Both the position numbers and the translations under genes were made by a program. Positions 1-32,000 of a stretch of 32,000 bases of DNA are shown here, one piece after another. The first letter of the stretch is position 1. Each line of letters opens with the position of its first letter. The notes beneath the pieces were generated by a model, which saw only the letters and a program-made list of their open reading frames with translations, had not been told where the DNA came from and made no database searches. The stretch is from positions 16,895 to 48,894 of the forward strand of contig SUPR01000013.1 of assembly GCA_005191425.1 (NCBI GenBank), written 5' to 3'. Source of the DNA: Candidatus Helarchaeota ASGARD archaeon Hel_GB_B (GTDB taxonomy: Archaea > Asgardarchaeota > Lokiarchaeia > Helarchaeales > HEL-GB-B).

Positions 1-427
1 TTTTTGGACGAAGCATTTCAATTAATGGGTCTAAATAAAATTCTGAAGAACAATAATACCTGAAAGTAGTAATATTTTCAGGGGGTAATACAATATAACT
101 CTCAAGTTTTTCCGTACCTGCACCGTTTGTCGGAATAGCACCCACAAAAATAGCTATTCCTTCCTCTGGAAGCGTTTTAATCACTTTTAATTTAGCAATA
201 ATTGATGTTATTGCATCCATAACATTTTTTCTATTTGATTTAGATTTTATATTTGATGCTTGTCCATATTCATTTTTTAAGTAGTTAGTTACATCACTGA
301 GAGTTTTATTTCCGGGGATATAAAGCGAAATAAGGGCTGTATGGTATCCTTTTTTCTTTTTCAAAATGTCTATTCTTTTTTTCAATAAATATAATTCAAA
401 TGATTTCGGATCTTTTTTCTCTGACAA
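1..427 (-). CDS. prf1: Peptide chain release factor aRF1/eRF1, N-terminal part (runs off the window edge; absent from the ORF track)
   Basis: Manual translation from TTG at 427: MSEKKDPKSFELYLLKKRIDILKKKKGYHTALISLYIP...GQASNIKSKSNRKNV...FRYYCSSEFYLDPL. Contains the NIKS and YxCxxxF motifs of eRF1 domain 1; GGTG SD-like motif upstream. Confidence 0.95.
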   Translation of the reverse strand, partial: MSEKKDPKSFELYLLKKRIDILKKKKGYHTALISLYIPGNKTLSDVTNYLKNEYGQASNIKSKSNRKNVMDAITSIIAKLKVIKTLPEEGIAIFVGAIPTNGAGTEKLESYIVLPPENITTFRYYCSSEFYLDPLIEMLRPK

Positions 428-514
428 TAAAAACGCACCAAAAATTCAAATTTATAAAATAATAATGTAATGACTCATTTAAAAACATCATTTAAAAAAT
501 TTTCAAGTAATTCA

Positions 515-952
515 TTAATTGATATCATTAATAGGATCTCCAATCCAGAATTCTTTCCCAGACTCCAAAATTTCCTTTTTCCAAAATGGAGCTTCAGATT
601 TATATCTATTAATTACACGTTCTAGCGTTTCAAAACATTCTTTCCTATGTTCCCCTAAAATGACAACATATACTAGATCTTCACCTTTTAAAAATTTTCC
701 AATTAGATGTACAATTTGAATATCAATGATACCATCTTTCTTTTCTTCATTTGCAATCTTTTTTAAGACTTTTTCAGCCATTTCTTTGTAAGAATCTATT
801 TCTAATTCTTTTACTATTTTATCGGCATTAATACTCCTGACAATTCCTGTAAAAGTAACTATTGCTCCTGCTTTATCTATCTCTGGATTAGACCTGGCAT
901 TTTTTATCAAATCTTCTAAACAAATAGTTCCTTTTTTATAGACACCAATCAT
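515..952 (-). CDS. moaE: Molybdopterin synthase catalytic subunit
   Basis: GAIVTFTGIVR, HLIGKFLKGE-LVYV, HRKECFE, YKSEAPFWKKE motifs. Confidence 0.93.
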   Translation of the reverse strand: MIGVYKKGTICLEDLIKNARSNPEIDKAGAIVTFTGIVRSINADKIVKELEIDSYKEMAEKVLKKIANEEKKDGIIDIQIVHLIGKFLKGEDLVYVVILGEHRKECFETLERVINRYKSEAPFWKKEILESGKEFWIGDPINDIN

Positions 953-1068
953 TAATTTAACATTAATATTATAAAATTTTAAATTTAATGTGAATTTTCA
1001 TTTAATTAGAAAAAATTAATAAAATATCTTTTAATGGATTACTATAATAATTCAATTAGTGAAGCATA

Positions 1069-1452
1069 TTGTTTGAAGAAAATCTGGTATTGACTTCCTC
1101 AACTATGAACAAAATTACTATAGAGCAATTTTTAGAATATTTAAATGAGTATAAATGGGAAAAAATAAAAATTGAGATCTGTGGGATGCCTAGAAAAGAT
1201 TTAAAAAGTCAACCCATCTTAATTTTAGACAATTTACCCAATCCCCCATATAATATAATCAAAAATCTTAAAACTCCCATTGAATCTATTTCCATTTCGG
1301 GGATAATTAATAATTGTAAATTTGAACTAACTGGCCTAATTGAAGATAATTTATTAAGATGGATTGAATTTGGTATTCAATCTCAGAATAAAAAAGATAT
1401 TGAACCTTTTTTTATGAAAATTACAAAAATTCTTAAAAAGGTAATTGATTAA
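1069..1452 (+). CDS. Hypothetical protein (127 aa)
   Basis: Open frame filling the gap with genome-like codon usage; no recognisable motif; start uncertain (TTG 1069 or ATG 1105). Confidence 0.6.
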   Translation: MFEENLVLTSSTMNKITIEQFLEYLNEYKWEKIKIEICGMPRKDLKSQPILILDNLPNPPYNIIKNLKTPIESISISGIINNCKFELTGLIEDNLLRWIEFGIQSQNKKDIEPFFMKITKILKKVID

Positions 1453-1482
1453 TTAATTAAAACATAAAACTGAGGCAATTAT

Positions 1483-2520
1483 TTGATCATAACCCATGCT
1501 GATGCTGATGGTTGGTGTAGTGTCGGAATATTTTTACTTACTGAAAAAAGTAAAAAGTTAGGCGAAACTTTAGAAACTACACGATATTCGACAGTTAGAT
1601 ATATTAATATTTTATTATATCAGATAATAAAAAGAGAAGATCCATGTAATTTGTTTATTTTTGATTTAAATGCAGATGATACCGAAAAATATAAAGATTT
1701 ATTGATTAAACTTGCAAAAAAAGGATTTCAAATCACTTTAATAGACCATCATATGATCCATGAATCTTTTGATAAAAAACTAATACAGAATAATATTAAG
1801 GTAATTAGAGACACTTCAGTGTGTTGTAGCGAACTTGTTTATAGAGAATATAAAAATTATATTGCAATTAAAGACCGCGATAAAGCTGAATTTCTAATGT
1901 GTCTTGGCGCTGTTGCAGACCGTAGAATAAGCCCTAATATTTACGAACGCCTGCTAAAATTCAGATGGGAAAAATCTTTTGATCTATACGCAATCAATCT
2001 TGCAGGTATAAAAAATGGCTATGACTTTTTAGAGTGTATTCTTTTCGAAAAAGAAAAAAAGATGCATAAAATTTACAACCGAGCTGGAAGAAGACGAATA
2101 TTCCTAGATAAAATTAAAAAAGAAGTTTTAGAAAATATGGAAATAGTCGATAAAAAAATTAGCATTCTACATATATTTAAAAAATATATTGGTCTCGCTG
2201 CAGGAATAATGGTCGATATACCCGATATAGATTATGCTATAGCTATAGGTGATAGACCAAGTCCTACTGCTATTACACGAATCTTTTTATTTCTTAAATC
2301 TATTATTGGAATTTTTGTAAAAAGGTCCAGAAAAAAAGATAAATTAATGGTACGAATTAGTATTCGGAGCAATAAACCAATCCATAATATTATTACCAAA
2401 ATCTCTAAAACATGTGAAGGTTTTGGCGGAGGCCATAAATATGCATGTGGTGCAAGAATTCCTAAAGATAAATTGCCTCTTTTTATTAAGTTATTCATTA
2501 AAGAGGTATCTTCCAATTAA
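1483..2520 (+). CDS. DHH/DHHA1 family phosphoesterase (RecJ-like)
   Basis: THADADG, FIFDLN, LIDHH, GAVAD, ISIRS and GGGHKYACGA motifs. Confidence 0.88.
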   Translation: MIITHADADGWCSVGIFLLTEKSKKLGETLETTRYSTVRYINILLYQIIKREDPCNLFIFDLNADDTEKYKDLLIKLAKKGFQITLIDHHMIHESFDKKLIQNNIKVIRDTSVCCSELVYREYKNYIAIKDRDKAEFLMCLGAVADRRISPNIYERLLKFRWEKSFDLYAINLAGIKNGYDFLECILFEKEKKMHKIYNRAGRRRIFLDKIKKEVLENMEIVDKKISILHIFKKYIGLAAGIMVDIPDIDYAIAIGDRPSPTAITRIFLFLKSIIGIFVKRSRKKDKLMVRISIRSNKPIHNIITKISKTCEGFGGGHKYACGARIPKDKLPLFIKLFIKEVSSN

Positions 2521-3141
2521 TCAAATTTTCAATTTCTTTGACAAATAATAAGGTACTGAATCACTTAATATTTCCTTATTTGGAATTTGTAGAATTTCTA
2601 ACCTATTTTTAAAAATGTTCGATATTTCTTCATAAGTATCTGCCCAAACTTCTAATTCAGCTAAAAAAATAACTTTTTTATCGTATGTTTTTTCTGCTCT
2701 CCAATATGTGATCTCTTCCAAGGCAATAATAAATTCATTACAATCTGGTGTTTTTGGAATTTTATATAAATAACCTTTCGATTTTTCTATTGTAAAAGAG
2801 TGTTTAAATCCTAAATCTTTTAATATATTTTCTGCATAAATGCGATTTCCAGTGTATAAATTTAATTTTCCACCAGGGTATACTGATTGTTTAAATTGAA
2901 ATTTTTTATATTTGTGGATTTTTATATGTGAAAAGAGTATTTTACTTTCGTTTTTGCCTATATATTCTCGAATTCGCATACATTTTGTTTTTAGATCCCA
3001 ATTTATCTCTTTAATAGGTAAAAAAATATAATCAATAAAGCTGTATTTTTCTATTATTTCCCCGTTTAGATTGTATAATTTTTTTTCAAAATGTAAAAAA
3101 TCTTTTATTTTGATGCGAATTTCTGATTCAAATTGTTTCAT
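2521..3141 (-). CDS. CYTH / triphosphate tunnel metalloenzyme family protein (class IV adenylate cyclase-like), divergent
   Basis: N-terminal ESEIRIK (ExExK-like), DYIF, MRIRE and LAELEV match the CYTH pattern. Confidence 0.75.
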   Translation of the reverse strand: MKQFESEIRIKIKDFLHFEKKLYNLNGEIIEKYSFIDYIFLPIKEINWDLKTKCMRIREYIGKNESKILFSHIKIHKYKKFQFKQSVYPGGKLNLYTGNRIYAENILKDLGFKHSFTIEKSKGYLYKIPKTPDCNEFIIALEEITYWRAEKTYDKKVIFLAELEVWADTYEEISNIFKNRLEILQIPNKEILSDSVPYYLSKKLKI

Positions 3142-3160
3142 ATATTATCATAGTATCTTT

Positions 3161-4435
3161 TTATTTTTTATAAAGTTCTCCCCATAAATCTATAGCAATT
3201 TTTAATTCTTTGTGAGTTTTAGCATAGTCATTTAGTTTAATTCCTTGGATAGTGGCTGATACTGCTTGTACCATTGCTCTTGCTCCAGCTTCAGTACCAT
3301 CTGGGTGTCCGTGGACACCACCTCCAGCTTGAATGACAATATCTTTTCCTAGTAGTTCAATATTTCTTTGGACAATTCCTGGGTGAATCCCACCTGATGC
3401 TACTGGAAAAGTCTTTTTAAGATTGTACCAATCACTCCGCAAAAATTTATAAATCTCTTGAATTTCTGGAAGTTCATCTACATCTCCCATTTTACCCGCA
3501 CCTGTTCCACTGTGTAATTGGTCTCCTCCTACCAGCCTTACTAGCTTTGCAATTACAAGCATAGAAATTCCATAGCTCCTTGCCCTTGTTATTGCTCCGT
3601 GCATGGTCCTATGAATATGTATTGGTAATTTAATTGATTCATCTTCTGCTATTATTTTTACAGCACTAAAACCGCAAGTTAGAACGTCAATCATTAAACA
3701 ATTTGCGCCATTATCCTTTGCAAAATCTGCTAAATCAAGTAACTTATCATAATCAGATGAAATATTTACTGCATATAAAACAGTTTTACCGGATTCTTCT
3801 TTAAAAGTATCTAGTTTTTCCATTACACTAGTTAATCTTTGTTCAAAAGGACAGAAATTTTGATTTGTCAATGTTTCATCGTCTTTTATTAAATCAAGTC
3901 CGCCTTTAGCTGCTCTATAAGCTATTAATGCTGTTTGTTTTGGATTTAGACCAACTTTTGGTTTAATAATAGTACCAATATGGGGCCTTTTACTATCTTG
4001 GGTTCCGCAAATCTTTCTAATTCCTTCTATTCCAAATTTAGGGCCCGGAAAATATCTTACATATTTTTCAGGAAAATTGACATCTACAAGTCTTACCTTT
4101 TTTAGTTCAGTTAGTCCAAATAAATTTCCTGCAATTATGCTTAATAAATTAGGTATACTGCCTGTTTCAATGTCAAATAGATCTACTGGGTAAGCTATAG
4201 CAATCATCCCAGAATTTGTACCAGAAAACTCGAAAGCTTTACCGGCTAAATCTTCTCTCATAAATTCAATATCATGCTCTAACTTTGCCCATGTCCCTAT
4301 CGATTCTTCTGCTGCAATAATTTTACCTACTTTTTGTAATGATAGTTTTGATTCAACAATATATTTTGCAATAATATTATCTTTAGGGTCAATATCCTCT
4401 GGATTAGAAAAATAAATTGAATCGTCATAACTCAT
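3161..4435 (-). CDS. rbcL: Ribulose-1,5-bisphosphate carboxylase/oxygenase, form III type
   Basis: AAEESIGTW, GNLFG, TIIKPKVGL, KDDE, HIHRTMHGA, QLHSGTGAGKM, ASGG and QAGGGVHGHP all present, so the catalytic set looks intact rather than RLP/form IV. Confidence 0.95.
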   Translation of the reverse strand: MSYDDSIYFSNPEDIDPKDNIIAKYIVESKLSLQKVGKIIAAEESIGTWAKLEHDIEFMREDLAGKAFEFSGTNSGMIAIAYPVDLFDIETGSIPNLLSIIAGNLFGLTELKKVRLVDVNFPEKYVRYFPGPKFGIEGIRKICGTQDSKRPHIGTIIKPKVGLNPKQTALIAYRAAKGGLDLIKDDETLTNQNFCPFEQRLTSVMEKLDTFKEESGKTVLYAVNISSDYDKLLDLADFAKDNGANCLMIDVLTCGFSAVKIIAEDESIKLPIHIHRTMHGAITRARSYGISMLVIAKLVRLVGGDQLHSGTGAGKMGDVDELPEIQEIYKFLRSDWYNLKKTFPVASGGIHPGIVQRNIELLGKDIVIQAGGGVHGHPDGTEAGARAMVQAVSATIQGIKLNDYAKTHKELKIAIDLWGELYKK

Positions 4436-4442
4436 TTATTAA

Positions 4443-5411
4443 TCACTCCAATTTACGTAACTTTTTTATAATATTTGAAATGTGATTCTCATAAATATGA
4501 AAAATCAAAGTGGGTGGAAAAACTCCTACATTAGTTATCAAACCATCAATATATTCCCTAGAAATAGTTTCAAAAGCTGGATTTAAAATTGTTAAATTCT
4601 TATCATTAGGACGGTCATGCCATATTTCATCAGGACTTCTTTTTTCAATTTCTATAAGATAACCTAATGACGTATTTGGGGCATATTTAATTAATGGGGT
4701 TGCAACATAAAATGGGACGTCCATTTCATGAGCTGCAAGTGCCAACAATCTAGAACCTATCTTGTTAACAATAGTACCTTCTGAAGTTATAGAATCACAA
4801 CCTGTTATAATTAAATCCACTGTTTTATGCTTTAAAATCCATCTCATGGCTGAATCAACAATTAATGTCGTTGGGATTCCATTTTCAAGTAGTTCACTTA
4901 CTGTAATTTTACCCTGATATTTTGGTCGCGTCTCTGTGCATATAACTTGAAAATCTTTGCCCATTTTTTTTGCTGTACTGAAAATATTTGATACAACTGA
5001 TGAATGACAGTGCGTCATAATAGTACTACCATCTTCAATTCTTCTTGCACCTATTTCACCAATGACTTCTTTAGCTTCCTTAATCATTTGAATATAATAT
5101 GAACTTACAATTTGGATTCTATGTTTTACCGAATTAACGACATTTTTTTCATCAAGATTTTCAATATTTAAACCTTGAATGACATGCCTTAGTCCATTTA
5201 CTAATCCTGGTTCCGTAGGTCTAGCATTGCTCAGTAATGACTGTGCTTTTTCAATTTCTTTTTTTAATGTTTTTAAATTATCAATACTGACAGATTGAAT
5301 ATAATCAGAAAAAGCTTTAATTCCAGTCATAGCAATATTTGTAGCCCCTTGGATTTTGATTTTATGGATATCATCAACAACTCTTTTTAAATCTTCCATT
5401 TTTCTTCCCAT
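4443..5411 (-). CDS. e2b2: Ribose-1,5-bisphosphate isomerase (eIF2B-alpha-like)
   Basis: IQGATNIA, ARPTEP, THCHSS (catalytic Cys), ETRP, GCDSIT (catalytic Asp), NKIGS, NPAFE; directly upstream of rbcL. Confidence 0.92.
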   Translation of the reverse strand: MGRKMEDLKRVVDDIHKIKIQGATNIAMTGIKAFSDYIQSVSIDNLKTLKKEIEKAQSLLSNARPTEPGLVNGLRHVIQGLNIENLDEKNVVNSVKHRIQIVSSYYIQMIKEAKEVIGEIGARRIEDGSTIMTHCHSSVVSNIFSTAKKMGKDFQVICTETRPKYQGKITVSELLENGIPTTLIVDSAMRWILKHKTVDLIITGCDSITSEGTIVNKIGSRLLALAAHEMDVPFYVATPLIKYAPNTSLGYLIEIEKRSPDEIWHDRPNDKNLTILNPAFETISREYIDGLITNVGVFPPTLIFHIYENHISNIIKKLRKLE

Positions 5412-5457
5412 TTTTTAATATATTTTTATATTTAAGAGAAACTGTTTTTTCCAATTT

Positions 5458-6228
5458 TTAAAAAGGTATTTTAATTAATAAAAATGAAGGCAATCCAAGA
5501 TTAATAAATATTATTGAAATAATCATTATAAATGTCAGAAGAATTATTATCGAATAGTCCTTCCAATTCATATTTAATTTATATAGATAAGTCCGTTTCT
5601 TAATTATTCCAAAGCCCCTTGATTCAAGGCTTTCTGCAATTAGGATTGCCCTTCTTATTGATAATACAATCATAGGTATAATTATTGGGATAAAGTTCTT
5701 AACTCGCTTTATAATATTCCCTTTTTGCAGCTCTAGGCCTCTACTCATTTGTGCGTCCATAATTGTTTGTGTTTCAATCCCAAGAGTTGGAATAAATCTA
5801 ACAGATAAACTTAATGCAAAAGCAAAAGAATAAGGGACATACATTTGTATTAGTGCTTGTGAAAAATCGTCAGGATGTGTTGTCAAGAAAAATAACGAAA
5901 ATGACGTTATCAAATTAAATAACCTAAATATCATTGAAATTGCAACAGAAAATGAGATAAATAATGTATCTATTATTATTATTATCAATAATAAAATAAA
6001 TAAACCTTGCAGAGTTTTTATCCAATGCTTTAATGATTTTGCTACAATGAAAATTGGGATCATTGACACAAAAATGATTAATAAAGGAATAATATCTGTA
6101 AATATTAACGACAAAATTGAAATAGTTATAGCAAAATATAATTTTGTACGGGGGTCTAAATTATGAATAAAAGTATTTTTTCTTTTAAATTTGAAAATGT
6201 CTAATAGGTTTATAGTATTTTGCGACAA
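5458..6228 (-). CDS. ecfT: ECF transporter transmembrane component T
   Basis: LDPRTK, hydrophobic helices, RFIPTL, two Arg motifs (AQMSRG, ESRGF). Confidence 0.93.
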   Translation of the reverse strand: MSQNTINLLDIFKFKRKNTFIHNLDPRTKLYFAITISILSLIFTDIIPLLIIFVSMIPIFIVAKSLKHWIKTLQGLFILLLIIIIIDTLFISFSVAISMIFRLFNLITSFSLFFLTTHPDDFSQALIQMYVPYSFAFALSLSVRFIPTLGIETQTIMDAQMSRGLELQKGNIIKRVKNFIPIIIPMIVLSIRRAILIAESLESRGFGIIKKRTYLYKLNMNWKDYSIIILLTFIMIISIIFINLGLPSFLLIKIPF

Positions 6229-6242
6229 TTAACAACTACTTC

Positions 6243-7064
6243 CTATATATATCTTCTTAATTCATTATAATAATTTAAAATATCTGTCTGATCACCATTG
6301 AAATCTTTAAATTTATCGCTTGATTTCAAAATCTTTGTCAAAACAGACAATTGAGGTAAGATTAAATTTGTTCGTTCTAAAATAAATTCATTATTGGTGA
6401 TTATATTGCTTGGTCCATCAGCTATTATCCGACCATTTCCCATAACAATAATTCTGGGGATATATTCAGAAGCAAATTCAATATCGTGCGTAATTATTAT
6501 GATCGTTTTACCTTGATCTCTTAAATCATCAATTAAGTTAATCAAATATTTTTTTTGCTGTGAATCTTGACCAATAGTTGGCTCATCAAGAATTAGAATA
6601 TCTGGGTTCAAGCATAAAACAGAAGCAAGAGCAACTCGCTTTTTTTCACCACCACTTAAATCAAAAGGTATGGTATTTCTATATTGAAACAAATTTAAAT
6701 TTTTCAAAATTTCTTCAGTTCTTTTATGTATTTCCTCTTTTGTAAAATTAAAATTTTTTAACCCAAATTTCACCTCTTCTTCAACTGATTGAGCAAAAAT
6801 TTGATGGTCCGAATTTTGAAAAACAAACCCAATTTTTTTAGATAATTGAGCTACAGAATATTTTGATATATCTTCACCATCTATTAATATCTTTCCTGAT
6901 TGTGGTCTTAATAGTCCATTCATACATTTAGCTAAAGTAGTTTTTCCAGCACCATTTTCCCCCAAAATACCTACAAACTCTTTTGAATTAATGCGCAGAT
7001 TTATATTTTTTAATGCGATATTTTTATTAGGATAATAAAACGACACGTCATATATTTCTATCAA
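6243..7064 (-). CDS. ecfA2: ECF transporter ATPase A'
   Basis: Walker A GENGAGKTT, FQNSDHQ, LSGGEKKR, ILDEP, ITHD. Confidence 0.9.
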   Translation of the reverse strand: MIEIYDVSFYYPNKNIALKNINLRINSKEFVGILGENGAGKTTLAKCMNGLLRPQSGKILIDGEDISKYSVAQLSKKIGFVFQNSDHQIFAQSVEEEVKFGLKNFNFTKEEIHKRTEEILKNLNLFQYRNTIPFDLSGGEKKRVALASVLCLNPDILILDEPTIGQDSQQKKYLINLIDDLRDQGKTIIIITHDIEFASEYIPRIIVMGNGRIIADGPSNIITNNEFILERTNLILPQLSVLTKILKSSDKFKDFNGDQTDILNYYNELRRYI

Positions 7065-7069
7065 AATTA

Positions 7070-7915
7070 TTAACCCCCTAATTTTAATAGATAATTTGCA
7101 AGGTCTTCAGGAGTTAAAGGTATATTTTCTAAATTATATCCATCTTTTTTTAAAAGTTTATATAATATCACTGATTTTGGAATTCTCAGACCAATTTTTT
7201 CAAGGATATCTTCGATTATTATCTCTTCTGTTTTTCCTTTACTAATTATTTTTCCATCGTTCATTACTATAATTTTTGTAGCATATCTCAAGACCATTTC
7301 TAATCGGTGCTCAATTAATATAATTGTTTTTTTATATCTTTTATTTAAATCGCTTATTAATGCCAAAATTTTCATGGCTCCAACGGGGTCCAAATTTGAC
7401 GTGGGTTCATCGAAAATAATTATCTCCGGGTCTAATGTAAGTATTGAGGCAATAGCAACTTTTTGTTGTTGCCCTCCTGAAAGGTCATAGGGTGCTTTAT
7501 ATCGTATATTTTCTATATTCATAATCTTTAACACATCATTTACTCGAGCTTTAATCTCTATTGGATTAATTCCAAAGTTCTCAAGTGCAAAACTAAGTTC
7601 TTTTTCGACATTCATTGAGACAAGTTGGTTCTCTGGATTTTGAAAAAGTAGCCCCACATATTTACTAAATTCGTGTACTGGATAATCTCTAGTATCTTTA
7701 TCCCCTATTATTACATGCCCCTCAAAGATCCCTGAATGAAAATGTGGTATTAATCCATTTAAACATTCAATTAAAGTAGTTTTTCCACACCCTGTTGGAC
7801 CGCATAATAAAATAAATTCACCTCTATTAATTTTTAAATTGATATCTTTTAAAATCATTTTTGTTGGATTAGATGAATATGCAAAACTTAAATTTTTGAT
7901 GTTAATAATTTCCAT
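7070..7915 (-). CDS. ecfA1: ECF transporter ATPase A
   Basis: Walker A GPTGCGKTT, FQNPENQ, LSGGQQQK, FDEP, IEH. Confidence 0.9.
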   Translation of the reverse strand: MEIINIKNLSFAYSSNPTKMILKDINLKINRGEFILLCGPTGCGKTTLIECLNGLIPHFHSGIFEGHVIIGDKDTRDYPVHEFSKYVGLLFQNPENQLVSMNVEKELSFALENFGINPIEIKARVNDVLKIMNIENIRYKAPYDLSGGQQQKVAIASILTLDPEIIIFDEPTSNLDPVGAMKILALISDLNKRYKKTIILIEHRLEMVLRYATKIIVMNDGKIISKGKTEEIIIEDILEKIGLRIPKSVILYKLLKKDGYNLENIPLTPEDLANYLLKLGG

Positions 7916-7936
7916 GATAGACTCCTACAATTGAAA

Positions 7937-8941
7937 TTAAAATTTATTTTTTAATTTATCTTTAATTAATTCGACAATTGTCTTTATTATATTTTTATCT
8001 GTTATATTCCCATTTATTCCGGCTGCAGATGAATGTCCTCCACCAGTTAAATTGTTACCATTTGATTCTGAAAACATTTTCGCTATTTCATTACTAATAT
8101 CACTCATTGAAATATTTGTTTTTTCATAAAATTGTTGTGTTGATCTTAAACTTATTCTTAATTCATTATTTTTAATAGATCTTACAATTGCAACGTCTGC
8201 TCCCATTACTATCAGACCTCGACATGCACTAGCCTCATAAGAGCTTACTTCTGAAGTGGCTAAAACCCAATTTTCAATTGTATATATTTTCGCTCGATTT
8301 CCTGCCTTTAATCTTGCAATTTTTTCAGAATATTCCATAGGATATCTTAATAACTTTGATACTTCTTTATAATCAATACCTAACGATAAAATTTTATTAA
8401 TTATATAAAATGTATTATTGGTCGCTATAATAAAATGTTTGGTATCATATATAATTCCTAATAATAAAATTTTTCCTTCCAATATACCCAATTCTAAGTT
8501 TAAGGATTCAAATACTTCAAAAATTATTTCTGAAGTTGAGCAATAATCTTCCTTTATTATAGAAAATATCGGTAAATAATCTTTATTTTGCATAAATGCG
8601 TGATGGTCGATAATAATAAATGGGGTCTTGTTTATTATAAAATCTTTTACATTACCTATTATTTCTATATTACTTACGTCCACTAATATAATTAAATCTG
8701 GTTTAATATTTGATATACTATTAATAAAATTATCTTTAAGATTAAAAAATTCGATTATTTTTTTTGTAATTAAGGTGAAATTGTCCGAATATATTTTTAT
8801 TTTTGATTTAATTCCAAATTTTTTAAGCAGAAAACTTAGTGCTATAGCGCTACTTAAGCCATCTGGGTCCATATTAATGTGACTACTTATTAAAATGGAC
8901 TTAGGATCTATGCTATTTATGTATTCAAATAAATTATTCAT
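7937..8941 (-). CDS. DHH family phosphoesterase, NrnA-like (oligoribonuclease / pAp phosphatase)
   Basis: SHINMDPDG, LVDVS, IIDHH, IIYDT, LRST, GGGHSSAAG. Start moved to ATG 8941, which has a GGTG SD; the track start at 8995 lies inside the tRNA gene. Confidence 0.88.
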   Translation of the reverse strand: MNNLFEYINSIDPKSILISSHINMDPDGLSSAIALSFLLKKFGIKSKIKIYSDNFTLITKKIIEFFNLKDNFINSISNIKPDLIILVDVSNIEIIGNVKDFIINKTPFIIIDHHAFMQNKDYLPIFSIIKEDYCSTSEIIFEVFESLNLELGILEGKILLLGIIYDTKHFIIATNNTFYIINKILSLGIDYKEVSKLLRYPMEYSEKIARLKAGNRAKIYTIENWVLATSEVSSYEASACRGLIVMGADVAIVRSIKNNELRISLRSTQQFYEKTNISMSDISNEIAKMFSESNGNNLTGGGHSSAAGINGNITDKNIIKTIVELIKDKLKNKF

Positions 8942-8981
8942 AAAATGGACACCAAAAATAAAATAAGTGCAGGGAATGGGA

Positions 8982-9007
8982 TTTTCGATTTCCAATTTTA
9001 GGAAATT
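8982..9007 (-). other. tRNA intron at position 59/60 in the T loop (26 nt)
   Basis: Strict BHB: T stem, bulge AAT, helix TTCG/CGAA, bulge AAA, inner stem ATTTCC/GGAAAT. Confidence 0.9.
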
Positions 9008-9038
9008 TTCGAACCCATGTACGTCTACACGACTGGAT

Positions 9039-9054
9039 ATCTTATTATTACTAT
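9039..9054 (-). other. tRNA intron at canonical position 37/38 (16 nt)
   Basis: ATAGTAATAATAAGAT between G37 and A38; central helix CTCA/TAAG has one C.A mismatch; inner helix weak (BHL-like). Confidence 0.85.
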
Positions 9055-9059
9055 CTTGA

Positions 9060-9086
9060 GTCTGGATCTAATCTTTCGACTAGATA
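9060..9086 (-). other. tRNA intron at position 32/33 (27 nt)
   Basis: Central helix CTGG/CCAG, two ACT bulges, inner stem ATCTAGTC-GAAA-GATTAGAT; outer helix only about 1 bp (relaxed HBh' type). Confidence 0.85.
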
Positions 9087-9688
9087 GTCCAGCGCCGTTG
9101 ACCAGCTTGGCTATCCCTGCTTTTTATATACTATAAATGTTCTGATCTTTTAATTTGTTTACTTTCCAAATCTTTATTTACTATCATATTCGAATTTTAA
9201 TATTCAATCTTGGTCAAGAATGTTGTTAATTCTTGATAATTCATAAATTTTTTGGTTCTTTTTAATATTTACCAAAATTAATTGTAAATTAAAATTTATT
9301 AGCTTTTAGTAAATGATCAAAATTTTTAAAATGTCTAAGAAAATTTAAAGTATTTTTTATTCTATGGTATTAAACATGTATTTTTTAATCGTTATATTCT
9401 TTTAAATAAAATATTAAGTCTTTAGGCTTATAGACTACCCTTTATTTTGAGCAATAGATTTAACGATAATTATAATAGTTTTATTGATTCTAATTAAAGC
9501 CTTTAATATTAACTGAGTTCTAAATTATTATTTATATTCTTTTTTTTTTCAAAAATTTAAATTTGTGATAAAAAAAGATTTCTATTGGAAATGAATTTTT
9601 CCTAAAAATTTGTTATGTGTTTATTTTTAAAAAATTCTAAGAAATATTGTAATCATTTTAGAAAATAAGATAATATAGAAATTTTAAA

Positions 9689-10237
9689 TTAAGAATTCTT
9701 AAAGTTAATTAATTTTAATAATTTTTCAATCTCTTTTTCAAGATCTATTAGTGTCCCATTATTTGAAATTGTAAAATCTGCCAATTTAAGAAGCGATTCA
9801 ATCTGTATTTCTGTCTCCTTATTATCATATTCTTTAAATTCATTCCAACTTATTTTTTGTCCAAATCTTTTCCTTGTATTTATTCGTTGAAATCTTTTTT
9901 CGTCATCAATTTCAATTCCAATTATTACTCCACCAAGATTTTTTATGGCATCAAATTCCAATTTATATCTAATTCCGTTTACAATTAAATTTCGATTAAT
10001 TTTATTCTTGATTCTTCTAACAATCGTATCAATAATTATATATTCCCCAAATATCTTTCTCAAATAAAATCCAATTTTTTGATAATTTTCTCTATTTAAA
10101 TCCAGATTAATTGCTGTTAAAAATTCTGTGATTGGGTCGCTAAATCTGATTTGCTCATGAAAATTAAATTTTTTTATAAGGATTTCTGCAATACTATCTT
10201 TTCCGGACCCAATTTTTCCAATTAATCCAATTATCAT
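9689..10237 (-). CDS. P-loop kinase, dephospho-CoA-kinase-like / UPF0200-type
   Basis: IIGLIGKIGSGKD Walker A, RFQRINTR lid segment, ADFTISNNGTL; substrate unknown. Confidence 0.75.
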   Translation of the reverse strand: MIIGLIGKIGSGKDSIAEILIKKFNFHEQIRFSDPITEFLTAINLDLNRENYQKIGFYLRKIFGEYIIIDTIVRRIKNKINRNLIVNGIRYKLEFDAIKNLGGVIIGIEIDDEKRFQRINTRKRFGQKISWNEFKEYDNKETEIQIESLLKLADFTISNNGTLIDLEKEIEKLLKLINFKNS

Positions 10238-10328
10238 TTTTAATTTCCTTAGGTTTATTTATTTGGAACTTATTTTATTTAATTAACGATTAAAATTATA
10301 AAAATAATTTTATTGGTGGCATTTTAAA

Positions 10329-11687
10329 TTGACAAATGATTATAGAAGAGCGCCATGCGATTTAAATCTAATTAATTGTAAAATTGTTTTAAGAAATAGA
10401 ATTTTTGAAGGTGGCTTGTCAATAAATAATAGCAAAATCATCAAAATAGGTAAAGTTTCTAATTTAATAAAATCAAATAAAATTATTGATATAAAAAACA
10501 AATTTATAATACCTGGTCTGATTGATACTCATGTCCATTGCCGAGATATGGAACTCTCATATAAAGAAGATTATTATACTGCCACGGCTGCTGCTATACA
10601 TGGAGGAATAACTACAATTCTTGATATGCCAAATACTAAACCTCCGACTATATCTGTCCAAACATTAAAAAATAAGGTTAAAGTTGCAGAAAAAAAAATT
10701 TTATGTAATGTTGGTTTTTATTCCGGAATTCCCAAAGATTTTTCTGAACTAGACGAAATGAAAAAAATCGGTATTTTTGGAATAAAATTATTATTAAACA
10801 ACCCAATTACTAATTATAATTATAATGACATTAATTCTTTTAAAAAATTGATAAATAAATGCTCAGAAAAAGGTATTACTATCTTAATTCATCCAGAATT
10901 TAAAAAATATGTTGATGAAAAATCAAAAACGATTAAAAATAATAATGATATTTCATTTTTTTTAAAAATTCATGATAATACTAATGAATACCGCACTATT
11001 GATACAATTATAAATAGCTGTAAAGAAATTAATGGTCATATCCATTTTTGCCATTTGAGTATTTCTGATGATATTGATTTATTAACTAAATATAAAAATT
11101 CTGGTAATATAATGAAAATAAGTTCCGAAGTAACTCCACATCATTTATTTTTATCTGATAAAGACCTTTATGAAAAAGGTACTTACGCAAAAATGCTACC
11201 ACCATTGCGGCCTTCTCCAAATCAAGAAAATCTTTTAAAGGCATTAAAATCAGGAATTATTGATGTTATTGGAACGGATCATGCGCCTCATTCTATTAAA
11301 GAGAAAAAATTAAATTTTTTAGATGCTCCATCTGGAATTCCGCAATTAGAAACGGTTTTACCCATATTTTTAACAAAAATTAACCAAAATGAATTTGATA
11401 TTTTTAATTTATGTAGATCCTTTGCCGAAAATCCAGCTAAATTATTTAACATAAAAAATAAAGGTGTAATTTCCGAAGGTTATGATGCAGATTTGGTAAT
11501 CATTGATTTAAAAAGCGAATATAAAATAAATTCCGATCGATTTTTCTCAAAAGCAAAATTCTCACCATTTGATGGAATGAAATGTATTGGTAAACCTATA
11601 ATGTCGATAAATAATGGTCAAATTGTCATGAAGGAAGATGAAATTTTAATAAAACCAGGAAATGGTAATGTATTATTAAATAAATAA
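10329..11687 (+). CDS. pyrC: Dihydroorotase (multifunctional-complex type)
   Basis: DTHVHCRD, DMPNTKP, HFCHLS, SEVTPHHL, GTDHAPH, FSPFDG. Confidence 0.88.
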   Translation: MTNDYRRAPCDLNLINCKIVLRNRIFEGGLSINNSKIIKIGKVSNLIKSNKIIDIKNKFIIPGLIDTHVHCRDMELSYKEDYYTATAAAIHGGITTILDMPNTKPPTISVQTLKNKVKVAEKKILCNVGFYSGIPKDFSELDEMKKIGIFGIKLLLNNPITNYNYNDINSFKKLINKCSEKGITILIHPEFKKYVDEKSKTIKNNNDISFFLKIHDNTNEYRTIDTIINSCKEINGHIHFCHLSISDDIDLLTKYKNSGNIMKISSEVTPHHLFLSDKDLYEKGTYAKMLPPLRPSPNQENLLKALKSGIIDVIGTDHAPHSIKEKKLNFLDAPSGIPQLETVLPIFLTKINQNEFDIFNLCRSFAENPAKLFNIKNKGVISEGYDADLVIIDLKSEYKINSDRFFSKAKFSPFDGMKCIGKPIMSINNGQIVMKEDEILIKPGNGNVLLNK

Positions 11688-11705
11688 ATAAATAATAACA
11701 TTTAA

Positions 11706-12188
11706 TTGATACCAATGAAATTTCTTTCTGATGCAATGCACGGTCGAATTACAAGGTTTTTAAGAATTTTAGGGTATGATACATTTTACCCTTTCGATAT
11801 GGACGACTCAGAAATTTTAAAAATTGCAAAAAAAGAAAATAGAATAATTATTACTAGAGATATTCAGCTGTCCCAACGAGCAAAATCAAAAAATATACCT
11901 GTAATATTATTAACTTCGGTTGATTTCATCAAAAATTTTAATAAAATTTACAAGACATTTTCAATTAACTTAGAACTTAATTCAAGCAAATCCAGATGTC
12001 CTATTTGCAATAGTGAATTAATTCCAATTAAAAAAGAAGCGGTATTTGGAAAAGTACCCCAAAAAACTTATCAAAGATTTAAAAAATTCTGGATATGTAA
12101 AAATAAAGAGTGCGGTAAAATATATTATGAAGGAATTCATTGGGAAAAAATGCGAAAACAATTAGAAAAGGTTAAGAATTTAAAATAA
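11706..12188 (+). CDS. Mut7-C RNase-like (PIN fold plus Zn ribbon) protein
   Basis: FLSDAMHGRITRFLRILGYD, ITRD, RCPICN, C..CGKIYYEGIHW; ATG 11715 is an alternative start. Confidence 0.88.
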   Translation: MIPMKFLSDAMHGRITRFLRILGYDTFYPFDMDDSEILKIAKKENRIIITRDIQLSQRAKSKNIPVILLTSVDFIKNFNKIYKTFSINLELNSSKSRCPICNSELIPIKKEAVFGKVPQKTYQRFKKFWICKNKECGKIYYEGIHWEKMRKQLEKVKNLK

Positions 12189-12198
12189 TAAAATTTTC

Positions 12199-13068
12199 TT
12201 GTTGATCAGAATGGAAATACCACCATATTTATTAAAGGAAAAATTACTTTATTTTTTAAAAGAAGACATACAATTTGGAGACCTTACATCAAATCTATTA
12301 ATTTCCGACGATTTAAAAGCAAAAGCGGTAATAATAGCTGAACAAGATGGAATAATTGCTGGGATAAATGAGGCTGTCTCTATTTGCGAATTAGCTCAAT
12401 TAAAACCTATTCAAATTGTCAAAGATGGAGATAAAGTCTCAAAAGGTTCAAGAATATTAGAAATAGATGGAAAAGCCAAAACTATTTTGACCGTTGAACG
12501 AACGATTTTAAATATCTTGATGAGAATGAGTGGAATTGCAACAGAAACAAATAAAATAATTGAAAAGGTTAGAAAAATAAATAAAAAGATACGAATTGCA
12601 TGCACTCGTAAGACTACTCCCGGATTTCGGTATTTTGAAAAAAGAGCGGTAATGATCGGTGGAGGTGATACTCATAGAATAGCTTTAGATGATATGGTAT
12701 TAATTAAGGAAAATCACCTTTTTTGTATAGAAAATCTTGAGAATTCTATTAAAAAATTAAAGGATCAGATTAGTTTTTCTAAAAAAATTGAATTGGAAGT
12801 TGAAAATAAAAATGCAGCACTAAAAGGCGCCAAATTAGGGGTAGATATATTAATGCTAGACAATTTTTCTCCTGAATTAGCAAACGAAACAATAAATGAA
12901 TTAAAAAAGCTCCGTAATAATATAAAAATAGAAATATCTGGAAATATTACACCTCAAAACATTGAGTCTTACGCAAAACTAGATATTGATATAATTTCAA
13001 TGGGATACATAACTCATAGCATAAAATCCTTTAATATGAGCTTAGATTTTATTAAAAAATCAATATAA
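12199..13068 (+). CDS. nadC: Nicotinate-nucleotide pyrophosphorylase (quinolinate phosphoribosyltransferase)
   Basis: EDIQFGDLTS, ERTILN, TRKTTPG, HRIALDDMVLIKENH, IMLDN, SGNI. Confidence 0.96.
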   Translation: MLIRMEIPPYLLKEKLLYFLKEDIQFGDLTSNLLISDDLKAKAVIIAEQDGIIAGINEAVSICELAQLKPIQIVKDGDKVSKGSRILEIDGKAKTILTVERTILNILMRMSGIATETNKIIEKVRKINKKIRIACTRKTTPGFRYFEKRAVMIGGGDTHRIALDDMVLIKENHLFCIENLENSIKKLKDQISFSKKIELEVENKNAALKGAKLGVDILMLDNFSPELANETINELKKLRNNIKIEISGNITPQNIESYAKLDIDIISMGYITHSIKSFNMSLDFIKKSI

Positions 13069-13090
13069 ATATTTATTTTAAAAAATATTA

Positions 13091-13163
13091 AGCCAGGAAT
13101 GGGACTTGAACCCATGTAAAACGGCTCTGCAGGCCGTCGCCTCGCCGACTAGACTATCCTGGC
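13091..13163 (-). tRNA. tRNA-Cys(GCA), no intron
   Basis: GCCAGGA/TCCTGGC acceptor stem with U73; anticodon arm ACGGC-CTGCAGA-GCCGT; T arm ATGGG-TTCAAGT-CCCAT. Confidence 0.96.
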
Positions 13164-13314
13164 ATATTTTTTGTCTATAATTCATTTATTTTTGATGTTG
13201 AGTTCAATAATTAAATATTGTATTAAAATTTTTCTTCCAATTTTACAAAATCTACATACATATTTATTTAAGAGAATTTTTCTTAATTTAAAAAATTATA
13301 TATATTGGATTATT

Positions 13315-14478
13315 ATGATTTTAATTAGATATGGCGAAATAGCGCTTAAAAGCCCAAGAATTAGATTAGAATGGGAAAAACAATTAATTAGAAATATTAA
13401 GTCCATATTAGAGTTAAATAATATTAGTTATAAAAATATTAAATTCTTACCGACAAGAGGTAGAATTTTTTTAGATATAAAATTAACAAGCAATATCTGT
13501 TCATTATTGAAAAAAGTCAGTGGAATTATTTCATTTAGTGAAGTTTTAGAAGCAAGTAACGAAATTAATTCCATTTCTAAAGTAACGCTTAAACTTGCCG
13601 ATCAAATTTTAGAAAATGGGGATACTTTTGCTTTAAAAGTTAGAAGGACTGGTACCCATAATTATTCCTCAATAGATATTGCTAGAATAGTTGGTAAAAA
13701 TGTATTAACCACTTTTTCAGATAGAAATATTTCTGTAAATTTGTCTTCTCCAAAAAGGACGATTTATATTGAAATAAGAGATAAGAATTCCTATATTTTT
13801 CATAATAAAATATCTGGGATGGGTGGATTACCAATTGGGACTCAAGGTAAAGTTATTGCATTGATTTCTGGAGGTATTGACAGCCCGGTCGCTGCTTGGA
13901 TGATGATGAAGCGAGGATGTTATATTAGACCAATATATTTTGATAATTATCCATATCTATCCAAAAAAAATATTGATAAAGTTATCAATTTAATAAAAAA
14001 ATTAAGAACCTTTGATCCCAGGAAAAAATTTTATTTTTATATCATTCCTCATGGCCCAAATTTAGAATTATTTCTAAAAAATGCGCCAAAAAATTATACT
14101 TGTTTATTGTGTAAAAGAATGCTTTATAGAATAGCAGAAGTCATCACAAAAAAGGAAAAAGCTAAAGCTATTGTTACAGGGGAAAATCTAGGACAAGTTG
14201 CAAGCCAAACGATTGACAATTTATATATTCTTAATGATTCAATAAAAATTCCAGTATTCAGACCATTAATTGGACTCGATAAGGAAGAAATTATTGATAT
14301 TGCCAAGAAAATAGGTACATTCAAAATCTCAACCGAATTTATCGATTCTTGTACTGCAGTACCAAAATTTCCTATAACAAAAGGAGATATTAATAAAGTA
14401 ATTAAATTTGAATCGGATATTAATATTGATAATTTAGTGAAAAATGCTATAAATAATATGAAAAAGGTTTATATTTGA
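13315..14478 (+). CDS. thiI: tRNA 4-thiouridine(8) synthase, archaeal type without rhodanese domain
   Basis: IRYGEIALKS, THUMP region, PP-loop SGGIDSPVA, CLLC plus distal Cys (DSC), TGENLGQVASQT. Start moved to ATG 13315; the upstream 48 codons are AT-rich intergenic-like. Confidence 0.93.
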   Translation: MILIRYGEIALKSPRIRLEWEKQLIRNIKSILELNNISYKNIKFLPTRGRIFLDIKLTSNICSLLKKVSGIISFSEVLEASNEINSISKVTLKLADQILENGDTFALKVRRTGTHNYSSIDIARIVGKNVLTTFSDRNISVNLSSPKRTIYIEIRDKNSYIFHNKISGMGGLPIGTQGKVIALISGGIDSPVAAWMMMKRGCYIRPIYFDNYPYLSKKNIDKVINLIKKLRTFDPRKKFYFYIIPHGPNLELFLKNAPKNYTCLLCKRMLYRIAEVITKKEKAKAIVTGENLGQVASQTIDNLYILNDSIKIPVFRPLIGLDKEEIIDIAKKIGTFKISTEFIDSCTAVPKFPITKGDINKVIKFESDINIDNLVKNAINNMKKVYI

Positions 14479-14573
14479 ATTTTTTATTTATTTATTATGT
14501 TCAGGATTAATGATTTTTTTTAATCTAATTAAAAATAAATAATGTTTAAAATTATTAAGAAAATCTAAAAAAC

Positions 14574-15335
14574 GTGAATAATATGGAAAAAAAACCGATT
14601 TCAAAAAATGAATTAGAACGTTATGACCGTCAAATAATTATCTCTAATTGGGGTTTAGATGGCCAACTTAGATTAAAAAATAGTACTGTTATAGTTATTG
14701 GGGCTGGTGGTTTAGGATCTACTGTATTATTATATTTAGCTGCCGCAGGTATTGGTAATATACGAATTATTGATAATGATATTTTAGAACTAAGTAATTT
14801 AAATCGACAAGTCCTCTATAATGAAGATGATATTAATAAACCTAAGGCTCTATTAGCACAAATGAAATTATCCAAATTAAATAAAGATATTAGAATTGTC
14901 GGTATTAATGAAACTCTTGATGAAAAAAGTGCTGATAAACTACTAAATGGGGCTGATTTAATAGTAGATTGTTTGGATAACTTTAAAACACGATTTTTAG
15001 TAAACCGCTATTGTATTAATAATAAAATTCCTTTCGTTCATGGCGCGATTTATGGATTAGAAGGAAGAGTTATGTTTATTGACCCAAAAAATGAAGAATC
15101 TCCGTGCTTAAATTGTTTTTATCCTGAAGATATTCCTCCTATGGGAAAATTTCCCGTTTTAGGATCAGTAGTCGGAATTACTGCATCTATTGAAGCAACC
15201 GAGGCTATTAAATACTTGACTAAAATAGGTAAAAATTTAATAGGTGAATTTCTGGTAATTGACGGCCGTTTAATGAAATTTAAATCGATTATAATCAAAA
15301 AAAACCCGAAATGTAAAACATGCGGTGTCAATTAA
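14574..15335 (+). CDS. HesA/MoeB/ThiF family adenylyltransferase (E1-like)
   Basis: RYDRQI, GAGGLG, DNDILELSNLNRQ, DCLDN, Zn pairs CLNC and CKTC. Confidence 0.92.
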   Translation: MNNMEKKPISKNELERYDRQIIISNWGLDGQLRLKNSTVIVIGAGGLGSTVLLYLAAAGIGNIRIIDNDILELSNLNRQVLYNEDDINKPKALLAQMKLSKLNKDIRIVGINETLDEKSADKLLNGADLIVDCLDNFKTRFLVNRYCINNKIPFVHGAIYGLEGRVMFIDPKNEESPCLNCFYPEDIPPMGKFPVLGSVVGITASIEATEAIKYLTKIGKNLIGEFLVIDGRLMKFKSIIIKKNPKCKTCGVN

Positions 15336-15344
15336 ATATTTTAT

Positions 15345-16103
15345 TTAACTTAAATCGCCACAAGAACAAAAATGCTCGTTAATTAAATCATATAACTCAG
15401 CAAACCCTATATTTCCATAAATTGAAGTGGAAATTAATCTACTCAAGGGATATAAATCTAATAAATGTTTTAATATCAGCAAAGTTAAATCTACAATAGT
15501 TCCTTTTTCATTCTTAAGGTCATTAATTAAGTCTGTTGGGTTATTCAATAATCTTTTAATTTTTGAATGACTAACAAGATCTGATTTATGAAGTATATTT
15601 GAAATTTCAATTCCTAATCGAAATGATAAAATATGACTAAATAAATAAGCAATAACTAATTCTGATGATTTTTTTGTGAGATTAGAATCAATTACATTAA
15701 TTCCTATAACCCTGAATTCTTGAGATAATCTATCTAATAACTTTAATGCTATGTCCTTAAAAATAAATAATTCAAGTTGCCCTGGTGTGTCTATTAGTAT
15801 ATATTCGCTCCTAAAGTCTTTAAACTTTTTTATATATTCGTCCAGATTCTCTATAACTTTTTCATTAGCCTTAATAATCGCTCCATTTGGCCCTAAATTC
15901 TCTTCAACCATTATCTGCTCTACAGTAATAAAATCTCTTATATTAAAATCCGGTTTATATGGTAAAACAACGGCTCCTGGATCAAGATTGACGAGTTTTA
16001 CACTTTCTCTTCTCTTATTTTTAATCCATTTTCCAAAATTTTCGACCAAACTTGATTTACCTGCACCAGCTGATCCTATAAAAAGAACTATAAATGTCAT
16101 CAA
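15345..16103 (-). CDS. GPN-loop GTPase
   Basis: GSAGAGKSS, NLDPG, LGPNGA (GPN loop), DTPGQLELF. Confidence 0.92.
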   Translation of the reverse strand: MMTFIVLFIGSAGAGKSSLVENFGKWIKNKRRESVKLVNLDPGAVVLPYKPDFNIRDFITVEQIMVEENLGPNGAIIKANEKVIENLDEYIKKFKDFRSEYILIDTPGQLELFIFKDIALKLLDRLSQEFRVIGINVIDSNLTKKSSELVIAYLFSHILSFRLGIEISNILHKSDLVSHSKIKRLLNNPTDLINDLKNEKGTIVDLTLLILKHLLDLYPLSRLISTSIYGNIGFAELYDLINEHFCSCGDLS

Positions 16104-16175
16104 TATGAAGCATAATTTTAAATAAATTTATATGTAGTTTCCTTACTAGCGAATAAATCATTTGAGGTACATTAT

Positions 16176-17621
16176 TTGATTTCTGAAGAAATTTTAAATG
16201 AATTGAAAGAAAAAATAGGTAATGATAAAATTAAAACCGAAGATTTTCATTTAATGACTTATTCTAGAGATTGGTCTCCCCGTCCTAAAGACGACACGCA
16301 TTTACCGAATATAGTTGTTAGACCTAATTCTACAAAAGAAGTTTCGGAAATTATAAAAGTCGCAAATAAATATAAAATCCCAGTCACTCCTATTGCTGGG
16401 CTAACAGGAATGGGTGGTGGTGCGGTACCAGTTCATGGTGGAATTGCACTTGAGACAAAAGGTCTAAATAAAGTTTTAGAAATTGATAAGAAGAATTTTA
16501 CAGTAACTACTCAAGCTGGGATAACAGTACTAAAATTAAATGAATATTTAGAAAAAGAAGGTCTATGGTGGCCTCATGACCCTGAATCTAAGCCATCCAG
16601 CACAGTAGGTGCAGCTATTTCTTGTGATAATGATTCAACTTTTGGAATAAAATATGGTAGGTCTGTAGATTTTCTTTTAAATGCTGTAATAGTCACTGGG
16701 ACTGGAGAAATTCTTAGAATAGGTCATCGAAAAGCATTATGCACATCTACTGGTTATAAATTACATTGGCTTTTAATTGGGGCGGAAGGTACTCTAGGGA
16801 TAATTACTGAAGTTACTCTAAACATCTTTCCAATTCCTGAAACTCGAGCTATCGATGGATATCTTTTTAGGTCAATTCAAGATGCATTAAATGGACTAAA
16901 TAGACTATTACAGTCTGGTCTAAGCGTTGAAAGCGCCCACATTAATTGTAAATCACGACTTGGATTTTATACGCAAGCTTATAGAGAAAAATTTGGCAAA
17001 GAACCTGAAATTCCTGATTGGGCTGAATCTATACTATTTATATCTTTTAATGGTGATAAAGAGGTTGCAGATTTTTCTCAAAATTATGCAAAAAAGATCT
17101 TAACAAATGGTCAAATAGTTAAGGAACGCGAAATTATTGATTCTTGGTGGTCCAGTAAACATACCTTAAGTTTAATTCCGTTTGTCCAAAAATGGCCTGA
17201 TTCTCAGAGGGTCAAAAAGTTTGGTTCAGCAGATCTAGGAATACCTATTGGCAGAATTCAAGAGGCTTATGAATTATATAATCAAATTGCAAAAAAATAT
17301 GATATTCAAATTTTAGGAATGTGTGTCTATAATGAAAGACCAAATAGAATATCTCCGAGCATCTCATTTGCAGTTTTTGTAGACGATTCCACCAATGAAA
17401 ATGTTAAAAACTTTTACAATTATGTTAAAGAAATGTCTGAAATGGCAATTAAAAAAGAAGGGACTATGTCTACTTATATTGGAGATGGTGATAGATTAGG
17501 TGGGTTCAATAGAATAGAACATGGCAGATCACTTGATTATATGTATGAAATCAAAAAGATATTTGACCCAAATAATATTCTACAACCCGGAAAAAAATTT
17601 AAAAGTCAATGGATTAGCTAA
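16176..17621 (+). CDS. FAD-binding oxidoreductase (VAO/PCMH, GlcD/D-lactate dehydrogenase-like), divergent
   Basis: VVRPNSTKEV, GMGGGAVP, DPES, GAEGTLGIITEV, C-terminal FDPNNILQPGK. Confidence 0.85.
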   Translation: MISEEILNELKEKIGNDKIKTEDFHLMTYSRDWSPRPKDDTHLPNIVVRPNSTKEVSEIIKVANKYKIPVTPIAGLTGMGGGAVPVHGGIALETKGLNKVLEIDKKNFTVTTQAGITVLKLNEYLEKEGLWWPHDPESKPSSTVGAAISCDNDSTFGIKYGRSVDFLLNAVIVTGTGEILRIGHRKALCTSTGYKLHWLLIGAEGTLGIITEVTLNIFPIPETRAIDGYLFRSIQDALNGLNRLLQSGLSVESAHINCKSRLGFYTQAYREKFGKEPEIPDWAESILFISFNGDKEVADFSQNYAKKILTNGQIVKEREIIDSWWSSKHTLSLIPFVQKWPDSQRVKKFGSADLGIPIGRIQEAYELYNQIAKKYDIQILGMCVYNERPNRISPSISFAVFVDDSTNENVKNFYNYVKEMSEMAIKKEGTMSTYIGDGDRLGGFNRIEHGRSLDYMYEIKKIFDPNNILQPGKKFKSQWIS

Positions 17622-17779
17622 TAATCTATATATTATTTAATTAGTACATCAAATTTTATCTTTTTAATCACAATTTTTCCAAAAGGTTTATTTAATTTAT
17701 TTTATTTAAAATAGTAAGTATTGTTTCCTATTCAATATAAAAAATTTCTCATTATTCTGAAATTGAATGGTGCAAAAAA

Positions 17780-18358
17780 TTGGATGAATATAGAGAATTA
17801 TTTATTTGTGAACATTGTAAGAACCCTCTTATCGTTGGTATCATCAATATTGTAAAGGACCAAGCTCAATGTATAGCTAAGTGTAAAAAAGGACATAAAA
17901 AAATTATAAAACTCCCTATGAATGATAAATTAAAGTGGATTGATGTGCTAACGGAGCAGATCTATCATTGTAGGTGCGGAGAAGAATTGACCGATTTAAA
18001 AATGAGTTCATCAGGTGGTATAACAAATTTAGTATTATATTGCAAAAAACATCATGAACGGACAAGAAAAATCCCGACGATCCTATGGAATGCTATTTCA
18101 AGCACAAGATCGAAACTATTAGAAGAATCTTTAGTCATTCAAGAAGATGACTTGCAAGAACCTTCATCTATTGATACGAAAAGTGCCGATTCTAGTGTAA
18201 AAGTCGCTCAAATTACTCCTGAACAGACTGTATCTACTATTTCAATACCTGAAAATAATGATACAAATAGTTCTAAACCGTCCTTCTGTCCAACTTGCGG
18301 TGAACCGCTCCCGGAAGGTGCAACAAAATTCTGTCCCTCATGTGGTATGGAACTTTAA
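17780..18358 (+). CDS. Multi-zinc-finger protein with C-terminal zinc ribbon
   Basis: Two similar Cys/His modules, a Ser/Thr/acidic linker, then CPTCG...FCPSCG; GGTG SD before the TTG. Confidence 0.8.
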   Translation: MDEYRELFICEHCKNPLIVGIINIVKDQAQCIAKCKKGHKKIIKLPMNDKLKWIDVLTEQIYHCRCGEELTDLKMSSSGGITNLVLYCKKHHERTRKIPTILWNAISSTRSKLLEESLVIQEDDLQEPSSIDTKSADSSVKVAQITPEQTVSTISIPENNDTNSSKPSFCPTCGEPLPEGATKFCPSCGMEL

Positions 18359-18432
18359 TTTTAGAAAAAATCGAAAGTATTTAATTTGAATCAATATTAT
18401 TTTTAAATTAAATAATAAATTATTAAGAGTCT

Positions 18433-19680
18433 GTGAAAAATATGAGTACAACTATTCCACCAGAGACAACTTTAACTAAAATTATGCGTAGCTCAAGAGC
18501 AATTAAACAAATTCTTGTAATTGATACTGTCGGATTAGTTATAGCAAAAGTATTAAGGACTAAACCTATTGAAGGTATCGGTGCCCTTGAATCATCAATT
18601 TTTCGGAGTACAGAAGATATTGTCGAGTTTTTAAATCTAGGAAAATCACTTTTACATATTTCTGTATTCAATGATTATGCAATATTTGGTTTGGATATCG
18701 GAATTGGTAGCCTTGTAATTATTTTAGATTATAAAACACGCTGGGTTCTGGACGCTGACATAATTGATTCTGCTATTCGTGAATTAATTGATTTATGGGT
18801 TAATCAACTTGGACTCGAAGGATATGATTTTTCTGGTCTTAATAAATTAAAAAGGATTTTATCCCTTTTATATCAAGGCGATAGAGTCCCACCATTTAAA
18901 ATAGATGACTCCTCTTTTGATATAATTCATGATTTATTTGAAAATGTCCGAAATCCTTCGGTCTATGCAAATTGTATCACCAATGAATTGGGACTTCCTA
19001 TTGCTTTTGTTAGTCGTCCTGATTTTCAAGCTGATAGCGAAGAATTAGGTGGTACTTTATTAGCAGTAGATGCTATTGCTAAGGAAAAAGGCGAAAGTAG
19101 TGGACTTGGCAGACCAATTTTCACTGTCGTCTTTACAAGTCAAAATAAAGGCTTTTTGACTGCACATGCAGGGTCAATGGAAGGAGTTGAACCACTGGTA
19201 TATCTTACACTTTTTGACTTAAATAATGGATTTATCCCCATTTTATCTGAAACTAGACAAATGATTAAAAATATCTCGTCTGAATATGGAGATGAATTCT
19301 CTCAAAATTTAATTGAAACAATCGATTTAATTTTTAAACAATTATTCCCGGAAGAAAGTTTACCCGAAGAAGTAATTCCCGCTCAAAAATTAGACGAATT
19401 AAATAATATGTATATAGAAATGGAAAAAAATATTGATGAGAGCATAAATTATTACATGAGTATGTTAGGCGAATTTATGGAGCTAATATCATCTAGATGC
19501 GCTGAAATTCAGAATTCCTTGAGTACATATGACAAGGACCTTAGAAAATGGATACAAGAAAATGCACTTGTTTTTAAGGGAACTCCTTTTGAGCAAAAAA
19601 TGAATGAACAATTAAATAAATGGCTCAATGCTAAAGAGATAGTAGAAAATAAACTATCTAAAATGAGCTCTAGAGAATAA
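18433..19680 (+). CDS. Tandem Roadblock/LC7-like domain protein with C-terminal helical or coiled-coil region
   Basis: Two Roadblock-like patterns: IKQILVIDTVGLVIA...FLNLG and VYANCITNELGLPIA...SSGLG; ATG 18442 is an alternative start. Confidence 0.7.
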   Translation: MKNMSTTIPPETTLTKIMRSSRAIKQILVIDTVGLVIAKVLRTKPIEGIGALESSIFRSTEDIVEFLNLGKSLLHISVFNDYAIFGLDIGIGSLVIILDYKTRWVLDADIIDSAIRELIDLWVNQLGLEGYDFSGLNKLKRILSLLYQGDRVPPFKIDDSSFDIIHDLFENVRNPSVYANCITNELGLPIAFVSRPDFQADSEELGGTLLAVDAIAKEKGESSGLGRPIFTVVFTSQNKGFLTAHAGSMEGVEPLVYLTLFDLNNGFIPILSETRQMIKNISSEYGDEFSQNLIETIDLIFKQLFPEESLPEEVIPAQKLDELNNMYIEMEKNIDESINYYMSMLGEFMELISSRCAEIQNSLSTYDKDLRKWIQENALVFKGTPFEQKMNEQLNKWLNAKEIVENKLSKMSSRE

Positions 19681-19694
19681 ATTTAATACTATTT

Positions 19695-20666
19695 TTATTT
19701 TTCTTTATAAAATGGCTCCCTTAAATTAATAGCTTCTTTAAACAATTCTTTGATTTTAATATCTGATGCTCCCATTCTTATTGGTGTTATTATATCTATT
19801 AAATTATCATCTCTTAATAGACATGGTTTTAACTTTCCATCACTCGTGAGCCTTATTTTAGTACAATTTGCGCAGAACTCAGAATTGTGAAATGGTGAAA
19901 CAAATTCAATTATACCTCCATCCCTAAGAAAATATTTTCTCCTTTTCTGTAGCCGTCTAATTATTATTTTATTAGCTCTTTTTTTAATATTTTTTTCGAA
20001 TTCCTTAAGGTCAATGTGTTTGTCGAATTGATCCTTTCCGTTTTCTAATGGGACTAACTCTATACATTGTAAAATACAATTATGGTCTCTTGTAAATTCA
20101 TACATTGTTTCAAATTCTTCTACATTTATGTCTTTTAACATTACCATATTTATTTTTAATGGAGTAAGTCCAACTTCTATTGCTTTTATAACTCCACTTA
20201 AAATTTTTTTATGATTTTCCTCACTCATTTGTGTTATATTTGAAAATTTACAGGGATCAAGAGTGTCTAAACTTATATTAATTCTGTCCAGCCCTGCTTT
20301 TTTTAAATCTAATGCCATTTTTTCTAATAATGTCCCATTTGTAACTAACGATATATTTTCAATTTGGGGTATTTCCCTAATTTTTTTTATAATCTCAAAT
20401 ATGTCCTTTCTAATTAAAGGTTCTCCCCCTGTTATCTTAATATATTTAATTCCAAAATATGTTGAAACATTAACAATCCTTGTAATTTCTTGTACTGTCA
20501 TCTCATTTGAACTATTTTTATTAACTCCTTCCCTATGACAATAAATACAATTTAAATTACACCGATTAGTAATTGATATTCTTAAATTATCAATCGGTCT
20601 ATTGTATCTATCTGTATAGCATCCTATTTTTCTACTTGTGCTTTCATTCTTGTCTACTACTACCAT
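19695..20666 (-). CDS. moaA: GTP 3',8-cyclase (radical SAM)
   Basis: LRISITNRCNLNCIYC, ITGGEP, C-terminal FCANCTKIRLTSDGKLKPC; start set at ATG 20666. Confidence 0.95.
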   Translation of the reverse strand: MVVVDKNESTSRKIGCYTDRYNRPIDNLRISITNRCNLNCIYCHREGVNKNSSNEMTVQEITRIVNVSTYFGIKYIKITGGEPLIRKDIFEIIKKIREIPQIENISLVTNGTLLEKMALDLKKAGLDRINISLDTLDPCKFSNITQMSEENHKKILSGVIKAIEVGLTPLKINMVMLKDINVEEFETMYEFTRDHNCILQCIELVPLENGKDQFDKHIDLKEFEKNIKKRANKIIIRRLQKRRKYFLRDGGIIEFVSPFHNSEFCANCTKIRLTSDGKLKPCLLRDDNLIDIITPIRMGASDIKIKELFKEAINLREPFYKEK

Positions 20667-20864
20667 TATACTCAGTTTAACTCTCAAAAATTTTAAATTA
20701 TTTTCTTTTTTTCAGTAATTTTCTGTTTTTATTATCTATTTTAAAAGTTTTTAAGGTTTAAGGAAAAAATCTTGATTTTTTATAAAAAAAGATCTACATT
20801 ATTATTTAATAAAATATTTCTCTATTCATTTGATTTCATTAAACCATCATAAAAAAATTGACTT

Positions 20865-22676
20865 CTATTTTGATTCGTCAATAAGAATGATTTCTGGCTC
20901 ATTATCGACTTTTAAATTAAATTTTTTAATTGTTTTATCTATAATTTTTTGAATTTCTTCAGCTTTATTTGATAATTCCGCTTTTTTATAATATTTTTTC
21001 GCATTTTTCCATAAATTAATTGCCTCTTCATATTTTTTATTCTTATATGACCGTCCTCCCTCTTCATACTTAATTTTAGCAAGTTTTTTACAAATATCAA
21101 TTATTTTTTCATTTATCATTTTTCGTCTTTTATCTTTTTCGGGCAAAATCGATTTATCTATACATTTTTCAAATAGTTGTAAAGCGTTTTCTAATTCGTT
21201 ATTTTTCAAATTATTTATAGCTTCTTCATAAAGTGAATTAAAATCTTCTTGACCTGTACTTTTTCGTAATAGTTTAGCAATTTTTGGGTCTGATTTAATA
21301 ATATTTTCAAATATTTCTCTTGGAGAAATGTCTGATAAAAACGGTCTCGGTATTTCTTCTTTTACTTTATAGTCTGTAGTTATTTCTTCTTTTGCTTCTA
21401 TAATTTTTCTAGAGGTCATAAGATCTTGCTGATTCATTTTGGTCGTTTTTACACCTACATTTGAAATTTCAGTTTGTGGTGCAGGAATATTTTTCGAAAA
21501 ATTCTTAATAGTTTGAGATTTTTCAGGTGATAAAGTAGTGGTCTGGCCAATTTCAGAGGCTTTCTCTGGGACTTGAGGTGTTTCTAACTCAGGTTGTGGT
21601 ATTTCTGGAGGAATAAGTATAGGCTCACCTTCAATTTCGGGGATTTCCTCCGAGACTTGAGGTGTTTCTAACTCAGGTTGTGGTATTTCTGGAGGAATAG
21701 GTATAGGCTTACCTTCAATTTCGGGGATTTCCTCCGGGACTTGAGGTGTTTCTAACTCAGGTTGTGGTATTTCTGGAGGAATAGGAATAGGTTTGCCCCC
21801 AATTTCGGGGATTCCCTCCAGGACTTGAGGTATTTCCAATTCAGGCTGCTGCACTTCAGGGATAGCAGTGATAGGTTCGCGCTCAATTTCGGTAGATTCT
21901 ACTTCAGAAATTTGTGAAGTTTCTAATTCAGGCTGTTGTCCTTCAAGGTTAGCAGTGACAGGTTCGCCCTCAGTTTCGGTAGATTCTATTTCAGAAATTT
22001 GTGGAGTTTCTAATTCAGGCTGTTGTCCTTCAAGGTTAGCAGTGATAGGTTCACCCTCAGTTTCGGTAGATTCTACTTCAGAAATTTGTGGAGTTTCTGA
22101 TTCAAGCTGTTGCTCTTCAGGGTTGGCAGTGATAGGTTCGCCCTCCGTTTCGAGTGCCTCTACTTCAGGCTGCCTCTTTTCTGTAGTAAATGATATAGAT
22201 TTATCTTTAATTTCTGGAACTTTATCAGAGGGATTCGATACTTTTGTCTTTAAGATATTATCTTTAGATTTTTCTATAGTCATTTCAAAATCTTTTTCTT
22301 CTTTATTTTCTTCAATCTTTTCATTTTGTAATTGTTCAATTAATGAATTTAATTTTAACAATATTTCAATTCGTCTATTAAAACTATAAATTTTGAATGC
22401 CTCTAAACTTTTTAATACCTCCTCGTTTTTAAAATCACTTTTTCTAAATTTATTAGTTTCTTTTTTTACATCATTTAACAATTCATTAAATTGTTTTAGT
22501 AGATTTTTATAATTCTCTTTTAAATCTGGTGATTTTGATACTTTATTTGGAATTCTATTATTTATAAAATCTTCTAAGATATCAAAATCCAATATATTAT
22601 CTGGGAATAATTTTGAAAATTCAGTAATAAATAAGTCAATAGGATCTTGTAAATTGACCAAATTTCTCACCTTCAA
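20865..22676 (-). CDS. Hypothetical protein with a central Pro/Glu tandem-repeat linker and C-terminal TPR-like helices
   Basis: 603-aa open frame; helical N-terminus; repeat array; C-terminal ALQLFEKC...YEEAINLWKNA helical repeats. Confidence 0.8.
   Translation of the reverse strand: MKVRNLVNLQDPIDLFITEFSKLFPDNILDFDILEDFINNRIPNKVSKSPDLKENYKNLLKQFNELLNDVKKETNKFRKSDFKNEEVLKSLEAFKIYSFNRRIEILLKLNSLIEQLQNEKIEENKEEKDFEMTIEKSKDNILKTKVSNPSDKVPEIKDKSISFTTEKRQPEVEALETEGEPITANPEEQQLESETPQISEVESTETEGEPITANLEGQQPELETPQISEIESTETEGEPVTANLEGQQPELETSQISEVESTEIEREPITAIPEVQQPELEIPQVLEGIPEIGGKPIPIPPEIPQPELETPQVPEEIPEIEGKPIPIPPEIPQPELETPQVSEEIPEIEGEPILIPPEIPQPELETPQVPEKASEIGQTTTLSPEKSQTIKNFSKNIPAPQTEISNVGVKTTKMNQQDLMTSRKIIEAKEEITTDYKVKEEIPRPFLSDISPREIFENIIKSDPKIAKLLRKSTGQEDFNSLYEEAINNLKNNELENALQLFEKCIDKSILPEKDKRRKMINEKIIDICKKLAKIKYEEGGRSYKNKKYEEAINLWKNAKKYYKKAELSNKAEEIQKIIDKTIKKFNLKVDNEPEIILIDESK
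21552..22148 (-). repeat. Coding tandem repeat: 3 x 87 bp followed by 4 x 84 bp
   Basis: Units TEGEPITANLEGQQPELETPQISEIESTE (29 aa) and IEGKPIPIPPEIPQPELETPQVSEEIPE (28 aa); visibly higher GC than the flanks. Confidence 0.95.
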
Positions 22677-22833
22677 AAATAATCTATTTTAATCTTATGT
22701 CACTATAATTTTATTATAATCATTAATAGTTTTTGATCGGAAATTTAATAAAAGTAATTAAATATTTGTATTAATAATTGTAATGTAGATAATTAATAAA
22801 GTAGAATAATTTTTATTAATATGGTGGATATTA

Positions 22834-23412
22834 ATGAAGTCAGGTGCAGAAGTAGTAGGTGAATTGATTATTGCAGGTCTTAGAAGTAAAATAAAAGAAG
22901 AACGAGAACAAATATTAAATGATTTATATGGAAAGATAGCTCAAATAACTTTTCCAAATTTACACGAAGCTTTGATCCTATATTTTGAAGATGTTGAAGG
23001 TTTGGGCAGATGGATACGATACGAAAAACATACGACCCCTATTTTCACATGTAAAGAATGCAATTGGGAAGGTGGCTATAATGAATTACCAAGTGAAGAA
23101 ATACCTATTGAACTATCTAAAAGTGAAGAACATCCAATACAGAACCCAACAAAATTAGTAGTTTATGAAAAATGTCCAAAATGTGGAAATGAAAAATTAA
23201 AGAAGAAATCTTGGAAACATCCAGATGCAAAGATAGTTGTATGGGGTTCTCATTTTGATATTGGCGCTTTAGGTGATGCGGCAATTGGACCTATAGGTCA
23301 TAGAATAAAAGGATTATTTAGAGCTTTATGGTTTGTATTAACAAGGCGCGTAAGGTTATCTCCAATAACAAAATTGACTCTCGGACTAAAAATAGGGAAA
23401 TTAATGATGTAA
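22834..23412 (+). CDS. Hypothetical protein, possible SCP2-like fold with inserted CxxC...CxxC Zn module
   Basis: CKEC (aa 73-76) and CPKC (aa 114-117); flanks GKIAQITF, PDAKIVV and RVRL...LGLKIGKLM resemble the SCP2 pattern. Confidence 0.6.
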   Translation: MKSGAEVVGELIIAGLRSKIKEEREQILNDLYGKIAQITFPNLHEALILYFEDVEGLGRWIRYEKHTTPIFTCKECNWEGGYNELPSEEIPIELSKSEEHPIQNPTKLVVYEKCPKCGNEKLKKKSWKHPDAKIVVWGSHFDIGALGDAAIGPIGHRIKGLFRALWFVLTRRVRLSPITKLTLGLKIGKLMM

Positions 23413-23750
23413 ATTTCACATTTTAAAGATTTTTAAGTATTCCGTATTCTTCTTTTTTTATAAGTTTTCTAAGATTTTTTTTCAATAATTGCTTCATTTA
23501 AATTTCTTTTTCTTTTTTAGTTCAACCTTTTTTTATGAAATATTTCAAATAAATTATTTAAAATAGGATCAGAGATTCTGGGAAATTTTAACAACAATAT
23601 AATAATAAGCCAATATAATAGAATAATCTTAATCTAAAGATAATGCAACTGTTTTCTGTGGTGTGGTCTTCTTATTTTGCAGAATAATTAAATATTTAGA
23701 AAAGAAAAAATTTTTCAAACGCTATGAATTGAATTATTTTAATAGCCAAA

Positions 23751-24911
23751 TCAATAATTATAACAAAATTTAATAATTGTTTCAAATTTTTTTATAATTT
23801 TTTTATAATCTAGGTATTTTTCAGCATATTTTCTAGAATTTTCGGCTAACTTGATTCTATAATCATCGTTTTTTAATAAATAAATAGCTTTATCTATAAA
23901 ATCTTTATAATTGTTCACTTTAAATTTACAAATATGAATATTATGTGTAAGATCTGAAGCAACATCAATATCTGATGTCAATATTGGTCTTCCTGACGAT
24001 AGGTATTCCCCAATTTTCGCTTGTCCCATTAAAGCTCCTGGAAGTGGTCTTGCTGGTAATACCAAAATATCGGCTAATTGGTGAAATAAAGGAATTTTTC
24101 TAAAATCCTGCCAACCGAGGAATTTAACATCTTTATTTAGTTCTAATCCGCTTTCTTTCACAATAGTTAGCAAATCTTGTCTTAAGACAGGACCCACCAA
24201 AAGAAGAATTAAGTTATTTTTATATTCTTTATATTTCTTTTTTAACATTCCAAAAGCTTTTATTAAAAAGTCAACTCCATGACCTGGTAATGCTCCTCCC
24301 GTATACATCATAATTTTCTTTTCTATTATATCATTTCCTAGTTCATCTTTCAATTTTTGTAATTTAGATTTATCTTGAATTGGATTATAAAACTCAGTAT
24401 TAACTCCCCACGGGATATGGATGATTTTTTTATTTGGTACCACCTTTTTTAACCAAGGTAATAACGATTTGTTAGTAGCTGCAATAACATGGGCTTTTCG
24501 GATCATATGATATTCCATTTCTTGGAATAATGGGATATATGTTCTAACTAAGAGGTTACTTTTATTTGTTAACTTAAAACGTGATTTCTCTTCTATTAAA
24601 TATGCAATTGTTATTTTTTTACTATAAATTCCACTCAATGCTGGAATTATTGCTGATGCTAAGCAAACTTTGTCTTTTATTTTCGATAAATTTTTTCTTA
24701 ATAAATAAAAATTAGAAAAGATTTGTATTTTTGGTATATTTAGAGCGGGAATTTTATAGAGATTTATTCCTTCGAATGACAATTTTTCAAAATTTTTAAT
24801 AGGTGATACCCAATTTATTGTTATAGGTGTATATTCAACAAGTTTTTGTGCCAAAATAAATAAATGACTATTTAATATTTCATCTAAAGTTTTTACTTCT
24901 GGAATTATCAT
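23751..24911 (-). CDS. Glycosyltransferase family 4 (GT-B)
   Basis: IPWGVNTEFY, MYTGG...HGVDFLI, ADILVLP, KIGEYLSSGRPILTSD. Confidence 0.88.
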   Translation of the reverse strand: MIIPEVKTLDEILNSHLFILAQKLVEYTPITINWVSPIKNFEKLSFEGINLYKIPALNIPKIQIFSNFYLLRKNLSKIKDKVCLASAIIPALSGIYSKKITIAYLIEEKSRFKLTNKSNLLVRTYIPLFQEMEYHMIRKAHVIAATNKSLLPWLKKVVPNKKIIHIPWGVNTEFYNPIQDKSKLQKLKDELGNDIIEKKIMMYTGGALPGHGVDFLIKAFGMLKKKYKEYKNNLILLLVGPVLRQDLLTIVKESGLELNKDVKFLGWQDFRKIPLFHQLADILVLPARPLPGALMGQAKIGEYLSSGRPILTSDIDVASDLTHNIHICKFKVNNYKDFIDKAIYLLKNDDYRIKLAENSRKYAEKYLDYKKIIKKFETIIKFCYNY

Positions 24912-25055
24912 TTAATCATCATTTAATAATAATAGTATTGTGAAATATTATTAACGAATAATTTTTTAAAAATTCATTTATATTTTACCTATTCTTCGAG
25001 ATAATACATAATTTGTTTTAGGCTATAAAATATCAATTTAATTTTTAAAATTAAA

Positions 25056-26210
25056 TTATTCAATAGTTAAACCTCTTCTATTAAGTTCGGATAAACTTTG
25101 GTTTAATAGATCCTTAATATTTTTTTGTGACCTAATCCAAGGAATTACCCTTTTTATACCTTCTTGAAAATTAAATTTAGGACTAAAATTCAATTCTTGT
25201 TTTATTTTTGATATATCTGGATAACAATGTCTTACATCACCTTTTCTAAACTGGTTTTTTATAATTGGTTTTATGCCAGGTTTTATTAAATCTATTAAAA
25301 TTTCTGCTATTTTTAGTATAGAAATTGGTGTTCCTGTCCCGACATTGTAATATTTATAATTTGCAACCTTTTTTTGCATAGCAAGAATTAAAGATTGAAC
25401 AATATCATCAATATAAATAAAATCTCTTGTTTGATTCCCATCTTCAAAAATAATTGGTGGTTTATTATTTAAAATTCTACTTGAGAAAATTGCACAAACT
25501 CCTGTGTATGGATTTGAAAGTGCTTGCCTTGTACCATACACATTAAAAAATCTTAGTGCCACAGCAGGGATATTATATGTTTTTCCAATAAGTAATGTAA
25601 TCTCTTCTTGATGTCTTTTTGATTGCGCATATATTGAATTACTATATAATGGTTTTTCCTCATTTGTAGGGATTGGTTTTAGAATTTTTGAGCAACTTGG
25701 ACATTTTAATTCCCATTCATGTTTTTTCAAATGTTCGACCGACCTAATTTTCGGGAAAAAAATTTTATCTTCATTTTCGCAATAATATGCCCCCTCTCCG
25801 TAAATAGACATAGATGAAGCGACAATTATCTTTTTAACACAATTTTCATTATTTATAATAATGTCCATTAAGTTTGAAGTACCATGAGTATTTACATCAA
25901 TGTAATGCTCAATTTGATACATAGATTGTCCGACTCCAACTGCTGCAGCCAAATTATAAATTATATCTATATCTTGGATCGCTTTTTTTACGTCTTCAGA
26001 GTTTCTGATATCGCCTATAATTAGTTCTGCATTATTATTCAAATAATCTGGTATCTTCCGGTCATTACCATGTACTTGAGCATCTAAATTATCAAGTATT
26101 CTTACATAATAACCTTTTTCCAATAATTTATCAACTAAATGTGATCCAATAAAACCACAACCTCCAATAACTAAAATCCTATCTATATTTTTCATTTTTC
26201 CGTCCTTCAA
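25056..26210 (-). CDS. NAD-dependent epimerase/dehydratase (extended SDR) with Cys-containing insertion
   Basis: GGCGFIG, NLAAAVGVGQS, SSMSIYGEG, YAQSK (YxxxK), LRFFNVYG. Confidence 0.92.
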   Translation of the reverse strand: MKDGKMKNIDRILVIGGCGFIGSHLVDKLLEKGYYVRILDNLDAQVHGNDRKIPDYLNNNAELIIGDIRNSEDVKKAIQDIDIIYNLAAAVGVGQSMYQIEHYIDVNTHGTSNLMDIIINNENCVKKIIVASSMSIYGEGAYYCENEDKIFFPKIRSVEHLKKHEWELKCPSCSKILKPIPTNEEKPLYSNSIYAQSKRHQEEITLLIGKTYNIPAVALRFFNVYGTRQALSNPYTGVCAIFSSRILNNKPPIIFEDGNQTRDFIYIDDIVQSLILAMQKKVANYKYYNVGTGTPISILKIAEILIDLIKPGIKPIIKNQFRKGDVRHCYPDISKIKQELNFSPKFNFQEGIKRVIPWIRSQKNIKDLLNQSLSELNRRGLTIE

Positions 26211-26452
26211 TACATCAATATAACAATATAAAATTCATATTTTTAGGGAAAAATAATTTTAATTTGATTCTTAGTTCAATTATATCATTATAGATTTAAA
26301 TATAACATTAAAAATTTTTTTTATAATACTAAAAAATTATTAAAAAGATTCTCGAAATAACAGATAATTTACTACGTTTTTTTTAATTGCAGATATCACT
26401 CATTTATTAATTCCAATTAAAAAAGAAATAAAATATTTTTTAAAAACAATGA

Positions 26453-27313
26453 TTATCGGTTATCTTCTTTTTTAATTTTAGCTTTTTTGCCCACTTTACA
26501 TACTTGCATACAGATTGAACAATATGGAAAATCTCCCATTCTTTCGATCCATTCTTGATACTCTTTTATTTGAGGATATTTCTGCTCATATTTTGGGACC
26601 ATAATCAAAGCTGTTGGCCTAGCTTCGACCCAATCTTTTGGCGGAGCTTCTACTTTTGTTAATCGAACCCATCCTTGAATTCCCCAGAAACATTTGTTTA
26701 AATTGAAATTGTAAGGTGGATAATTATCCCGGCTAATAGCCCCACTTGGACATCTTTCAACACATTCATAGCATTTTAAACAGACTCTATCTATAAGGTC
26801 AGGTTCTCCGGTTTTAAGTGGAGCGTTAGTAACAACAGTTGCTAATGCAACTCTCGGGCCCCATTCTTTTGTCAGAAATAAATTTGAATGTCCAATTTCA
26901 CCCAGTCCTGCTAGCTGAGCAATAAATCTATGTGATATTGCACCAACAAACCTTTTTTCATCTCTTGGTAATTCCGGTGCTATTGGAGTTGCATTATAAC
27001 CTTTTTTCTCTAAAAATTTTGCGATATGTAATGCTATTCTTGATAGTTCTTGATATAAAGCATTTTGCGTGTGAACATATACTCCTCCATGAATTAAATC
27101 ATCAGTATGATCACAATCTATTGTCCCATCTGGATATGCCATTACCAAACTAATAGCAACTTTTGCACCTCTAACAATATTTTGTGGATCTCCGTGTCCA
27201 TGAGGTGGTTCTTCTGCTCGTTCAGCATCGGCAATTCCTATTTTATCGATACCTAAATCTAAGCCTAATTTTATTACTTCATCTGTCAATTTCTCATCGT
27301 ATTCTTCTGACAT
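26453..27313 (-). CDS. QueG / reductive-dehalogenase-like cobalamin and 2x[4Fe-4S] protein
   Basis: SHRFIAQLAGLGEIG, GPRVALATVVT, CLKCYECVERCP, C...CSICMQVC; no signal peptide; GGTGAT SD. Confidence 0.82.
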   Translation of the reverse strand: MSEEYDEKLTDEVIKLGLDLGIDKIGIADAERAEEPPHGHGDPQNIVRGAKVAISLVMAYPDGTIDCDHTDDLIHGGVYVHTQNALYQELSRIALHIAKFLEKKGYNATPIAPELPRDEKRFVGAISHRFIAQLAGLGEIGHSNLFLTKEWGPRVALATVVTNAPLKTGEPDLIDRVCLKCYECVERCPSGAISRDNYPPYNFNLNKCFWGIQGWVRLTKVEAPPKDWVEARPTALIMVPKYEQKYPQIKEYQEWIERMGDFPYCSICMQVCKVGKKAKIKKEDNR

Positions 27314-27486
27314 TTGATCACCATAATAAACAAATAATCATCAATAAAATTTGAATAATTTAAATAAATCGAATGTTTTAAATTTATAAAAATATTACCT
27401 TGAATATCTTATTTAATTGTTCATGTTTTAATTTAAATTGGTCGAATTATTATATAAAAAATCAATTCTCTATTATTTTTAAATTT

Positions 27487-28065
27487 CTATGGTTTAAACC
27501 AAGAAAATATATAATATGAAACTGTTTTATCAGAATTAATTGTAGCAATTACGAATTTTTTTCTTACAGTTGTAGCTAATCTCCCAGCTCTAACCATTTC
27601 AATAGCTGAAATTACTTCGTTAGAAGGCAAGACATGGACAATAAATGGTGCATGGTCTATACCCGGGCCATGTTCATAAACTGCAAAATCAGCTCCAAAT
27701 TTAAGTCCTGGTCTGACAACATATTTATCTCTTAGATTTGAATATATGATATATTTCTCTTCAAACCGGTCGTGTATTTTTTTTGCTATCTCTTTAAATG
27801 ATTTTTTATCTATAATTGATTTTGATATTGAATCTCTAAGGATTATTTTATCTTTTTCAAGTAAGTACAGCGTTTCAAATAACGATAATTCTAATGGTCT
27901 ATCAAAGTCGGTCGATTTGGGTTTTCTAATTCCTAATGGTTTTCCATAGAATCCATTTTTATATAATTCTGATCCATCTTTAGAATTCCAAATGATTACT
28001 CTATTTTGAAGGAGTTCAGCTTCTATAATATAAAAATTATCATTTTTTTCTATATTTTCTTCCAT
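27487..28065 (-). CDS. endA: tRNA splicing endonuclease, catalytic subunit
   Basis: ELSLFETLYL, GLKFGADFAVY, GPGIDHAP, RLATTVRKK; catalytic Tyr/His/Lys present; single-unit size (192 aa). Confidence 0.95.
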   Translation of the reverse strand: MEENIEKNDNFYIIEAELLQNRVIIWNSKDGSELYKNGFYGKPLGIRKPKSTDFDRPLELSLFETLYLLEKDKIILRDSISKSIIDKKSFKEIAKKIHDRFEEKYIIYSNLRDKYVVRPGLKFGADFAVYEHGPGIDHAPFIVHVLPSNEVISAIEMVRAGRLATTVRKKFVIATINSDKTVSYYIFSWFKP

Positions 28066-28091
28066 TTACTCTTCTTTCCCAAACTTTTTTA

Positions 28092-28751
28092 TTATCTAGG
28101 AATTCCAAATCTACTTACTGCTAATATTCTAATTGCATCAGCAATATCTGCAGCAATATCCGAAATTTCTTCGAGTCTTATAATAAAATCTCTAATTCGT
28201 AATGTAGTCCCAAGTTCTAAATTAAGGTCATATATATATTGTATGAAATCACGTTGGATCCCATCTACTATTCGCTCTAACTCTTCTACATCTTTTATCA
28301 TAGCTATTGATTTTCTCGCATTTTGCAATAATACAAAAATAGATTCTCTAACCAATTTTAAGCTGTTGTCAACATTTTTCATCATAGATTTTATTAGTTT
28401 TTTCGACGTATCATCAGGTCTCCAAAAACTAGCTGCTTGGATTCTATAACCTAGTCCAGTTGAGCTATCAGCTAAATGAGAAATAAGCATTGTTAATCTC
28501 ATAAGATCCCCCCTCACCATCATTCCTTCAGCTTCTGATAACCCATCTAATACTTCATTTTTTATTTCTATACTTTCAGATTCAATCTTTAATAAATTAT
28601 CTAATTCCGTGTTGATTTCGGCTTGTTTTCCATCGATTAAATAATCTACCATTAATCCCAATTTCTTTAATAATTTATTATAAACTAATCGCATGTAATC
28701 ATTTAATATGTCTAAAGTCTTGATTTCTAATCGGGTATATTCTTCTGTCAT
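28092..28751 (-). CDS. DUF47 / PhoU-like phosphate transport regulator
   Basis: Helical bundle with IESESIEIK, RGDL, ELERIVDGIQR, LEEISDIAADIAD; start set at ATG 28751 (GTG 28766 possible). Confidence 0.85.
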   Translation of the reverse strand: MTEEYTRLEIKTLDILNDYMRLVYNKLLKKLGLMVDYLIDGKQAEINTELDNLLKIESESIEIKNEVLDGLSEAEGMMVRGDLMRLTMLISHLADSSTGLGYRIQAASFWRPDDTSKKLIKSMMKNVDNSLKLVRESIFVLLQNARKSIAMIKDVEELERIVDGIQRDFIQYIYDLNLELGTTLRIRDFIIRLEEISDIAADIADAIRILAVSRFGIPR

Positions 28752-28878
28752 TGACCTACACTTCAACTATTAATGAATATCTTTTTTTTAATATCTTTAC
28801 AATTTTGACCTAATAGTGAATTAAAAACTTTATCATTAAATAATTATTCTGAAAATTATAAAAAAAGAATTATCAAAT

Positions 28879-29535
28879 TTAAATTGGGAAAAATAAATTC
28901 GGGAAAAAAACTAATAATATAAATTTTACTCCAAAATAAATAAATGCAATACCGCAGCAAATTAATATTATCTTATATGTTCTATCATTTATATAATTTT
29001 TTCCAAAATGGACTGTCGTAGATATAAATGAATACCAACTAAAATCACTTGAAATATGTCCAATATAAAATATAACTCCACCTAATATTCCATAATAAAA
29101 CACATTTAATGAATTCATATATGCTACTCCTGCTGTTGCCCACCAAATTATCCAGAATGGGTTTGATATACTTAAATAAATTCCGGCTATTATTGTATTC
29201 TTGTGTTTTTTCTCTTTTTTATTATCTATAATGTCTGATAATGAAATTTTATTTAAATCTTTAAATAAAAGATATGAAAGCACAAATAAAACAATACTTC
29301 CACAAATTGAAATGGTAATAAATACAACTCTAATGTTTAAAATTAAAGCAAGTCCAAAAAAACTAGATATCACTACCAAGGCTTCGGGTATTGAATGCCC
29401 AAATATATATAATGGCCCAGTTTTCCAACCTACTTTTGGCGTATCTATTATCACACCCGTTAATAATGGGCCTGGTGTTATTGCTCCACTTAATCCATAT
29501 AAAAAACTTAAAAAAAATATTTGTAATAGAATCAT
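28879..29535 (-). CDS. LysE family translocator
   Basis: GAITPGPL, GHSIPE, LSISNPFWIIWW, GHISSD. Confidence 0.9.
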   Translation of the reverse strand: MILLQIFFLSFLYGLSGAITPGPLLTGVIIDTPKVGWKTGPLYIFGHSIPEALVVISSFFGLALILNIRVVFITISICGSIVLFVLSYLLFKDLNKISLSDIIDNKKEKKHKNTIIAGIYLSISNPFWIIWWATAGVAYMNSLNVFYYGILGGVIFYIGHISSDFSWYSFISTTVHFGKNYINDRTYKIILICCGIAFIYFGVKFILLVFFPNLFFPI

Positions 29536-29598
29536 ATCAATCGTCTAATAAAAATATATGGACTGATTATTTATAATAAAAAATAAAAGGATTAATAT

Positions 29599-30561
29599 CT
29601 ATTTATTGGTTTCTTTTCCTTCGTTTTTTTTGTTTTTCGTAATTTCATCTACCAGCGCCACTATTTCATTTTCCAGCATTTTGTTTCCTTTCCTTCGTTT
29701 TTTTTGTTTTTCGTAATGTCTTTTCATATAAGGAAATACTAGTATATAAAACACAAAAAATCCAATAATTACAACGCCAATAATAATTCCAAGTATTAAA
29801 TTAAAACTTTGCATATATTGACTTGACTCAAAAAGCTGCAAAAATCCTGCCGGATTATTTTGATATGTCAGAATTAATGTATCTATATCTCCACCAACGA
29901 CTATACCTAGCCATGCATAGAAAATTACCCTTGTAATAGTGCCAATCCCTGTAGATATAATATAACTTTTCATCTTCATTTGAGTGAACCCTGATGCCAG
30001 TGTGAATAGATCATACGGTACCATCGGGATCATTCGCATTCCCATCACTAAAACAAAACCATATTTTGTCACATAATATTCCAATGAATCGACTGTTTTC
30101 TGTCCAAGAGAGTTCACAGCAAGAGGCTTTCCTCCACGTTTTGCAATATAATATCCAATAATTGCGGATATCATTGAACCAATATATCCTATTATTGACC
30201 CACCAGCAAGCCCCCAGATCAATCCGCCTGCAAATAACACCATTTCACTTGGTATTGGAGCTATAATTGATTGTAACACCATTAACCCGAAAAATACAAA
30301 TGCTCCCCATATTCCAATTCCTCTTAATGGGACTATTACATATAAAAAAACTATTCTTGGCAGAAATGTGTCATCGATTAAAAACTGATAAGCATAAATT
30401 CCGATCATTAGAATTACTATGGCTATGAAAAATATCATAAAAGTCTTAGTCGTCTTGTCATATTTTGAGAAATCAAAAAGATTTTTTATCCATTTTTTAA
30501 ATCTTGTCCCAAAGCTCTCTTTTTCTTCAATTGTGTTAATTTTTTCTGTTTCTGTGGTCGT
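29599..30561 (-). CDS. TVP38/TMEM64 (DedA/VTT, SNARE-associated) membrane protein; start proposed at ACG 30561 (track start ATG 30438)
   Basis: APIPSE, FAGGLIWG, MRMIPMVPYD, SGFT; the frame is open 41 codons upstream to GGTGAT-TTT-ACG. Confidence 0.85.
   Translation of the reverse strand, partial: TTTETEKINTIEEKESFGTRFKKWIKNLFDFSKYDKTTKTFMIFFIAIVILMIGIYAYQFLIDDTFLPRIVFLYVIVPLRGIGIWGAFVFFGLMVLQSIIAPIPSEMVLFAGGLIWGLAGGSIIGYIGSMISAIIGYYIAKRGGKPLAVNSLGQKTVDSLEYYVTKYGFVLVMGMRMIPMVPYDLFTLASGFTQMKMKSYIISTGIGTITRVIFYAWLGIVVGGDIDTLILTYQNNPAGFLQLFESSQYMQSFNLILGIIIGVVIIGFFVFYILVFPYMKRHYEKQKKRRKGNKMLENEIVALVDEITKNKKNEGKETNK
29615..29717. repeat. Two identical 29-bp direct repeats (29615-29643, 29689-29717) separated by 45 bp
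   Basis: tttccttcgttttttttgtttttcgtaat occurs twice. Confidence 0.9.
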
Positions 30562-30826
30562 AAAATCACCTTATTCAAATTTTATTCCAATTTAATTAAA
30601 TTCAATTTTAATTTATTTTATTATAATAAAATGAGATTATTTCACTTTTTTTAATTTAAAAAATTATTCTTTAAAAAATTAGATATAATGAAATATTCGC
30701 AATAAATAAATTTTAAGTTGTTTTTCAATAAATAAAAAAAGCCATCTTAAAAATCAACCAATATTTTCTAATTTGAAATGATAATAAAGTTATAGTTAGA
30801 TTTTAAAAAGAAAATGGATAAAAAAA

Positions 30827-31393
30827 TCAGATCATTTCCTCTTTTATTAATTTTTTAAATCCAATGAATAATAATATTGCACTAATACTTGGAATAATTA
30901 TTAATAAAATGCCTCCAACTTTAATTATCAATTCTTCTGTTTGCTTACCTATTTTGTAGATAAAAATCCCTAAATAAATAATCCCAATGAGCATTAATAC
31001 CGCCAAAATAAGAAGACTAATAATATAAATTATTTGTAAATATAAGAAGATTAAATTTGGAATTAAAAATAATTTCATTACTGGCATGAATGAAAACAGC
31101 GCAAAAAAAATTGGATAAAATATCATAAACCTTTTTGCTCTATTATAAATTTTAACATTTATTGAGTACTTTTCGCAAAAATTTTTAAGTCCAACATAAA
31201 ATAAAATATACAATAAAATACCTATTATATTCCAAAATATGTTTGTTATTAAACTCATATAATCAAAAGTAGAAACTCCAAAGATATATTGAAATAAAAA
31301 TATTTCTTGAATTATAAATAAAATAATTCCTATTATTCCTATTAAAAGAAAAAAATTGGTAATCTTAATCAATACTTCATCATTATTTTCCAT
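30827..31393 (-). CDS. Hypothetical polytopic membrane protein
   Basis: About five hydrophobic segments; no recognisable motif. Confidence 0.7.
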   Translation of the reverse strand: MENNDEVLIKITNFFLLIGIIGIILFIIQEIFLFQYIFGVSTFDYMSLITNIFWNIIGILLYILFYVGLKNFCEKYSINVKIYNRAKRFMIFYPIFFALFSFMPVMKLFLIPNLIFLYLQIIYIISLLILAVLMLIGIIYLGIFIYKIGKQTEELIIKVGGILLIIIPSISAILLFIGFKKLIKEEMI

Positions 31394-31454
31394 TTTTATT
31401 TCCTCAATTTAATTTTCAATATACTTTTTTAGTAATTGTATTAAATTATAAATA

Positions 31455-31495
31455 TATTTGAATTATGATATTATTATTTGAATTATGATATTATT
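31455..31495. repeat. Intergenic 20-bp tandem duplication
   Basis: tatttgaattatgatattat repeated twice head to tail between divergent genes. Confidence 0.85.
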
Positions 31496-31542
31496 TTAAT
31501 TTATTATAGTTTCTATTTCTAAAATAACAATGGTGATATATT

Positions 31543-32000
31543 TTGGAAAAATTCAGAAGGAAATTTGCATTTATTGGAAAAATTGAATCGTTTACTCATA
31601 GTAATAACAAATTTAATTTTAAATCTACTAATGGCCTTGTTAGAATAACGATTTTATCTGAAAGAATTTTTAGATTGCAGGCAACAAATCGAGATGATTT
31701 TGTTTCTGATTATTCTTGGGTAGTTATAAAAAATAAATGGGACAATGTAGAAATATCTTTGAATGAAAATGAGGAATATTTTGAAATTTCAACCCAATAT
31801 TTAAAGTTAAAAATTGAACGAGATCCATTCCGCTTAACAGTATTCGATACTGATGATAGTATATGGAAGGATGCCGAATTTGGAAGTATAGGTTGGGATA
31901 AAGAAACTTTTATTTACATTAAAAAATTGCCTAATGACGAACATTTTTTTGGTTTCGGAGAGAAAACTGGCGCTCTAGATAAAAGAGGCTATTATTATAT
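31543..32000 (+). CDS. Glycoside hydrolase family 31 (alpha-glucosidase-like), N-terminal part (runs off the window edge; absent from the ORF track)
   Basis: Manual translation from TTG 31543 after GGTGAT: MEKFRRKFAFIGKIESF...ERIFRLQ...IERDPFRL...DEHFFGFGEKTGALDKRG, the GH31 N-terminal signature. Confidence 0.85.
   Translation, partial: MEKFRRKFAFIGKIESFTHSNNKFNFKSTNGLVRITILSERIFRLQATNRDDFVSDYSWVVIKNKWDNVEISLNENEEYFEISTQYLKLKIERDPFRLTVFDTDDSIWKDAEFGSIGWDKETFIYIKKLPNDEHFFGFGEKTGALDKRGYYY

Follow-up and report, generated by a model that had tools for sequence, protein, structure and literature searches.

The minus-strand gene that runs from position 9120 (G1) to position 8968 (A73) of the window, i.e. 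of the whole 32,000-nucleotide stretch of DNA analysed here, is in all likelihood a functional tRNA-Leu(CAA) gene of 153 nt, whose transcript would carry three protein-spliced introns of the bulge-helix-bulge (BHB) type at positions 32/33, 37/38 and 59/60 that EndA and RtcB would remove. This judgement draws on sequence comparison and on folding of the precursor. Asgard archaea are already known to have tRNA genes with many interruptions, and this gene is a further well-supported example. One distinctive feature of it is a 5-nt anticodon exon that stands between two overlapping splice motifs.

Identity and anatomy of the gene

Excision of nucleotides 35-61 (27 nt, site 32/33), 67-82 (16 nt, site 37/38) and 114-139 (26 nt, site 59/60) of the pre-tRNA leaves an 84-nt sequence with 56% GC. 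ARAGORN classifies this spliced product as tRNA-Leu(CAA) having a perfect 7-bp acceptor stem, a 5-bp anticodon stem with the loop CUCAAGA, a 5-bp T-stem with the T-loop UUCGAAU, a long variable arm and A73. The variable region is 14 nt long and includes a 3-bp stem. Removal of the introns restores the standard cloverleaf, and the invariants U8, G18G19, U33, G53-UUCRA and C61 are present. By the identity rules of archaeal LeuRS, a class II archaeal tRNA-Leu is marked by a long variable arm, by A73 as discriminator and by an anticodon for Leu; all three are found in the spliced product, whose anticodon is CAA. CCA is not encoded in the gene. The GC content is 40-65% in the exons and 12-37% in the introns, compared to 28% for the genome.

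ARAGORN made no tRNA call on the unspliced gene, and the unspliced locus had no Rfam match at the gathering threshold. Using permissive Rfam filters and E<=10 on a 301-nt slice, we still found no tRNA match at the locus. Three short introns cut the gene in four, and standard tRNA finders therefore miss it. The sole ARAGORN call in the window was the intron-less tRNA-Cys(GCA) gene at 13091-13163 on the minus strand. It belongs to the small group of about five tRNA genes in this genome that were found to have no intron, and lies back to back with the gene for ThiI (tRNA 4-thiouridine/thiamine) at 13171-14478 on the plus strand.

We also parsed the locus with a motif-guided solver that was blind to the earlier proposal. 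The solver removes any segment having a BHB-like junction and keeps the product if cloverleaf rules are satisfied. The same three introns were its most parsimonious solution; a four-intron alternative, in which intron 3 is split, was rejected as being less parsimonious and having weaker motifs. The first-pass annotation, made from the letters of the stretch, had read a tRNA-Leu(CAA) with introns of these lengths at these sites, had considered an Asgard origin, and had expected default annotation to miss the gene. Its reading is borne out on all four counts: ARAGORN accepts the spliced product, the independent solver reproduces the introns, the genome is that of an Asgard archaeon, and ARAGORN and Rfam find nothing in the unspliced form. 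Coordinates of the gene, its parts and the related features of the window can be seen in Table 1.

Table 1 Features of the tRNA-Leu(CAA) locus and related genes. Positions are those of the window.
Feature	Position	Strand	Description
Exon 1	9087..9120	-	34 nt, 65% GC; tRNA positions 1-32: acceptor 5' strand, D-arm, anticodon-stem 5' strand, C32
Intron 1	9060..9086	-	27 nt, at 32/33
Exon 2	9055..9059	-	5 nt, UCAAG: U33, anticodon C34-A35-A36, G37; plus strand reads cttga
Intron 2	9039..9054	-	16 nt, at the canonical 37/38 site
Exon 3	9008..9038	-	31 nt; tRNA positions 38-59: anticodon-stem 3' strand, long variable arm, T-stem 5' strand, T-loop UUCGAA
Intron 3	8982..9007	-	26 nt, at 59/60
Exon 4	8968..8981	-	tRNA positions 60-73: U60, T-stem 3' strand, acceptor 3' strand, discriminator A73
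T-rich run UUAUUUUAUUUUU	8954..8966	-	Directly 3' of the tRNA, read from the sequence; candidate archaeal terminator
Candidate TATA element TTAAAAG	9147..9153	-	At -33 to -27; weak evidence in a 28% GC genome
DHH/DHHA1 phosphoesterase gene	7937..8941	-	Directly downstream of tRNA-Leu(CAA)
EndA catalytic (alpha) subunit gene	27487..28065	-	192 aa; about 18 kb from tRNA-Leu(CAA), in the same window

From the candidate TATA element and the T-rich run we infer a putative promoter and a putative terminator of the gene. A relative of the same genus (G001) has ATAAAAG at -30 to -24 of its tRNA-Leu(CAA). The longest open reading frame of the neighbouring DHH gene (7937..8995, TTG start) overlaps the tRNA by 28 nt, in agreement with the earlier remark that the ORF track extends a protein into the tRNA. 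The start of the DHH gene is likely the in-frame ATG at 8941, which lies behind GGTG, and not the TTG at 8995. The tRNA-Leu(CAA) gene stands directly upstream of the DHH gene in G000, G001, G005 and G003, and at least two families of the order share the pair. This conserved arrangement supports orthology of the tRNA genes and indicates that the TTG-started frame is an over-extension.

Among the other genes of the window, a homologue of the RuBisCO large subunit (3161-4435, minus strand) has as its best named relatives proteins of Helarchaeota Hel_GB_A (64%), a Baldrarchaeota metagenome-assembled genome (MAG, 63%) and Atabeyarchaeum (57%); an uncultured-archaeon MAG also has 64%. This protein served to place the genome. 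For the long open reading frames at 20865-22676 (minus strand, 603 aa) and 18433-19680 (plus strand, 415 aa), Pfam gave no match at E<=0.001.

Splice motifs and their conservation in relatives

In the BHB geometry used here, a central helix H of 4 bp pairs the 5' exon with the 3' end of the intron, and two 3-nt bulges are each cut after their second base (the cut is marked below by a hyphen). Intron 3 has a strict hBHBh' motif. Its central helix UUCG/CGAA has 4 of 4 pairs, its bulges are AA-A and AA-U, its inner stem AUUUCC/GGAAAU has 6 bp, and the 5-bp T-stem serves as outer helix. When the whole precursor is folded without constraints, this motif forms in the minimum-energy structure, and its pairs have probabilities of 0.86-0.97. 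In intron 1, the central helix CUGG/CCAG is likewise complete (4/4), both bulges are AC-U, and the inner stem has 5 Watson-Crick pairs, or up to 8 with G.U pairs. The outer helix of this motif is only 1 bp, which makes it a relaxed motif of HBh' or BHL type; its helix-bulge-helix is also present in the unconstrained minimum-energy structure of the precursor. Intron 2 has the central helix CUCA/UAAG with 3 of 4 pairs (C34.A is a mismatch), the bulges AG-A and AU-A and an inner stem of about 1 bp, and the anticodon stem is its outer helix (hBH type).

In order to compare these motifs to chance, we performed a shuffle test in which each intron was shuffled with the splice sites fixed and the BHB scores were compared. 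The observed score was reached in 0.04% of the shuffles for intron 1, in 0.025% for intron 3 and in about 5% for intron 2. Motifs 1 and 3 are thus clearly non-random, and the motif at the canonical site is no more than a relaxed one. Each boundary pair of the gene is thus a BHB or an accepted relaxed form of it, with intron 2 only marginally above its shuffles. The first-pass annotation had claimed a BHB-type motif for every junction set. The claim stands in full for the strict motif of intron 3, and less so for the other two, as intron 1 lacks a proper outer helix and intron 2 combines the C.A mismatch with almost no inner stem. Owing to repeated junction bases, the product stays the same for any placement of intron 1 between 30/31 and 33/34 and of intron 3 between 57/58 and 59/60, and therefore the intron positions given here rest on the BHB geometry.

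A survey of related genomes had been recommended in the earlier annotation. We searched 40 relatives and inspected the loci, which yielded 17 Leu(CAA) orthologues; the solver parsed 15 of these, and the remaining two (G006 and G017) were read by eye. A synteny search of genome contigs with the DHH protein found no relatives. The same-genus relative G001 keeps all three introns, at identical sites and with lengths of 27, 16 and 27 nt. The mature sequences of the two genes are 97.6% identical, compared to roughly 60% for the introns. In G001 the exon-pairing segments of the introns are retained and the inner stems are rebuilt, from AUCUA/UAGAU to AUCUGGGA/UCCCGGAU in one case and from AUUUCC/GGAAAU to UCUCCCA/UGGGAG(G) in the other; its intron 1 motif has one additional unpaired base. 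At the level of the class, the central helix at 32/33 has 4 pairs in all ten orthologues having a 32/33 intron, in spite of changes on both sides (CUGG/CCAG, GUGG/CCAC, CCGG/CUGG and CUGG/CUAG), and the 59/60 helix of G006 is UCCG/CGGA where the present gene has UUCG/CGAA. In relatives, then, the motifs are upheld by compensatory change while the intron sequence drifts, and selection is therefore at work on the structure that the endonuclease reads.

The set of introns differs between families. Introns at 32/33, 37/38 and 59/60 were found in family f1 (G000 and G001), introns in the variable arm and at 59/60 in f2 (G006), introns in the D-loop and at 37/38, with or without 59/60, in f3 (G003 and G005), and introns in the D-loop and at 37/38 in f5 (G017). 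Members of f4 have introns at both 32/33 and 37/38, at 32/33 alone or at 37/38 alone. The 37/38 introns of f4 (L003, L005, L007, L009, L027-L029, L032 and L033) are 27-48 nt long and share conserved CCGUUGA and (C/A)UGAUGAG blocks that resemble box D and box C (k-turn). These blocks could represent an intron-borne guide RNA; a comparison of these introns to Rfam returned no snoRNA or sRNA match. A guide of this kind was rejected for the 37/38 intron of the present gene, which with 16 nt is too short to hold one.

Splicing machinery, proposed order of splicing and alternative explanations

The genome encodes RtcB and two EndA paralogues. The catalytic alpha subunit (Table 1) aligns end to end to the alpha subunit of Aeropyrum pernix (E=2.5e-42) and keeps the catalytic His context GPGIDHAPF. 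It has a crenarchaeal-type specificity loop, IRKPKS, whose basic residues align to K44/R46 of A. pernix; experiments have shown that these residues and the loop give the enzyme its ability to cleave non-canonical and bulge-helix-loop substrates (PMC3241643). The second paralogue, on contig C98 (L014:1474-2070, minus strand), has Ala at the position of the catalytic His, which fits a structural beta subunit. The genome accordingly has the gene complement of an (alpha-beta)2 EndA: a catalytic paralogue that carries the L1/CSL loop with its Lys, and a distinct second one that lacks a catalytic residue. Kaneta et al. (2018) described (alpha-beta)2 EndA with an L1 loop in Asgard archaea (PMC5829648).

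We propose that a heteromeric EndA, predicted to consist of the alpha subunit with its broad-specificity loop and the non-catalytic paralogue, would cut after the second base of each 3-nt bulge, that RtcB would ligate the exons, and that CCA would be added after splicing. Introns 1 and 3 would be recognisable in the primary transcript, and removal of intron 3 would be independent of the other two. The situation in the anticodon arm is different in that motifs 1 and 2 overlap, the strand 27-30 and U33 being common to both. In motif 1, positions 27-30 go into the central helix and U33 lies in the 3' bulge. In motif 2, U33 belongs to the central helix, and the outer helix requires pairing of 27-31 with 39-43. 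The CCAG copy of intron 1 pairs with the 5' strand of the anticodon stem, so that the real anticodon stem, i.e. the outer helix of motif 2, would become free only after intron 1 is out and the exons are joined. The proposed order in the anticodon arm would therefore be removal of intron 1, ligation, and then recognition of intron 2. Such an order would keep the 5-nt anticodon exon covalently attached throughout and prevent its loss. Constrained folding of naked RNA with the 37 °C nearest-neighbour model gave the motif 1 conformer an advantage of 5.7 kcal/mol over the conformer having the anticodon stem and the motif 2 helix, and the ensemble pair probabilities were 0.26-0.37 for motif 1 and 0.03-0.06 for the anticodon stem.

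How firmly the order is imposed is a separate matter. Intron 1 of this gene ends in C, and the CUCA strand of the motif 2 central helix consequently exists before intron 1 is removed. As part of motif 2 is thus in place beforehand, we consider the chance that excision of intron 1 and ligation must precede recognition of intron 2 to be only even or slightly better, as judged from the folding model. The gene could also be functional with its anticodon-arm introns removed in either order or simultaneously, a reading that the pre-existing CUCA strand favours, together with the report that loop-bearing EndA enzymes cut relaxed bulge-helix-loop substrates (PMC3241643). We regard it as a real possibility with a probability appreciably below even, because the two motifs compete for the same strand and the same U33 with the energy difference given above, because simultaneous cutting would free a 5-nt exon held by at most 3 base pairs, and because in several class relatives intron 1 ends in A, such that the motif 2 helix reaches 4 of 4 pairs only once intron 1 has been removed. 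With an enforced order as the preferred reading, we tentatively suggest, at somewhat less than an even chance, that the anticodon arm acts as a built-in device for ordered splicing, made of two mutually exclusive motifs around a 5-nt anticodon exon, the 32/33 and 37/38 introns being kept in at least two families of the class.

Two other explanations concern the gene as such. BLAST of the exons against the genome did not find a second Leu(CAA) copy, and a scan for Leu-type 5' ends found one gene each for GAG (no intron), UAG (two introns), UAA (three), CAG (three) and CAA. Whether this is the only Leu(CAA) gene had been posed as a check in the first-pass annotation, and both searches answer that it is, in a genome that is 94% complete. 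TTG makes up 12.3% of the Leu codons in long open reading frames. The gene is probably essential; tRNA-Leu(UAA) could in principle read UUG. A decaying tRNA pseudogene, with three accumulated insertions that are not spliced to a working tRNA, might be suspected from the rejection of the gene by generic finders and from the weak motif of intron 2. It is nevertheless very unlikely, considering that the exons are conserved in the congener far beyond the inserts and the stems are compensated, that all invariant tRNA positions are found in the spliced product, that no other Leu(CAA) gene is at hand, and that most other tRNA genes of the genome are built likewise. A chimeric contig or a mis-joined repeat could also create apparent inserts, and the genome is a metagenome-assembled draft of 182 contigs with 4.9% estimated contamination. 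Such an assembly or binning artefact is extremely improbable, as contigs from three separate metagenome runs (hydrothermal-vent samples; the assembly may derive from one of these runs) span all 401 nt of the stretch, introns included, with zero differences and no alternative joints, and the gene of a second species is built in the same way and has the same neighbouring genes. We conclude that this is very probably a genuine and functional tRNA-Leu(CAA) gene.

Interrupted tRNA genes in this genome and in known systems

For the whole genome, ARAGORN reported 16 tRNA genes and Rfam about 15 above threshold. We surveyed the genome using T-arm/acceptor seeds and the BHB solver, in replacement of a GC-island scan that was too noisy (3447 islands). 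At least 27 of the 32 solved tRNA candidates have introns and five have none, with a mean of about 1.5 introns per gene; these values are a lower bound, as the survey depends on G53-UUCRA and U8 being intact, it covered candidates of up to 170 nt, several candidates are unsolved, and some parses are imperfect. Site 59/60 is an intron hot spot genome-wide. The genes for Leu(UAA), Leu(CAG), Leu(UAG) and Pro(CGG) lie on contigs C133, C166, C124 and C141 of the same genome. The first two were mis-solved by the survey solver and were parsed by eye: Leu(UAA) has three introns (D-loop, 32/33 and 59/60), and so does Leu(CAG) (37/38, variable arm and 59/60). Leu(UAG) has two introns and Pro(CGG) three. 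Leu(UAA) and Leu(CAA) are close paralogues, and the 32/33 and 59/60 introns that they have in common may reflect shared ancestry or transfer between paralogues.

These numbers contradict the earlier view that a three-intron gene would be rare, or unusual for an Asgard genome, given that most tRNA genes here are interrupted, at least three others have three introns, and three-intron Leu(CAA) genes of Atabeyarchaeia have already been tabulated. If our reading is true, a Helarchaeales-like lineage, having a mean of about 1.5 introns in its solved tRNA genes, would join the two classes on which publications have laid emphasis as another Asgard lineage with heavily interrupted tRNA genes. For annotation, this means that the full decoding set, including the only Leu(CAA) gene, emerges only when non-canonical introns are modelled; without such models the genome appears tRNA-deficient and a neighbouring reading frame is over-extended into a tRNA. 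The gene is also a compact substrate for testing a fixed splicing order in archaeal multi-intron pre-tRNAs, with the cognate EndA gene 18 kb away.

The closest published picture is that of Valentin-Alvarado et al. (2024), in which 92-95% of the tRNA genes of Atabeyarchaeia and Freyarchaeia have introns and over half of them have several (PMC11291895). In Supplementary Data 4 of that study, the Leu(CAA) genes of Atabeyarchaeia-1 and -2 are listed with three introns, of which tRNAscan-SE found one (PMC11291895). Compared on isoacceptor, intron number and length, those genes and the present one are the same isoacceptor with three introns each, in 175 and 153 nt respectively; the class is a different one here (Lokiarchaeia/Helarchaeales-like), and it is given no prominence in the main text of that study or of the census preprint cited below. 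Under-calling of the introns by standard software, introns at non-canonical sites (T-arm and elsewhere) and a background of (alpha-beta)2 EndA are common to the Asgard multi-intron tRNAs and to this genome, for which the (alpha-beta)2 form is predicted. A 2026 preprint (10.64898/2026.10.13.758758) reports up to five introns per gene and a tRNAscan-SE miss rate of 30%. Helarchaeales or Lokiarchaeia are absent from its main text, and the intron load of this lineage may thus be under-reported. Overlapping motifs, a 5-nt exon and the order of splicing are absent from the main texts of both PMC11291895 and 10.64898/2026.10.13.758758. With its covariation between members of one genus, the present gene adds to what has been published on such multiply interrupted tRNA genes in Asgard archaea.

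Multi-intron tRNAs of Thermoproteales (Sugahara 2007/2008; reviewed in PMC4033280 and PMC4090602) similarly carry introns of BHB or relaxed BHB type, both at the canonical site and elsewhere, three being the stated maximum per gene (PMC4033280). The endonuclease acting on them is an (alpha-beta)2 EndA that bears the crenarchaeal specificity loop, and the loop is likewise found here. In contrast to these systems, the present gene belongs to a different phylum and to a mesophile-like genome of 28% GC, with AT-rich introns and a hot spot at 59/60. As for the enzyme, the alpha subunit has the catalytic His context and the K44/R46 loop residues in common with the alpha2-beta2 EndA of A. pernix (PDB 3P1Z/3AJV), whereas its predicted partner here is a full-length EndA-like paralogue nearest to the M. 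kandleri and M. jannaschii proteins and not the short crenarchaeal beta subunit.
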